DNA of 63,987 nt, filler included, from Pelomyxa schiedti (taxonomy: Eukaryota; Protista; Evosea), in the NCBI GenBank assembly GCA_020536535.1. It is 12 parts of 12 records of this genome, joined end to end, with 100 filler letters (N's around TTAATTAATTAA, not from the genome) between each part and the next. Parts side by side here need not be neighbours in the genome. Positions count along the whole stretch, not along the records: positions 1 to 10,113 come from JAHLWZ010001277.1; 11 more parts are not named here. One strand, written 5' to 3'. Made by a program: the position numbers and the translations under genes. Of the stretch, positions 1-63,987 are shown piece after piece. Numbering within the stretch: the stretch's first letter is position 1; each line of letters begins with the position of its first letter. Under the pieces are notes generated by a model, which saw nothing but the letters and a program-made list of their open reading frames with translations, was not told the DNA's origin and searched no databases.

Positions 1-936
1 CCGTTTTAGAATCAAAAAGGAAAAAAAAATTCGGTTCGTTAGAAGTGTAGGGGGGAGGCTGTCGAATTTTTTCTAAGCTAAAACCTCGCGGTCTGGTATT
101 GAAAAAATTTAGCCAAATAAAAAAAATCGCCGCCTCGATGTTGTGTTGTTGTGTGGCTGCTGGCATTGGGGGAAAGACGTGTGGGGTGTATTTTGTACAG
201 GGGGTAGGTACCTCACACGGGCAGTTGCATCAGCGACCGCCATTACGGTACGCCGTAACCCCTGCGCGCGCGCATGTGCAGGTGGCCCAACTGCCGCACG
301 AGAAACAACCCTGCAATGCAGTGGGTGTAGTCTATTCGTTGACCGAGCAGTTACGTGCAGCCGGGATCGACCCCGCAAGACGACGTCCAGTACGAGGGCA
401 AGAGCGAGACAACCAGTGGTGACGTGGAAATTCATGCAACTGCAAAATCACGATGAGTTGTGTGGCAGGATGATACTGAGCCCCGCTTTATTTTCATACA
501 GATGGCCACTCAATGCACTGTGCTCTGGGACTCACAGAGCCACTGGCGTTGCCCTCGTTACTGGTACTTTTTTTTTTTTTTTTTTTTTTTTGAGCTTTTT
601 GTCTTCCCTATATATATGTTGCATCCCTGGTTTGTGCGTAAGTTGGTTTTGTTCTATCTGTGATTAACTCGCTAATCCTGGTTACAATGACCAAATAGTT
701 TTGGTGGCATTATGTTAGGCGGACTTTCTTCACATTTTCATCCTGCCATGAGACAATATTTAAAAAGGTATGGCGGGCTACGTAATCCAATGGTGCGTGG
801 GTTTTCCGATGTTATATCATATGCTTGCCGGCCTGCGCCACATGGCCACCCTACTGGAAAGTATCTAAATAACAAGTGAAACAACCCGGCACACCATGCA
901 CTCTCACTATCAATTCGCGGACGCGCAGTGCTTCGT

Positions 937-2100
937 TCACTTGAAACTTCCGCTAAAGGGGGCAAAAAACAAGAAGAAACAAAAAAAACAGTAGCCCAAC
1001 AGCAGGGCCAAGTTTTGGGGCAGGGTTGACACGTTGTGTAAACCTACCAGATTCCTAGCCGCGGATTTTGCGGAATTGTGGTGGCATGTATTCTGGGGAA
1101 TTGCAGCCGTGCCGGGCATGTTGAGGCAATGTGGAGGATGTGGGACATGCAGTTGTTCAGGGGGCTTCATGCTGGTTGCAATTTGGAGAGCATGGTTCCG
1201 CAGGGTTGGAGGGACTCCCTTGGTGTTGAGATTCTTGACCAGGTTGATCCAGTGAGCCGGTGTTGGTTTCTCTATCATTGTGGTCCGAAGCTTGTGGTGC
1301 AGGGATTTTCCTGGGCGTGCATCCAGGATTGCCCTGTAAATGTCAGTGGGGTTCCTGAGGGTAGGTGGAATCTTATCATCGAACGCGAGGTAGGTAAGAC
1401 CTTCTTTGGGTCCGTGCGGTTTGGATGCCTGAAGGCCGACAAGGCGGTGGCTACATTCCACCATGCCATGTCCAGCAGGGGTGGCACAGCCCCCATCTGC
1501 TGTGAGCGTTGTCAAATGCTCTTGCGAGGTGCAGTGGGATGGGGTGATCAGCCTGTAGATCTTTCCAATTCTGGGTTCCACACAGTCTTGAGTGGATAGA
1601 TGTCAAAGCGGAATTGGTAGGTGAGGATTGAGTTGGCCATAGAGGTTGGTTGCTAGGATTTTCATTTGCAAACCAATGACTCTGGGAATGATCTCCTGGG
1701 CTCTCCCTTGCACAACACCGAAATAACACCATCGAAAGACGGAGTCGAGAAGAACTTGTTGCTAAAACGGGCAAAAACCAGGGTGTAAAAGTGATCACAG
1801 GACTGTGCGGGATATTACTGCCACAAGGTCCAATCCAATGATGAGGAGAGATACACCTTGCGTTCTTCCCGAAAGGTTGGATTGCCCTCCTCGCCGTCAT
1901 AATCCCATGGATGTTTGGCCAGCGTAGAGTGAAGGGGTAATAAACAACTCTTGGAGGAGGATATCGCAGGCGACTCGTCGTCGGGTTTCTCCCACAGCAG
2001 AGAGTTCGCCTTTACTGTTGTGGCTCTTATCCCTCCTCTTTCTCGCCACAAGTTCAACAGCAACAACAGAGGTGCAGTGTGGTGCCAAGTCAGTGATTGA
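937..2100 (-). mobile_element. Degenerate 3' fragment of a non-LTR (L1/Tx1-like) retrotransposon ORF2, post-RT region
   Basis: Frameshifted peptides KILATNLY / NSILTYQFRFDIYPLKTVWNP / RIGKIYRLITPSHCTSQEHLTTLTADGGCATP align with the post-RT region of the element at 16.7-17.1 kb (KIVATNIYIHSILQYQCRFEIFSPSQVWHPYMTKIFHLVTPSNCTSLEHLMALKKQGGLAT). Both also share SAARNLVGL / SAAKTIVGL. Boundaries are approximate. Confidence 0.75.
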
Positions 2101-2434
2101 GATCAGACAGATATCAAATTCACATTCTTGAGCAATCAAACTCAGCCCTGCCTTGTGCTGCTGCTACTGCCACCAAACACGCAAGCAACCGCACCGTGCC
2201 ACTGTCCTCAAGTACTAAGCAATATCAATCATCATTGCATGTACAAAGTCATCCAGTTTGTTCAAGACTGATTATGCTTCCTTGACATGTCATCACCCTC
2301 ACAGACGGCTCTTCAGTACAAAAAGGAAGGGAAATTTTTTAAAGAGAACGGAAATCTTTTTCGTTGGTGCGGGGGAGACAAAAGACCGAGAAGGAGGTGG
2401 TTTCAACCTTTTTTTTTTTATTTTCACAGTGCAG

Positions 2435-5400
2435 CTAGACAAAAATGTGTGCCACAGTTTGGTACTCAGTGTCACTGGGCTTCAAGAGGATAACAAAGGT
2501 GGAACTCTTCTGTAGAGAGGGCTCTCCATAGTGTGCAAATGCAGTGACTTTTACTGGTACCCGGCCATCAGCGGGACAGTAGGATGATAGAGGTGATAGC
2601 AACTTGACACGAATGTCATACCTCCCCGTTATTGCACGCTTGAGCATATACTGAACTGGTCCTGGATTGGTGTTAGAATTCCAGTCTTTTTTGTTTTAGC
2701 ACTCTGTACCATTCCCAGGGAAGTCACGGGACATAAGTCCCCCAATCTTTGTATGATTATGGAAAGGGTGGCAATTTTCGCCGGTTGGTTCACTATGTGT
2801 TTGTGAGTGATTGCCATGCCACAACCATTCATAACACAATTTTACCTCACGCACAACGAGACATCACAAGGATCATGAGCCCACTGGATTCGAACGAGTA
2901 TATCAAGAGGTAATGGCGCATTCCGAGAAACACCATCTACGCAAAGGTTTGCAGACATGTCTGGAGTAGTACCAACGCGTTGGCACTCAAACCGTTGCAT
3001 ACAGTGGAGATCCTATTTAAGGTGGGTTAGTATTCTGCCTCTTTTAGATGCGTATTGGCCATTACCATTAACGCAGGAAGTTCCACTTGCGTAAAGCGCG
3101 GGTCCCAAATTCGAGTTAATATGATGTCGGCAATTCTGGTACACTCGTCAAACTGTTGTGGTGTTGTACTGTATGTGGCCCGAAGCAAGTCAAAATAGCT
3201 TTGTGGTTCTTCGCCTCTCTCTTTGGAGATAATTTTGTATAACGCTTGAGCAATTTGCCAGCATTCATGTTCCTCCAAGATGTAGGCAACTGTATTGGAG
3301 ATATGACGGAATTATTTTTGGGAATTTTTTTCATTCTTTGCTTTAGAGGTACCTGCTCTTTGAAGTTGGTGGTCATCACGTGAAATGTCAAGAATCGAAG
3401 TAAGAATTCTTACGGCACTATCCTTGGCACCCACAGATAACAATTTTCTTCCACAAGCAAGGTAGAAGAGTGTTGAGGAATGAGGGGAATCTTTGTGTTT
3501 GGTAAACCATTCATATCTACTAGATATCGGTAACAAACAAGATGAGAAGGGGTACAAACGACAAGGTACTAGGAACATTAAATTCTAGGTAGACTTCTTC
3601 CCAAGACGCAGTGAAATCTTCAGCATTACTAATGGTGAATTCATTGCCTGTTCAAAGTCATCCCCAAAAGAGTTTATACAGGGACTTACATGAGTCTGCA
3701 AACTGAACTTCGGATTCAGGAACGTCATCATTGTGCACATAACTGTCAACAGCAACAGTGTTCGTGAGTGGCAAAAGGGATGTGCCAGTCGCAAAGAAAG
3801 AAAGAGATGTGCTGGGAACAAGAGGGGGTTGCGCAAATGAAATAACAGGAATTTCTGTTGATGTTTCTGTTTCTTTAGCTGGGCTGCGATACGCATGGGG
3901 AACGTAGATAATTGAAGGTGCGTAATTATCCACGGGAACAGAAGTGCCAGGACTAAGGTGGTTAAGAGGTTTTTCCCGAGTAAAAAAAAACGCACCCAGA
4001 AAAAAGCACACTCAGTGCTTGTAACGTTTTCACAAGAACGAAGAGAAACAATTGTGAAAGAGGTGTTACAAGATGAACTGGTAGGAAAATAAGAACCCCA
4101 AAAAAGAAGTATAGGCTCCGAAATAAGGTCTTCAGAAAATGCCCATTAGGGGGTAGTCTCTTCAGAAAGGTTGAGGAAACTATGAAATAGTGGATAGAAA
4201 GAAACTTGCGTATTAGAACTGGGTGCAACCGAAGGAGGATATTGAGACATGAGAGCAGAGAGGTCACATTGAATACTTTGAGTTAAGCGAGTGAATGACG
4301 ATTTGCCGACACCGCTGGAACCAAGAGATACCACTGGTAATTGATTAGAATAGGTGATGCTTCCTCCAGAAGGGATCAACCTTTAATAAGTGCACTACGT
4401 TTTATGAGATACGTTTGAGTAAACAAGTCACTAATGGCACTCACAACATTGCTCAGATTTTTGCAGGAGATCTCGAAAAATTTCAAACCATTTTTAGCTG
4501 CAAACTCAGAAGCCACATTATAAGACACCTTCAAGTCGAGATGAGGAGAATGTAAACTGGCAGTTGCATACTTGTCTCTTATCCTCAATATCAAGTTTAT
4601 TGCCTAATAAAACAACATAATATGGAGGAGTGCAATTCTGTTTTATTTGGTCCAGTGTGTTGCATGCATCATTGAATGATTCTATATCAGTAATATCATA
4701 CATGAGTGCAACTCCAGCCAAAGAGCGGTAATATCTAAGTCCCATTAAGAATTCAAGAAACGTTTTAAAATAGAAGTTACGCCGTAGTTATTGTTCTAAA
4801 GCGCTCATTACCTGAAGGAATATAAGAGGATCTCAAAAAGTAAAATTTGGTACCTGCTGTGTCCCAGATTTGGAATTTAGCATCTCCTGACTTTACAATA
4901 GAAAAGTCAACCCCAATTGTACACAGATGACTCTCTGAAAACTGATATCCATCCTACATAGGAATGAAGTAAGATACCCGTAGGAGTTCCTTCATATGTA
5001 TTAACCTCTATAGTTATTTCAGCCCGTGGGGGTGCTGTTGTGGAGGCTGGGGGTGCTGCTGCTTGTTCAGGTAGAGTCATGACACCAGCATAGCACTTCT
5101 TCCTTGCGCCTAGCCCACGGATACGTAGCATATCCTGTCCAGGTCTAATTTCTTTTAAAATACTAAAGGCTTCCCCGATTTTCTGTTATGCATTAGAATT
5201 TCTCTGGTAAAAAATGGCAAACAGAAAAAGCAGAGCCAAGCATCCCACCAGTCCTAAGTCTGGCTGCCTGCTTATAAAACGCTTGTGATTGCAGGGAAAG
5301 GTCTTCAGACTTTTCGACTAAATCCTCAAGACTTAGCCCACGCTGCAGAACATGATCAACTAAACAAATCTTCATTCAAAATTTTGGAATCTTCAAGCTA

Positions 5401-8400
5401 CATACTGTTTTTGTTCATTACCCCTTCTATGGCATCTGCAGTTTGATCTTCTGCAGCCCAGTTTCTTGCAACTTTAGCACGTGAACTAGCTCTCATTGCA
5501 CTTTGGGGTGGTAGTGGGAGTGCAGCCCTTTGGGGTGGTAGTGGGAGTGGTTGTGCAGTACTTTGGAGTGGTTGTGCAAAGGAAGGCGGAGCTTCAGCGC
5601 ACGCAACTTGTTGAATATCTTCGAATAGACCCGAACCCTCCTCCTTAGCCAGTAGAGTTGGTGCAGAAAGAGGCATCTGTTGAGGTATAGACCATCCAGA
5701 TATCTCTGAATCCCAGTCTTCATCATGTTCCTCTTCTAAGTTTTCTTCTTGTTTCTCCTCCTTAAGACTTAAATCTTCACCCCAATCTCCTCCGCCAATG
5801 TCTGATTCATATTCTACAGTTTCTGGCACAACCTCGCCAGTGGCTTGAGGTTTTCCCAAATTTTCACTTGGAGTGTCTTCAAAAGCTGTGGCTGATGTAA
5901 CCGTAGGAGGCGGCGGAGAGGCAGTCAACACGGGAGGTGGAGATGATGCCCTCTTTGAGCTTTTGCAGAACGCATATAGATTTTTCTTTTTAGACACACT
6001 TTTTCGCTCCTGCTGACGTTCTATTAGAGTATGTTCAAATGGAAGTGTCACCTGAGTCTTTTCTGTATGAGGAGGTTTGGTATCAGGCATGGACTTCGCC
6101 TCAGGGATTTCACTTGGTTTGGGCGTGGTCTCACCACCAAGCTCAGAAGGTGGTAATTGGGGCGCAATGTAAAGTGAATGTGGCTCATTCTCTAATTCCA
6201 TAGACAGTGCGGAAATATCATGAACCAATTCACTCCTTTGAGTGGACTGTACTTGTAAGGTGAAGTCGTCACTCCACTCAGAAGTAAAACAAGATGCCGG
6301 CACTTCCAATTTTCTTTCTTTTTGTTCTGCGTGCAATTCCTGTGTATTATTGCAAAGCCAACCTACTGCTACTTGAGGTGAGCCAAAGCGTTATGAAAAG
6401 GAACTAACACCTCCTGGGGAGGGAAACTGGACCAATTCATAATTTTCAGGCTCCTCGAAATGTTTTCCTCTACTCATGAAGTGCCATACATGAGGTTGAT
6501 TTGTTTTCCCATCGTAGGTATTATTGAACCACTCCATTTTGCTTAGCCATAAATCTTGGACATCAGTTTTTTTCTTGGAAAGTTTGTTGCCTTCTTTTTG
6601 TCTGGATTGTTCTGTACCCCACCCCGCCCCAGCCCAAAGGAAGTCAACCTCCTATTACAGATTTTGTTTTACAAACCCCTATTTATTTCAAATAGCCTGT
6701 GTATTTCAGGGAGACTCTCTTCATCAGGTTCAATGTCATATTTCAGGTATTGTTCAAGAGAGTCAAGTACGATTAAACTAATTCCTGTTGTTAAATGTGC
6801 CAAATGTGTTAGAACTACCTAGTATTTTCAGTTACAATAGCATATTCCTGTCCCAATTTGAGAATTGCTCTGCTGGTTTCAGAGGAAATGTCCAATTCAA
6901 GGTCTTCAATCTTTCTTTGTGCCCAGTGTCTTGCTAACTACATGTATTTTACAAAAATCGAATTGATTGAAGTTTTACTAATTTGGAACCGTGAACGCAA
7001 TAGTGCATATCTAGATCTACTTGAATAGTTTTTGAGGTAGCATTGGTACTGCAGAATTAATAGTGCATCAGTTTTGACAGAAGGCTTACCCATAGTACAA
7101 TAAAATTGTGAATATTGAATCAACTGTCCAAGTTGAAATTTTCCCACAAAGGATTGACATGTTTGTAGTTGGTGCCTTTGGATATACTTCCTCTAGCTGC
7201 AAAAAATTAGCTGGAGTGGATAAAGTACCATAAACCTGATTAGGATGTGACACTTGAAGAAGTTTGAAGACTGGTTTACACATTTTCAGTGCAGCAGATC
7301 GCGCATTTTCAGAGAGTAGGTTGAAGTACATTCCACTCGATCGGTGTGACCACGATCTTGTCGATGCAAGTTGGGATTTGGAAGCAAGAAAAAGGGAATG
7401 AAACTTCATAAGCAGATTACATGTCTCGACAGAAGAGGAAACTGAAAAAATGGGAACTGGAAACTCTCGGATATCATTGTCAGCCAATCTTACAGTGGAA
7501 AACCTGGAAATAATTAGAAGAAGGGAGGAACAGGAAAGCTACCCATCACTGAAAAGAATATGAAAGGAATATGACTTGCCCGAAACTGGAGATACTTTGG
7601 ATGTGAGGGGGAGAGAACTTAAGTCAGTTCCACCATCGTAGGTTAACTTTTTAAAGTTAGGTATCATTTGAAGAATGCAAAGAAAGAACTTTCTCAAGGT
7701 TTCTAAAAAGATCCTGTGAAAGAGGATATTGCACAGGGGGCTCACATATTTCATGGAAACAATACAACTACAGAAAAATTAAAAACACCAAGTAAGTTGG
7801 AAAACGTACATCAATTGTAGAATTGGGCAAAATGGAGGAAAGGAAGTTGATAAGCTGATACTCCAGAGATAAATTCTGCCTATGCCTGCTTCTGGAGCAA
7901 TCCTGATACTCCATTATGAAAAACATAAAAAAGCTAATGATCACACACCCAGAAAATACCTATGTGGATAGGGTCAAGTACACAGTCACCTGAATTACTG
8001 CTGGCTTCGATATGGGGTATTTTTATACAAAAAAAAGTCTCAGGCTTGGTTGGACTTCCCTGAACAAGACACATTTAACATTAAAAATAGTAAACTTGAC
8101 GGACTTGCTCCAGAAGAATCAATGGAACATCAATGGGCGTTGTTGGCACATGAATCACAAAAGTAGATAACTTAAGCTTTGCAAAGGGGAGGGAGGTGTG
8201 TTCCAAATTGAGAATATACTGAGTTTTCAGTTCTGGTGATTTCCTGAAAGCAGTGCCTTCCAGAAAACTAGTAAACCACCTGCCAGTACTCTTAATCCAG
8301 GGGTTCTGGTTCACCCCGAAGGGCTGATTTATCTAGTGTTTTGTTTGTTATTGTTCAATAGGTTTTGGTAATTATATACCTCCAGGTGAAGTTGGAAGAG

Positions 8401-9183
8401 GTCCAAGACAGTATTGTGATCAACAAAGTTGAACTCGTGCAAGTAAAGGAGAACTGAACCTTCATCAGGAAAAAGATGATAAAAATGAGAAGGAACAACC
8501 AGGATCCAGTGAAGATGAGTGCAGCTCATTTGTGTACTCAATCCATACGGTTCTGTACTTGTCTGGTGCGAAAGGGAAGACTCGAACCTTGAAGACATTC
8601 CCTGCTACATGCTCACAAATTGATGGTGCCCCTTTTCGTTCTCTCACCTTGAGAGGTGCAAATTTAGAGAAGAAATTAACAAAGTGAGCCAAACCCCAGT
8701 TTCAAAGGCTACACGAGCCACTTCCTTTGGGCAAACACAAGCCCTGACCATTTTGCCATCAATATCTACAGCATAACCACACACTGTGGAGCCTATATAA
8801 AAAGGGTTAGAAACTATTGTAGCACCATGAATAAAAATATAAAAAGATGAAAAACAGTAAGAACCTTCCGGCACTGGGAAAACGAGGTTCCCTGCAACTT
8901 CTTCAGAACTTGGATTTCTGAATCTCATTGAAACCTGAGTACCTAAAACACAATAATTAGAAAATTGGCATGCCTAACGCATCCCCATTGGGGGGCTTGA
9001 GTTGTAAGGTGCGTTCACCGAACAGTCATTTCCAACCCATAAGTCACACTCACAAGACAAAAAGCCAGTGACAGTGACCGACACAGACAGGGCGACCAAC
9101 GGCATGTGTGACAGCGGCGACGAGGGAGGCACGCCCTCCCTCGTCATCTCAACGCCACCGCTGCCATCCCCCTCACTAGTCAT
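2435..9183 (-). CDS. Multi-exon VIT-vWA-(acidic/Pro linker)-R-SNARE coil-circularly permuted Rab-like GTPase-TPR-DUF2135-like protein
   Basis: VIT: FRNPSSEEVAGNLVFPVPEG..VCGYAVDIDGKMV..KEVARVAFE and GNVFKVRVFPFAPDKYRTVWIEY. vWA: MIDAS-like DCSRS (~7888-7902) and YDGGTDL, followed by WAQRKIEDLEL. R-SNARE: VMNKNIDHVLQRGLSLEDLVEKSEDLSLQSQAFYKQA. Rab motifs TIGVDF, WDTAG, GNKLD and EISCK come before VVSLGSSGVGKSS. TPR region: FYLACG..AVRILTSILDISRDDHQLQR, GEEPQSYFDL, WDPRFTQVELPALM. DUF2135-like end: LPLDILVRIQW..EPTGENCHPFHNHTKIGGLMSRDF..GPVQYMLKRA. One splice junction near 4080-4200 is ambiguous. Confidence 0.8.
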
Positions 9184-9853
9184 TTCTTGTAACGGAATAG
9201 AATTAACCGTTTACTGAGATCCTAAAAGAACCCCACCCCCACTATCAAGGAACAGCACAACACGCACGCAGCACAAGTTCGATAGCAACGGAACCATAAG
9301 CAACAGTGGGCATTGACAAACTGTGGTGATTGCAGGATATCAACCACCATCCAACCTTCTTACCAGAGAAAGGGGAAAAGGAGTGTGTTGTTCTACAGTG
9401 GAGGGATACTCCAGTGAAAAAAAAACACAAAAAAAGATGACAGAATGAAACAGGAACCACAGAGCCCTAATACCCACCCGACTTACCAGATCCGAGAGTG
9501 GCCACTAGCTCTACCAACAAACAAAACCCAGTTCCCAGTCCTTTTATACCCGGAGATTTCCGCCAATCCGGACTTATGGGTCGTTTTGTTTCCGATCGTT
9601 AACGAAGGTTGATCAGAGGTTGCTGGGTCGCCCACCATGATGCTGGGAGCAAACACCAAAGAAATACTTGCGCAAGGCACAATTGTTTGATATGTTGTTC
9701 CTTTCTTTTTTGACCCTATAAAAAGTGATCACATAGAGCTGCGAGTCGGGTGGCGAGGAATGTGGATTGGGTGCTGAATCACGTGGTGTAATGGTGGGTG
9801 CTGGACACGTTTTTTGTTGTGTGATGCCAGTGGGTGGTGATTTTTTTCCCTAC

Positions 9854-9923
9854 AAAAAGTGCATCATCACTGCCCAAAATCACCACCCGGGCGGTGATTT
9901 TGGGCGGTGATGATGCACTTTTT
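9854..9923. repeat. Near-perfect ~70-bp palindrome within a cluster of ATCACC(A/G)CCC motifs (9830-9995)
   Basis: The left arm aaaaagtgcatcatcactgcccaaaatcacc and the reverse complement of the right arm, aaaaagtgcatcatcaccgcccaaaatcacc, differ at one position. Confidence 0.9.
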
Positions 9924-10113
9924 GCAGTCAAATCGGATCACCGCCCCGGGTGGTGGTTGAGCACATAAGCCAGTCAGTAAAATCACCACCCAGGGTTAAC
10001 CACAAGAAAAAAACTTTTTTTTATGTTGCTCTTAATCTAACTCGATATTTAACAGTGCTGACAGGCCAGTTAAAGCCACTATTTGTCGCAATAAGCACTC
10101 CCAAGTGTTGTGT

Positions 10114-10213
10114 NNNNNNNNNNNNNNNNNNNNNNNNNNNNNNNNNNNNNNNNNNNNTTAATTAATTAANNNNNNNNNNNNNNNNNNNNNNNNNNNNNNN
10201 NNNNNNNNNNNNN
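10114..10213. other. Artificial contig linker (N44-TTAATTAATTAA-N44, stops in all six frames)
   Basis: The same linker occurs at 13209, 15233, 19497, 51335, 52772, 54176, 55292, 59437, 60810 and 62019. Plain 100-N scaffold gaps occur at 34234, 56645 and 57474. Confidence 0.98.
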
Positions 10214-10570
10214 CCCCGCCTCCCCGGCGCACTGCAGCGCGAAGTACCGCGACGTCTGGAGTGCCCCGCAGCTGCGGAGGTTCTGGGCGTCGACCTCCAC
10301 GCCGCCCGTGAGGAACCTGCAGGCCCGGGGCACCACGGGGAACAGCGCCTCCGCCAGGCGCGCGACGGTGCGCCACTGGTCGGGGGCGAGCGGCTCGCCG
10401 AGGTTATGGGACGGGCGCACGACGGCGGGCTCGACGACGTGCTCCCACACGACGCGCGACACCGTCATGGTCCACGAGACGATGGCGGCCCTACGTCGTT
10501 GTAGCTCGTTATCAGTTGTGGTGGTGTTTGTTGTTGTTTTCAGACGGGCTGGTTGCATTCTGCCGTCCAT
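10214..10570 (-). CDS. N-terminal part of a hypothetical protein, truncated by the contig end
   Basis: GC-rich, high-GC3 ORF (VSRVVWEHVVEPAVV...LAEALFPVVPRACRFL) running into the linker. Confidence 0.55.
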
Positions 10571-10877
10571 AGACGCCCTCGGAAATGATCAAAATTATTT
10601 AGAAACGAAGGAGGATTTAGATTAACAGATTGACCTTGGAAATCATTTCTTCTTGGAAGTGATTGATCATTGCTGTGTGCTGTGGCCAAAAATCACACAT
10701 TCAAAAAAAATATGCCTTGTATGCACTGACAACAAAACGTTACCTTGAATGCAAACTACCAAAGAGCACCAAAAAAACAGTGAATTGCTTGAAGCCCATC
10801 AAAGAACGTGTTTCGATAAAATAAATTGGTAACTCACATGATGTTGATTATGGGTGCACCACCAAGAGTAATTCCAA

Positions 10878-12370
10878 TCAGAGAAGAAAGCCAGAGGGGT
10901 GAGTGGTGGCCTGAGGAGAAACAGTGAATGAGAAGATGAATGATCCCGTTGCAGCATGAATCACGTTGATCACAGAATTGTGTTCTGTTCTGTGGAACAA
11001 CAGACCACACTCAGCAGTGACAACATCATGGCTGCAAATCGATACCCTCCTCAGTGGTTGTTTCCTGTTCACTCTAGCTTCCCACAGTTGGTACTCTGAT
11101 GAAAGTGACACACAAAACACGGTGTCATTCAACTGTGACACTGCTTGAAACAGGAACTCAAATCGCCTGTGAGAGCCAGTGCCTTCTTCAACAACGAACA
11201 ACTCCCGTGGTTCAAAGCACCTCTGTGTCACAACAACAAAGGTCCTCGACCCTGTCGTTTGGTTGTGAAATATCATGCCTGACTTGATGGCAACATCGTC
11301 ATCATAAATCATCCACTTTGTTTGACTCAATTGCTTTGCTGCTCGAGTCTGGAAAGTCGACTCAACATCGATCACAGTGATACAGAACAACCCAACTTGG
11401 TGGGATGTGCAGTTTGCAGTCACCATTGCAGCCTCGTCATGGTTGCTCTTGCTGAAGAAGAAACCCAACAAACGGGGATACAGCAGTGTACACACAACAG
11501 GAGGAGAAGCAGAAGAAGAACCAGACTTTCCATTTCTCTGTGAAATACAATCAGATATCCTGGAGATGTAAGCTCCTGCACTGTCTGTGTATGTAGTGTC
11601 ACAGCACACCCACCACTTGTTGTTGACATGACCAGAGGACAATACAGGAGCATCACCACGCAACACCCACAGTCCCTCACTCTTGTTGTATTTGTTGGCT
11701 GTGCTGACTCCGTTGGTTGTTGTTGTTGTTGTTGTTGTTGTTGATGGATTTGGTGGGCGCTTCAGTGTGTATTCATTTAGCATTTTATAACTAGTCAGGC
11801 GAATCATTGAGGTCTCAAGAACGTGGAATGTGTTTCCAACAACAACGCATTGTGGGAGGCTGTAGACCCGGCGCATCTCCGGGATTTGAGCTGGGCTCCA
11901 CGCCGGCCCCACGCACACAGGCCCAACCACACCGACGAGTGACCTCAACACTCTGAACGTGATCATCTGCCGAGTGTCTAGCCCGACACCCCCACGACGC
12001 CAATCGACATGGTTGTTGGCCAACGTGTGTGCGACCTCGGTCCGTCGAGGGACATCGACACTGACTTCACTGGAAGGGCAAGTGACAGGGAGCAGTCCCA
12101 TAACTGGCGGAGCAGGGACGGCTGATACGCAAAGAAGCGGGCGGGGCTGGACGCGCCGCATCGCGGGTGGGCCGCCACGGCAAAGGCAAGCAGCTGGTCC
12201 CGCGCATAAACGTGGATGTGGAATGAGATTATGGGTCCACTGTTTGTGGTAGTTGTAGTAAGGGTAGTTGCATCCGCATCCTGGTGTGATGTGTCCCGCA
12301 TCATCATTTTCCTGTTTTGATCATCTTGGACTGGAAGGATTACCAAGACCAGTTGGGGGAAAGTCACCAA
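10878..12370 (-). CDS. Lineage-specific family protein with an N-terminal ARxQxxA...RCGASSPA motif and a beta-rich C-terminal part
   Basis: A 427-aa ORF, with the motif YARDQLLAFAVAAHPRCGASSPARFF upstream in another frame (intron or frameshift). Related N-termini lie at 19.6 kb and 54.1 kb. Confidence 0.6.
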
Positions 12371-12608
12371 CTGTGAATTTGTTAGCCTTGTTGTGGAGAG
12401 GTGACTTCGCGTCCCTGTAGTACGGTTCTAATCCCTCAGGCACCATCACTTGGCTGAATAAAAAAAACACCAGACCGCCGATCCTGAGCGACGATAACGA
12501 AAAGTACAGCGTTCCGGTCTGTTGATTATTTTATAACACCATCACGTTTTTTTGCTGGCGCCAACGGGGTCTGTGACATGAACCAAATAATAAACCAAAC
12601 AAAACCAA

Positions 12609-13208
12609 ATGGGGGGCGACAAACGAGGCAGGCTCCCACAATGTTCTGAATGCGAGAGCGCCGAGCCCAGGCCAAAGCAGCCCAGGACCAACCACAACAC
12701 TGGAGAAGGAAGAAATGAAGCGGCAGTAGGGGAGACAATGGAAGACATCAAAAGGAAATCGGTTCCAATGGTTGGCACAAAGACTGAGCATTTGAAGCGC
12801 ACCTTTGCGAAGTATTTATCTATTAGATCTAATTTCTTTCCACAGAGTCCCTCAGAACAGCTTAAGACATTTGACTCTGTTGGCTTCACTGTGCTGGATC
12901 TGCCTATTATCGTTTTATCACACATAATTTGGTATTTACCAAAAGAGTCTGTTCTTGCTGCCCGGTCAGTTTGTGCTTTCTTTTGGCATGCTGTTCAGAG
13001 TGGTGAGTTAGAATTACCTAGCATGATTTTTCACCAAGCAACTGCACAGTTTACTGCTGTGACTGTACTTTCTCCACCTGTGCTCTGCGTGACTGTGTAT
13101 TCTGGGGATTGAATGGGCCGGACACTATTGTAACACCATGCTTGGACTTGCAAGTCACTGTCAAATTGGAGAAAGATACAAGTGGGCTCAGTGTCTTCTT
13201 GACCATTC
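12609..13208 (+). CDS. F-box protein, 3' truncated
   Basis: VLDLPIIVLSHIIWYLPKESVLAARSVCAFFWHAV fits the F-box consensus. Confidence 0.7.
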
Positions 13209-13331
13209 NNNNNNNNNNNNNNNNNNNNNNNNNNNNNNNNNNNNNNNNNNNNTTAATTAATTAANNNNNNNNNNNNNNNNNNNNNNNNNNNNNNNNNNNN
13301 NNNNNNNNTCTCCCTTCCAACTCCAAACACA

Positions 13332-14232
13332 GGATGACACTTACACTGAAAGTTACATTAGTACCATTGGTGTTGATTTTGTATGTAAGTTCATTTGGTT
13401 GTTTCTTTAAATGTGAATAGAAAATTCGCACAATCGAGCTTGATTCCAAAACAATCAAACTGCAAATAGTATGAACCCCCTTTCCTGTTTCTTTTTTCTA
13501 ATTTGACACAGTGGGATACAGCCGGCCAAGAAAGGTTTCGTTTTTCTCCAAAAAAAAAGGAATAAATGCCAACCAACAATAGGTTCAGGACTATAACTAG
13601 CTCTTGTATTCCCCTTTGTGATTTCTCTTTGTGGTTCTTACCCTTCTTCCCCCAGACTACCGCGGAGCCCACGGAATCATCATTGTTTAGTATGTACTTA
13701 ATGCTACTTGTTACTTTCCTCATTATTACAGTGACATTACAGATGCAGTCTCCTTCAACAACGTTCGACAGTGGTTGCAAGAGATTGAACGTTATGCATG
13801 TGAGAATGTGAATAAACTCATGGTCGGGAATAAGGTAGCACCGCATTGTCAAAACCCCTCCGCTAAGATAATGTAGAGTGATCTGACAACCAAACGAGCA
13901 GTCGAATTCAATACCGCCAAGGAATTTGCCGATGGGCTCGGAATTACCTTCCTGTAAGCAATTCCATTTTCCGCTTTCCACCCAAACACAAACGCACTTT
14001 CACCTTAAACAACCACAACAACGATTTAATGAAATCAATCGATCACACCGATCAACTGATACACAGGGAGACCTCAGCCAAGAACTCTACCAACGTAGAG
14101 CAAGCGTTCCTCAAGATGGCTGCCGAAATCAAGAACCGGATTGGCAGTGCCAACCCAACAACACAAAGCAAGCCCGTTGTGGTCCGACGCGAGGCCAAGC
14201 CTGTCGACAACAAGAAGGGCTGTTGCAGTTAA
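13332..14232 (+). CDS. RAB1: Rab1/Ypt1 GTPase, 5' truncated, several short introns
   Basis: Spliced peptide [60 protein letters not shown]...[11 protein letters not shown]...[22 protein letters not shown]...KGCCS*. Confidence 0.97.
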
Positions 14233-15667
14233 TATCCCCCAATATCACCATCCTCATCGATCACCCCCTCATTCTCAAGCCAAACGTGATTCAAAATACT
14301 TTCGGTATTTACCTGCGTTTCTTCTAGGAGCATAGGTTAAATATCACGATTGTGACTAGTGAAAACTGTCCCTTTCAGGAGGTAAATTTGAAGAACTTGT
14401 CATCAAGCCTTCAACCAACACACTAAAAGAGAAGAAAGGAACTAAAAGCCAATGAAGAGGAATAAGTTTGTTTTTTTTCGCTTTATCTCGACATCGTGCC
14501 TTGAAGAAAGGGACTCTACTATGGGCCCAACGTGGCAGAGACGGCTTGGGGTGGGGCCAACCGGGGAGACCGCACCAACCAACACTTTCACGTAGTGACT
14601 ACGCTGCCCCCCCCGCACCGCAATTATGGGGTCTGGAGGGTGCGGGGAGGACACAGCGCCCTGCTGTGGGCAGGTGAGGCCACACGTTCAAATTGCTGGA
14701 ATTATAGGGGCGACGCCCGGCCGGCTCCCCCAAACGTCAGTGCACACGCCGGCCCACGAGTCCGCACATAGGCAGCAACAGATCTGCAAGCACGCCATGA
14801 TGCAGCCACCATAACCAAGTCAGTCCACTGTGTATTAACATTAGTCGTAATAAAAAAAAACTAACAACAATACCTACGAAGATGAAGATGACTGATGCAC
14901 GTTGTGTGTCGTAGTTTATTGGTCGCGAGTGAAAACAAACTAATGAAAAAGTAAAAACGCACAGTTGGTCGTCGGTATAATATAAGAGAATAACGTGGTA
15001 CCGTGAACGCCGTCACTTGTGTCGTAGCTCTTGTTGTTGTTTGTTGTTGTGTTTTTTTTTATAAAATGGCGGAGAGATCATTTAAAAGGCGGGGAAATGA
15101 AGGGAAAAAATTATGGAAGCTTAAAATTATGGAAGCTTCCCAGGTGGGAATCTTACACTGAATTGCGCAGTTGCTGAACATAGATCTTCAGCCCCGGAGA
15201 ATCAATGCCCAGAGATGGCTGCTTAGAGCCATNNNNNNNNNNNNNNNNNNNNNNNNNNNNNNNNNNNNNNNNNNNNTTAATTAATTAANNNNNNNNNNNN
15301 NNNNNNNNNNNNNNNNNNNNNNNNNNNNNNNNGTTTTCTGTTGTGTTGGTGTTCTTTGATCAACCAGGTGGAAAAGGTATCGAAGCTTCGCCTGGAACGT
15401 TGGAAAACCCAAAACGGGTTAATAAAGGAAAAAGATATAGTGAGGGGGGTCCGCTCAGGATCGGCGGTCTGGTGTTTTTCCTATTCAGCCATTTGGTTCC
15501 CTCGTCATCATTCATTCATTCATGGGAAAAGGAAAAAGCACATGACTAAGTGGGTCAGTCACCCTTTTTATTTCATTGTATAGAGTGTTTGCATTTAGTG
15601 TGTAAGGAATGCATGGTTCACCTGTTGTGGTGGTTGGTAGCTGATGGTCTGCTATGGCTTTATCATG

Positions 15668-15938
15668 GAAACAGAGGCTGCCATCCTCAAACTCTAAGCC
15701 AAATTGGTGGTGCAAGCAGAAAGTGACCACTACACATCTTTGACTTCAAGTAGCGACTACTGAGTGGAAAGCTGCTGAGGCAAGCACTTTATCTTGATAG
15801 TATTTGCCTCATACTTAGCCTTGCCTCAGCAGTTTTCTGCTTGGTAGTTGCTACTTGAAGTTGAAGACATGTAGTGGTCACTTTTTGTTTGGTTGCTGCC
15901 AGTTTGGCTCATAGTTCGAGGATGGCAGCCTCTGTTTC
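15668..15938. repeat. Inverted repeat with ~117-bp arms and a 35-bp spacer
   Basis: 15668-15784 matches the reverse complement of 15820-15938. Most mismatches are TG/CA swaps. Confidence 0.9.
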
Positions 15939-15942
15939 ATTT

Positions 15943-16050
15943 GTCACCAAGACTGCAATGAGGATCAGGGATGTAATTTCCAAGAAGATAACTGATAGTG
16001 AACCTCTTCTTGGAAATTACACCCCTGATCCTCATTGCAGTCTTGGTCAC
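15943..16050. repeat. Inverted repeat with ~45-bp arms and an 18-bp spacer
   Basis: gtcaccaagactgcaatgaggatcagggatgtaatttccaagaag versus its reverse complement at 16006-16050, with 2 mismatches. Confidence 0.92.
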
Positions 16051-16082
16051 TGTTAGTAGTTCTTCGGCAAAGAAGGAAAGAG

Positions 16083-16181
16083 AAAATTCAAACTATGAAG
16101 GAGCTTCTTAATCATGTGGATTCAAACCTCTTGATTCAGAGAATCCACATGATTAAGAAGCTCCTTCATAGTTTGGATTTT
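16083..16181. repeat. Inverted repeat with ~41-bp arms and a 17-bp spacer
   Basis: aaaattcaaactatgaaggagcttcttaatcatgtggattc versus gaatccacatgattaagaagctccttcatagtttggatttt, with 1 mismatch. Confidence 0.92.
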
Positions 16182-16199
16182 ATTCAAGGGCTGTTCTTC

Positions 16200-19100
16200 A
16201 TTGTGGGGGTAAGCCCACACAACTGGGCATTTATTAAATTTACTTCTTGGGAACAGAATAAAGGGGGGTTGGGTTTTGAGTGGTCTGTTATGGGTGGAGT
16301 CTGCTGTGATTGGTTTCTGCTATGATTGGTGGGTGTTGTGCCTGGTACTTTGTCTGGAGATCTCTATTTTATTGTAATCATCTTTAAACCTGTGTGAAGC
16401 CTTTAGGGTGGATTGTATTCAAATCTTGGGTGAATGATGGTGGTTGTTTGGATTATGGCCTGGGTTGGTAAACCCAGTGCCCTGCAGACTTCCACACACA
16501 CTAATTCCAGTGGGAGTGTTGAGGTGTGGAAATTAGAGCCCTACAATGGTTTTGGCTGCAGATTTGGCTGAGTCTGGAGTTGGGAATGTTGAGGGTCTTC
16601 ATGGGGTTAAGTTTCAGTTTGTGCTGGAGTTCTGAATTATATTGGCACCTGTTTAGGATGTGCTTTACTTACAGCCTCTGGTGAATCACATCCAAGTCAA
16701 AGCGACTTTGCATGACACAACCCTGATCTGGGAGATAGAAACTCTGAATCAGCATCTCCCATGCCACTATCTTCTCCCACAGACATTTATAGGAAAGCAC
16801 CCAATTAAGCCTTTGCACCATCTTGGATGAGAGGATTAGAGACTTTGCATCTTTGATGAGAGGATTATGCATATCTAGCAGGGATGTTGCCAGGCCTCCT
16901 TGTTTCTTGAGGGCCATCAAGTGTTCCAGTGATGTGCAGTTGGATGGAGTTACTAAGTGGAAAATTTTGGTCATGTATGGATGCCAGACTTGACTTGGAG
17001 AGAAAATTTCAAAACGGCATTGGTATTGAAGGATTGAGTGGATGTAAATGTTGGTGGCTACTATTTTCCTTTGTAGGCCAAGGACTTTGGGTATAATGTC
17101 TTGAGCCCTTCTCTGGGCCTTGTTGATCAACTGTCTGTACTGGCCACGCAGTTGATGTTCTATCTTTGGCCTTGGGGGGTGGGCTGCCAGGACTTCTGTC
17201 TTGAAGTTCAGATTCTTCCAAATAGTGCAAATGTCATCAAAATTTTAGTGCATATGCTGATACCTTTGGTTCAGTCATGGAGTGTCATGAGAAGAGTGTC
17301 TATCACGATGTTGAAAAGGAGTGGAGAGAGGGGGCATCCTTGCCAGACCCCTCTACCTAGTGGGAAGTGTATCCCTGAGGGTAGGTATGCTTCAGTGTTC
17401 TGCATTAGATGTGCAATTATGGTGGTCCATGTTTGGGGCATTCCTATATGCTCCAAAATGTGAATAATGGTGTTCTGATCAAGGTTGTCATAATAGGCCT
17501 TGGAGAAATCAGTGAAGAGGAGTTGTGCTGGAACTTTGTAGTGCTTAAGAACATAGTTATTTGATACTGCCATGATATTATCATCAATGAGTCTTCCTTC
17601 AAAGAACCCATTCTGTGTTAGGTGGGGAGATGGGCTGGACTTGTCGATTTGGGTGGTCTCTTCCACTTTGGGAAATGCAAAGAAAAGGGAAAAAGTGACA
17701 ATGACAACCAAACAAACAAGAAATATGGTAACAGCCTCAGTAAGAATATACATCAGCAATAACATACCTGTTTGGGTATCACTGTTGTCTCTGCATGCAC
17801 ATTGGTGTCATTCTTTCCCTTCAAACAAGGTGTTAGTGCTCAATATCTTTCTGTTTCTTCACATACCGATTTCAATGGTTCATTCACAGAGTATACCTTG
17901 TCATACTTTGGCTGGGGATCCATATTTGGATGGCAACACTCTTGCATGAACAAGTGAGTGAATGGGGGCTTATTGCATACTTTGTTCATGCCAACTCAAT
18001 AGCACATACCCTTGTGGAGGGCCGGTGCCTGCTCAGAAACAAGGCATTCAGTCCTTGTAGAGGAAAACCTGTTTTCAATTTACAATCAAAAACAAAAGAA
18101 AAGAACAAATGCTTGTACCCAAATGCAAAGGATCCTTTGCTTGGGATCCACAGCTGAATAATCCATTTGCTATCAAGATATGCAGGGTGTAAGAACATTA
18201 AAAAAATAAAAGAAGACAGTACAACTTGGACAGCACCTGAGGGCCAAGTTGGCAGCCCCTTCTGTGGCAATGAAAAAGGAGATGGACAATTGTAAATTTT
18301 TCTGTCCAATGGTACTCTCACTTCCATCAGAGGTGGAGTGTGAACTGTCTATGGGGTTGCCAGTGCCAATCACTTGGTATCAGTGAATCATCACTGTTGT
18401 TGCTTTTTTCCTTTCTTCTCCTCACTTGAATCTTTTTTGCCTTCCCGTTCACTTTCGCTCTCTATTATCTCATCTTTCTCTCCATCACTTACTTCTTTAT
18501 CACTTCCCAGTCTCTTGTTGGTTTCCCTTTGCTTCCTCTCTGTCACTGTTACTGTGCTGGCTCCTTTCACTGTCACTGCCACCACCACTTAATTTTCCTC
18601 ATCTTCTCTGTCTTCTTTTTCACTGTTTGATAATTGGTCTGAGTCCTGGTCCCTTTCTTCCTGATTGTTGTTGACTTGCCTGGAATTCTTATGCTGAAGT
18701 TGTTGGTGGCTTCCATCCCCACTGACATATCTGGGGGATGTGCTTCCACTCCCTTCACTTTTGTCACTTTCCACAATTTCTTGGTGCTCTTGGAACAATG
18801 AGTGAATATATTCAAGAAAATACAAAGAACAACCTGAAATGTGTTTGGCAGCCAGAGTGGAATGATGGAATTTTCCAGACTGTTTAGGATTTGGTAGGAA
18901 TGGTGCTGGGAATGTCCCAGAAGTTCTTTGGGAGCTTGATAACCCCTTACTTCTGGGTGTGGATGAAGGGGATGCTATAATATGTTTCCCTTCTTTGAAA
19001 GGTGCAAAGGAAGAAGTGGAATCAAGCTGCTCATGTGATTTTGTATTCGTTTGTCCAGGTTTTCAACCAAAGAGGAACAGGTTGAGTCACCTTCTTCATG

Positions 19101-19400
19101 GCTTGCTGCCATGTGTGACAAAAGAGACTTAGAGGTTGCCCCAAGACTCATTGCTAGATGCCTTGTGCTCAATTGATATTGCCCAAATAAGGAAGTAACC
19201 CCTGTTGTACCCTTGAGAGAGGAATTGAGGCCACTTGGTTTCCCTGATTTTTATGAGTCACTTAATGGTGCAAAGTTTCCTTTACCATGGGATATGGGGT
19301 ATGTTTTAACAGTAATGGGTGCTGGGGTGCAAGTCTCTCCTGTTAACTCAAGGTACTTTTCTTGATGCACTTGTTGGGGTAAATTAAAAGGAGAAAATAT
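16200..19400 (-). mobile_element. Degenerate non-LTR retrotransposon (L1/Tx1-like): probable ORF1 and endonuclease remnants, RT and a C-terminal Cys/His motif
   Basis: RT motifs QNGFFEGRLIDDNI, LLFTDFSKAYYD and GRGVWQGCPLSPLLFNIVIDTLL, then a broken xxDD motif (FDDI). Post-RT ALKKQGGLAT and KHILNRC. Many stops and frameshifts. The ORF1 and endonuclease assignment is positional and the ends are approximate. Confidence 0.88.
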
Positions 19401-19596
19401 TGTAGATATACACATGTTTAAAGTAACAAACAGTTCTTTTTGTGTCCCACAGAAGGTGCAAATTGAGAATCGTCAGTGTTGCCTTTGCCTGGGTTGNNNN
19501 NNNNNNNNNNNNNNNNNNNNNNNNNNNNNNNNNNNNNNNNTTAATTAATTAANNNNNNNNNNNNNNNNNNNNNNNNNNNNNNNNNNNNNNNNNNNN

Positions 19597-19800
19597 GGTC
19601 GACGGTGACTTGGTGCGATGGGCGCACGACCCAGCGGCGTCCGATTTGTGCCAAACACTCGGGAGGGAGGTGCCTCGCCGGCGAGGAGGCCCCGCACCGT
19701 CCCACAATCGCCCCCGCCCCGAGCGCAACAAATTGGCTACGGGCGTCGATGCGGATTATGCTGTGGAGGGGCCCGCTGGACATGTCTTGTCTGATTCCGA
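19597..19800 (-). CDS. N-terminus of an RCGASSPA-family protein, truncated
   Basis: IDARSQFVALGAGAIVGRCGASSPARHLPPECLAQIGRRWVV runs into the linker. Confidence 0.65.
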
Positions 19801-20129
19801 TTCCAAACGAGTGGTGTTGCACGATTATGAATGCGGTGATGGCTTTTGATTTGGGTATCTTGGCCTTCCATGAAAGGCGAACGACGACACAAGACTTGGG
19901 TTTGACTTGAAGTTCTAAATTCTTCGTTGAATACATCAAATTTTGATTGGGTCCTGCGAAGTGCTCTCACTGAGGGATGAAGTGTGTAATGTACACTGCA
20001 GGACTACGATAAGGAATTCTCTTAATTCTCGTTATCGTCTGTTACTGATGAGTGCCTAGGATAGCCCTCCCCCGTCGATACCAGATTGAGTGATCAAAAC
20101 CATAACGTCCAAGTACACAGAGAGGCACA

Positions 20130-21269
20130 ATGGATTTTGACGAAGTTGACGAGAAGGACCGTGAGGGGCAGGAAGTGTTGGCCGAATTGGCACGACTCGT
20201 GGAGGAAACAAAAGCGAACGCCAAAAACGCGAAGGCGAAGGCACACAAGTTGGATGAAATCAGGTCACGCCTCAAACGTGGAAAAGAAGGTCGGTCCCAA
20301 CGAACCCTCCTCTCCCCTCCCCCCTGGGTTTCTTCTTTGCCTCGTTTTCTCTTCTTTTTACATGCAAAAGCAAAAAACGAATTGCTCACGTTAATGGTTC
20401 TAACACACGTGCATGCAGTTGTGCGCGATTTCAAGGTTGAATTGCGAGTTATTGGTGCGCAGTCGCAGAGCGAGTACAAGAAGGTTTGTTACAAGTGGCG
20501 GTACCACCACTTTTTCATTGGAACTTTGCGGGAAACCTCATTGCATCCTAGAAAATCACTGACTTAGAAGCAGAGCTCAACAGGTACACTGCCGAACTTC
20601 AGTTCCTGGAAAAAGATGACCTTACTGATGGCGGTACAACACCTTCCCCTGGCAAACTGTTATTTTTTTTTTTTTTGTTTACACCCTAAATAGCTGCGTC
20701 GGCTCCTGTGACCCCAACTGCTGTTCTTAGCACAGCGGAGGCGATTCAGAAAGAGGACTTGGGAATTGTTCACGACCTGGATGCCAAGCTCAATAACACA
20801 ACCGATGTACGGTGTTATCATTCCCTCTTTTGGGTGTCCTAATTTGCTTCCAGACTGCTGTCAACACACTTGTAAAGATGAACGGCCAGACCGGTCAACT
20901 GGATGACACCATAGTCTTGACTAACCAGGTGACTTATTGTTGACCAAAGCACAGCACTAACATCGTGAAAAGATGCAAGACCAGATGAAGCTGGCCAGAG
21001 CCCAACTGCGTCAGTTCACTCGCAGGATGATGACAGACAAACTCATCCTCGTTTTTATTGGTCTTGTGTGTCTTCTTGCTCTCTCTTCTCCGGCACTTTT
21101 GTTGTTCGTTTCACCCCCAACCTCTCTCCAACAGATATTTTGTGGAATTGTGGTTGCAGTTGCTTATGCCATTGCCAAGCCCAAGCTGGATGACATTGAC
21201 TGGACCAACTTCATTCCTGATATTTTTGGCAGTGATGGCAATTCCACCTCGTCGTCCTCCACTCCTTGA
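20130..21269 (+). CDS. Qb-SNARE, NPSN/Vti1-like, copy A
   Basis: Helical N-terminal domain, SNARE coil ending LARAQLRQFTRRMMTDKLILVFI (NPSN-like TDK), then a TM helix and short luminal tail. Multi-exon. Confidence 0.8.
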
Positions 21270-21891
21270 TCGAGCTGAATAATCATCAATGTAATTTATC
21301 CACGTTTTGTAAATAAAGTCTTTTGTTAGTATCTTGGCCTTCCATCTTTCCTCCATATCAAAACCCAAGACAAATGGTAGACAATGAAAATGTTTAATCA
21401 CTTACACTGTCCAGTACAAGTCGTGGCAGGACCGATTAGTTGCCTGGCTGTACGTACCTTCTCAAGAGTACATTTTTTTCTCACGTAATTAAGCTGAGAC
21501 CCCTTTGCTTTTTTTCTTCACAACCTATGCTCTGTGATGCTTTTTTCACTCAAGACAAAGCACAGCTTCTTGAGGAGTTTTCACGTTTCACGTTCACAGA
21601 TAACAAGAGCACCATTTTGTACAAAAAAGTCAATGGCAACTTGCCGTTCTCCCATGCTTCGAAATACAAAGGTTGCCTCATGGTGTTCCTCGTTTATTGC
21701 CTTGCTGTGCGGCTGTTGTAGAAGTCAATTGACGATACTCAATGAGCAAAACTTACAGGAAGCTCTGTGGAGTAGATAGCGTGATTCCCCCAGGACTCAC
21801 CAAAAGTTACGTAGAATCCCGGATCATGTGAGTTCAGTGATATTTTTGCACCATTGAGTGTCCATTTATCTCTTGGCCAAGTCTGTGGGGT

Positions 21892-22428
21892 TTATTTATA
21901 GCCTATAACTGGAAATAATACACGAACCACTGGGGAGGCACTTGTCCTTGGCAGAAGAGGAACCGCTCGGTGGCACTCAAGTATCAACTTCATAATAATG
22001 TTCGCGTCTCTCATAATGAGCAGCCCAGTACCCAGCAAATCGATGTCCCCATACACTTTGTTCAGGGCAACAGCGATCCTGCACGAGTGGATGTAGTTGC
22101 CCACACAGAACTCGCTCCCGCTCCTCAGCCCCGCGATGTCCTGCCCCGTGGCGACGATCTCGCCCCCGCCCAGCGTCGCCAGCACCACGTCGCCGTTTGT
22201 GAGCACGGCGAACCCGACCACCGGCTCGCCTCTCGACGATGTGCCGATGGTGGTGGGGCTGCCGTACTGCTTCTTGCACATGACCTGCGGCCGCGCGCGC
22301 TCCTCGTCCTCCGAGTCGCGGATCACGGATGCCGACTTGCACGCGCCTGGTGGCGGCCCATAATGGCGCATCTTGGTGGACTCGCTGCAGACTCCTGCCT
22401 GTCCTGGCACTGACGGCCTCAACTTCAT
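21892..22428 (-). CDS. Hypothetical protein (~170 aa)
   Basis: Open frame with strong GC3 bias at 22100-22350. No recognised motif and the start is uncertain. Confidence 0.5.
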   Translation of the reverse strand: MKLRPSVPGQAGVCSESTKMRHYGPPPGACKSASVIRDSEDEERARPQVMCKKQYGSPTTIGTSSRGEPVVGFAVLTNGDVVLATLGGGEIVATGQDIAGLRSGSEFCVGNYIHSCRIAVALNKVYGDIDLLGTGLLIMRDANIIMKLILECHRAVPLLPRTSASPVVRVLFPVIGYK

Positions 22429-22475
22429 CGGCCGAATCTGATTTTCAAAATGTAACGAGTTTGATCTTCCATGTT

Positions 22476-24092
22476 TTAGGACTTCTTGGCAGCCTGACGA
22501 CGAGCGGCGTGGACTCTGGCCTTGTGGGCATCGAGGACTGCTGACTTGCCAAATGTCCGGGTGTTGGCTACTTCAGTGCCGGGCATCCGTATGTTGTATG
22601 CTTGTGCTGTGGAAAAAGAAGGAGTGCTGTTAGATTGAAGATTGTTTGTTGTTTGGTTTGTTGGGTTGTTGGTACCAAGATATAGGCACACGTCCTTGGC
22701 TTCCAGTACATTGGAACCTCTGTGCTTGGCAAGTTGGCAAGCAGCGGCCGTGACATTGTCAACAAAGTCGTCGGCGGCTTCTAGTAAAACCTGGTGGGGA
22801 ATATGAACTGCGAAGGAAGGTTGATTTATGTCAGACTACATCTTCAACATCGCGGTCCATCTTCTCGTTTGGGTGTATTTGTGCCAACAGCTCGTGAAGC
22901 CTAAAAAATGCAATGCCGGTGAGTGTGAGAAGCAGCATGCATGTATGTATGTATGTAGGTAGTGTTACAAACCTCCGTCTACTGAGAAGGTCGTTATCAT
23001 TTTCCGGTTCGCCGGGAATTCTTGGAGGTGGTTGAGGTGGAATAACTTGTGGAGTGGTAATGGAGGAAGTCTGAGGAACCACTTGAGGATGTTGAACCAC
23101 CGGCTGTGCATGGGTGGGGGGAGCTGTTGATTGTGTTGGATATGTATAGGTTTGATACTGCTGGGAGGTTTGTGGATAAGATGGAACATAGTTAGGGGGA
23201 GCATATTGTTGGGTTGGATACCCCGGTTGGAGCGGTTGTGGTGAATATGGCATTTGTTGGTATGGTTGTGAGTAAGGTTGAGGATATTGTTGCGGATTTT
23301 GAGGTGATGACATTGTCATTGGTTGCGTAGATTGCACCTACACGGAGAGGGAAAGAGAGATACACAAAAGCTCTACTATTAACATTTCATCAAAGTAAAA
23401 AAAAAAAAAAACTACTACAATGGGTGAGGGGTGGGGTAACGTACTTGGGGACTCTGAGCAGGCTGCGGATACCGCCCATATACCTGCATTCTCATTTGCT
23501 GTTGTTGTTGCAAGTATATTTGCTGCTGCTGGGGTGTGAGCTGCTGCAGTGTTAAGCCATTTCCCGTGGCCGCCCCCCCGACGCCGCCACCACCACCAAC
23601 CGACCCCGTGGATGTCGCTGTGGCTTGTCCCTGTTGCTGTTGTTGTAGCGGTGGCCCCATCTGTCCCTGCACCACAACACCAACGCCCTGTGACTGTGCC
23701 TGTACCTGCACCTGCTGCTGCATGGGGGTGGACGGGGACGACGGAGGGGGCTGCTGCTGCATGACCACCCCCGCCGCCCCGGGGCGGAATTGCTGTTGCT
23801 GCTGGGCGTAGAGCTGCTGTTGCTTCAGCATCAGCTGCTGCTGCTGTTGGTTGATCACCAGCTGTTGCTGCTGCGCACTGGTCACCATGCTGGCACCACT
23901 CCCCGGTTGTTGTTGCTGTTGCTGCATCATCATTGGCACGTTGGCGGACGAGGAGGAGGAGGCGACCACGGCTGTGTTTGGGGGCGGCGGTGGTGTAGTG
24001 CACGTAGGCGGCTGCGTCATCATCATCGTTGTCGGTGTGGAGGCCGTGCCTGGCTGTTGCATGCCCCCTCCGCTGTTGGTGCGCATCATCAA
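22476..24092 (-). CDS. TAF12: TFIID subunit TAF12 with a long Gln/Pro-rich N-terminus
   Basis: Spliced histone fold [78 protein letters not shown]. Confidence 0.88.
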
Positions 24093-24485
24093 TTCGCAAT
24101 CTCAAGAGCTGACTGAACTCGGGAACGGAACTCGGTCTCCCCACAGGACAGCCTAGAAGCGCCTACCAGTATGTTCGACCAAGGTTGCGGGGAGTGAGAG
24201 GGCTCGAATAAGAAAAATGACTCAAGATTTCTTCCCATAATTTGGTGTTCCAAAGAAGAGCCCCAGGCTGACGACTTCCGTCAAGTCGCAGAGTGAAACA
24301 CGCTGGGATGTAACAATCGCATATGAGAAGCGAAATTCAGATTCTCTTGACGACTGCATCAACTGCGGCCTGAGCGTACTTTTTTTTTTGGTGTTGGGTG
24401 TTATTATGTTCATTCAGACTGGGGAACAACGTAGGATATTTTGGTTTTTGTTTTGTTAAGGAGGGATGTTTGTTTGTACATGATA

Positions 24486-24710
24486 TTAGACTGAGGATGA
24501 TGACCCGTCAGTGTTATCTGTTGGTGGTGCTGTGGTCTCTGTTGCGTGTGTTGGTTCTGTGGTACTGGGTACGCTAGTGGGTGTTGGTGATTCTGTGGGT
24601 TGTGTTGGTGGTTCCGTGGTTGCGGCGGTATCATTGGTTAGTGTTGGTTGTTGGGTTGGAGTGGAATCCGGCGATGGTGCTGATGAAGCGAGGGTGTCAT
24701 TTGTGGTTGT

Positions 24711-24741
<31 letters not shown>

Positions 24742-27700
24742 GGAGTGGTGTTGGTTGTGTCTGGGGTTGCAGCACTAAAGGGCGTGAGTATGCACTTGAG
24801 TGTGCCTATTCTCAGAAGGTGCTCCCGCAGAAGCTGGTGAAGGTCTTTGGAAGAGTCATACACCAGAAGGTCACAAAACAGGGTGTAAAATTTGCTCAGG
24901 TGCTTTAGGTACTAGGTTTATGTGAGTATCGGGAAAGGCGAAACGTCCAACAAACTTGTTCGTCTGCTGTGCGAAGTAGGCCGCGGAGAATGAGCATGAC
25001 GAGCGGTAGTCTCATTTCTGTATCCCGTTGAAAGCCCAGGAAACTTTTCAGAATCCAGCAGCAGTAACTTCAGTGTTGTCAGAAGTGTGGAAAAAAACGT
25101 GCATGCACACTCGATTAGTATTGGTTCAGAAAGTTGCATTCGAGCCTCGCAGTCTGTTTCAGACTCAGAGTAAAGGTGGAACAGTACGTTGAGGTACGAT
25201 GATATGGTTTCCTGTTCTCGTTTAAGGAGTAACTGTTCGAGACCTGGTAACTGTAAGAGGAATCGTGGGAAATTGGTTTAACCATGGCTTTTTGCTAGTT
25301 CTCTGGTCTGTTGATCATCGTTCAGGGATGTAATGAGCTCACATGACTTGGACAGAATCTGTAATAATGCTGAAAGGTGTGGCGTGGACAAATGGCGGTA
25401 TTGCTTGAAAGTAATTTCTTCAATGGCTGCTATGACTCGCCGGTGTACCTCCTGCTTTGCCTGGAGAATGACTACTTTGTTGTTAGGCACTCCAAGCATT
25501 TTGTGGCAGTTTCACCTGATGACGTATGGGCAGCAGACTTCCTTAAGGGAACCCCTTTAAATGCACTTGTGGCTGGTGCTTTCGTGTCTGCAGTTGCAGC
25601 GGCCGAGGACGCCTTAGATGGATCTACCGGGGAACTTGACGTGGAGATGGCGGAAACTGGTTTGTTTGATGAAGAACCTGTGGAATTAAGTTGAGTCACA
25701 CAGTTTAATTTGTGTCGTGCCCAATCGTCATGCTGGCAAGTGACAGAGCAATACCTGTTGGAGAGTAAATGGAATGTGGAACTCGGACCATTACCATATG
25801 GAGCTGCAAAGACTGCATCTGAGAAGTGGTTTGGAGTCAGAAGAAATTTTGCACATGGCACAGTATCGTGTTTCTGCAAGAAGATAAGAAGATTAAAGGA
25901 GACCGGAGATACGCCGTTTTGCATTACCTGGAGAGGTTGATTGCCCCGGAGATGAAGGCACTTCGGAAGCTACAGTTTGATCTGCCGGTGTATCCGTTCG
26001 TTTTGGAGTGGTATCGCTTGCCTTGTTTGACTCCGCTTCTTTTGTAGCTGGTAGCGTTAGTAAATGGGCATATATTGGCGAGGAATACCATTCAGAAGAG
26101 ACCTTGCCTGCTGCTGGGCAAGTAAAAAGGATGTGAGGGTTTCCGAATTTCTATCTACAACCAGAGCAATTTGTTGCAAGATAGTGTCCCACTGTGAGGA
26201 ACTGAATTTGGTACCATTGTCCATTACAAGTTGTAGAAGACTTGAACAGCCGATCTGTGCCAGAAGTTTGTTGTCTACAGGAGTCAGTCTGTGCTACAAG
26301 ATAATGTAGAAACCTTGTAGAATGAACGTTACAAGAATATCCAGAACGTCATTCATCAGAAAATCAATTGTGCGGAAAAACTGAGAAAAAACGGAAATAA
26401 AAGCCTGCACTACATGGGCACATGTTTTTTTTAGCCAAGCATTATCCTACACAATGTTAACAAATACATCAATCAATACAATATAAATGGTGCATACAGC
26501 TTCGCAGACAACTGCTTCTCTGTGAGAGTACCCAACGTTGCTAAAGATAGGAACAAGGACACCTCTGAATATAAGTTCCCAAAGTTTGGGTGAAAAGGCA
26601 TTTCCAGAGTTCGACAGTATTCCATTGAATAGAACTGTCATGGAACTGGGTTTGGTGAGGGAAAATTACCAAATTTGACACATACCTGCTTCTTACATCA
26701 ACGTGGGGATTGGAAATCATTCCAGCTATTCCAGTGAGTATTGGAAACCATACACCAAGGTGAGCAACGGAATCGGTAAAAAGGTAGACAGGTCCCTCCT
26801 CTCCCGTGGAAGTAGAATCTGCCAACTGGGGATCATCCCCTTTAACAGGAGGATTGCCAGCAGCTAAGTTTGCCGCGCAATTATGGAGCAGAGCAACCGC
26901 CCGTAAACTGAGAAAGTAAACGAAATTGACAACAGTAGTAAGCAGCTTACCTAATGTCAGGAAAAGGCCTGTTATTCCCAAACATGATGAGACAATTGAC
27001 AGCTTCAACAAAGAAATTTGGAGCAATAAGGTCATAGTGTCTTTTCATGACATCTGCCACAATGTCGAAGGCAAGAGAGAGTATATTTTCTAAGGTTCAT
27101 TGTTAAAAAAAGAAAGCAGGTGAAACACAAAACTACCTTCGTCATTGGCAGCTAAACTCAAAATAACAAATATGCTCTTCCAACCAGATTTTATGTGAGA
27201 TGCACTGTGCATTATCATTCTTTGAATGCACCCTAGAACCTTTTATATTACAAGAAAAGATCAGAAGAAGAACCCCGTGATGAAGAACATACAAATTCTC
27301 TAATGCGCGGCACACATTTAGAAGCCATCACAAACTCAAAAGGTTTGAAGAATTCCTTCTGGAAGTGATAATTAGCTAATTCCTCTTTCTGAAGGAATTG
27401 AAATGCAAGTTGTTTCAGAGAGTTGATGGCATAGATGGCAACGTCGGGATTAGGGTGAGTTCCAGTCTAAAATAATATTGGTATGGAAAAGCGGCTGAGA
27501 ATTTGACTCACTTGAATGAAGTGTTCCTGCAATATTGACCAGATCTCACTCCACACAAACCGCATCCTATTCATATTAAATGTTGCCACCTCCACTACTT
27601 TCTGGAGTGAAAAGATGCGCGGAAGAGGCCCGTTGATTTCTGCAAGAGAAACCTGGCAAAGACTTCTGACGAAGTGAACCACAGCATGCTTTTTATTTGT

Positions 27701-30700
27701 TTGTTAGGGTTTAATTAATTACGCTATGTTGGAACCTGATTTAAGTAGGCAGAATCAGAGTAAATTTTATCCACAACCCCACTGTCAATTTCGGAAATTA
27801 CCGCCCTCGAGTTGGCGGATTCTAATACTGCGGACTGAGCAGAGGGCTTAGAGAACACCTCTGGTGTACTTGATAGGGCTAGCGACTTATGGGAGTCTGC
27901 CCGTTTGAGAGGTGTACTAAGTATGTGTTAAAGTGAATTAAAATTTCATCTCAAAATACGTTGGTTCAGGTAGTAACATAACCTCCGCTTTCACTCCAGC
28001 ACCTATTAAGTGTAGACGTTCCAGGAGAGATATACAATGCAGAACCTTAAAAATGTTGGAGAGGAAAGTTTTGACTCGCACTCACTGTTGCCCAGGAATC
28101 TCGCAGGAAGTTTCCATCTTCTTGGGCAATGGTAATCATAGTTCGAATAGCACCAATATTCTTTGCTTTTATCTCTCGGAGGTTATTCAGGAAGGTAAAC
28201 TTCTCTAAAGCAGCAATGAAAGTATTTCTCTCTAAATCCATAAAGAAGATCCCAGCAACTCGTATGCCATATCTGAACCCACTCAAACATAAGTCGATTA
28301 TTTGTTGGTCCTGTGGTGTAATGAGAGTTGGTTTTCGTGAATATGTAACAACTTCACTGGATTCTAGAAGGATAGAAAAAGAGACAACTGCGGAAGGCCA
28401 GAGAATCTCGAACATAGGACGCACATATTCAATGTTTGTTGTGTGAAAAAACGTTTGTCGCTGTTTGGTGGCGGGATCGGAAAGTAATTTCTAGTCTCTG
28501 TTAAAAGATGCACCACACATCAAAACTGTTCGTACCAAAGATGAATCCACCCACTGAAGTTTTTCATCTAGGTATGTCAGGGGCTTTCCGGCTTGATCGG
28601 GTACAACAGGAGCTTGGCCGCTCACCTCCAGGACAAACTTCTCAGCTTTGATTCGGTCATATATGCCTTGAAGATATGGTTCTTTTAACCCCAACTACAC
28701 GTTGTCAGTTCAAAGAAAATCAAGTAATGTTGCAGTACTTTAAGGTCCGTATTAATCATCTTAAACCAGTCAGCGAGAGTAAGTTTGTTTTTTATCCTTG
28801 GGCTGTGAAGGTCGGTTGCGGCCATCATACATGCAAAACCCAACTTATACACACAATCTGAAACCAAAAAAGAAAACGAAAACGCAATGTCAAAGGAAAT
28901 CCTAACAAAAAATTGACTGTATACCGGCATCAGATAAGCAAGTAGTTGGGTTATCTCTGAAGTAGCACGCACCAAAGTTTTCCATAATTCTGTCAATAAC
29001 CTGTGCTTCACCAGAGAGGACAAATTTGCCAAGAAGTTTTCTTGTGAAGGTTACCATAAAACACAAAATATATCCATCCCTACTATATCCATCCCTACCT
29101 CAAAGCTTCATCTATCTCAAGGTGCGGAAAATCGAGACAATTCACATATGCCTTCAAAACGGCTTTATTCCAAGGTTTACTAACAAACATCAATCATTAA
29201 GAAGCGTTCACGATCCTACCTTCCACAGATCACTTCACCAAGGCTTTTTTTGTCTAGTCCCTCTGTCACCGAGAGGAATTTCCCAATTGCTTCTGGTGTA
29301 TCTTCTTCTATCATCCCCGCTTTTATGTAGAAGCCTATGCCCTAGAAATCCTTAGCACCAACAAAAGAAATTAGGGGCTACATTTCGTGGAGCTAGAGCA
29401 AATCGAGTGCGGCCCTCCTCCATGGTTGCCTTTAGCTGTTTTTGCCTTCTAAAAGTGTCCACCGATTGTCCTCCAACTTCTTCAGTAGGAAGAATATTGA
29501 TTTCTGGAGGACTGTGAACGGTTAAATCAGAACTAGATGTATCCTCGGAATCATCGTGTTCTGTGTCATTTTCTATGTGATTGATGAGCAGGGTTTTGTT
29601 TCTTTTAAACGCAGGTATCACTTGAATTGTCATCTTGTTCGGAGGTACCCAGTTCCTTACTCCATTCAACCAGTGACTTCATGATAGTAACAAGGCATTC
29701 TAACCCTTGCTTTTTAAGAGCAATATCCTGTTTGTTGTGAGTGGCATGTTCCGGTGAAAAAGGTTAGACCTGAGCAGGTGATGTCCACTGTATAGAGGTT
29801 GTTCCCTGAGCAATTTTACTCAAATCGTTGACCATTCTAAAGAAATTTCAGAAACGAGGAAATCTGCCTGAGACAAGCTACCTTTCAAAGATGTCTGTAC
29901 TATTCATGTCGCAGTCATAGTTGAGGTATAAATCAACGAGTGTGGTTGGTTCTTTGCACAGGTCAAACAGTAGCTTCAGAACCATCCACTTATGTTGCAA
30001 ACTACTATTTGGGCTCTCCAAGATACTCAAGAAAATGTTGGAAAAAAATATTCCAATTTCGTTCTGAGGTAAGGTTGAGTAGTACTCCTGAATGGAAGGA
30101 TACAACCTTTAAAGGCTCTTTGAACATATTAACAAGTTGGGTGAAAATGTTGATACTCAGTTTGAAGACTTTTGGAAGTGAGCTAACCCCATTTCGCAAA
30201 AGTGACGGGCACAGATGCTTGCCCATGATTAGTCAACGAAGTATATCAAATAAGTATGCATACTTTCTTTATTCCATGCGTTATGAACCTTGGGTCATGA
30301 CAGAAACCAGGCCCAGCGTTTGCAAGTATGTATTCAAGTAATTCCAGGGAAAGAACTTTACTCTTGAAGTTGATCGTGTTTCCCGTTTGGTCTCCCTGGC
30401 TAGAAGAAATTAAAGACATTGAAGGAATGGAATTCATACTCATCGGCGTTGTCTTTCATTGAGAGCTTGCACAGTGCGCGGAAGAGAAGGAAACAGTCAG
30501 CAAAAATAAGCTCAACACGGTCTCTTGTGTGTTGAACAGGAGGCCTCAAAGTAATTAGATTCAGGGATTTTAGACGATTTTTAGGGATATGAGAGTGGTT
30601 TGACTTCTTTTTTTTTGCATTCATACTTTGTGTCAGAAGGAGGCACTGTTTCAGGTGTTTCTTTTGTTGACAATAAAGCACTTGTATCAGGTTCTGAGGC

Positions 30701-32154
30701 CATCCTTTCTATTTCAGATGTTGGTAAAACATCTTTGTGGGTTGTTGATGAGGCTCCATCAGGAGTGTCTGATGTATTTGCAGGTGAGGAAGATTGAACT
30801 TGGGAAGTTTGTGGCGTCTCCAAGGATTTGTTTGGTGAGGCTATGGCTGGAGTCACCACAGGCGGCACAGATTCATCAGGTGTAGCCTAATAAAAAAAAA
30901 AAAAGAAGATAAGAAAAAGGGTACCAATCAGTCGAGTGTACCAGTGGAGTTGTACTGAGAGAAGGAGTGGTGGTCAGAGTAATAGGTGTGGTGGGAATAG
31001 GTGTGGATGATTCTATTGATGATGTTCCTGTAGTATCAGGTCTCCGCCTTGCATTGTATTCAGTTTCATGAAGGCCTGTCACATAGGATAGCATTTGCTG
31101 AAGGATTGTCTTGGCAGTTGTTGTGTTGACCTGGGTGATACTGACAAGATAGACATTGTACGTTGTGCGGACAGCGGCCATTAACGCTGCATCATGTATA
31201 TCACAACAGGGAGTCGTTACTGCAAGAAGCAGCACCTGGTTTTTTTTTTGTTTTTTGTTTTTTGTTTTTAACTAAAATACAAAGTGGAAAATGTGACGTT
31301 CCATTTACCTGAATTATGCTCATCTGTGAAACTGGGTCTTGTTGATCGAAACAGCTGTTCGTCATATCCACTACCCAGTCAACAGTTTTTCGAGTCTGCC
31401 CAGCGTCATCAGTGCATGTTCCATGTATTACTCCATGAGTGATGAGTTTCTGTTGTTCCACAGCCACATTCAAATTAGAGAGCGAGTACTCTGGGATGAA
31501 TGTACCCTGAGAATCTCCAAAGCAGGGGAGACTACTTTTGGAGACTTTGTCTCGCAGGCATACTTGGCTGTTTCGAGTATTTTGGTTACCAGAGGATTAC
31601 AAGGCTCATTGGAGAGAACACTTTCGTTTTCCCTGTTATCTCATTAACAAGAAAATGGGCAGGATTCAACGCTACTGTGCGGGAGGGAGTGTTTTCTTCA
31701 ACAATTCTATAAAATAAAAGTGAGTCACCAATGTAATTAGCATTAAGGAGCAGCGAAGCAGAAACTCTAAATTTGGAGACTCACCAAGTAAATCCTTCGT
31801 GGATTGTTTCAGCTTTGTGTGCTTACGAGCAGTAGCCTTCTGTATATCAGTGAGGGCTCTCGTAAGAAACGCCTGCAGCGCCACTGGCGTCATTTTTACG
31901 GTAGCGGGGGCAGGTGTCCCAGGTGTACTACCACTAGTACCTACTAACATGTCAATATTTGGTCTGTTGTTTGCTCAAAGTGCATTGGGTATTGGTTTCA
32001 TTAACGTTTAGTATTTTAAAAGAAAAAGTCGCACACAAACGTAAAAGTAAAAAGGAACAAAACAAAGAAGAGAAACCAGGTTATGGGATGTTGGTGTTTG
32101 GGTACCGGTTGTTGTCGCTGGTGCCGCGGCTGTCCCCGTCGTTGTCGACGCCAT
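24486..32154 (-). CDS. BIG/Sec7-family large Arf guanine-nucleotide exchange factor
   Basis: DCB region (AAVRTTYNVYL..NTTTAKTILQQML, DCFLLFRALCKLSMK, KSKVLSLELL). HUS box (LVDLYLNYDCD..DIFER). Sec7 domain (FVLSGEAQVIDRIMESF, ATDLHSPRIKNKLT, YLQGIYDRI). HDS domains (RIFSLQKVVEVATFNMNRMRFVWSEIW, WFPIL, LWELIFRGVLVPIF). Confidence 0.93.
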
Positions 32155-32333
32155 CAAAAACTTTTCTTTCGTTCGTTCAATGAGAAAGAAAAAAAAATTT
32201 GTTTGATGGCTCGGGCTAAACGAGAAGGCTCCAAGAAAAAACAAAACTCAAACCCTCTGTCTGTGATTTGTATGTACAATTGAATGGTCGATTTCTTTCG
32301 CCTTGTTTTTGGGCATTCAATGAGAACATTCCA

Positions 32334-33089
32334 TCAGTGACCCTCTGCAGTTACCTTTGCCTTTGGGGCATTGGCCTCCTCAGAATATATCTGGAATAGT
32401 TGGTACAAAGCCTAGGCTACCAGTAGTGAGTGCACTGGGAACGGGTACCTTGTCCTTGATGTCATCAGGCATCGGCCTCTTTTTGTCAGGCACCGCGGTA
32501 CTTTCATCATCAGCACCCTCCTGATTAATGTTACAATCAGTACTGCTTGTGTGTTAGTTCGGTACAGTATTGCCGATGTTCTTCTCTTCGTTGTCAGTCT
32601 GTTCCTGGGCGGGTTTGTCCCCTTCGCATGTAACTCTTGGTGTAGTTGAGGTTGACTCGCAAGAGGTTGGTGTTTTTTGGTCTTCGGGAGTGTCTTTCTC
32701 GACTGGGGGTGGTTCTACACTAGTATTTACTCCATCTCCCTTTCAATTGGTTAATGAAGAGGTAATACAAAAGGGAGTGCGGATACCTGCAGCTCGGTAA
32801 CAATTGAGTTGTCCACAACCCACCTAATTTCGAGTAAATATGAGAGGGAGAAACGTAAGGAAAGATACGAGTGAGATTCCAGCACTGTTTCAACAACGTC
32901 AGACTTGTCTGGGAAAAGCCTTTTCACAACATCGACAATGGCATCTCTTGTCGGACTGTCGGGCTTCTCTGCTTCTTCTTCCTTGGGAGATCTCTTTTTG
33001 CAACATTTATGTGAGCACCTTGACTTGTCCTTGCATCTGTGTTTGCAGGCCGAGCTTTCCGCTGTCGGTGATGTAGCTGCCGTTGCCAT
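32334..33089 (-). CDS. Small protein with a CxHxCKDKxxCxHxCC motif and a CUE/CoCUN-like helical motif
   Basis: N-terminal CKHRCKDKSRCSHKCCK, then spliced IVDVVKRLFPDKSDVVETVLESHSWVVDNSIVTEL. Confidence 0.55.
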
Positions 33090-33169
33090 TAGTTAAAGAT
33101 CTCTATGCGCCCACGTTGATTCTGTTGTATGTATCCCAACAATTTGTTTGTTAAAGTGAGTTTGCTTTT

Positions 33170-35251
33170 TGGCACATCGACGATCTATGTTGCGCCTGGT
33201 TTTTTGGATGACATATTGTCAGGCACTTTATGTTGCCTCACTCAAATTGCAATTTGTTGGCAACATTAAGTTCCCCGACCGCAACAACGTCAACGAAACG
33301 GCACTTGTTTGTTTTTCATGGAGCGTGTATTACTGTGGTTGGCATTTCATTTTCTAACACTTTCTCCAAACCCAAATCAGATATTGCTTGTTCCGCTATT
33401 AACAGTGTGCCCTCACAGAATTCTGCAAAGCATTCTTCACAATCCTGAATGGAACCAATGTTAAAAACACAGAAAACAAACAAAAAAACAGCAAGAAAAC
33501 CTCCGCCCGGTTCCCCGCATAATTGCCGGTTGTTGTGGCTTTCGTAATAACCTTCACGAAATGGTGTCTGAGGCACCTTGATGAAAAGTTACTGGTGCAT
33601 AAACAAAGGGGAATGGGTTTTCAACCTATTCCATATTATTCCAAGAGCCAAGGAGTGCAAGCGGTTACATAGTCTCTCACGTTCTAAGAAAACAAGTAAC
33701 TTGTCATGGAACTTATGAAACAGGTACTGCATGACATCAAGTCAGTAATAGAGAGAAAGAGCTTGCCATACTTGAGGTATCCCCTCAGCGCTGTCAACGA
33801 AGTTCCACAGCCTGGCCAACAGTATAAGAAGTTCAAGTTCAGACAGCCGATGTGAGGTTCTTTGTTCCTTTCCCAAGGTTGTCAATTGTGTATTTTGTGT
33901 TTAGTCGTACAGTTGTAAAATGGGAATCGAACTTCCGGATTTCTCTTTTTGCCAGGTCCTCCTTGCGGGAAGAGGAAATTACTTGCGATTGTGAAGGCAT
34001 CTCGAACGTCATCGGGCAGAACATCATGAGTTTTCGCGACGATGTCGCGCAGAGACGTAGCTTCCAGTGACGTCTTTCTTGTTGAGATTGTAAATATTGG
34101 TTGGTTTTGAGAAGCTCTACCTGCTGGTGACAGTTCCCACAAGTAGCGATCATTTTTCGTTTTTGGATGAAAAGTTCGTCACTGCCACAATGCGGGCAAT
34201 CAAATAAGTTAAACATCGGCAAGTGCATTCCCANNNNNNNNNNNNNNNNNNNNNNNNNNNNNNNNNNNNNNNNNNNNNNNNNNNNNNNNNNNNNNNNNNN
34301 NNNNNNNNNNNNNNNNNNNNNNNNNNNNNNNNNAGCTCTACCTGCTGGTGACAGTTCCCACAAGTAGCGATCATTTTTCGTTTTTGGATGAAAAGTTCGT
34401 CACTGCCACAATGCGGGCAATCAAATAAGTTAAACATCGGCAAGTGCATTCCCAACACGGCGTCGTAGCACCTTAATTAAGGTCAGCCACCGTCTCATAT
34501 GATATTAGTACCCAAGGAGACGGGGAAAGTGTAAGTTATCTATGAAAGGCTTCAGAGTGGTTCTCTCCTGTAAACTACTGATGTCAGCCTTGCTTATAAT
34601 GCAAACTACAGGAAGATTCTTGAGATGAGGTGGTAGGTCTGGTACTGTTATCAACTGAGACAGAGAGGAGCTGATTACATACCTTTCCAATGAATGTTAG
34701 GTCATATTAGACAAGCAGTTGGTTGGTTACCATATAACGTGCATTGTGTCCTCAGTATGATGGGGATCGAGGTTCGATCTGAAAATTTCTTTCAAGGAAG
34801 AAATGGAGTATTGGGCCCATCCGTCATTCACAACATAAACCTCGTAGACTGAAACCGGCAATCCAGCTAAATTATGGCATTTAATGTGGGTCCTTGGAGG
34901 AACCGGCTCCTTGGCGCAATTGGTACCAAAAATGCTGTCAATCAGGGAACTCTTCCCAGAGCTTCACGGCATTCAATAAGGGAAATACAAATGGAACACA
35001 AACCCAGTGTTACCAACAACCAGAATATTGGGTTTCACAGTGCGCCTAACCACACGTGCACATGCCTCCCTCATGTCACACTCCACATCATCATTATCAT
35101 CACCTGTACCTTATTGTTATACCTTTGTTTCATTAACTTAACACGCAAACTTCTTAAGAACTCAAAACTCACCAGGTGTGTGAACTGGCTCAGTCCCATA
35201 ATCGCCGTCAATGTCACCACCACAGCCCCGAATTACTGGCTCCGCGCTCAT
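33170..35251 (-). CDS. P-loop GTPase (MMR_HSR1/DUF697-associated type) followed by a CxxC..CxxC zinc ribbon
   Basis: Spliced KPNILVVGNTGSGKSSLIDSIFG, HVIWYVI and LPVVCIISKAD (G4-like), then CPHCGSDELF..ATCGNCHQ. The 3' end is approximate and the gene spans a scaffold gap. Confidence 0.65.
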
Positions 35252-35329
35252 GTCACAAACAAGTTTTTTTTTATTCGTTTCTTTAACGAAACGGTGTCAT
35301 CACAGAAACTGGGTGGTGAGTTGAATTTT

Positions 35330-38300
35330 TTATTCATTATTTGGTGCAGGGGGTGTTGTTCTCCTTGATTGAGAAGGGGATGGTGATGGTGTGGTTGTTG
35401 GTGATGAGGATGAGGATGTGCTAGTTGTGGTGGTTGTTGAGGTTGCAGTTGCAGTTTTTGTTGATTTTGGTGTTGCCCCAACAAGTATGCACACACAGGT
35501 TGTGTGGTCAAGTTTACCTGGGAACTTGGTGTAGTCTGAGGGCAACTTTTGCTTGGGGTTTGTTTCCATGAATTGCCTATTTGTTGGTTTGAGTTTTTTT
35601 TTTTGGATTTAGATAGAAAGAAACAAACCTGCTTGATTGTGTTGTTTGTACACAGTGCTCCAGGAGTGAGTTGACAATAGCCTCGGGGTTAGTACCATGT
35701 GTTTCAACTATACTCGCGATTTTGTTGCTCAGGTTCTTTATTCTGCGTTGAATGATTAGTTCCGGAATGATGGGATAACCCGGAAGTAGGAGGGTTACAT
35801 GAACTTCTGTGCTATGCCGAGGGTTTGTTCTGATTTTGTTTTAAATGCAGCTTCCCAGGCTGGGAACTCAGCCAGTGCCGGGTCTACATCCTTTGGTTTC
35901 ATACCAAGCAACGAGGCATCGAAGTTATCATGAACTCCATCGCTAAGAGAATGTGAGTGCTTCATTTTTGTGCGGAATGGGGGAGTGACCTCATCAGAAT
36001 TAGCAGGTCTCCTGTAAACACGTCGGCAGTTGTGATGCGGAAATTCCTCATGTCTGGTTTCAGGAATTCCCTGTACGGTCCCAATCGACCTCCTGGGTCA
36101 GTACTATCCAAGGTACAACGAGCAGTCCCACCAATGTCAATCAACATGCCTTCCCGTGAGCGCCAGCAGAATATCTTCCCATTTGTTAGGAGCGAATTGT
36201 AAAGATCCCTTTCAACCTTACAATCCCCAAGAGACATGTTGATAGAACACCACTGAGGTGCAGTAGGATTGCTTTCGCTAGCGGACTTCAGGTAGGGTAC
36301 TAGAATTCCACCCAGGAAGGTAGTTGTTCCAGCGGTTTCTCTGTGATGAGTGAGAAAGAATGTGGTGCTTTCCTCTCAAACCCTAGTTGCATTCCTTCGG
36401 ATATAGCGCGATTGCCGCAAATCAGCCCTCTAGCCATCATAAAGCCAGCCTCCCTCATGGTTTTCACGTAACTGAGCTAGAGGTTACTTTGCAAAAAAAA
36501 GAAAAAAGCAGTGAAGTTTTTGCCTGATTTCTTCAGAAACGACTTGAATGAATGTGTTTGTCACCTTTATGGCGGCGTCGCGGGGTGCAGGACCCCAATT
36601 ACCTTGAAGGGTCATTGTTAAATTTGCATTAGGGTAATGTGAAGCTCACAGCCATCAGCGACGCAATACGCTATTCTGTCATGAAAAGCAGCGATATGGT
36701 ATCGGTCACAGATTGGACTTCCCAACTAAGTTGTGGTAGTGTTCATTTGCCAAAATAAGGTGATAACTTACATGAACTTTGGTCTTGGAATCAATGGGAT
36801 ACGTTGTTATGCCCCTCCCAAAGACTCCATACATTGGTATGGACTTGCCAGCATCCGATTCGTCATCTGGCCCAGATACTGCCGCCATAATTTGTTGTGA
36901 ACCAAATTCCAACACTTTCTGGAGTTGAATTAAGTAAGGGAAACGGAGAGGGGAAAAAAAAACCCGTGGTAGAGTTTCCAGTTGTTCACACAGGGGATAC
37001 TTGAGAGAAGGATTCACAGATAAATTGATTCTAATTTTATTTAGATGCTTTAAGGGGTTGGAATGTTAACCTCAGTGTAAGAGTGCACGGGGCAGGAAGC
37101 TTTGTTTTGAGACTCTTCAAATGCACTACTCTGAGACCAGCTCTTATACAGTTGACTGGGAGAGTGTAGTATGCCAGTTGCCTCCCTCCCGTATCCATTA
37201 CACTTTATGGTTTGATGAGGGGAATTGAATGTAATGGAGCTTGTACCGTATAAACAACAGAGCATGAGGGCTTGCTGTGATATTGAATTCGAATGGGGCA
37301 CATTTGCCCATCCACTCAGGGTTGAAACCATTGGTATCTAAGAAGTATAAGATTAAATTATTAAGACATTCACGAGGGAATACGAATAGGCTTGGTTTTG
37401 TGACATGCATAATCCTCAGATTTTCCACAAACTTCAATTTGTACATATGGGTCCACAGTCCGTGTCTCGCTTTCCAATTTTGGGAGAACTCTAGCACTTA
37501 AGACCTAATCGTGGTCAACATTGTTACCACCAAATGGCAAATACCTGTATACTTAATTTGTTAACCATGTTGATTTGTTCAGGTGTATATGTTACACAGT
37601 CCTCAAAAGAAACTGGGTCAGCAGTCATAAACCACTGTTTTCTCAGGTAGCAACATGACCCATTTTGCATAAATTTACCTTAGCGAGTTCAGTATTAAAG
37701 CAAGGCCTTATCCCGTACCTTCTACAAGAGGAGCAGAAATTTCGTCATCTGGATCAATGGATATTATTTGAACACCTGCAGCCCAAGGGGAAGTTGGGTC
37801 AAATCCATGTGTTTTCTTCGTTGCATGGACTTGTGTCATAAACTTCCTAGAGTGCCTGTTTTTGTCAAGGTGTTCACTTAGGGGCGGAATTAAAGTTATG
37901 TTCTTAAAGGATACTCGACAAATTTTTCAGGATCATATTTGGTAAAGTCTTTTTCGGAGAGGCATAATATATCCCAAGGCCTAGCATCATCTGCAGAATG
38001 GATTATTACAGGAAACTTGCCAGAATTGGGTTTCTACCCAGATCTAAAGGGAAACTCTCAGATGTAAAGGCGTGGAAAAAGAAATGCTTCCCCAACGCGT
38101 CACCGACTTCATAAGATTTCCCCTACAAGAATAAGCGGCATGAAGTGAGAAGCTTAGTGAGGTACCATTAGTAACACTTTCCCTCGCAGTGAAGCTGGGG
38201 ATGGCAAGAACTTCAAATCGGGCTTACTGGTACAAAGAGGCTTGGCAATAATGCCCTCGAGAATAGAGGAAATCGCTTGACTAAGTATTGCCTTGGCAAT

Positions 38301-40274
38301 ACTTAGGCCAAGTGGAAAAGAACGGGCATTTACACACTTGTGAAGCCGGAGAGCAGTGTACGTGAAGGTGCAGTATTAGAGGAAACCTTCAAAATGTTTG
38401 TACAGTAAGAATAAGAAAATTGTATTACGCGTTAATTGTGAATGCATATTCCTTCACAAGTTTCAGGAGTTCCTTAAACTCATCTTCTTTGCTTTCATAG
38501 CAAGAAACTGTAGGCAATGTTATTCCAAGAGATCAGCTTGTGTTCCAGTTATACCTTCGAGATATCTTCCTGATCCCCTTTTTAGAAACCGGAATGTTTC
38601 TTCAAGGGAAGTCAGAGGTCGGCAGCCACGTATGTAGTAAAATGTTAAGGGAGCTGTCATATCCTAGAATTTCATTACGTAAGTGGGAAAAAAGGAACCC
38701 TACTTGGTGAATGGAGCCCATATCCGGATGAAACATTGAGTTGTGCTTGGACAACAAATAACCTTCAAATTCGTGCAAGAATAGTTCTGTTGGTACTATT
38801 CTAGAACCGGTGTCAGCTTGATTATCTCCAAATCTCCTCACAATTGCGGTGGCATCTTCCTGGGTGAACTCTGTTTCCTGTATTCATTTTTTAAATATTG
38901 GATGAAATCCTGCGAATTGAACGGAGTCTCACCTGTTGGCTTTCTTTGTGGAAAGAAACCAGGTCTGAGATAGTGAGTGTATTGCCTGCTGTAGAGGAAT
39001 ATTGTCGAAAAACTTCAGCAATTTCTCTTCTGCGCAGTAAGGCATATACGAGAACCCGGAAATTTCCGAAGTTAAGGAAACCCGGTTTATCAACTGCAAG
39101 TTCCTTAGTTTGTGGTCAAGACTAACCAGTCAAAGAAAAACAAAAAAAACCTCAAACCGAGATTTCAAACTTGATCGTGATGGCTTGAAGTTCCTGACCA
39201 TGTGTAAGGCTCAAGAAAGGAGATAAATGCACGTACAGCTTCTGTAGCAACTGAGTTGTTTGCTCGAAGTTTATCCAAGTCAAATTTTCACTTCTCCAGG
39301 CACTGTCTACAAAGCGCACCATTGGTGTTGCTCCTGACTCGACAAGGTGTTCAAGTGCTGTAACCCACTTGACTCTTTTTTCTTTACTGTCTGCTACCAA
39401 GTCGAATTGAATACTGTATCAAGAGTCAGTAGAGGTAAGTGTTTATGACTGAAGTGAATACTTCTTTGAAATGATACTAAAACTACAATCAAGCTTCTCT
39501 TGAAGGCGGCATTTCGCGAAAGACGAATTGAACTGGCCTTGCAGAAGTTCGAGAATGTGGTCCAACAGAACGAGTTTAGGATCTAAATCCACTAAGCATT
39601 GTGGTTACAGAAATCTGGAAACGTACAGCCTGGAACTACTGTAAAGCGCAAGCGGTCTCTTTCTAGAACTACAGGAGAAATTAAGAGGTAATGCTTGTCG
39701 TGGCTGAGTTTGACATTGACCCTCAAAGGGCCTTTATTTTTGCACAGAGTGAAAATATCTCCAGAAGTCTGGCCACTTAATTAATAGGACCCCCACAACA
39801 GCAAAGATACCTGCATATCCGATATCGTGTGTTTTACATTGGCATCCGCTGGGCAATATCTATTGCTATTACGCATTAGCTGCCTCATGGACACCGCACT
39901 GGACTTTGAAGTGTTAGAGAAAGAATAGATGAGAAGTGACGTTCTAATACCAAATCGAGCGTTTCATCCCCCCCATCATCTCCCGTAACAGTAGCACCGA
40001 GAATGACATTTCCAGTGGTTGAAGTGGAGGCAGCAGAATCAGTAAATGAACACGAGGCAGTGAGCCCACCGCTCCGCAAAGGAGACAAGGGGCGAGTCTC
40101 CCTCGTAGGAGGGGGTGCTACATGGCCTGCTGTTGGCATAGGTCCTGCCGGCTGAGCACGTGGTACCTCTGTTCGTATTGGTGACGACGAAGCCAAAGAA
40201 GAACTACAGGAGAATTAGATGATGGCATCAAGATATATCCAGATACATATATTTAAATTGTACAAAACGGAAAT

Positions 40275-40305
<31 letters not shown>

Positions 40306-40790
40306 AAAGAAAAAACCCATTATAGTTAGTTGTATTGAATCAAATCACCTTCTCCTGTGAGAATGGCCACCGTGGTGATGGTGATGACGGCGGCTGCTGT
40401 TTTCCTCAGTCAAGTCAGCATTGTCCAGTTCGGCCAACTTGGTGCCCAGGTCACTCCCCGAAGTGGACATGCCTGTAGGGGCACCGGACCCACAATCGGG
40501 ATTCGCTGCGGCGCCGGTTCCAGGGGTGCCCCCGCGGTTTGAGGGGGACCCCGGCGACGGCGAGGTGGACGAAGATGACGATGGCTCCTCGTCCTTGTTG
40601 CTTGTTGCTGTGTATGAGGGTGAGTGGTGCTTGCTACTGCTTGTTGCTGTTGTGGATGTGGCTGCGGATGATGTTGATGTGTGGGCGTGGGACTTGGAGC
40701 GGCTCAACCTGCCTCCCTGCGAAGACGTACAACACACAATTAGAGGGAACGACTACACGGGTGCATGGGTTGATTTACCTCGGACGACAT
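35330..40790 (-). CDS. PH-EF-PLC X/Y (degenerate)-C2 module fused to a PP2C-like phosphatase domain
   Basis: PH: FDLVADSKEKRVKWVTALEHL. X box: HQDMTAPLTFYYI..KEYAFTINAFPLILHLHVHCS. Y box: FDPTSPWAAGVQIISID and MQNGSCCYLRK. C2: TNGFNPEW..YTLPVNCIRAGLRVVHL. PP2C-like: GRGITTYP, CVADGC(G)NWG, TAGTTT, SLGDCK, GDLLILMSDGVHDNFD, PGKLDHTTCV. Confidence 0.8.
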
Positions 40791-41050
40791 GATATGCCTG
40801 GTGTGTACAAAAAACTACTTGGTCCGCTGGAGCAGTGTTGCTGAGCACCACGAAAAGTTATCTACTAACAAACTGAAAAAAACCGGAAATCCAGGAATGC
40901 GGGTGACGAAACGTACTTTCACGGCTTGGCGAATCTGGGGCAGACCCGGTCGCTCATCCTCAGACCGCGAACTTGTACTGGAAATTGTAGTTTCACTTGG
41001 ATAGGATGCCTTCCACAAAGTTTTGGTGCTTCCTTGGGGAGGAAAAAGAG

Positions 41051-41140
41051 TGCTCCGGGTGGGGATCGAACCCACGACCTCAGCATGACTCAATACTGTT
41101 CTTATAAGTACCGCGCTCTAACCAACTGAGCTACCAGAGC
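41051..41140 (-). tRNA. tRNA-Ile(TAT) with an intron
   Basis: Reverse complement GCTCTGGTAGCTCAGTTGGTTAGAGCGCGGTACTTATA-[~16-nt intron]-ATGCTGAGGTCGTGGGTTCGATCCCCACCCGGAGCA. Canonical A and B boxes; intron after the anticodon. Confidence 0.92.
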
Positions 41141-41241
41141 TTCATTTGCTTCATCTTCAAATTATTTCTGAATATTTTGCTCACTTGGAATTCTTGAGAA
41201 TAATGATTCTTTCTCTCCCTCTCGGGTGTTACGTTCTGTGT

Positions 41242-41314
41242 GGCTTCATGGCTTAGTTGGCAAAGCGTCGCTCTCGTAAAGCGAAGATCGCGGGTTCGAT
41301 TCCCACTGGAGCCT
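41242..41314 (+). tRNA. tRNA-Thr(CGT)
   Basis: Cloverleaf with anticodon arm TCGCT-CTCGTAA-AGCGA and T-loop GGTTCGATTCC, followed by an oligo-T Pol III terminator. Confidence 0.95.
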
Positions 41315-41332
41315 AATTTTTTTAAAAGTTGT

Positions 41333-42330
41333 CTAGATAATGGATTTGACAAGTCTTGCAGCGGAACTGGCGTCGGGAGCGTAGCCATCAGCTCCAATTT
41401 GCTGTTATTTTTGTGGTTAGTTAGACAGTTGTTGAGAAAGTACAACAACACATTCACATAAATGATGGGCAACAAACACAGCAACAGGGTTTTTACCTTT
41501 GCGAACTGGTCTGTAACCGGAGCGCCTCCCACAATGACCTTGACTTTGCCTCGAACACCGGCACCCACTAGGGCGTCTATAACGTCCTTCATGCGGGGCA
41601 TTGTGGTTGTCAGTAGCGCACTTAGTCCAATGATTGTAGCTCCCCGGTCCCTCACAGCTTCCACGAATTTCTCAACTGGAACGTCGGCCCCAAGGTCAAT
41701 AACATCAAATCCGTAGCCCTCAAGCATTGCCCCAACAAGGCTCTTCGTGAATGAACATTGAGTGAGTGATATATTTGGGAGAAAAGGCTTGTGCTCGTTT
41801 AGTGATACCTTTCCAATGTCGTGTATATCTCCCTTTACTGTGCCCACGGCGACTTTCACAGGCGCATTTGCCGTGGATCCCTCTGTCGACACCTCAGATA
41901 CAATGAGTGGCTTCAAAATGGCCATAGCAGACTTCATTGCTCTCGCAGAAATTAGCAACTGCAACAACGAACCCACATCAATCAAAAGTAGAAGACTGAC
42001 GAGTTGAAGTGAAGTGCATTGAAGTGAATTGCGTTGAATTGAATTGGATCGTACGATCGGGCACTGGATATATATATCGAGTAGTAGTAGTAGTAGTAAG
42101 GAGGCACAGTACAGTACCTCAGGCACGAAGTACTCGCAGATCTCGAACAGCCTGCCAGCCTCGACCATCGCGGGGATCAGGCACCCCGACACCACGTCCG
42201 CGGGGCGTGCCCCCGCCCCCAGCGCCGCCCGCGTCGCTGCCTCCGTCACCCCCGGCGCCTCCCCGTTCAGCACCGCCTCGTACAGCCGCCGTGTTGCCCC
42301 TTCCTTGTCTGCCGTCGTAGTCGCTGCCAT
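41333..42330 (-). CDS. Stand-alone cobalamin-binding corrinoid protein (MtbC/MttC or MetH cap plus B12-binding type), 3 introns
   Basis: Cap domain: LIPAMVEAGRLFEICEYFVPELLISARAM. B12 motif: GTVKGDIHDIGK (DxHxxG), then GFDVIDLG, GLSALLTTTM, VIVGGAPV, IGADGYAPDA. Confidence 0.93.
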
Positions 42331-42491
42331 CCGATCGTATTGGTTTTCCCCCTGTTTGATTCGGATCTACTGGAGAGCACTTCCTGTGAGCCTGAGATTA
42401 CTTGCGCTTGTGGCCTTTCCCACGCGTGGTGTTGGTCACGTGAATCCTAGAAAGTGGAACTCATCAATCATTCGGTTTACAGCGCCATCCA

Positions 42492-43702
42492 ATGCAGGTA
42501 CCACCGCCACCAGGTGAGGGTGCCGTGTCGCCCACGAGGAACAGCACCCCAACCACGACGCGATCCATCGACGACGGGTACGGGGACGGCGACAGGGGCG
42601 GCCACAGCAGCGGGGACACTGCCTCGAGGGCGACGACAAGCCGCGCGGCGGGGGCGGGGACAGAGCCGGGGACGGGGACAGGGACAGGGGCAGCAGCAGG
42701 AGGGGGGGTCGAGGGGGGGGCGGGGGGGTTTGATTGTAGCATTTGCTTCGACGCGCCGACGGACCCGGTGGTGACACCATGCGGGCACTTGTTCTGTTGG
42801 CCATGCATCTACCAGGTTGGTTGGTTGGCTGGGCCCCCCCCGCCTTGTGTTGTGTTGTGTTGTGTTGTGTGTTGTGTTGTGTTGTGTTGTGTTGTGTTGT
42901 GTGTTGTGTGTTGTGTGTTGTGTGTTGTGTGTTGTGTGTTGTGTGTTGTGTGTTGTGTGTTGTGTGTTGTGTGTTGTGTGTTGTGTTGTGTGTGTCTCGA
43001 TGGCACTTTCGTGGTGTCACAATACTTTGTATTATATATATTGCTTCTGTGTTCCTGTGCTATTTTGTTATTTGGTTGTGTTTGTGTGCTGGTTTGACTG
43101 AAAGGGCAGTGGATGGACAGGTCAACGCAGGAGGGCAGGGCTGCTGTATGCCCTGTGTGCAAGTCGGCTGTCACTACTGATTCACTGGTTCCTCTGTACG
43201 GAAGGGGCAGAGCAACCTCATCCGATCCCAGGTTGAAAGACAATCTCGTATCAATTTTTTGATTCACTTATGCCTCATTGTATCACGTTGTAGAACACGA
43301 TCAGTGCCCGAGAGACCACAAGGAACTCGAACTGAGCCGGATCCGCAGCCAGCACCTGACTGGAACCCGGTATTTTTTTGGTCTTCCTCGTTTTGTGCTT
43401 TGGAACTTACTCTGTTACAGTTTGGATTCTTTGCACCGTTACAATTCGGATTTGGATTTGGGGGTCCTTTTTTTGGCTTCACGATGGTTTGTGAATCCCG
43501 AATTGTGGCTTCTTGCACTTATTAAAAAATCAGGCATACCCCGGACCAAGAGCACCAGGTTTTAAATGATTTATTGTTTGCTTACCTCATTCATTCCAAA
43601 GGGAACCCTAATCAAGAACGGGAAGCTCAATTGTCACGCGTTTTTTTCATGCTGGCAGTCACCTTCTTATTTTGTATTATATTTTCTTCCATGGGTTACT
43701 AA
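42492..43702 (+). CDS. RNF5/RNF185/RMA1-like C3HC4 RING E3 ligase with a C-terminal membrane anchor
   Basis: [30 protein letters not shown]...[13 protein letters not shown], an FG-rich stretch, then [18 protein letters not shown]. Confidence 0.9.
42846..42995. repeat. (GTGTT/GTGTGTT)n microsatellite inside an intron of the RING gene
   Basis: Direct reading. It lies between the GT donor after CIYQ and the AG before WMDR. Confidence 0.95.
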
Positions 43703-43826
43703 TTTTTGTGTCACAACCTGCACAAAACCTGAATTCAAACCCAAAAAAACCATTGTTTTTGGAGACACAAAAGACTTTATTTACAACATGTGGATAAATT
43801 TTCATACATTTCATGGTGAAGTACCA

Positions 43827-44972
43827 TCAAGGAGTGGAGGACGACGAGGTGGAATTGCCATCACTGCCAAAAATATCAGGAATGAAGTTGGTCCAGTCAA
43901 TGTCATCCAGCTTGGGCTTGGCAATGGCATAAGCAACTGCAACCACAATTCCACAAAATATCTGTTGGAGAGAGGTTGGGGGTGAAACGAACAACAAAAG
44001 TGCCGGAGAAGAGAGAGCAAGAAGACACACAAGACCAATAAAAACGAGGATGAGTTTGTCTGTCATCATCCTGCGAGTGAACTGACGCAGTTGGGCTCTG
44101 GCCAGCTTCATCTGGTCTTGCATCTTTTCACGATGTTAGTGCTGTGTTTTGGTCAACAATAAGTCACCTCGTCAGTCAGCTCTTGTATGTGTTCCAGTTG
44201 CTCAGACTGAGTGTGCATCTTTGCAAGTGTGTTGACAGCAGTCTGGAAGCAAATTAGGACACCCAAAAGAGGAAATGAGAACACCGTACATCGGTTGTGA
44301 TGTTGAGCTTGGCATCCAAGTCGTTGACAATTCCCAAGTCCTCTTTCTGAATCGCCTCCGCTTTGCTAAGAACAGCCGTTGTGGTCACAGGAGCCGACGC
44401 AGCTATTTAGGGTGTAAACAAAAAAAAAAAAATAACAGTTGACAGGGGAAGGTGTTGTACCGCCATCAGTCAGGTCATCTTTCTCCAGGAACTGAAGTTC
44501 GGCAGTGTACCTGTTGAGCTCTGCTTCAAGGTCAGTGACTTTCTATATGCCACATGATGAGAACTCCCGCAAAATTACATGGAAAAGTACACTTTCCACA
44601 AACCTTCTTGTACTCGCTCTGCGACTGCGCACCAATACATCGCAATTCAACCTTGAAATCGCGCACAACTGCATGCACGTGTGTTAGAACAACTTAACGT
44701 GAGCAATTCGTTTTTTGCTTTTGCATGTAAAAAGAAGAGAAAACGAGGCAAAGAAGAAAAGAAAAGAAAAAAAACCCAGGGGGGAGGGAGAGGAGGGTTC
44801 GTTGGGACGGACCTTCTTTTCCACGTTTGAGGCGTGACCTGATTTCATCCAACTTGTGTGCCTTCACCTTCGCGTTTTTGGCGTTCGCTTTTGTTTCCTC
44901 CACGAGTCGTGCCAATTCGGCCAACACTTCCTGCCCCTCACGGTCCTTCTCGTCCACTTCGTCAAAATTCAT
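43827..44972 (-). CDS. Qb-SNARE, NPSN/Vti1-like, copy B
   Basis: Near-identical to 20130-21269, including most introns, in the opposite orientation. Confidence 0.8.
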
Positions 44973-45240
44973 TGCCCCCTCTGTGTGGGTATCGGTACGG
45001 AAAGATCCAACAACGAAAAGAACAATAAAAACCCGAACATGGGCGATACCAACACGACGACAGATCTACGTTACGACGACGGTATTCGCTTCGCTGTTGC
45101 GTTGTCCGAGCGTTATTTTGTTTTTATGAGCTCTTTGATCTTCTCGTAATGCCTCTGATTTCCGAAATCTAGAGGGCCTCTTGGGCGAAGACTCACGCTC
45201 TCTGGGTCAGACACGTTCGACTGTTTGTGGGAGGTATCAT

Positions 45241-48200
45241 AATGAGTGGCGTCGTACGAAGGGAAGGAGGAGTGAGTGGGTTGCTGGCATCGATGCGTAC
45301 GACAGCCGAGCGACCCCCGTGCGTACTAGTCTAGTGTCCACTGTCACTGTCGATTCTAATTTCTTGTGTGGCGGCGGTTTTTTTTTTTTCTTCACAGGGA
45401 GTGCCTCATGAAGTTGTCGACCATGCTGGGGGAGGTAGGTCGCCTTTCACCTTTCAATTGTTGCAAGGAAAAAACACATAGACTAACGTAGGGATTTTTA
45501 TCAATGCGGTGCAGGTGGACGAGAACGTCGAGGGGACATGTTCGTTGGCGTGTGCTGTGAGTATGAGAATACACAAGCTCGATACCGTTAGAGTGTGCAA
45601 CCCCCTTTTTTTCTTTTTTTTTTTTCTTTTGGAACAAACCAATGTTTTCTAACGATACTCCAAGGAGCGACTATCTGCAACAACAAAAAAGATTGATGAT
45701 ATTATTAACTTGAAGGTTTGTCGTCTATTCTATACCCTCGGCCTCATGGAGCTTCCTTACCTTAAGAAATGCATTGAGGAATCTAGAAGTGCAATGGAAA
45801 CTGGTGATTTAATGTTCACTGCAAACACCCTCGTGCATTATTCTTCTATGCTTTCAGATGGTGTTTTAGATGATCACTCGATTTCAATGCTCAAGTATTT
45901 CGCAGCTGCACTCTGAGTAAAATTCACCTTTTCCAGAGATCTAGAGAAAGACTTTAAGAAACTCCTGGAAACTGAACTACTTGATGCTAAAAAGGAACAA
46001 AATGGCACCAAGATCAAATCGTAAGTACTACATACACATATGCTCTGCTCAATAGCCATAGAATCTGCAAGATTTATAGCACCCTTGGAATGTCAGATCA
46101 AGCCCTCACTGTTTATGCACAGCATCTCACAGCCAAGTGCTCATCCACTGCGGCAACTCTTCTCAAGAACATAAGTTTGAAAACAGCCTGTAATGTTCCT
46201 ACTTGGGTAACTCCTTGCTGTAGAAAAACGGGGTTCCAAAGAAGAGCAAATTTTGGTCTCGGAAGCAGTTACCGAATATTTAGAAGAAGTCGCAGCTGTG
46301 GCTGAAGATCAAATAAGTTCAGAAAGCATCTTGTTATCCTCTTAGCTTCATGACCAACAATCAGGTGGGGGAATCAACGAACCCCTGGGGTTTGGCAGTA
46401 TACTATACATTTTGAATGTTGTTCAACAGCAATCTGACACTAGTATCAGTCAATTTCTTGATTACTTCACATCTGAGAACTCTCTGCACAAGAAAGTAAG
46501 CAACATTACCCTGCAAGTAGTCTTTACCTTCTACCTAAGGTCAGCGATGCAAACACTTTCCTAAAAAGTGTAAATAGTCAGCAACAGCTTCAACAACTTT
46601 TACCAATTGAACCAGCATTGTTGGATGAAATCGCCATGATCATTCAAGGCATGGTCTTGTTTGACAATTTCCTACGTGCCAAAGAGAAGGTATTATGTCT
46701 CAGGGTAGTAGGTTGATTTATCAAATGAGAAGGCGGCATCGGACTTGATTCAAAGAGAACAATCTCGGGCCACTGCAACCAGCACCAGATGGGTTCCTCC
46801 ACCTAACTTTAAACTCAAGCAAGACAGCGATTTGAACAAACGAGCTCATGATTTGGTTTCAACATATCTCGTTCTGGAGGAAGTAAGCGGATAGTGATTT
46901 CTTTCCGTTATTCTCACCCCCCTTTTTCCCATTCAAGCTCTTCATGGTGCAAGGAACTTTACGAGTAAAATCCTTTATTTTTTTTTCTTATCTCAACAAA
47001 CCAAAGGTTTTCCACGACGATGTGAGCCTGGGGGATGCCTTGGATTCCATTTTTTTCCTGCTCCAACGTTCTGTAATGGTACCTCATTTGTTAGAAATAA
47101 GTTACTCAGCGTGGGTAGCGTTGTATGTTAACTTGCAGTGCCGACTGTGTTTGCGCCATCTCCAATCATTTGGTATCAATTCTAAACAGAGACGTCCTTC
47201 AAGTACCTTTCCCTTCTTTATGGTACATACCTTAATTGCACCCATTTCAAGTACCTTCTGCAATCCCAATCGGAAACAACGCAACGGTTTCTAAGTGCTT
47301 CTAAAGACCTAACAAAATTTTGCCAGGCTTACTCAGTAGTAAGGCCCATTAAGACAATCATCTTATACAATTCAGGTAACTGCGAATGGGATGGAGCAGT
47401 CTGTTGTCAACATTGGCAGGCTGCATTCTAATCTCACTTCCGAATGTCAAAAACTTTTCAAGAGCAATTCGGCATGGCCAAAAATACAAGTATGCCATAA
47501 CAGCTTTTCCTTATTATTGAATTGCCTATTTGCAGTTATGTCTGGAAGACATGCAAGCTACCACAAAAACCTTTTCCTCCAGACTGAGGGTTTGCCTTTC
47601 AATCTTTTTCCCTCTGTGTTCATTCACAAGAAGTAACTTCAGGAAAGCCTGCAGCAACTTTGCACAAGCCAGATTCTTCCGCGGGTGAGGCCTCTTCTTG
47701 ATTCCTTCCAAGGAGTTGTATATGAACTTGGAGAAGAGGACTACTCCAGAGCCTGCGACTCAAATGAAGCCTTTGTTATGCAGTTCTTTTCTTCCCTAGA
47801 CACATTGCTGAAAATATATTGTGTAAGTCCCTCCGGTTATTAACAAAACTGAATTCTAATTCGCAGGTCTCCATGAGTGAAGGCAATTACTCTACAATTA
47901 TAGAATTGGTAGCTTCGTATACATCCGACCGACTGGAGCAGATACTCCCATCAAAGAGATTCACACAAGTTTCACTTTCATTAATAACCATAACAACTTA
48001 ATAACAATGTACGCTCAGATTGGGGCCCTGTTATTTGATAAAGACGTCCGGCAGATAAATTCCACATTCAACAAGCTCTCAATAAGAGGAACCAGAGACA
48101 GATTCTCACGGCTGACACAAATTGCCATGCTACTAAACTTAGAAAAGGTTTCCTCCCCCCTCAATCCCTCGAAATATGCAGCCCCATCTGCAGCCACAAC

Positions 48201-48386
48201 CACCCATAATTTACCCACATGAATGAGCTAATGCTACAACAGGCGCAAGACGTGATGGACTACTGGGGCCCTCGTGCCTCGGCCACATCTGGTGTGTCAT
48301 GTACACTCACTTCGCGGGAGGTGAAACGCGTCCTAGCACTTCGCATTGACTTTTCGCCCTCCTCTGTTGATTCCCTGTCATTATGA
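45241..48386 (+). CDS. COG4: Conserved oligomeric Golgi complex subunit 4
   Basis: C-terminus RFTQIGALLFDKDVRQI..RDRFSRLTQIAMLLNLE..DYWG..LTSREVKRVLALRIDF. N-terminal AVSMRIHKLDTVR. The start is approximate. Confidence 0.88.
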
Positions 48387-48636
48387 GACGGAGGGGTTTC
48401 ATAGTGGTACTACTAGGAAACGCACATGCGCTAAAACCAAGAAAAAGCCGAATGGCACAAGAGGAGAGACCTCAAAGTAGCCTTCCACTAAAGATGCAAC
48501 AGATTTCCTCATCAAATGAAAAAAGTTTCCTTCTCGTGCAGTTGCATTCTTTAATTAAACTATCGGCCGTACGCGAAGAGTGTCGTGGCCCTATACTAGC
48601 AACGATCAGTCAACAAACGACACCCACAGTTTCACG

Positions 48637-51152
48637 ATGTCCAGTAAAGTAAACAAGCCGATGCCCCTCGCTCTCAAGAAGTTCAAGCGCAAACAAGCCG
48701 AGAAAAAAAAGGCCAAAAAACAACTCAAACAAAGCAGCTCCCCAACAACAACAACAACTACCAAACCCTCGTCACCATCACCATCAAACCCCACTCAAAA
48801 AACGCCAAAAAAATCAACCCCAAGATCGCCCTCAACCACCACCACAACAACACGCGCCACCACTGTGGCCAATAAGAGACCCGCACAAAGGCCCATTGAA
48901 AAGTCATCAATCAAGTCACAGAAGAGACCCAGAACGGGCTCTTATGTCAGCAACAGTGGCGGCGGTGGTGCTTCTGGGTGCGGCGGTGGTGGTGCATCGA
49001 CATCTACGTCGCCTGATTCGTCTCGCAAGTACACGCCGAAGGAGAAGTCAATGCCAATTACGAATTTGGAATTGCCGAGTGATGTTACGGGAAAGAAGCC
49101 TGCTGCTTCTATCGACGTGGACGGTCCGGAAGAGAAGCCGGGTCACATCATATTCCTTGAGGGAGTTGCTAGTGAGTGTTGATTGATTACAATGCCCCCA
49201 ATCTTAGAGGGGATGGATGTGCTGACCAGTTTCTTTCCTTTCTTTCGTGTAGGGGAAGCTGCCGCAGGAGTGGATCCCAACTCTTTTGAATCGCTCAATA
49301 TCGTGGAGCAACTTAAGCAAGCAATCACTAGTGACTTTGGATTCACTCAAATGACTCCAATTCAGGCAGCTTCCATTCCCGTTTTGTTGAAGGGCTTGTA
49401 TGTTTTAACTTTCTTATGTCCACCCAATGACCTCTATCCTCTCAAGGGACCTGCTTGGGAAAGCGTCAACTGGAAGTGGGAAATCTTTAGCCTTCCTCAT
49501 CCCGGCAGTACACATGTTGGCGAAGGCCAACTTCCTCCCTAGAAATGGTAACCGGTCCGCGAACGCTCTCTTTTGCTCACAGGATATAGGAGTGGGAGCA
49601 GCAGTTCTATCCCCAACCCGCGAGCTCGCATTACAGTTGTACCAAGTCGTGCAAGAACTGATGAAATACCTACCACAGCATTCACATGGAATTGTCATCG
49701 GAGGTGCAAACCGCAAAGCTGAAGCTGAAAAATTGAAAAAAGGGATCAACCTTTTAGTCAGTACCCCTGGTAGGTTCTAGGCCTAGAAAACACAGTTTGT
49801 GGTTTAATCTCTTTGAAGGAAGACTTTTGGACCACCTTCATAATACTCGAGGCTTCATATACCAAAACCTCAAAATGTTGGTCATTGACGAAGCAGACAG
49901 AATTTTGCAGCAAGGATTTGAGGAGGAAATGAAACAAATTTTGCGCCTTCTTCCCAGTGGTTCGTCCTCCCTTCTTCATCTCTGGGTGCCTAACCAACCT
50001 AGAGAGACAAACTATGCTGTTTTCGGCGACTATGACAGAAAAAGTAGAAGATATCGCAAGACTGTCTCTGAAAACTCCAACATTCATCGATGTTGATTTA
50101 AACAGAGAAAATGCCACCGTTGAAACCCTGGAGCAAGTATGATAGTTTTCTTTCTTTTACTACTCAAAGCTGAGAGCATTGCAGGGATACGTCATTGTCG
50201 AAAGCGACACAAGATTTCTGCTGTTGTACATGTTCCTTAAAAAAAATCAAGCAAAGAAAGTCATTGTCTTCCTGTCATCATGCAATGCCACAAAATTCTA
50301 CTCAGAGCTTCTTAATTACATCGACCTACCTGTCATGTCACTCCATGTTTGTCGTTTAAGGAAAAATTACTTTCTTACCACAAGCACAGGGGCACCAAAA
50401 GCAAGCAAAAAGAACAACTACATTCTTTGAGTTCTGCAAAGCCGAGAAAGGCATTCTCATTACAACAGATGTGGCCGCCAGGGGTTTAGACATTCCTCTC
50501 GTGGATTGGATTATTCAGTATGACCCCCCAGATAATCCTCAGGTTACAAAAATAAAATTTTTATGGCGGCTTTGTAGTAATCTTTACAATAGGACTACAT
50601 CCACCGTGTTGGTCGTACTGCAAGGGCAGGAACCAAAGGCAAAGCTCTTTTATTTGTTTTACCAAATGAGCTCGGCTTTTTATCATATCTAAAAGCGGCG
50701 AAGGTTCCACTTAACCAATATGACTTCCCCACATCAAGAATATCAGCCGTACAGGAACAGGTAGTTTCCGGAAACCCTCTACCTTACTTTTCTGACTTTT
50801 TCTCACAGCTGGAAAAGCTTGTATCTAAAAACTATTACCTCTACAATGCCGCAAGGGATGCCTACACCTCCTATGTTAAGGCCTATGCCTCCCATCAATT
50901 GAAGGTTACAATTTCCTCTCTCAAAACAAAACTCACACATGCAACAAGGCCATTTTCGATGTGAAGAAATTAAATTTGATGAAAGTTGCCAAGTCTTTTG
51001 GTTTCACTGCCCCCCCAAAGATTGACCTTGGTATCCTAAAAATGCTCATATTCGTCACTAACTTAAGCATAGAGCTCAAGCCCAGCACTGCGGAAAAGAA
51101 AAAGAAGAAGTTCTTCCACCAAATACAAGCAGATACCCATGACGGCCTCTAA
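48637..51152 (+). CDS. DDX18: DEAD-box RNA helicase DDX18/Has1
   Basis: [101 protein letters not shown]. Confidence 0.95.
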
Positions 51153-51246
51153 ACGAGATGTAGATGTATTCAAAACAGATAAACACATCGATGGTGCCTT
51201 GGTCTCTGCTAGCTCCTTACAAAAATAAAAAGGGAAAATAAAAGAT

Positions 51247-51319
51247 AGGCTCCAGTGGGAATCGAACCCGCGATCTTCGCTTTACGAGAGCGACGCTTTG
51301 CCAACTAAGCCATGAAGCC
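51247..51319 (-). tRNA. tRNA-Thr(CGT), identical to 41242-41314
   Basis: Exact reverse complement of the first copy, and both share the 5' flank ttctgtgt. Confidence 0.95.
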
Positions 51320-51434
51320 ACACAGAAAGGGAGGNNNNNNNNNNNNNNNNNNNNNNNNNNNNNNNNNNNNNNNNNNNNTTAATTAATTAANNNNNNNNNN
51401 NNNNNNNNNNNNNNNNNNNNNNNNNNNNNNNNNN

Positions 51435-52415
51435 GTTGAGGGTGCCCTTCAGATTGGATGATGATGGCGATGGTGGTGACAGTGTTGCAACACCCTCACC
51501 ACCGCGGCACCCATTTTGTGTGAATGTGCCTTCAAACATGTCACCGTTTGGCCACATCCTCATTCCCTTTGTTGGCACACCACCCTCCCACAACCCAGTG
51601 AACGATGATCCATCCCTGCTCCACGTTTTGGTTCCTTCACCATGCTCCTTCCCGGCCACCCACTGGCCATCATACCTGTCACCGTTTGCCCACAGCCTCA
51701 CACCCCGACCATGGAACACATCATCCTTCCACTCACCAACATAACTCCCACCACCTCCTTCTGGGTTGCTGTTGCTGTTGTTGTTGTTGTTGTTGCCTCC
51801 ATAGTCACCACCACCAAACAGGATACTCCCTGTTCCACATTTCATTCCGTGATCGAATTGACCATGGTAGATGTCACCCAAGCCACCAGGTGACACCCAC
51901 GTTCCCACACCGTGCCACTTGTGCCTGTCCCACGCACCCTCATACACCATCGCCATTGCTCCTGTGGCCCCCCCCTTGGTTGTCATCCTCCATTGCACAC
52001 CCCACCCCTGCATGTCATGACAATTTGCCGTTGCGTTCCACACCCACTCGCCATCCCACACATCCACACCGTTGCTGTGGTGCAAGATTCCCCTTTTCCA
52101 GTGGTCGTCCCTCCACAGCCCCTCGTACCAGCTGCCATGGGCCCAGTGGTGCACACCCCACCCATCCGTCTTGCCATTGAGCCACTCTCCCTCGCAGGTG
52201 TCGCCATTGTGCCACTTGTACACCCCTCGGCCGTTCATGGCTCCGTTGAGCCACACACCGTCGCACGTGTGGCCGTTTGGCAATTTTAGGGTGCCCCTGC
52301 CGTCGGGGTTGCCATCGACCACCCGACCTGTGTATGTCGGGCCACCAGGCACCACTGAGGTGTCGTCGACAACCATGGTCGCAGCACCCACTCGTTTGTT
52401 GGTTGCAGCTGCCAT
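51435..52415 (-). CDS. MORN-repeat protein, 3' truncated
   Basis: Repeated YxGxWxxGxxxGxG units (YEGLWRDD, YHGQFDHGMKCGTG, YVGEWKDDVFHGRG, YDGQWVAGKEHGEG). Confidence 0.9.
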
Positions 52416-52871
52416 GACCGTGATGATGAAATGGATTGATGATGCAACAAGAAACACCATCAACCACAACGAAACTGGGCTTGGGCAACCCAAGGTGAGG
52501 AGGCTGTAAACACGTCTGTTGCTTCCGCCTGTGGAAAAACCAGATAGCGGAATCCTCATCTGCCTGCTTCTCTTTGTTCACCAACGAATCGACATCACTT
52601 GCTATCGCATACGTTCGAGTATTCAACATCCACACAGTGACATGACCTCGACCAAGAAAGATTTGTTGTCCACTTCTCAGTCCAGATTACCTGGCCTGAG
52701 AATCAATCAATCACCACTGCAGTTTACATTAGTGAGTTCTGTGATGCGAGTGGAATGGCATGCATACTCAGNNNNNNNNNNNNNNNNNNNNNNNNNNNNN
52801 NNNNNNNNNNNNNNNTTAATTAATTAANNNNNNNNNNNNNNNNNNNNNNNNNNNNNNNNNNNNNNNNNNNN

Positions 52872-54175
52872 GTGAGAATGGCAAGTGACAGGCCTGTGAT
52901 GGAATCGTGTACCACGGAGGAGGTGCGACTACTGTTGTAGTCCACATCCTGGCCTTCTTTCCCTCTGGTACCAATTCGCACTGCATAGATTCTCACGTCT
53001 GTGGACTGAACCTGGCAAACTGTGTTGGTGTCCCAACGTTGAATGAGATGTGACGGATGGATCAGGTCTGAAGAAGAAGAACAGCTGTACACCTCTGTGG
53101 TTGTGCTGTTGCCATTGCTGTGGTCAATGTCCCTCAGCAGAGCACTGATGTGGGCTGGTGGAATGCACGCAACAGTTCTGTACTTTCCATCAGAGCAACA
53201 GAACACATGTGACTTTCCAGTCTTTTTGTTGAAAACTACAGTGTTGAAGTGCTGGTGAATTGTGAGGATGCCATCAGGTGCAGCCCACAGCAGATCAGAT
53301 GGACAGGAAAAAGGCAGGGTGTCCGTCTTGGTCATCACTGACACACCAGCTTCTACACTTTGATCAAGGTTGATGAAGGAAATGAATTCACCGCCGACAG
53401 TTTTGCTGCTCCCCACAGCAACAAGCTCATCGCCCAGTGGGTCAAACTGTGAAAACCTTGCTCCACATCCGTACATGCGCACAGGACACTTCACCCCAAC
53501 ACCACTTCCAACGGGAAGACCTCCACTGCTGCTCATCTTCCACACCACCAACATTGACCCCTCTGAAGTTGCAGGGGCCACCTTCACAAGCCACTTGCGG
53601 TTGCTCAGCCAGAAACCAAAGATTGACAGGCTGGAATTCACTGGTGGATGGAGCACAGCCAGGACCCTTCCTGTGTTGTCAATCACTCGTGGGAGATGCC
53701 CCATGTTGTGTGCAATAAACTTGTCATCTCCCAGTGTGTGCTGGACTGACCAGTATGCATCCGAGCCGAGCTCTGCACTCAATGTCCAGGCCGTGCACCA
53801 CACCACTCCCAGCGTTGCACTGAGCCCAATGAACACGTTCACCCTGATGGAAATTGGCCCCTCAGGTCTGCTCCAGTCACGTTCCCGTGGAAATAACAGT
53901 GTGCTTCCAACCTACACTCCAACACATAGAAGGGGGAAAAAAACATAAACACCAGAGAGAACCAAATGGGCAATAATAACCCATAATAACGAACACGAGG
54001 ATTCATCAATGGAGAAGCAACATACGCTTTTGCAGCAGGCGACGACCCACTGCCGACCGAATTCCGCGAACAGGGTGGGGTTTTCCCTCACGAAAAAGCG
54101 AGCAGCGGGGCTGCGTCGCGAGCACCTTTCCACGCACGCGCATGCGAACGCAACAAACTGCGATCGTGCGTCAAC
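52872..54175 (-). CDS. RCGASSPA-like family protein with a beta-rich body; ends at contig edges
   Basis: N-terminus DARSQFVAFACACVERCSRRSPAARFF..FGRQWVV, a probable intron, then a 340-aa frame starting FIGLSATLGVVWC. Confidence 0.65.
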
Positions 54176-54929
54176 NNNNNNNNNNNNNNNNNNNNNNNNN
54201 NNNNNNNNNNNNNNNNNNNTTAATTAATTAANNNNNNNNNNNNNNNNNNNNNNNNNNNNNNNNNNNNNNNNNNNNAACTCTTCTTTAGACTTTGATGTTT
54301 ACTATACCATGCCATTTTAATGATATATGTGTTTCTATATATTTGCCATGGCTTTGGCCACAAGCAACACAAAGTGTGATGACACTCCCCACTTGCGTCA
54401 CCTCCTAACCAAAAAAAAAAAAAAAAAAAAAAGACCAGGTTGTTGTTTTGTGAGCCAGAACCAGAAAAGGGAAGGAAGAGGGAAGTGGCTGGCCTGTGGC
54501 GGGGGCTACCGAAACCGCCAGAGATCCGCCAAAAAAACGAAAATTTTGGATAAGGAAGGGGACGCTTTCGTGCGCGTACTACTAGTGGTTCACTGTTCCT
54601 TCCACTGGCCATTTCCCCTCTCTTCCTCCTCTTCACTTTTTGGAAACTCCCAATCCTGGCTGGCATTTTGGGAGCAGACAACAAGGTGATTTATCACCAA
54701 CTCATGATTTTCTTTATGTTTGCCTCACACACTACATAGTTCTGTTTCAATTAGGAGAAACTTGCATTTCCAGTGCGTTAAATCTTGCATTCAGTGCGTC
54801 AGGAACTACGTTGGTAATCCCCTTTATGTATACATCTTTTGTTGGTAAGCAACTTTGTAGAGTGAGACACCATCTCCATACTTTACTGTGAGGCGGACAT
54901 GTATCATTTAACCTTACCAATACTGCATG

Positions 54930-55280
54930 ATCAAAATAAAGTATCCAGGAGTGATTTTCGAGGTATTCTTAGAATCAAACAATTCCACAAACAACAGCTA
55001 ATACTTCCAATTCTGTAATAGGGTAATTCTGTTTGTACTTCTTCAACTTTGGTCTTTGGAGAACTCCCATGACAATATAGCAACATAACTAATGATATGT
55101 CCAAGGAATTTAATTGTATCAAGACAAAATTCACACTTAGAAGGTTTCAACTTCACTCCAGCTTCATATAACCATTCAAATACTTCTAGATGCTTCACAT
55201 GAGTATGTGAAAATATGATGATGTTAACAATATAAGCTAAAACATTTGCCATTGCTTTATGTCGTTGGTAAGTCATTTAC
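54930..55280 (-). mobile_element. Degenerate Ty3/Gypsy LTR-retrotransposon RT fragment
   Basis: VLAYIVNIIIFS..HL..EAGVKLKPSKCEFCLDTIKFLGHII fits the Gypsy RT C-terminal consensus, with the YxDD motif lost. Confidence 0.8.
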
Positions 55281-55664
55281 CAAACCAAATGNNNNNNNNN
55301 NNNNNNNNNNNNNNNNNNNNNNNNNNNNNNNNNNNTTAATTAATTAANNNNNNNNNNNNNNNNNNNNNNNNNNNNNNNNNNNNNNNNNNNNTCCCTCCTT
55401 TTGGAGATCTCGATCTCGAAAATTGTTATTGGCTCTGCGACACATCGACAAAAAAAAACCAAAACCCAAAAACAATGTAATATTAAAGCCGAAACAAAAA
55501 AATCATAATTTCAAACAAATCCGAAGGCACAAACAACACCAGACACGACAAACAAGCGGAGGGACGGGAAGCGGGGGAGAACACGGCGGATGGGGCGAGC
55601 GGATCTGCGACGACTCGGCGGTGCTGAACACTACGTACGGCGCATCGGCACATCGGCACAAATC

Positions 55665-55700
<36 letters not shown>

Positions 55701-55759
55701 TATTGAACGTACCGTGTGCTTCTTCTTGTGGCCAGTGGTTTTTTTTTTTTTTTTTTTTT

Positions 55760-58700
55760 TCCATATCACGCATTTTTCTTCGTGCCTATTTTTCGTCACG
55801 CAACGACTGCTCACTAACAACTCAAAACTGTGCAGTCTTGTTCTCGTTCTTCAGGATGGCTAGATACATCGAGATGTTTCTCCGTGAGATCGCGAGACAG
55901 CAGCGGAAGCAATATATCTCCCATATATATCCTTATCTCATCATTCCATTTACTTATTGTAACACTTGTAATCAATCAATCAATCAATCAATCATCTATC
56001 TCTCTTCCCCGCCAAGACAAGATATATGCAACAACAAGGCAGCACAGTCAACAAGATATTATACACAAAGACCACCACAACGCGCGAATATATTGGCTGA
56101 ATGAATGGATGGATGGATTGGATGGATTGGATGGGGATGCATGCTGCTTTTCAAGGCAAAGAAAACACGCCTTTCTGGAGCCCGATATAGCAGCCAAAAA
56201 ATGGGCCAGTTTGTGAAAGCAAATTGGCCTGCAAGGGGCCTTGCTATTGCACCAATTTGACTCTCTCTTGACTGTGATGACTCTGCTGTGGAGGATGGAT
56301 TCTCTTCTCTTGACACTGTGATTGATGATGACTCTGCTGAGGAGGAAGGACTCGGACTCTCGGACTCTCGGACTCTGTGATGAATGAGATCGCGAGACAG
56401 CAGCGGAAGCAATATATCTCCCATATATATCCTTATCTCATCATTCCATTTACTTATTGTAACACTTGTAATCAATCAATCATCTATCTCTCTTCCCCGC
56501 CAAGACAAGATATGTGCAACAACAAGAAGACAAGATATGCAACAACAAGGCAGCACAGTCAACAAGATATTATACACAAAGACCACCACAACGCGCGAAT
56601 ATATTGGCTGAATGGATGGATGGATTGGATGGATGCATGCTGCTNNNNNNNNNNNNNNNNNNNNNNNNNNNNNNNNNNNNNNNNNNNNNNNNNNNNNNNN
56701 NNNNNNNNNNNNNNNNNNNNNNNNNNNNNNNNNNNNNNNNNNNNAAGAAGACAAGATATGCAACAACAAGGCAGCACAGTCAACAAGATATTATACACAA
56801 AGACCACCACAACGCGCGAATATATTGGCTGAATGGATGGATGGATTGGATGGATGCATGCTGCTGTGACGTGACAGAGATACTATTATTGAATCTTGGT
56901 GGCGTCTTTTTGCCTGAGGTTCACAGGTAAACCAAAACCCTTCCATACTTGCCAACTTAAACCTCGCACAGACACACAGACACACAGACACACAAGAAGT
57001 TCTCCACGATTCCGGGAAACGAAACCGGAAGAGTCTCCTGTTACCTTGTCCAAAAAGAGAAGCTCTCGTACGAATTCCCACAACTAAAAAAAAAAAAAAA
57101 AACCCAACAAGTAGGTCAACAGTGGATCTCTTTACCGCCGACTCCGACTCCGACTCCGACTCCGAGTCTGAGTCTGAGTCTGAGTCGGAGTCGGACTCAG
57201 ACTCCGACTCCGAGTCTGAGTCTGAGTCGGAGTCGGACTCAGACTCCGACTCCGAATTCCGTACTTTGCCAACTAAAAAACCTCGCACTGCAGACACAGC
57301 AAGTTCTGTTCTCCACGAATTGGAAACACCCAGACGAGTCAGGCCCCGTTTCCTCATCCAAAAAGGTAAGAAATTCTCGTACACCACAACTAATTAATTA
57401 ACCCAACAACAAGGAGTCAGTTGTGGGCTTCCGCCAACGAGCTCTGCTGCACCCCTGATTGAAGGAAGCCACGNNNNNNNNNNNNNNNNNNNNNNNNNNN
57501 NNNNNNNNNNNNNNNNNNNNNNNNNNNNNNNNNNNNNNNNNNNNNNNNNNNNNNNNNNNNNNNNNNNNNNNNNAAGAAGACAAGATATGCAACAACAAGG
57601 CAGCACAGTCAACAAGATATTATACACAAAGACCACCACAACGCGCGAATATATTGGCTGAATGGATGGATGGATTGGATGGATGCATGCTGCTTTTCAA
57701 GGCAAAGAAAACACGCCTTTCTGGAGCCCGATATAGCAGCCAAAAAATGGGCCAGTTTGTGAAAGCAAATTGGCCTGCAAGGGGCCTTGCTATTGCGCCA
57801 ATTTGACTCTCTCTTGACTGTGATGACTCTGCTGTGGAGGATGGGATCTCTTCTCTTGACTGTGATTGATGATGACTCTGCTGAGGAGGAAGGACTCGGA
57901 CTCTCGGACTCTCGGACTCTGTGATGAATGAGATCGCGAGACAGCAGCGGCGTGTTTTCTTTGCCTTGAAAAGCAGCATGCATCCCACAGACACACAGAC
58001 ACACAAGAAGTTCTCCACGATTCCGGGAAACGAAACCGGAAGAGTCTCCTGTTACCTTGTCCAAAAAGAGAAGAATTCCCACAACTAAAAAAAAAAAACC
58101 CAACAAGTAGGTCAACAGTGGATCTCTTTACCGCCGACTCCGACTCCGACTCCGACTCCAACTCCGACTCAGACTCAGACTCCGACTCCGAATTCCGTAC
58201 TTTGCCAACTAAAAAACCTCGCACTGCAGACACAGCAAGTTCTGTTCTCCACGAATTGGAAACACCCAGACGAGTCAGGCCCCGTTTTCTCATCCAAAAA
58301 GGTAAGAAATTCTCGTACACCACAACTAATTAATTAACCCAACAACAAGGAGTCAGTTGTGGGCTTCCGCCAACGAGCTCTGCTGCACCCCTGATTGAAG
58401 GAAGCCACGGATAGACGCAACAAATAATAAGTTTCTGGCCGCCAACTCCAAACTCCCCAACGCCAACAATATGTGCCCTCCACCAAGCAACCACCCCTCA
58501 TCAACGAGTTTCCTTCCGACCACCGCGCTCCCATCAGCGAAAGCCTGCAACTTCGCTAACAATAGAGATCTGCACAACAATAAAAACAATAGAAACAAAT
58601 TCTGAAAAAAAAGAGGTCTCTTTGTACACTCAAATAAACACCGACACGGAGACAAAAAAACAGCTACTCGCCGGACTCGCCAACCCAAGTTGGGAAAAGC

Positions 58701-59200
58701 AATTCGAGCTCCAATCAATCTGAGATAGTGATGACGGGTGTCATTGGTGCTGTGGCTGGAAGAATGGGGCCGTGGAAGAGTGTGAAGTGGTGCGATGGAC
58801 GCAATAACATCATCCACACCAGAGAAAAGCACCATCCGCATTGGGCAACCTTCCAACGAATTCTAGAAGCAGATCTCCGCCCCGGGTTTTTTCGCTGCTC
58901 ATCCCGAGCCGACTCCTCAAAGAGGAAAAAAATTCCCGCAGACACCTTGGCTACAGGAGTGTCACAGAGGGATTCTTTTGTGGGGTGGGGTTTTTTTTTT
59001 TTCCCCATATCACATTTTTCTTGGTGCCTATTTTTTGTCACGCAACAACTGCTCACTAACAATTCAAAACTGTGCAGTCTTGTTCTCGTTCCTCGAGATG
59101 GCTAGATACATCGAGATTTTCTCCGCGAGATCGCGAGACAGCGAAGCGGTGAGAAGCGGAAGCAATATATATCTCCCATATATCTTTATCTCATCATTCC
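55760..59200. repeat. Mosaic of duplicated 100-400-bp modules and short VNTRs (tcaa, tgga, gactcg/gagtct)
   Basis: The module aagacaagatatgcaacaacaaggcagcacag...ggatgcatgctgc occurs at ~56025, 56526, 56745 and 57574. Modules at 55760-55950 recur at 59005-59200. The block 56970-57470 recurs at 57985-58410. Confidence 0.9.
57122..57397 (+). CDS. Possible small Asp/Glu-Ser repeat peptide or exon; shorter-repeat copy at 58118-58333
   Basis: Hexamer arrays keep the frame open (DS/ES)n, followed by PTKKPRT. No ATG; coding status is unproven. Confidence 0.3.
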   Translation: MDLFTADSDSDSDSESESESESESDSDSDSESESESESDSDSDSEFRTLPTKKPRTADTASSVLHELETPRRVRPRFLIQKGKKFSYTTTN

Positions 59201-59536
59201 ACAACCCTCCTCCGGGGATAAAACCAATTTTTATTCCCACTTGTAGAGTTTCCGGCGCGTTTAGGCAACGGAGTTAATGAGTTTAAGGAACGTTTAAGGA
59301 ACGGAGTTAAAAAGTTTAAGGAAAGGAAATGTTGTGGAGTGTCTTTAAAAGCGAAGCCAAAAAAACCATTTTCATCAAAAAAACCGGGGGCAAGGGCGCG
59401 ACTATGCCGGTGGTGGCACTGGTGTACGATGGTTAGNNNNNNNNNNNNNNNNNNNNNNNNNNNNNNNNNNNNNNNNNNNNTTAATTAATTAANNNNNNNN
59501 NNNNNNNNNNNNNNNNNNNNNNNNNNNNNNNNNNNN

Positions 59537-60375
59537 ATTCCTCCTCGATATCCTCTTCCTCGGAATCGAGCTCCGAGTCTTCATCACAATCGAGCTCCGT
59601 GTCGCTCTCCTCTTCCGTTTCCAGTTCCGCTTCCAGTTCCGAGTCCATCTCCAGTTCTCACTCTGATTCCAGCTCCGCGTCTTCCTCCGGTTCATACTCG
59701 CGCTCATCGTCGACTTCAGAATCTTCGTCCGAGTCCACTCAATTGGAATCCCTCTCGTCATATCCGGTGTCTTCAGCGTCACACTCGCTGTCCAGTTCCC
59801 ATTCTCATTCCACATCAACCCCGGATTCAGGCTCTGAATCAAGAACTTCAACATCACCACAACACTCGACATCCACTTCCACATCCACTTCCACCTCCAC
59901 CACTCTCCAATCAAATTCCGACTCACAATCCCGGTCTCAATCCCAATCCCAGTCCCAATCCCGATCTCATTCCACATCTATACCCACCTCCATATCCACC
60001 CCTGAGTCCCCCTCCCTATCACCCCCAGTGTCATCATCCCTGCCAGAATCGCTGATCTCCTCGCATTCCTCCTCACTCTATTTATCCACCCATTCTCAGC
60101 TGTTGTCATAGGCCTCATCCTCGGCGTCCTCCTCATTGTTGTCATCCACATCATCCTCTGATCAGCAGTCCGAGATTCCCGAGTCAGTGTCTATATCGTC
60201 GTCATCGGACGGTCACAGCACACCAGCGTGGGCGGCCGTCGTGATTGCGTTTGGTGCTCTAGGTTGTGCGGCTTCTGGTCTTGGCGCCACTTACGTGATT
60301 TACCGCTGGTGGCATGCCAAACAAATGGCGCACACATTCTCTGAGGATGTGGAGCTCAATGAGTACCTGGAGTAG
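59537..60375 (+). CDS. C-terminal part of a Ser-rich (mucin-like) single-pass membrane protein with one in-frame TAG
   Basis: Ser-rich frame 59599-60111 continues in the same frame at 60136-60375 into the TM helix WAAVVIAFGALGCAASGLGATYVIY and the RWWH stop-transfer. Confidence 0.65.
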
Positions 60376-60704
60376 ATTGGGGCAATGCAAAATAAAATGT
60401 TTATTTATAGAGAGTGAGGAACCCAAAACAAGAAGTTTTTTTTGGCCAAAAAAGGAAACAGACACAGAACCTGTGTTCAGAGTTGTCGGTGGACGTTCCC
60501 GATTGATTTTTTGCCACTTTGCTGGTTTTTTAAAAAAAAGTTCCTGGCTGGAAAAACAGAGTTGCACCACCGCTGAGAAAAACTTGGTCAAGTTGGGAAG
60601 CAAGCACCTTTTATTTGCGCCCGTTTTCTTGTTAAGAAAATAAAACAAATAAAACTCCAAGCAAAAGCAACAAGCAACAAGCAACAACACAACACAACAA
60701 CCAA

Positions 60705-60809
60705 ATGAAGTGTCAACTCCTCTCACTGGCCCTTCTCTTTGTGGCCGTTTCATGTGCAGACATGCCCGACTGCACATACGACGACTACATGTCCTGGAAC
60801 ATCGTGAAC
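60705..60809 (+). CDS. N-terminus of a secreted protein, truncated; weak resemblance to the cathepsin C N-terminus
   Basis: MKCQLLSLALLFVAVSCA-DMPDCTYDDY: a clear signal peptide. The DxPxxCTY resemblance is weak. Confidence 0.5.
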
Positions 60810-62118
60810 NNNNNNNNNNNNNNNNNNNNNNNNNNNNNNNNNNNNNNNNNNNNTTAATTAATTAANNNNNNNNNNNNNNNNNNNNNNNNNNNNNNNNNNN
60901 NNNNNNNNNACATCCAGAATAGCACGATAGCCGTGACGTCAGTTAGCACCTGCAACGCAAACGATAACCAGAGTAAATGAAGAATAATAGATACCCAAAG
61001 TTATCCCACTTTATTCCTTAGAAGACCGTCGACTACTACATGTGGTGGAGGTGCTAAACCCAAACTACTACCCCACGAACAGAACCCAAGGAACCGAAAG
61101 CGAAAACGGGCACTACGTACGATCGCAAATTACGACGGGAAAGGCTGATATCGCCCAACGGCCGCGGCGACGGCGGTGGCGACGGCAGCGGACAGGAGAG
61201 CGTAACAGCGAAAGGCAGAGAGGAAACGATGTGCAAGTGGCGATGAAGCGAGGCGCGAGGCCAGACAGAGGCGCCAACTACCCCATTGATCAGGAACCAC
61301 TGCCCCAAGTGGTTAGATAGTGGAACACCTGGCAGAGGTGCGAGCACAACTTGAGTGATTGGACAAGGATCGGGCCGATCTGCTGATGTTCTCAACAGCA
61401 AGAGTGGAGCATGAGGGTACCACAAACACTGCAATGAACACACATTTACCCAATGAGGGAGTACTCCGCACACCGGGAAGTTGTTGCTCACAACCAACCG
61501 GACCCATATCTAGTGCCTGGGTGGCACAGCCTAATACATACTACTTCTACCCCAATAATATACCGATGGGCGGAGCCCCCATCAGGATTAAACGTACAGA
61601 GGAATGTCTTTTGGGTGACTCTCCGCCTAATCTAAATCGTGCAGGAGATTGTCTATTAGGTGACTCCCTGCCTAAACCACTCAACACTAGGGCATTGGAA
61701 GCCCTGACACTTGCCCCCACAGGCAGCACCCAAGGAAATCGTGATGGAAAACAATTCATTACAGGCAACCCCACACACCATACAAGGGAACAAGACCGCT
61801 CATCTGAGGGAGCGAGTAGGAGCAGAGCAAACCCCATGCAGCTCTCAGAGCATAGCACCTGCACACCACAGCAATACGCCCACGCCAGAGGACACCACCG
61901 AGAAGGACCCAACCAATGAGCACAGCAACCACACAGAACTGGAGGCCGAGGAAGGGGAGAAGATGGTCATACTGGGCAAAGTATGTCTGTTTGAGGAAGG
62001 GAAAGTCAGAGCAACCCTNNNNNNNNNNNNNNNNNNNNNNNNNNNNNNNNNNNNNNNNNNNNTTAATTAATTAANNNNNNNNNNNNNNNNNNNNNNNNNN
62101 NNNNNNNNNNNNNNNNNN

Positions 62119-62922
62119 GCTCTCCCTCCCGCTCTCCCTCCTGCCGTCCCACACCATCTCCCCCGGCCCCACCCCGCCGTACGCCAGCACCGCCGCCGCC
62201 GCCGCCGCGCTGAGGGGGCTCGCCCCCCCCAGCTGCTGCGCCGCGCCGGTGCCGCCGGGGAGCAGCGACGCGGACGACGCGGACCACTTGTATGTCACGG
62301 AGTCGCCGCCGCCCGACACGTCGGCGATTGCCCTGATGGGGTGGCTGGAGGACGCGCGGCCGACCGAGAGCACCTGCGGCATCGGCGACGGCGACGCGGG
62401 CTCCCACTCGCCGTGCCACGACGACGTGGACGTGCCCGCGGAGGGAAGCGACGGCGGCGAGGGCGACGTGTCGGACGACGACGAAGATGACGAGGACGAC
62501 GAGGAGGACGAGGAATCGGAGAGGGAGGTGGTGGTGTCGATGTTGATTGGGGTGCCAAAGACCACCTGGGAGCGCGCTGTTTTGGAGAGCGTGGGGTTAC
62601 TGCACCTGGTCTTGCTGTTGTAGTTGGTGAGCTCCTCGCTCAGCCCGCTGCTTCCGCCGTCTATGGAGGCCGCCGCGGGGGGAGTGGGGTGGATCTGGAG
62701 TTGGTGTTGCTGTTGCTCCTGCTGCCGCTGGGGCGGGGAGCGCGACGGCGGGGGTGGGTGGTAGGCGACGGGCACGGGGGCGATGATGGGAGGGGGCGAG
62801 TCCGGCGACGACGGTGGCGATGGCGCCGGGGAGGGCGGCGCCGGGGGCATTATGGCAATTGCCTCGAGAGACGGCCCAACCGCAACCGCCTCATCGCTGG
62901 TGGGACGCGTTACGTCACCCAT
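62119..62922 (-). CDS. Ser/Pro-rich disordered N-terminus of a hypothetical protein, truncated
   Basis: GC-rich open frame from MGDVTRPT to the linker. Confidence 0.55.
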
Positions 62923-62954
62923 CACGCGCCTCTTCGTTGTTGCAACTAATGAAT

Positions 62955-63987
62955 TTACTCTATCTTGATCACGTGACCCGCACAACAGGCAGAGAAGGCG
63001 AACCTGAGGGGAGATGGGAGGCCAGTGCAACACACACCCCTGTCGCAGTCACCGACCCTCACACTCATCGTCCCACCACCAGGGTGTGTCATGTCCACTG
63101 TCACTGTAATCAATGTCCCATCTGGTGTGTTGTACCCGTTCCTGTTGTCACCGATGGGCTGTGCATTCTTCCCGTTGTGCCACGTGTTGTGTTGGAACGT
63201 GTCACCCCTACATCGCAGGTTGAAGCCCCAGAAGCCCTCATTGTCGTAGATGGAGCCTGATGGTGGTGTTGGCTGGTTGGACGTGATTGCGGGGCCAACC
63301 ACCCCGATGCATGGGGTAGTGCAGCCGGTGTACCTTTTGATGAGTGTGATTCGTGCAACAGCCACCGAGCCGGTGGTGACGCACTGTGTTGTCCACACTG
63401 TTGTGGCACTAGCACCAGTTGCAATGTGGTTGTTGTCACTCAGGTTAGTTTGATGGCACGATGAGGGGTCCCACGTGAATGTGCCTGTGTGTGTGTTGGT
63501 TGGTCGGTGGGAGTTGATGGAAAAATGCACACCAGTGATGTTCTGGATCAACTTCCAAGTGGTTGGCATGACCACACCAGCACACAGTGACCCAACCCTG
63601 AAGTCATAGGTATTGTCACCACAGCGAGAGTACTTGATTGGTGGTGATCCAACGGCAGTGACATCACACGATGTCTGTGTTCCACGGCACACTTCATGCC
63701 ATTCTGATTCAGGTGGTGCGTTGTGTGGCTTCCTCTGAACAACGTACCACTGTGGTGGTTGTGTCGGTGGTGAAGGTGGTGACCAGTCCAGCGTGGGGAA
63801 CGTCGTGATGTGAAGGTCACCTGGTGGCTCACCTGTTGTTGTCAGAAAAGGATTATTGAGTGATCGAGAAGCCCAGAAGTGTTGGTTGTTGGTGGTGGGG
63901 GACACACACATTTGAACAACGCAACGTTGGACCATGGGCTGGATGCTGAGGGTCCATTGAGTGCTGCAACCCTGAACTCGACTCCAG
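62955..63987 (-). CDS. FN3-FN3-SPRY/B30.2-like protein, 5' end outside the window
   Basis: FN3 ends VEFRVAALNGPSASSPWSNV and NTYDFRVGS, with LDWSPP..WYVVQ between them. SPRY-like: TWDPSSC..LSDNNHIAT, CIGVV, ITVTVDM..GTMSV, GLPSPLRFAFS. Probable intron near 63836-63905. Confidence 0.72.
   Translation of the reverse strand, partial: WSRVQGCSTQWTLSIQPMVQRCVVQMCVSPTTNNQHFWASRSLNNPFLTTTGEPPGDLHITTFPTLDWSPPSPPTQPPQWYVVQRKPHNAPPESEWHEVCRGTQTSCDVTAVGSPPIKYSRCGDNTYDFRVGSLCAGVVMPTTWKLIQNITGVHFSINSHRPTNTHTGTFTWDPSSCHQTNLSDNNHIATGASATTVWTTQCVTTGSVAVARITLIKRYTGCTTPCIGVVGPAITSNQPTPPSGSIYDNEGFWGFNLRCRGDTFQHNTWHNGKNAQPIGDNRNGYNTPDGTLITVTVDMTHPGGGTMSVRVGDCDRGVCCTGLPSPLRFAFSACCAGHVIKIE

What the first reader, a model, noticed from the sequence alone, without database searches (positions are those of the whole stretch)
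4280..4953. Rab-like GTPase domain with circularly permuted motif order G2-G3-G4-G5-G1
Seen in sequence: canonical GT-AG splicing gives DGYQFSESHLCTIGVDF (G2), [43 protein letters not shown] (G3, Rab8/Rab1-like), VVLLGNKLD (G4), FFEISCKN (G5), then helix 5, a short linker and IKVVSLGSSGVGKSSF (beta1 plus intact G1 P-loop). I found no GxxxxGK(S/T) in the exons upstream of G2. The switch II catalytic Gln is replaced by Asn (DTAGN). Established knowledge: the known permuted GTPases are YRG/YlqF-YawG (G4-G5-G1-G2-G3) and cpRAS (G3-G4-G5-G1-G2, Ras-like, often with vWA). Inference: this is a third permutation type, derived from Rab. It is structurally plausible because the alpha5 end and beta1 start lie close together in the G-domain, and it may hydrolyse GTP poorly.
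Basis: partly seen in the sequence, partly recalled or inferred. Interest (0 to 1): 0.92.

Follow-up and report, generated by a model that had tools for sequence, protein, structure and literature searches.

The report
Circularly permuted Rab GTPase domain
A gene of the anaerobic amoeba Pelomyxa schiedti encodes a Rab-type molecular switch whose first segment (the GTP-binding P-loop) has moved to the end of the domain; this order is confirmed by RNA, shared by two sister genes, and not found in the literature searched.

Summary
On the minus strand, exons 4854-4953, 4781-4811, 4572-4734, 4381-4528 and 4206-4333 encode a Rab G domain in the order G2-G3-G4-G5-helix 5-strand 1/P-loop (G1)-helix 1.

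- **RNA support:** a single-cell RNA-seq contig shows every GT-AG join, including the G5/helix 5 exon to the G1 exon. The frame stays open for about 480 further codons with no second G2-G5 set.
- **No other P-loop:** no other GxxxxGK[ST] exists in the 10.1 kb piece.
- **Gene:** the product is KAH3731978.1 of Pelomyxa schiedti (1688 aa, misnamed "TonB-dependent receptor"). It has a VIT domain, a long linker, a Ykt6-like R-SNARE motif, the permuted Rab, a hydrophobic stretch and a C-terminal region.
- **Paralogues:** two P. schiedti proteins (VIT-vWA with a syntaxin-like SNARE motif; PARP-VIT-vWA) carry the same permutation. All three genes have a phase-1 intron at the same spot before strand 1.
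- **Structure:** AlphaFold models are confident. The P0001 model aligns to solved YRG-type permuted GTPases through strand 1, the P-loop and helix 1 (Z about 10).
- **Not cpRAS:** the cut site, the subfamily (Rab1/8- and Rab5-like, not Ras) and the architecture all differ.

No homologue with this order was found outside Pelomyxa, and no paper describes one. GTP binding and cellular role are untested. Verdict: a real, new variant of circularly permuted GTPase.

The parts
2435..9105 (-). Whole gene, about 34 exons, encoding P0001 = KAH3731978.1 (1688 aa) of Pelomyxa schiedti
   Evidence: Exact mapping of P0001 onto the window. Identity of the protein. RNA joints cover 5260 down to 3353 and part of 6777-7405. 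There is no RNA bridge over about 5290-5488 or 5887-6682, so the link to the VIT part rests on the 312-codon open exon, the gene model, and the same architecture in the paralogues.
8501..9105 (-). Exons for the VIT domain (residues 4-114)
   Evidence: Pfam VIT PF08487, 68 bits, E 9e-19; exon map.
5253..5445 (-). R-SNARE motif (residues 922-970), Ykt6-like, split by the intron at about 5358-5406
   Evidence: Pfam Synaptobrevin 44.6 bits against a cutoff of 26.4, profile positions 10-58 of 89, no TM part. Best solved match is YKT6, E 4e-5.
4854..4953 (-). Exon with switch I/G2 (TIGVDF), strands 2-3 and G3 (WDTAG); new N-terminal edge of the G domain
   Evidence: Aligns to Rab1A from residue 31. 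Pfam Ras profile starts at position 23.
4781..4811 (-). Micro-exon for switch II, [10 protein letters not shown] (Asn in place of the catalytic Gln)
   Evidence: RNA joints 4808>4851 and 4734>4781.
4572..4734 (-). Exon for YYRS...GNKLD...KRQ (strand 4, helix 3, strand 5, G4)
   Evidence: Pfam Ras 41.5 bits, profile positions 68-121; RNA joints.
4381..4528 (-). Exon for helix 4, strand 6, G5 (EISCKN), helix 5 and the 3-residue linker, ending ...ALIK
   Evidence: Pfam Ras profile positions 125-159; AlphaFold helix at model residues 134-149.
4334..4380 (-). 47-nt phase-1 GT-AG intron exactly at the helix 5 to strand 1 junction (K|V)
   Evidence: RNA joint 4333>4381. Same position and phase in the two paralogous genes.
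4206..4333 (-). Exon for strand 1, the P-loop (G1, GSSGVGKS at 4322-4299), helix 1 and the exit linker
   Evidence: Aligns to Rab1A residues 4-22. AlphaFold strand at 153-159 and helix at 166-174, pLDDT about 92. Covered by structural alignments to YqeH and a pre-60S permuted GTPase.
3996..4159 (-). Exon for a hydrophobic stretch (residues about 1237-1284), a possible membrane hairpin
   Evidence: RNA joints 4159>4206 and 3952>3996. Kyte-Doolittle 19-residue windows reach 2.03. No dedicated TM predictor was run.
2435..3952 (-). C-terminal region (residues 1285-1688) with no recognised domain
   Evidence: RNA joints down to 3353. Introns below 3290 come from the gene model and the frame tracer. 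Pfam gives only a sub-threshold GET4 match.

Best explanation
The region encodes a genuine, expressed Rab-family G domain that is circularly permuted, with its new ends in the loop between helix 1 and switch I. The chain enters at switch I (G2) and runs through G3, G4, G5 and helix 5. After three residues it continues into strand 1, the P-loop (G1) and helix 1, then leaves the domain. The order is therefore G2-G3-G4-G5-G1. This is a third natural cut site, beside YRG/YlqF (G4-G5-G1-G2-G3) and cpRAS (G3-G4-G5-G1-G2).

Shown: the order in DNA and RNA; its presence in three diverged paralogues of one species; the shared junction intron; Rab affinity; and confident models in which the C-terminal segment sits in the usual central-strand and P-loop position.

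Inferred: the domain still binds guanine nucleotide, because all five motifs are intact, and acts as a switch inside a large VIT-domain scaffold. Its entry point (switch I) is wired to an upstream SNARE motif and its exit (helix 1) to a hydrophobic anchor. The nucleotide state could thus be passed directly to the flanking parts, probably in membrane traffic. In this paralogue the Gln to Asn change in switch II suggests slow intrinsic hydrolysis.

The permuted junction most likely arose once, for example by tandem duplication followed by loss of the outer parts. The switch I to helix 3 half of this copy looks as if it was later replaced from a Rab1/8-type gene.
For: - **Splicing and open frame:**
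- **Single P-loop in the piece:**
- **Pfam Ras profile matched only from position about 22 onward** in all three proteins: P0001 23-159, P0153 22-160, P0173 14-155 of 162.
- **Two-part matches to solved Rabs in swapped order:** P0153 residues 11-149 match Rab5A 28-166, and 159-177 match Rab5A 7-25. P0001 residues 13-138 match Rab1A 31-160, and 151-169 match Rab1A 4-22.
- **Three paralogues align without a gap from G5 to G1,** with 52 invariant columns.
- **Phase-1 intron at the identical K|V spot** in all three genes.
- **AlphaFold2:** pLDDT 88 and pTM 0.84; pLDDT 83 and pTM 0.81; strand 1 and helix 1 at pLDDT about 87-95.
- **VIA-align on the P0001 model:** Rab3C Z 16.1 over model residues 11-151. 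The natural permuted GTPases 8pv1_Cd (Z 10.5, model 42-180) and YqeH 3h2y (Z 10.4, model 45-189) align through strand 1, the P-loop and helix 1.
- **The RsgA profile, itself in G4-G5-G1 order,** matches across G4 to G1 weakly in all three.
- **Trees:** the C-terminal half unites the three (90/93). In the N-terminal half a single clade is rejected (AU p 0.026).
Against: - No biochemical evidence for nucleotide binding exists.
- The structures are predictions, and I could not inspect coordinates.
- All three members come from one single-cell genome assembly of one species. RNA support was obtained for this gene only.
- No RNA contig bridges the VIT exons and the SNARE/Rab exons.
- The clade in the C-terminal half carries a long-branch warning, and placing P0001 with Rab1/8 there is not rejected (AU p 0.16). 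A single origin is therefore likely but not proven.
- The functional coupling to the SNARE motif is pure inference.
Confidence: 0.85

Rival explanations
1. It is a member of the known cpRAS family (Elias and Novotny 2008), which is also found in Amoebozoa and often combined with a vWA domain.
For: cpRAS is a permuted Ras-superfamily domain. It occurs in amoebozoans such as Dictyostelium and Acanthamoeba and is combined with vWA. The paralogues here also carry vWA domains. Both share the helix 5 to strand 1 connection.
Against: cpRAS is cut between strands 2 and 3, so G2 follows G1; here G2 precedes G3. cpRAS carries the Ras-type TIE motif and groups in the RAS family; here the RabF-type motifs are present and the best hits are Rab1/8 and Rab5. 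cpRAS sits N-terminal to a zinc finger and a Sec23/24-type vWA. Here the G domain lies C-terminal to VIT(-vWA). No cpRAS sequence was available for a joint tree.
Confidence: 0.03
2. It is a decayed remnant of a tandem pair of Rab domains. The first lost its P-loop and the second lost everything after helix 1. The two pieces do not form one domain, and the protein is a pseudo-GTPase.
For: Tandem multi-Rab proteins are common among the closest database hits. Duplication followed by deletion is the textbook route to permutation. This copy has Asn for the catalytic Gln.
Against: All G motifs are intact in three paralogues that are only 33-40% identical. The linker length from G5 to G1 is identical in all three, which argues for selection on a single domain. 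AlphaFold places the C-terminal segment confidently, and the P0001 model superposes on solved permuted GTPases through that segment. Without it the sheet would lack its central strand and the nucleotide site.
Confidence: 0.07
3. It is an artefact: misassembly of a single-cell genome, a chimeric transcript, or a wrong gene model.
For: The genome comes from amplified single cells, contigs are short (10.1 kb), and the deposited name is plainly wrong.
Against: Three DNA-like runs give contigs colinear with the window, though these may be the source data. A separate RNA library gives the spliced form with ten canonical introns removed and an open frame. Two other loci on different contigs (31.8 kb and 65.2 kb) encode the same order with the same junction intron.
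Confidence: 0.03
4. The permutation arose twice: once in a Rab1/8-type gene (this one) and once in a Rab5-type gene (the two paralogues). It did not arise once with a later partial replacement.
For: On the whole domain and on the switch I to helix 3 half, this copy groups with Rab1/8-like sequences and the other two with Rab5-like ones. Monophyly is rejected on that half (AU p 0.026). Best solved hits differ accordingly.
Against: The cut site and the G5-to-G1 spacing are identical. The phase-1 intron sits at the same nucleotide position. Shared derived residues include FE[IV]S in G5 and AI in helix 5. All three have the same host architecture, and the C-terminal half gives a clade (90/93).
Confidence: 0.15

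Closest known systems
Canonical Rab GTPases (Rab1/Ypt1 and Rab8 for this copy; Rab5 for paralogues P0153 and P0173)
   Same: All five G motifs and Rab-type switch residues (IGVDF, KFQIW, RFRTIT, YYR, YDIT) are present. Identity is 41-47% to Rab1/8 over switch I to helix 5, and the P0001 model matches Rab8a/Rab1 with TM 0.73 and Rab3C with Z 16.
   Different: Strand 1, the P-loop and helix 1 come last instead of first. The domain is internal to a 1688-aa protein and has no C-terminal prenylation cysteines. Switch II has Asn for Gln in this copy, and the strand 2-3 hairpin is 4 residues shorter.
cpRAS (Elias and Novotny 2008, PMC2430557)
   Same: It is a eukaryotic, Ras-superfamily, circularly permuted G domain with helix 5 joined to strand 1. 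It is embedded in large proteins, is present in Amoebozoa and is associated with vWA.
   Different: Its order is G3-G4-G5-G1-G2, cut between strands 2 and 3. It belongs to the RAS family (TIE motif) and lies N-terminal to a zinc finger plus Sec23/24-type vWA. Here the order is G2-G3-G4-G5-G1, cut between helix 1 and switch I. The family is Rab and the domain lies C-terminal to VIT(-vWA).
YRG / YlqF-YawG permuted GTPases (RbgA, YqeH, RsgA, Nog2, Lsg1)
   Same: Helix 5 is joined to strand 1. The P0001 model superposes on YqeH (Z 10.4) and on a pre-60S permuted GTPase (Z 10.5) through G4, G5 and G1. There are weak RsgA profile matches across G4 to G1.
   Different: The YRG order is G4-G5-G1-G2-G3, cut between strand 3 and helix 2. 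YRG is an ancient TRAFAC family of ribosome-assembly factors, not Rab, and the partner domains differ.
VIT-vWA scaffold proteins (vault PARP4, VWA5A, ITIH type)
   Same: A VIT domain is present in all three proteins. vWA and, in one, a PARP catalytic domain are present in the paralogues. The post-vWA segment is weakly alignable.
   Different: Known members carry no GTPase or SNARE motif. In this copy the vWA domain is not detectable by Pfam or BLASTP.

Membership tests
Rab family (Ras superfamily) | G1-G5 nucleotide-binding motifs present and intact | tested here: met
   GSSGVGKS, T in TIGVDF, DTAG, NKLD and SCK are all present. Pfam Ras scores 118 bits.
Rab family (Ras superfamily) | Rab-specific switch-region motifs and closest similarity to Rabs rather than Ras, Rho or Arf | tested here: met
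   All top 60 solved matches are Rabs, led by Rab1A at 113.7 bits. For the paralogue, Rab5A scores 137.7 bits. The tree places the domains among Rab1/8-like and Rab5-like sequences. The list of RabF motifs is from my knowledge of Pereira-Leal and Seabra 2000.
Rab family (Ras superfamily) | Linear order G1-G2-G3-G4-G5 | tested here: not met
   The order is G2-G3-G4-G5-G1 in DNA, RNA and protein.
Rab family (Ras superfamily) | C-terminal hypervariable tail ending in prenylated cysteines | tested here: not met
   The domain is internal and the chain continues for about 480 residues. P0153 ends ...KHKHCL, which is not a standard Rab motif.
cpRAS | Order G3-G4-G5-G1-G2 (cut between strands 2 and 3) | tested here: not met
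   G2 and strand 2 precede G3, and nothing Ras-like follows helix 1. The definition comes from PMC2430557.
cpRAS | RAS-family affinity (TIE-type G2) | tested here: not met
   G2 is TIGVDF, TIGAAF or TVGANF, and the best hits are Rabs.
cpRAS | Monophyly with DdiCPRas1/2 and relatives in a tree | not tested
YRG/YlqF-YawG permuted GTPases | Order G4-G5-G1-G2-G3 | tested here: not met
   G2 and G3 precede G4. Only the shared G4-G5-G1 stretch aligns.
R-SNARE (the flanking motif) | Synaptobrevin-type SNARE heptad motif | tested here: met
   Pfam PF00957 scores 44.6 bits against a cutoff of 26.4. YKT6 is the best solved hit.
R-SNARE (the flanking motif) | Membrane anchor directly after the motif | tested here: not met
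   The Pfam match stops at profile position 58 of 89. The first hydrophobic stretch comes about 270 residues later, after the G domain.
VIT-vWA scaffold proteins | VIT domain followed by a vWA domain | tested here: inconclusive
   VIT is met at 68 bits. vWA is not found in P0001 but is clear in P0153 and P0173. MIDAS-like DCSRS, GGT and SDG residues in P0001 were seen by eye only.

The most novel reading that the evidence does not exclude
The permutation is adaptive wiring. Opening the chain at the helix 1/switch I loop attaches the upstream SNARE motif directly to switch I and the downstream anchor to helix 1. The protein would then be a self-contained, GTP-gated SNARE. The paralogues carry complementary motifs (Ykt6-like R-SNARE here, syntaxin-17/7-like Qa-SNARE in P0173). 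They could therefore pair in a nucleotide-controlled tethering or fusion step on a VIT-vWA scaffold.
Probability: 0.12. Interest if true: 0.9.

Novelty: new variant of a known kind. Interest (0 to 1): 0.74.

Why it matters
Circular permutation of the P-loop GTPase fold was once argued to be possible at only one site; cpRAS added a second. A third natural cut site, in the best-studied small-GTPase family, shows the fold tolerates opening right at switch I. That is useful for understanding folding constraints and for engineering permuted GTPase sensors.

The physical fusion of a Rab-type switch with SNARE motifs and a VIT(-vWA, -PARP) scaffold is an unreported architecture. It gives a testable handle on how Rab and SNARE functions can be coupled.

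The apparent mix of Rab1/8-like and Rab5-like halves behind one shared junction also offers a case study of exon-level exchange between paralogues.

Tried and rejected
- **DUF2135/YfaP-type C-terminus:** I suspected this from memory, but Pfam gives no support, so I dropped it.
- **vWA in P0001:** not confirmed by Pfam or by BLASTP against P0173.
- **First alignment for modelling (A2):** MAFFT split the Rab N-terminal fragments across strand 5 and the P-loop. I discarded it and used natural tandem-Rab segments instead (A3).
- **Word-index searches:** three searches and a motif scan of all 334 fetched proteins found the permuted order only in the three Pelomyxa proteins. P0010 looked permuted but is a tandem pair with a degenerate first P-loop.
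- **Fold searches:** AFDB clusters and the ESM Atlas gave only canonical or fused Rabs. One 206-aa AFDB entry (A0A6B2LIY3) aligns to model residues 7-179 at rmsd 5.6 and could not be examined further.
- **Terminal "clasp":** The second model has no N-terminal strand and only a two-residue strand after helix 1, so I make no claim.
- **Other scans:** Rfam found nothing; the tandem-repeat scan found only two short two-copy arrays, neither touching the G-domain exons.
- **Literature:** searches for a permuted Rab or the order G2-G3-G4-G5-G1 found nothing. The P. schiedti and Mastigamoeba genome papers do not mention it.
Full report
**Observation.** The feature lies on the minus strand. A six-frame motif scan finds one strict P-loop in the whole piece, GSSGVGKS at 4322-4299. 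It lies downstream of G2, G3, G4 and G5.

**Splicing.** Reads were laid on 3300-9250.
- One run is a single-cell RNA-seq library. It holds a 2143-nt contig (depth 16.4) that skips ten short segments, all GT..AG on the minus strand.
- The skipped introns are 5183-5222, 4954-5005, 4812-4853, 4735-4780, 4529-4571, 4334-4380, 4160-4205, 3953-3995, 3648-3689 and 3517-3559. A further one at 3290-3352 follows from the contig's loose end.
- Three other runs of the same study give unspliced contigs colinear with the window.
- Joining the exons gives one open frame. It runs from a SNARE motif through ...EITIE|DGYQFSESHLCTIGVDF...[19 protein letters not shown]...GNKLD...KRQ|VSYN...FFEISCKN...ALIK|VVSLGSSGVGKSSFTRLTQ... 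and stays open beyond.
- The G5/helix 5 exon is therefore joined to the G1 exon in RNA.
The frame continues about 480 codons to a stop at 2435-2437.

**Identity.** A search of 1.8 billion representative proteins with the 54-residue G4 exon returned a 100% match, P0001 (1688 aa). This is KAH3731978.1, "TonB-dependent receptor [Pelomyxa schiedti]", on a 10,113-nt contig. P0001 equals the RNA-supported frame in this region.

Pfam on P0001 gives:
- VIT at residues 4-114;
- Synaptobrevin (an R-SNARE motif without a TM part) at 922-970;
- Ras at 1043-1175, matching profile positions 23-159 of 162, so strand 1, the P-loop and helix 1 are missing from their usual place.

Residues 1205-1688 have no Ras match. 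There is therefore no hidden upstream G1 and no second G2-G5 set.

**A small family.** Searches with the G-domain region found two more P. schiedti proteins that cover the query through the C-terminal P-loop.
- P0153 ("PARP4", 1636 aa) has PARP, VIT and vWA domains, then the G domain at the very C-terminus.
- P0173 ("von willebrand factor a", 1026 aa) has VIT and vWA, a syntaxin-17/7-like Qa-SNARE motif (E 1.8e-6), the G domain and a C-terminal region.

Their G domains read G2 (TIGAAF / TVGANF), WDTAGQE, GNKLD, EVSAKT / EVSVKT, helix 5, then MKVVVVGGTNVGKSS / LKVIFLGNMGVGKTS.

The three align without a gap from G5 to G1, with 52 invariant columns at 33-40% identity. Pfam again matches Ras only from profile positions 22 and 14 onward.

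On their own contigs all three genes have a phase-1 intron at the same nucleotide position. It falls after the first base of the Val codon that opens strand 1. In P0153 this is a GC-AG intron, a class the genome paper reports at 1.59%.

**Relation to solved proteins.**
- Against PDB sequences, P0153 residues 11-149 match Rab5A 28-166 (135 bits) and residues 159-177 match Rab5A 7-25.
- P0001 residues 13-138 match Rab1A 31-160 (109 bits) and residues 151-169 match Rab1A 4-22.
- These are textbook circular-permutation signatures, and they assign the domains to Rab, not Ras.

**Structure.** I modelled P0001 1032-1232 with an alignment of the paralogues, canonical Rab cores and natural tandem-Rab segments that span helix 5 to strand 1 (A3).
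- AlphaFold2 gave pLDDT 88 and pTM 0.84. Element order is strands 2-3, helix 2, strand 4, helix 3, strand 5, helix 4, strand 6, helix 5 (134-149), strand 1 (153-159), helix 1 (166-174). The last two have pLDDT about 92.
- The P0153 domain gave the same order with pLDDT 83 and pTM 0.81.
- For the P0001 model, Foldseek and VIA-align put Rabs on top (Rab8a/Rab1 TM 0.73; Rab3C Z 16.1), aligned over residues about 11-151 only, as expected for sequential aligners.
- The same P0001 model also aligns to natural permuted GTPases through the C-terminal segment: a pre-60S factor (8pv1_Cd, Z 10.5, model 42-180) and YqeH (3h2y, Z 10.4, model 45-189).
- In the model, strand 1, the P-loop and helix 1 therefore sit relative to G4 and G5 as they do in solved permuted GTPases.

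**Comparison with known permuted GTPases.** According to PMC2430557:
- YRG proteins are G4-G5-G1-G2-G3, with no link between strand 3 and helix 2.
- cpRAS is G3-G4-G5-G1-G2, with no link between strands 2 and 3. It is RAS-family (TIE) and lies N-terminal to a zinc finger and a Sec23/24-type vWA.

The Pelomyxa domain shares the helix 5 to strand 1 link with both, but it is opened between helix 1 and switch I. It is Rab-type and lies C-terminal to VIT(-vWA). It is a third cut site. I could not include cpRAS sequences in a tree.

**Origin.** I de-permuted the three domains in a script and built trees with 59 canonical Rabs.
- On the whole domain, P0153 and P0173 are sisters (SH-aLRT 95) inside a Rab5-like group. 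P0001 falls in the Rab1/8-like group.
- On the switch I to helix 3 half, the three do not form a clade in any bootstrap tree, and forcing one is rejected (AU p 0.026).
- On the helix 3 to helix 5 plus strand 1 to helix 1 half, they form one clade (90/93), with a long-branch warning. Placing P0001 with Rab1/8 there is not rejected (AU p 0.16).
- Together with the identical junction, spacing and intron, and the shared FE[IV]S and AI residues, I favour one origin of the junction. Replacement of the front half of one lineage by a different Rab type would have followed. Two independent origins remain possible (about 15%).

**Function (inferred).** All G motifs are intact in three diverged copies, which argues for a working nucleotide site. 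The new N-terminus is at switch I, about 70 residues after a SNARE motif in P0001 and about 50 in P0173. The new C-terminus, at the end of helix 1, leads in P0001 to a hydrophobic stretch at 1237-1284. The domain ends lie next to each other, as suits an inserted module, and nucleotide-dependent movement of switch I could act on the flanking SNARE motif. DTAGN in P0001 suggests slow intrinsic hydrolysis; the paralogues keep Gln. None of this has been tested.

**Distribution and literature.** These searches are limited by word index, length windows and caps, so absence elsewhere is not shown. Full-text searches found no report of a permuted Rab or of this motif order. The P. schiedti genome paper does not discuss GTPases.

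**Verdict.** This is a real, expressed, new variant of circularly permuted GTPase, so far specific to Pelomyxa. Biochemistry and biological role remain open.

Noticed in passing
window 5253-5445 (minus); L002 about 5650-5830: The permuted Rab is preceded by a SNARE motif in two paralogues, and the motifs are of complementary type. P0001 has a Ykt6-like R-SNARE (Pfam 44.6 bits; YKT6 E 4e-5). P0173 has a syntaxin-17/7-like Qa-SNARE (E 1.8e-6). A Rab-SNARE fusion on a VIT scaffold is unusual in itself.
   Followed up: partly
window 2435-9105 (minus): The deposited product name "TonB-dependent receptor" is a misannotation. The protein is a eukaryotic VIT / R-SNARE / Rab multidomain protein with about 33 spliceosomal introns.
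   Followed up: yes
window 4852-4953 versus 4206-4734 (minus): The front half of the G domain (switch I to helix 3) is Rab1/8-like, while the paralogues' are Rab5-like. The back half groups all three together. This suggests exon-level replacement or gene conversion.
   Followed up: partly
window 5508-5576: A 33-nt tandem repeat (2.1 copies, 80% matches) lies inside the long linker exon. It encodes the proline-rich repeat ...PLPLPPQ(R/S)A... just upstream of the SNARE motif.
   Followed up: no
L001 (P0153 residues about 1233-1260 and 1355-1372): Paralogue P0153 has a cysteine-rich hydrophobic stretch (CCGSVCLCIFCLPCLCLLGGCGG) and a weak WH2-like motif (Pfam E 0.043) between the vWA domain and the permuted Rab.
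   Followed up: no
P0216 (P. schiedti, 913 aa): Another P. schiedti multidomain protein (ubiquitin, coiled coil, RING finger) ends in a Rab5-like domain in the normal order, with a degenerate P-loop (GETCTGAKTS). Rab5-like domains seem to have been recruited repeatedly into large proteins in this amoeba.
   Followed up: no
window 1-2400 and 9110-10113: The flanks are richer in G+C (up to 0.55) and carry overlapping ORFs on both strands with no obvious gene. Rfam found nothing. They were not examined further.
   Followed up: no
window 4824 and 3896: One DNA-like run (X4) differs from the window by A>T at 4824 (inside an intron) and by a 3-base deletion at 3896. These may be allelic or amplification differences between cells.
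   Followed up: no
AFDB entry A0A6B2LIY3 (206 aa): This unnamed AlphaFold DB cluster representative aligned to model residues 7-179 (TM 0.65/0.63, rmsd 5.6), a span that includes the C-terminal P-loop segment. Its sequence could not be fetched, so whether it is permuted is unknown.
   Followed up: no

Follow-up and report, generated by a model that had tools for sequence, protein, structure and literature searches.

A giant protein of Pelomyxa schiedti, encoded on the minus strand of a 63,987 nucleotide stretch of joined genome records (GCA_020536535.1; hereafter the window), carries an R-SNARE motif in mid-protein that is expressed within a longer transcript and is followed by a GTPase with a permuted domain order, and the same arrangement is kept in Mastigella eilhardi, a member of a sister genus. 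As judged from its sequence, the stretch 5460-5256 encodes a genuine R-SNARE motif of Ykt6 derivation, and the placement of a Ykt6-type coil in mid-protein, ahead of a permuted Rab-like GTPase, is an arrangement previously undescribed. The motif probably works as a non-fusogenic SNARE-binding module of this giant protein, a reading held with reasonable rather than high confidence. All features given below lie on the minus strand.

The R-SNARE motif and its expression

The complete motif of sixteen layers (-7 to +8) corresponds to residues 917-969 of the 1688-residue protein (P0001), with the N-terminal half (layers -7 to -2; 5406..5460) encoding residues 917-934 and the first base of Ile935, and the C-terminal half (layers -1 to +8; 5256..5359) being delimited by the layer table and by Pfam analysis of the exon alone. 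The first-pass annotation had placed the coil at 5255-5430, which is the correct locality, with the layers reaching slightly wider. The Pfam Synaptobrevin model (PF00957; curated cut-off 26.4 bits) scored 44.6 bits on the spliced protein (E 1.3e-11; residues 922-970) and 32.1 bits (E 1e-7) on the exon piece 5196-5357 alone. The zero layer is occupied by Arg941 (5342-5340), and the residues at layers -3 to +8 (M, N, V, R, L, L, S, L, S, F, A and L) are all canonical. Layers -7 to -4 (W, E, A and I) are less regular, with Glu at -6 in Pelomyxa and Lys at -4 in Mastigella.

Among the R-SNAREs, Ykt6 is nearest to the motif. The best solved relatives of the SNARE exon are Ykt6 proteins (E 1.2e-4; ~61 % identity over 31 residues), the motif shares 49-67 % identity with Ykt6-type fragments, and both of its halves align to the canonical Ykt6 of Pelomyxa itself (contig C431, ending in CCNIL). 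The small residues specific to Ykt6 at +3 and +5 are present in both Pelomyxa and Mastigella, and the motif ends in the Ykt6-like FYKQA. The R-SNARE pattern, zero-layer Arg and Ykt6-like end read in the first pass are thus borne out by the Pfam score, the layer table and the best relatives. As in Ykt6, the motif has the FYK.A end and no transmembrane helix directly follows it, but Ykt6 has a longin domain and a C-terminal CC..X lipidation motif, neither of which occurs in P0001, where the motif is internal. Pfam detected no longin domain in P0001, whereas the Ykt6-type fragments P0005, P0006 and P0010 do match Longin. Similarly, a CC/CAAX or CCxxX lipidation motif after the coil is absent from P0001 and from its Mastigella ortholog (P0024), while P0003, P0008, P0010 and the canonical Ykt6 of Pelomyxa (CCNIL) have a CCxxX motif. 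The genome retains a separate canonical Ykt6, the intron positions of which differ from those of P0001. No transmembrane helix or lipid anchor directly follows layer +8, the last eleven codons of the SNARE exon (5223..5255; donor after 5223) contain neither Cys nor anchor, and no hydrophobic stretch occurs before residue 1237. The initial statement that the coil lacks a CAAX motif therefore stands, while the lack of a transmembrane helix holds locally only, with a hydrophobic stretch found 268 residues downstream.

The two halves of the motif are separated by an inferred phase 1 intron of 46 nt (5360..5405; GT..AG), the removal of which yields the peptide quoted in the first-pass annotation from the minus-strand coding sequence. 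The last bases of the large exon, up to 5406, are AAC AAA AAC A, and the next exon opens at 5359 with TT, so that the split codon A+TT encodes Ile. The three small RNA runs yielded no contig over 5261-5469, and we infer that the intron is real from its GT..AG ends, from the heptad register that its removal restores, from the public gene model and from a Mastigella transcript which is contiguous across the equivalent junction. From its start at 5260 within the SNARE exon, RNA contig X1 (record 1) is spliced from 5223 to 5182 and then runs, via the exons of the Rab-like core, the P-loop and the hydrophobic stretch, to a point below 3500. The SNARE exon is thus not terminal and the frame continues past the coil, as had been proposed. 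Contigs X2 and X3 cover upstream exons and reach into the large exon, further contigs lie in the spacer region (6063-6611 and inside 5470-5863), and gaps remain at 5261-5469 and 5864-6060.

The host gene and its paralogues

The gene (2438..9105) comprises thirty-four coding exons, as delineated by mapping of the public model and by spliced RNA contigs. This model, KAH3731978.1, bears the public name 'TonB-dependent receptor', a label which is wrong and conceals the protein from searches. On the window 1687/1688 of its residues mapped exactly, the sole missing residue being the split Ile codon, and all thirty-four exons join in one open, in-phase reading frame. Exons were searched singly and every whole-protein analysis was run on the public model; the genome assembly was built from single-cell data and consists of 5337 contigs. 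From N- to C-terminus the protein comprises a PARP4-like VIT-vWA module, a spacer of ~300 residues, the R-SNARE motif, a 70-residue linker, the permuted Rab1-like GTPase, a hydrophobic, hairpin-like anchor and a helical and beta C-terminus. The coil is therefore located mid-protein and lacks an adjacent anchor, in agreement with the first reading, but the regulator proposed there would not be 'self-contained', as the module sits within a large PARP4-like VIT-vWA protein. A start codon near 7331 and a 5' end at 8060 were considered and rejected, given that the ORF runs upstream into the VIT exons, that the GGG of the template-switch oligo coincides with a genomic GGG, and that a separate RNA contig links 8332-8104 to the following exon.

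The VIT domain exons (8501..9105) encode residues 1-125, with the Pfam VIT model scoring 68.1 bits on residues 4-114 and 37 bits on the open frame 8647-8973. In the vWA-like region (7543..8062), exon 7902-7810 encodes a DxSxS MIDAS motif and exon 7646-7543 a DGGTD motif. Pfam vWA models gave no hit on P0001, and the vWA assignment rests on reading of the sequence and on alignment to PARP4: a profile of the N-terminal 640 aa matches human PARP4 641-887, ending at the PARP4 DCSSS MIDAS motif. The likeness involves the N-terminal 270 residues of P0001, from VIT to the first vWA motif, but P0001 lacks the PARP catalytic domain. Vault (MVP) genes are present in the Pelomyxa genome. A conserved 'W..W.N..YDG...QP' exon (6412..6612) also occurs in three paralogous genes of the same genome. 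Searches of the single vWA-like and YDG-QP exons against Pfam and NCBIfam, and of the latter exon in the ESM Atlas, returned no hits. The acidic, proline-rich spacer (5461..6369; ~300 aa, open frame) is probably disordered; it cannot be aligned with that of the Mastigella ortholog and falls in no BLASTP segment. A word search with the large exon and the SNARE exon, which also missed the ORFs of the window itself, found no homologue.

The backbone family, defined by the VIT domain, vWA-like region, YDG-QP exon and C-terminal domain, also exists without any SNARE. A paralogue on contig C531 carries, at the corresponding place in mid-protein, a Qc-type (syntaxin-8-like) motif (E 3.4e-6) whose zero-layer residue is His. 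P0013, a Pelomyxa paralogue on another contig which is annotated as PARP4, combines PARP, VIT and VWA_3 domains with the same permuted Rab domain.

The permuted GTPase, the anchor and conservation in Mastigella

The coil is followed by a linker exon (5006..5182; residues 981-1039) that is unique in the genome and includes a basic patch partly conserved in Mastigella. A relic P-loop in this linker (IRGLGARKKC) was rejected; Mastigella has no glycines there and P0013 lacks the segment. The Rab-like core is encoded by four exons (4381..4953) and includes G2 (TIGVDF), G3 (WDTAGNE), G4 (GNKLD), G5 (EISCK) and helix 5. The Pfam Ras model scored 118.3 bits on P0001 (model positions 23-159 of 162), and Rab1A/Ypt1 are the best solved relatives of the core (E 9e-32). 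Strand 1, the P-loop GSSGVGKS and helix 1 (4206..4333) are placed behind helix 5, with a second phmmer segment of P0001 matching Rab1A residues 4-22. Every intron of the core is confirmed by RNA, with a donor at 4380, and the RNA joint 4333/4381 splices the P-loop exon after the G5 exon, such that the circular permutation order G2-G3-G4-G5-G1 is seen at the mRNA level. The first-pass claim of a permuted Rab after the coil is upheld by this joint and by the two-piece Rab1A match. All of G1-G5 and the Rab-family motifs are present (Walker A at 1191), the break point lies between helix 1 and switch I, and the permuted order with an intact Walker A is found in three proteins in all, namely P0001, P0024 and P0013, of which only P0001 has the catalytic Gln of G3 replaced by Asn. 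The canonical Rab order and the C-terminal prenylated Cys are absent from the P0001 domain, which is internal. An AlphaFold model from a three-row alignment is of low confidence (pLDDT 50.6); the order of its secondary-structure elements agrees with the Ras fold and a Foldseek search returned Rabs (TM ~0.5), with the packing of strand 1 not being readable.

A permuted Ras-superfamily GTPase is also combined with a vWA-type domain in the cpRAS-VWA proteins of amoebozoans and other protists (Elias and Novotny 2008, PMC2430557). Their GTPase has the order G3-G4-G5-G1-G2, is RAS-like with a TIE motif, and is located on the N-terminal side of a vWA of the Sec23/24-trunk type accompanied by a zinc finger. 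Both cpRAS and P0001 are large proteins with a vWA-type domain and a permuted GTPase in which helix 5 is joined directly to strand 1. In P0001, however, G2 precedes G3 and does not recur after the P-loop, so that the cpRAS order is not found, and the domain is Rab1-like and located far C-terminal to a VIT-vWA of PARP4 type. The Rab domain adds a third kind of circularly permuted GTPase fold to those of YlqF/YawG and cpRAS. We know of no SNARE in cpRAS proteins.

The only strong anchor candidate is encoded in the hydrophobic exon (3996..4159; residues 1230-1284), and consists of a 48-residue hydrophobic stretch (residues 1237-1284; Kyte-Doolittle 19-residue maximum 2.03). Its position is conserved in the Mastigella ortholog (maximum 2.60), with 268 residues separating it from layer +8 in Pelomyxa and 269 in Mastigella. 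In the latter an additional P-loop GTPase-like domain occurs after the stretch, which argues that both sides are cytosolic and that the stretch probably forms a helical hairpin anchor. The C-terminal region (2438..3951) includes a low-complexity part, followed by helical repeats (TPR-like) and a beta-rich domain, and shares 40 % identity over 242 aa with Mastigella. Its AlphaFold model is of low confidence (pLDDT 55) and an ESM Atlas feature search with the C-terminal exon gave a weak TPR-like lead only. A profile of the P0001 C-terminus had no match in the PDB, no relation to the PARP4 C-terminus could be detected, and Pfam and NCBIfam searches with the single short hydrophobic and C-terminal exons yielded no hits.

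The Mastigella ortholog (1814 aa) derives from a Trinity transcript with one complete ORF and is collinear in architecture with P0001. The middle block of their alignment begins exactly at the SNARE motif, following the unalignable spacer, and layers -3 to +8 are identical at 10/12 positions versus 10/27 of the non-layer motif positions. The protein is known from two genera only, and this conservation could reflect a generic coiled-coil need instead of SNARE pairing.

Possible roles of the coil

That assembly or gene prediction fused a neighbouring VIT-vWA gene, SNARE fragment and Rab gene might be suspected from the fragmented single-cell assembly and from the two RNA gaps, and the contigs cannot prove one transcript. 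Such a merger is exceedingly improbable, considering that the frame is in phase throughout, that one RNA contig ties together the exons of the SNARE coil, the Rab-like core, the P-loop and the hydrophobic stretch, that an independent transcript of another genus has the same order in one complete ORF, and that P0013, encoded on a different Pelomyxa contig, has this permuted Rab domain too. It is also very unlikely that the coil belongs to a fusogenic R-SNARE whose transmembrane anchor is the hydrophobic segment downstream. This segment is strongly hydrophobic, part of the same polypeptide and conserved in position, but the motif of canonical SNAREs runs almost straight into the anchor, whereas here 268 residues, including a folded GTPase, intervene, and the GTPase-like domain after the Mastigella stretch argues for a hairpin. 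At this distance from the anchor, and without a longin domain or lipidation cysteines, the coil would be unable to pass zippering force to the membrane and is thus most likely a non-fusogenic Q-SNARE binder. An unlikely alternative is that the coil is a Ykt6 remnant reused as an ordinary coiled coil with no role with the fusion SNAREs, which oligomerises the giant protein or pairs it with paralogous VIT-vWA proteins. This would accord with the imperfect N-terminal layers, the Qc-type coil in mid-protein of the C531 paralogue and the occurrence of SNARE-free members of the backbone family. Both genera retain, however, the Arg of the zero layer and the small residues at +3 and +5 that are specific to Ykt6, of which a generic coiled coil would have no need, and the coils found, one R-type and one Qc-like, fall short of a full set of four.

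Non-fusogenic Q-SNARE binding by the P0001 coil is expected by analogy with tomosyn and amisyn, the anchorless R-SNARE motifs of which pair non-fusogenically with Q-SNAREs, and which likewise carry the motif in a large protein without an adjacent anchor. Their motif is located at the extreme C-terminus and accompanied by WD40 or PH domains, for which Pfam gave no hits on P0001; unlike them, P0001 has its own downstream anchor, a VIT-vWA module and a Rab-like domain, and the SNARE motif is the only part related to them in sequence. As a non-fusogenic binder, the coil would enter bundles with the Q-SNAREs normally paired to Ykt6, and could thereby either tether the membrane of this protein to the Q-SNARE-bearing membrane or keep these Q-SNAREs from fusion, with the adjoining GTPase as a candidate on/off control. 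The earlier idea of a possible SNARE decoy beside its own Rab-like switch is compatible with this reading. A more specific proposal, in which coil and GTPase form a covalent SNARE-Rab unit where the nucleotide state of the permuted Rab1-like domain gates coil entry, as a hairpin-anchored, switchable tether or brake on a Ykt6-dependent fusion step, is unlikely. In this same unlikely reading, the syntaxin-8-like coil in the sister protein hints that the VIT-vWA giants may, as a family, plug into or imitate SNARE complexes.

The specificity of membrane traffic depends at its core on two systems, SNAREs and Rabs, which normally meet only via effectors that are proteins of their own. In P0001 a single polypeptide carries both a Ykt6-type coil and a Rab1-type GTPase, the two being conserved across two genera and the coil probably lying at too great a distance from the anchor for it to drive fusion. 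The protein is thereby a natural test case in which to study SNAREs used without fusion and a direct coupling of Rab to SNARE.

Gene structure, public model and transcripts

The window DNA is eukaryotic, with introns of approximately 40-50 nt, and the gene carrying the R-SNARE motif lies on the minus strand. The open frame at 6336-5398 (-) ends in ...AIEGVMNKN, with a GTATGT donor after base 5406, and a 46-nt intron interrupts the motif itself, with its last bases (TTTAG) at 5360 and the subsequent exon (5359-5223) in phase. The SNARE peptide quoted in the first-pass annotation is exactly what the spliced minus strand gives, with an Ile codon split across this intron. Exons were searched individually, and the 45-residue SNARE exon, used as query in an exhaustive profile search, retrieved a public Pelomyxa schiedti protein (P0001; 1688 aa; NCBI KAH3731978.1), encoded on a 10113-nt contig and sharing 100 % identity with the exon at residues 936-980. 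Exact-match mapping placed 1687/1688 residues of P0001 on window 9105-2438 in thirty-four exons, with the unplaced residue corresponding to the split Ile codon. The sequence is public but misnamed; its name, 'TonB-dependent receptor [Pelomyxa schiedti]', is supported by no result and no domain found, and no earlier description of the protein was found in the literature.

This stretch is present in four runs of one study, three from single-cell RNA and one from DNA. The contigs of the RNA runs (X1, X2 and X3) were compared with window 3500-9400, and report on presence and junctions rather than on expression levels. The first X1 record (2143 nt) starts at 5260, within the SNARE exon, runs on below 3560, and is spliced on the minus strand at 5223->5182, 5005->4952, 4851->4808, 4781->4734, 4570->4526, 4381->4333, 4206->4159, 3996->3952 and 3689->3646. 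Since this contig is spliced from 5223 through the downstream exons, the SNARE exon is not terminal and the frame remains open onward, as had been proposed. The public model is consistent with every one of these junctions. The X2 and X3 contigs include upstream exons from approximately 8060 to 6063 and part of the large exon, while no RNA contig of the three runs is located at 5261-5469, and the intron within the SNARE motif was thus not directly seen.

The runs differ at 7357-7420, where X3 uses a donor at 7420 that leads out of frame and X1 and X2 use one at 7404, and at intron 6410-6369, which is kept in the fifth X2 record and removed according to loose letters of X3. Either alternative splicing or unfinished processing may account for these differences. 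A template-switch oligo is found in one RNA contig at approximately 8060 (8057-8060), inside the coding region and adjoining an acceptor site. This contig is most likely a truncated cDNA; less probably, an internal start there would yield a shorter product lacking the VIT domain. The flanks (1-2400 and 9200-10113) are richer in G+C (up to 58 %), and short overlapping frames are numerous there on either strand, with no clear gene.

An R-SNARE motif beside a permuted Rab-like domain

The exon piece alone matches Pfam Synaptobrevin above the cut-off (32.1 versus 26.4 bits; E 1e-7; model positions 24-58), as does P0001 at residues 922-970 (44.6 bits; E 1.3e-11). The locus is among the twenty-one R-SNARE matches obtained when the whole assembly was scanned with the same model. 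Layers -3 to +8 (M, N, V, R, L, L, S, L, S, F, A, L) follow the canonical R-SNARE pattern and include the zero-layer arginine (Arg941), while layers -7 to -4 read W, E, A and I. These results bear out the R-SNARE profile and zero-layer Arg suggested by the first-pass annotation. Among solved structures, Ykt6 is closest to the SNARE exon (E 1.2e-4 over 31 aligned residues), before VAMP4, VAMP8 and Snc1. With one exception, every other significant match among 1.84 billion representatives is a short fragment of the Ykt6/longin type (49-67 % identity). The exception is a repetitive protein of 761 aa, which has neither an aligned stretch nor a Pfam family. A canonical Ykt6, ending in CCNIL, is encoded on contig C431 of the same genome. 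Each half of the P0001 motif can be aligned with this Ykt6 (single comparisons, E 4e-7 and 6e-8), and on this basis the coil is best read as a putative copy of the Ykt6 SNARE motif; the intron positions differ. No longin domain is detected in P0001 by Pfam.

The Pfam Ras match that follows (P0001 1043-1175; 118.3 bits) extends over model positions 23-159 of 162, with strand 1 and the P-loop missing. Comparison of P0001 1036-1228 with solved structures gave Rab1A and Ypt1 as best matches (E about 1e-31). Residues 9-134 of this query correspond to Rab1A 31-160 and residues 147-165 to Rab1A 4-22, and on the basis of this two-piece match the domain (window 4206-4953, minus strand) is ordered G2-G3-G4-G5-G1. 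Its break point falls between helix 1 and switch I, and strand 1, the P-loop and helix 1 follow helix 5. The permutation noted earlier is also evident at the RNA level, with the P-loop exon (4333-4206) spliced in X1 after the exon encoding G5 and helix 5 (4528-4381). Rab1-like domains that share this order and retain an intact Walker A motif occur in the Mastigella eilhardi ortholog P0024 (990-1188) and at the C-terminus of a second Pelomyxa protein, P0013 (1428-1606), which is annotated as PARP4 and contains PARP, VIT and VWA_3 domains. The P0001 G3 motif reads WDTAGNE (window 4854-4862; residues ~1069-1075), with Asn replacing the catalytic Gln that is kept in P0024 and P0013, which may slow GTP hydrolysis. 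The AlphaFold model of the permuted domain (pLDDT 50.6) is too weak for the packing of the relocated strand. In contrast to this Rab1-like domain, the cpRAS domain is RAS-like, has the order G3-G4-G5-G1-G2 and is located N-terminal to a Sec23/24-type vWA (PMC2430557). The permutation also differs from that of YlqF/YawG. Full-text literature searches yielded no paper on a permuted Rab and none on the SNAREs of P. schiedti, and a 2026 small-GTPase survey still cites cpRAS alone.

Conservation, flanking domains and candidate membrane anchor

A word search limited to P0001 residues 900-1300 identified P0011 (1682 aa), which contains Synaptobrevin and Ras domains. The cluster of P0011 is made up of Mastigella eilhardi transcripts assembled with Trinity (EukProt EP01105), among them the 1814-aa isoform P0024. 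The protein is known from a narrow range, Pelomyxa and Mastigella. Three collinear blocks are shared by P0001 and P0024. The first extends from the VIT to the YDG-QP region inclusive (641 residues; 37 % identity), the second begins with the SNARE motif and closes with the P-loop segment (301 residues; 38 %), and the third is the C-terminus (242 residues; 40 %). The second block starts exactly at VMNKN/VMATN, and the spacer of approximately 300 residues ahead of it shows no alignment between the two proteins. Within the motif, the two proteins share the same residue at 10/12 layer positions (-3 to +8), versus 10/27 non-layer positions, a pattern expected of a putatively constrained coiled-coil core.

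The first-pass annotation described the coil as anchorless. This holds for its surroundings, with no CC..X motif after the coil and no hydrophobic stretch between it and residue 1237 of P0001, but a hydrophobic stretch is present at residues 1237-1284. Its exon (4159-3996, minus strand) encodes the sole strongly hydrophobic part of P0001 (19-residue Kyte-Doolittle maximum of 2.03, and 2.60 in Mastigella), and it lies 268 residues beyond layer +8 in Pelomyxa and 269 in Mastigella. Apart from a mildly hydrophobic first VIT strand, P0001 has no N-terminal signal-like sequence. Since a further P-loop, Ras-like domain comes after the stretch in Mastigella, both flanks are probably cytosolic, and the 37-48-residue stretch is a probable hairpin. 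This extra domain (P0024 ~1262-1420; second Walker A at 1270) has the canonical order and is not found in Pelomyxa.

The N-terminal VIT domain (P0001 4-114; Pfam 68.1 bits) belongs to a region resembling PARP4. When residues 1-640 were searched as a profile, human PARP4 was matched at 641-887, through the VIT to the first vWA motif, with DCSRS opposite the human DCSSS. As Pfam's vWA models give no match, the putative vWA assignment is only partly supported. A VIT-vWA-like paralogue on contig C531 encodes a syntaxin-8-like Qc-SNARE motif (approximately 32714-32983, minus strand; L023:2714-2983; E 3.4e-6 to PDB 1gl2_D), which is not called by Pfam, has His for the zero-layer Gln and is preceded by an E/R-rich coiled-coil exon. 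This suggests that SNARE motifs may have been recruited into the VIT-vWA protein family more than once. Several major-vault-protein repeat genes were also observed in the genome (contigs C810, C516, C352, C518, C850 and C93). Given these genes and the PARP4-like P0013 ending in a permuted Rab domain, a link of the family with vault particles is conceivable.

Putative role of the coil

Membrane fusion requires a SNARE motif closely coupled to its anchor. In P0001, a linker and a folded GTPase are located between the coil and the anchor candidate, and a fusogenic role is unlikely. It is similarly unlikely that the architecture is an artefact of the gene model, as an independent transcriptome, from another genus, supports the unbroken motif as well as the single-ORF architecture. 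In the main rival explanation, the present role of the coil is solely that of a coiled coil for assembly, and the Qc motif of the C531 paralogue, with its zero-layer His and matching position, is in keeping with this. The P0001 coil is best read as a putative non-fusogenic, Q-SNARE-binding tether or brake. On a membrane-anchored scaffold such a coil would bind Q-SNAREs, and the scaffold would serve as a tether or brake in Ykt6-type fusion steps, with the adjoining GTPase a plausible control element. The decoy beside its own switch envisaged initially would represent one version of this non-fusogenic reading.

R-SNARE motifs in non-canonical carriers are of an already known kind, of which the P0001 motif is a variant. 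Its interest lies in the covalent pairing, kept in two genera, of an R-SNARE with a Rab domain whose permutation had not been described before.

Follow-up and report, generated by a model that had tools for sequence, protein, structure and literature searches.

Does the locus at 35330..40790 of Pelomyxa schiedti encode one protein in which a lipase-dead phospholipase C (PLC) is joined to a PP2C-like phosphatase domain, or do neighbouring genes, or a lipase of unusual chemistry, give that appearance? The locus lies on the minus strand of the window, by which is meant the whole stretch of DNA analysed (63,987 nucleotides, filler included), and all features described here are on that strand.

Gene structure and the fused transcript

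The whole coding sequence (35330..40790) comprises 31 exons, with 1321 codons and a stop at 35330-35332, and was placed by exact mapping of a protein, P0001, that is held in GenBank as KAH3743374.1 (1321 aa; exons from 40790 to 35333) under the name "PLC delta-4". Introns measure 40-62 nt with the single exception of one of 145 nt (40204-40348), and one RNA contig (X1 record 4) terminates precisely at the donor at 40349. The RNA support consists of assembled contigs, not single reads, from two single-cell runs (X1 and X2) of one sample in one study, with good coverage limited to the 3' 40% of the gene; in these contigs 13 introns of the 3' part are seen as joints, and every phosphatase exon and every C2 exon is joined. 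Translation places a low-complexity Ser/Thr/Pro/His-rich region at the N-terminus (39862..40790, aa 1-225) and a Ser/Thr/Pro-rich tail at the C-terminus (35333..35470, aa 1276-1321).

Continuity between the two halves depends on a 40-nt GT-AG intron at 37031..37070, which contains an in-frame stop (37037-37039) after the C2 domain. Its excision drops that stop and preserves the frame, so that the open reading frame runs on to 35330. The joint 37030/37071 is present in both RNA runs and absent from the DNA runs, and X2 record 6 spans it with 132 and 67 letters on either side. An earlier note on this DNA had proposed that splicing carries the frame from the end of C2 into a PP2C-like domain, and had named transcripts ending after C2 as evidence against it; the X1 and X2 contigs instead read through the boundary, and the fusion is thus in frame and transcript-supported. 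The C2-phosphatase linker (36799..37023, aa 901-960) holds a further in-frame intron of 45 nt (36919-36963) that the X1 contig retains and the X2 contig has spliced. Retention of the stop-bearing intron at 37031-37070 may give a PLC-only isoform.

Two adjacent genes, a PLC-like one ending at 37037-37039 and a separate phosphatase, might have been run together, either in gene prediction or when the contig was assembled, given that an in-frame stop lies 11 codons beyond the C2 exon unless the 40-nt intron is removed, and that the RNA evidence is assembled. This explanation was rejected as extremely improbable, being largely refuted by the spliced joint and by relatives with the same layout: the intron is of typical length with GT..AG ends of the canonical kind, its removal keeps the frame, and the joint shows up in both RNA runs but in none of the DNA runs, while the same continuous architecture recurs at three further loci in the genome and in independent Mastigella transcripts, and the fused PPM domains fall into one group.

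The PLC-like half

The first 900 residues form a PLC-delta-type module that has very probably lost lipase activity. The PH domain (39332..39762, aa 245-357) can be aligned to that of PLC-delta4 and is predicted to fold as a seven-strand sandwich with a C-terminal helix (pLDDT 74-89); the Pfam match to PH_12 is weak (E 0.027), Foldseek matches to PH-containing PLC-beta cover 759 alignment columns including gaps, and in the PH alignment the IP3-binding residues of PLC-delta1 are kept only partly. It is followed by an EF-hand-like region (38722..39286, aa 373-512; PF09279, E 2.3e-9), aligned with the EF hands of PLC-delta1, a degenerate X box (38114..38721, aa 513-642) that matches Pfam PI-PLC-X over profile positions 68-143 only and whose exon 38291-38166 is covered by an RNA contig (X1 record 3), a degenerate Y box (37599..38038, aa 668-765; PF00387 at 25.8 bits, below the cut-off of 28.8), and a C2 domain (37024..37571, aa 775-900; PF00168, E 9.6e-10) that aligns with C2 of PLC-delta1 and ends in CTLTLR. 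The exons being too short for this, single-exon Pfam scans gave weak matches (EF-hand_like 3.9e-5, C2 0.0047, X 0.027) and none for the phosphatase exons; likewise, no PDB entry matched the X-box exon by itself.

P0001 matches rat PLC-delta1 (1QAS/1DJG) at E = 3e-34, and the top 39 Foldseek matches of the predicted PLC half are all PI-PLCs. The order PH, EF, X, Y and C2 claimed for this half is thus borne out by Pfam, by the PLC-delta1 alignment and by the model, the fold being that of PLC-delta1 and PLC-delta4 at 24-28% identity over the core. Unlike these enzymes, the Pelomyxa protein has a short X-Y linker, the low-complexity N-terminus of ~225 residues and a C-terminal extension of ~420 residues that contains the PPM domain.

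Loss of the lipase active site

Further differences from PLC-delta lie in the X and Y boxes. In the PLC-delta1 alignment gaps fall precisely at SSSHNTYL and PIIYHGYT, and in comparison with canonical PLC-delta4 a 10-residue deletion takes out His311/Asn312 and a 14-residue deletion takes out His356, the loops being lost with them. Both catalytic histidines, in PLC-delta1 numbering, therefore fall inside deleted segments, as had been claimed from the sequence. YYIRGCRPLTS (38639-38607) stands in place of the His311/Asn312 segment, and SCYESKEDEFKE (38505-38470) lacks the His356 segment. Further along, HLHVH (38370-38356) replaces SLENH, LLMGKS (38174-38114) replaces LLKGKK, and MTQVHAT (37839-37819) replaces LSRIYP. 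By alignment the sole surviving calcium ligand is the equivalent of Glu341, Asn312 being deleted, Asp343 changed to Ser and Glu390 to His. Among the substrate ligands of the PLC-delta1 structures (Lys438, Lys440, Ser522, Arg549 and Tyr551), Lys440 and Ser522 are retained and the others have become Met, Gln and His, respectively. The loss of the histidines is common to all six proteins with the fusion, and the ligand replacements likewise occur in all family members.

An overlooked exon could have restored the histidines. A six-frame scan of 35000-41100 contained no HNTY-, YHG- or ENH-type motif, and a hidden exon was ruled out on that ground. SSHNTY, HG and ENH motifs do occur in the same genome, at three loci for canonical PLCs.

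Since both histidines are gone, as are most of the ligands for calcium and substrate, the PLC half is very unlikely to hydrolyse PIP2. That the module might be a still-active lipase using non-canonical residues is scarcely credible: retention of the Glu341 and Ser522 equivalents and purifying selection on the X and Y boxes could be read in its favour, but both general acid/base histidines are deleted along with their loops, and three of the four calcium ligands, together with Lys438, Arg549 and Tyr551, are replaced throughout the family. Lipid binding by the barrel is also doubtful, because the predicted model is uncertain at the active-site remnants (pLDDT <50 at model residues 289-310 and 502-544).

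The phosphatase half

The last ~360 residues carry a domain of PPM/PP2C fold that is probably a member of the PP2C_2 (CG9801-like, ADGCNWG) family; its metal-binding aspartates are intact. The domain proper (35471..36798, aa 961-1275) was identified by a family profile, an AlphaFold model (pLDDT 93.6, pTM 0.92) and Foldseek, in which the top 50 matches are all of PPM fold, a central beta sandwich with helices on its flanks. The P0001 domain itself matches no Pfam model at E <= 0.01, so its assignment to the PPM family rests on the profile and the fold; among 40 relatives, 27 match PF13672 (best 1.5e-7). The search that gathered relatives on a large scale used the contiguous genomic segment 35992-36339, reading through a 42-nt in-frame intron.

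The best match in both sequence profile and fold is tPphA of Thermosynechococcus (2J82/2Y09; E 2.9e-9 against the family profile, TM 0.75 by target), whose D18, D34, D119 and D193 align with the metal-binding aspartates of PPM motifs 1, 2, 8 and 11, here Asp976 in ICDRY (36713-36699), Asp993 in ADGCNWG (36659-36592), Asp1090 in GDCK (36228-36217) and Asp1155 in SDGVHDN (35991-35924). Asp1263 in GKLDH (35518-35504) is probably the Asp of the third metal, judging from its position before the last strand. All five aspartates are invariant in the 40 relatives and in four aligned fusion proteins, which upholds the earlier claim that the acidic metal ligands are kept. Fold and metal-binding aspartates are likewise shared with PP2C_2 (PF13672)/CG9801-type PPM domains; the nearest feature-based clusters, PP2C domain protein (Evosea) and CG9801-like (score 0.95), are a lead only. 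In contrast to tPphA, which is bacterial, single-domain and ~240 residues long, the amoebal domain has ~315 residues, extra helices (model residues 259-321) and invariant motifs of its own, GGRLGP and PDxRN, seen here as DPGGRLGP (36099-36076) and PDMRN (36057-36043). Classical PP2C enzymes carry a phosphate-binding arginine five residues ahead of the first Asp; this family does not have it there. Because the arginine position is lacking and the GGRLGP and PDxRN motifs are found instead, the substrate may be other than a phosphoprotein.

A PPM-fold domain need not be a protein phosphatase, or indeed an enzyme. It could act on another phospho-ester or modification (a phosphoinositide, an inositol-phosphate head group, or an AMP- or phosphocholine-type adduct) with the pseudo-PLC presenting the substrate; the Foldseek matches include the deAMPylase SidD and the phosphocholine hydrolase Lem3, DPGGRLGP and PDxRN are absent from classical PP2C as the arginine position is from this family, and searches show no characterised family member. 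We nevertheless regard such chemistry as unlikely, since the closest relatives by sequence and fold (tPphA, MspP and PstP) are true protein phosphatases, the PLC barrel has lost most of its head-group ligands, and protein signalling is what the family's other partner domains (SH2, RasGEF, DEP) suggest. Neither half might be active, leaving a pure scaffold with a pseudophosphatase like TAB1, which is among the fold matches, and the P0001 domain does lack a match to Pfam PP2C models. TAB1 has lost such metal-binding residues; invariance of the five aspartates across 40 diverse relatives and four fusion proteins makes a wholly inactive protein distinctly improbable.

Relatives and selection

The same fusion is found at four genes in the genome (P0001, P0142, P0006 and a locus on contig C897), and Trinity transcripts of Mastigella eilhardi supply two more (P0066/P0140 and P0019/P0141). 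A quick tree unites the fused PPM domains in a single group (SH-aLRT 98), which is consistent with a single fusion event. Comparison of two old paralogues gives every domain, including the dead X and Y boxes, a pN of 0.05-0.14, as against 0.46-0.60 in the nearly neutral low-complexity ends (0.46 in the N-terminal region); pN and pS are given in place of dN/dS as synonymous sites are saturated (pS 0.76-0.87, at least 0.75 being taken as saturated). These values show that purifying selection acts on the X and Y boxes too, dead as they are.

As the earlier note stated, the ADGCxWG-type family occurs in amoebozoans: matches were obtained in Dictyostelium, Heterostelium, Acytostelium, Phalansterium, Mastigamoeba, Mastigella and Pelomyxa. 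Other members of this PPM family are joined to RasGEF/cNMP/GRAM, SH2/Cbl, DEP, LIM and PH-RhoGEF modules, and among the relatives listed none outside these Archamoebae is joined to a PLC module. Such varied partners fit a phosphatase cassette that would be aimed by signalling domains.

Proposed function

The nearest parallel is PRIP (PLC-L), an animal protein inactivated by point substitutions. Like, presumably, the Pelomyxa protein, it is PLC-delta-like without lipase activity and works with protein phosphatases, binding PP1 and PP2A (PMC4064000). PRIP partners, however, are PPP-family enzymes held non-covalently, whereas the Pelomyxa phosphatase belongs to the unrelated PPM family and is covalently fused, and its lipase would have been lost by deletions and not by point substitutions. 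Because the mode of loss differs, independent inactivation is most likely; and because no PLC-L protein occurs among the 120 matches listed, where the canonical PLCs are all named delta-4, common descent with PRIP is unlikely. The resemblance is better taken as a functional analogy.

On balance we think it probable that the PPM phosphatase is active and that the pseudo-PLC module targets or regulates it. The PPM domain would be the only active enzyme of the protein, and the pseudo-PLC would place or gate it at membranes through PH and C2, perhaps with calcium, as a covalent counterpart, of independent origin, to mammalian PRIP, which brings PP1 and PP2A to its sites. Dead PLCs were known from animals, as PRIP, which works by holding PP1 and PP2A; the Archamoebae proteins would represent a second pseudo-PLC lineage in a distant eukaryote, and their architecture suggests that PLC-like scaffolds and dephosphorylation are functionally connected.

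For PPM domains of the CG9801/ADGCNWG type, a family that probably has animal members, the fusion also provides the first hint of a functional setting; in the literature searched Drosophila CG9801 appears in screen lists only, and our searches found no function for the family. As a "Rosetta stone" it might indicate that phosphoinositide/calcium signalling is where CG9801-type PPM domains operate: the dead barrel could present them with a lipid-derived substrate or an inositol phosphate on which they act directly, or they could be phosphatases that are activated when the PLC scaffold senses PIP2/Ca2+. We consider this extension doubtful; if true, the pairing of pseudo-PLC and phosphatase would be a recurrent convergent design, found in animal PRIP and in this Archamoebae family.

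Novelty and annotation

Among protists, new fusions of domains are nothing unusual. Literature searches on PLC-PP2C fusions, protist pseudo-PLCs, SH2-PP2C architectures and CG9801 returned nothing that describes the architecture or the family's function, and the Pelomyxa schiedti genome paper does not mention the fusion. The earlier statement that no described example was known therefore stands for the literature searched but not for the databases, where the protein is present as a PLC delta-4 and where its own genome and Mastigella supply relatives with the fusion. Public naming is either mistaken or falls short: besides "PLC delta-4" for P0001, one paralogue is called "ABC transporter" and other family members "cyclophilin B".

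Gene Model and Fused Transcript

Pelomyxa schiedti is an anaerobic amoeba. The fusion gene lies on contig C996 of its single-cell assembly (52.4 Mb in 5337 scaffolds, the same figures as in the genome paper). When 116 contiguous codons of genomic sequence from the phosphatase region (35992-36339, with one in-frame 42-nt intron read through) were searched against 1.84 billion representative proteins, a 100%-identical match was returned, P0001 (KAH3743374.1, 1321 aa). P0001 maps exactly to the window in 31 exons on the minus strand, from 40790 to 35333 with the stop codon at 35330-35332, which is precisely the span (35330-40790) assigned to the gene in the earlier note. The introns measure 40-62 nt, the sole exception being one of 145 nt (40204-40348, minus strand), which carries a T-rich GTTTT-type repeat at 40265-40319 and where assembled contigs from each of the two DNA runs are interrupted.

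Contigs from two single-cell RNA-seq runs (X1 and X2; one sample, one study) cover the 3' 40% of the gene and contain 13 splice joints with GT..AG ends, one being GC..AG; none of the 13 was present in two DNA runs. At the key joint 40 nt are skipped (37031-37070), and it is within this intron that the in-frame stop following C2 (37037-37039) is located. Once the intron is removed, a frame check on the joined coding sequence finds the frame open across twelve further exons to 35330. In X2 record 6 (617 nt), Y/C2 exons (37595...37071) are joined to 37030-36964 and 36918-36787, the first two exons past the C2/phosphatase boundary, and X1 record 1 (1336 nt) spans 37098 to 35340. That splicing carries the frame from C2 into a PP2C-like domain had been proposed from the sequence, together with a check of transcripts across 36900-37100; the assembled RNA contigs cross the boundary there, with no stop before 35330. 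It is thus very unlikely that the gene predictor merged two genes artefactually, since the joint occurs in both RNA runs and not in the DNA runs, and since three further P. schiedti loci and Mastigella eilhardi transcripts have the same continuous architecture. Retention of the 40-nt intron may also yield a minor isoform that terminates past C2.

Between C2 and the phosphatase domain, a 45-nt intron (36919-36963, minus strand; in frame, 15 codons, no stop) is kept in the X1 contig and removed in the X2 contig, reflecting either alternative splicing or incomplete processing. The GC..AG intron (36472-36523, minus strand) is confirmed by both RNA runs; such introns make up 1.59% in P. schiedti according to the genome paper. 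Both RNA runs differ from the genome at 35483 (A>T) and 35850 (G>A), where the DNA runs agree with the window, most simply through variation between individual cells or strains; differences at 36559 and 37445 are confined to X2.

A Phospholipase C Scaffold Without Its Catalytic Histidines

Pfam searches of P0001 detected EF-hand_like (2.3e-9), C2 (9.6e-10) and PI-PLC-X (7.8e-13), the last over profile positions 68-143 of 144 only, together with a weak PH match and PI-PLC-Y at 25.8 bits, below the cut-off of 28.8. The closest solved structure in a PDB search was rat PLC-delta1 (E 3e-34). A predicted model of residues 226-905 (pLDDT 71.8) shows a PH-type sandwich, EF helices, a barrel and a C2 sandwich, and its best 39 Foldseek matches are all PI-PLCs. 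Together these results back the PLC-delta order of PH, EF, X, Y and C2 elements read earlier from the sequence.

In the HMMER alignment of P0001 with PLC-delta1, gaps fall exactly on SSSHNTYL and PIIYHGYT. When the X boxes of the fusion proteins were aligned with those of four canonical PLC-delta4 proteins, the 10-residue block with His311/Asn312 (PLC-delta1 numbering) was missing in every aligned fusion protein and the block with His356 was mostly or wholly missing in each, in agreement with the earlier claim that both catalytic-His segments are gone. Further substitutions affect the X box (Asp343 to Ser, Glu390 to His, Lys438 to Met) and the Y box (Arg549 to Gln, Tyr551 to His). That the PLC half is still an active lipase is, given the lost histidine blocks and replaced catalytic residues, highly improbable. 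An overlooked exon restoring SSHNTY and HG was rejected, as a scan of all six frames of 35000-41100 found no HNTY-, YHG- or ENH-type motif and the introns beside the X exons are merely 40-47 nt long.

Three ordinary PLCs with all catalytic motifs are also encoded in the P. schiedti genome (loci on C93, C828 and C625), indicating that the fusion family consists of diverged PLC paralogues. The joined coding sequences of P0001 and its old paralogue P0142 are saturated at synonymous sites (pS 0.76-0.87), while non-synonymous differences stay low (X 0.10, Y 0.125, C2 0.05, PH 0.07), as against 0.46-0.60 at the low-complexity ends. The pseudo-PLC module is therefore not decaying, and purifying selection acts on both halves of the protein.

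The Phosphatase Half

Pfam gave no match for any single phosphatase exon or for the C-terminal domain of P0001 itself. Relatives of the domain number at least 139 at a mutual identity under 50%; of the 40 that were aligned, 27 match PF13672 (PP2C_2). A profile built from these 40 matches the cyanobacterial PPM phosphatase tPphA (E 2.9e-9), with D18, D34, D119 and D193 of tPphA aligned to D976, D993, D1090 and D1155 of P0001. The domain model built on the same alignment (pLDDT 93.6, pTM 0.92) has PPM-fold proteins as all 50 of its best 50 Foldseek matches, tPphA at the top. These four aspartates are unchanged in all 40 relatives and four aligned fusion proteins, as is D1263, which precedes the last strand; other invariant family motifs are C-x-W-G past the second Asp, GGR-x-GP and D-x-RN. 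The predicted domain looks competent, its metal site intact, because in tPphA and PP2C-alpha such aspartates bind the two or three catalytic metals. The earlier reading of a PP2C-like domain with its metal-binding acidic residues kept is thus borne out. Such invariance also argues against the fusion protein being a doubly dead scaffold, which we consider improbable. The phosphate-binding arginine of classical PP2C is absent from its usual position, so that action on a non-protein or otherwise unusual substrate is conceivable, if rather unlikely.

In a feature-based look-up the domain's neighbors were the clusters "PP2C domain-containing protein" (Evosea) and "PP2C-like domain-containing protein CG9801". 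This placement is a lead only; literature mentions of CG9801 are confined to screen lists.

Distribution and Origin

The three further P. schiedti loci lie at C97:~486-5961 (minus strand; P0142, 80% identical to P0001), C806:~122692-126141 (plus strand; P0006) and C897:1702-6154 (plus strand), the X box of the last also lacking the histidine motif. The C897 locus is absent among the protein matches and may be unannotated or split. Trinity transcripts of M. eilhardi encode the fusion twice (P0066/P0140 and P0019/P0141). Among the 120 matches listed, PLC and PPM are combined only in Pelomyxa and Mastigella proteins; elsewhere the PPM relatives carry RasGEF with cNMP-binding and GRAM domains, SH2 with a Cbl N-terminal domain, DEP (in dictyostelids, one named "protein phosphatase 2C-related protein"), LIM, PH-RhoGEF or, in Mastigamoeba, carboxypeptidase. 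The genera with named members are Dictyostelium, Heterostelium, Acytostelium, Phalansterium, Mastigamoeba, Mastigella and Pelomyxa, in keeping with the earlier statement that this ADGCxWG-type family occurs in amoebozoans.

In a quick, unrooted maximum-likelihood tree the fused PPM domains cluster together (SH-aLRT 98). This is consistent with a single fusion before the Pelomyxa/Mastigella split followed by duplications. Public names look wrong for several proteins (P0006, P0002, P0008, P0122 and P0161): the PLC-PPM protein P0006 bears the name 'ABC transporter, ATP-binding protein', and 'cyclophilin B' is the label of several P. schiedti proteins with a PPM-like domain.

Proposed Function and Relation to Known Systems

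One transcript thus encodes a PLC-delta scaffold without catalytic residues and a PPM fold with its metal site intact, and the arrangement is conserved; the fusion is real, its function predicted. The PPM domain would be the sole enzyme of the protein, and the PLC-like part may use its PH and C2 domains, possibly with the EF hands, to place or gate that enzyme at membranes.

PRIP is an inactive animal PLC that binds PP1 and PP2A (PMC4064000), and the PLC-PPM fusion mirrors this pairing of an inactive PLC with protein phosphatases. The P. schiedti protein, however, uses another phosphatase family, a covalent link and another mode of inactivation, differences that make the resemblance look convergent. 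Two known kinds of protein, the pseudo-PLC scaffold and the domain-targeted PPM phosphatase, are combined in it.

The earlier note knew of no described example. No paper on a PLC-PPM fusion was found, though coverage of the literature was incomplete and absence is no proof; the sequence itself was already in GenBank, annotated merely as PLC delta-4. The same incomplete coverage yielded neither a protist pseudo-PLC of this kind nor a described function for this ADGCNWG-type PPM family, and the P. schiedti genome paper does not describe the fusion.

Neighboring Features

Directly upstream, the gene at 41131-42330 (minus strand) apparently encodes a cobalamin-binding protein (PF02607 B12-binding_2, 5.3e-17; PF02310 B12-binding, 1.1e-22, with the D-x-H-x-x-G motif). 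The frame stays open across intron-like stretches, in a region of raised G+C (0.55). P. schiedti lives with methanogens, and this corrinoid-type protein could be a lateral acquisition in an anaerobic amoeba. The interval separating the fusion gene from the B12-binding gene holds tRNA-Leu(AAG) (41050-41140, minus strand), probably intron-bearing given its 91 nt, and tRNA-Thr(CGT) (41242-41314, plus strand); the 3' part of the ORF overlaps both and is therefore non-coding. A second tRNA-Thr(CGT) lies at 51247-51319 (minus strand). DNA contigs stack at 41039-41100 to a depth above 240, which suggests a repeated element. The ORF at 42492-43097 (plus strand), without a Pfam match at E <= 0.001, has a RING-finger-like C-x2-C...C-x-H-x2-C-x2-C pattern followed by a Cys/Val-rich repeat, whose opposite strand reads as an HNTQHTT-type ORF.
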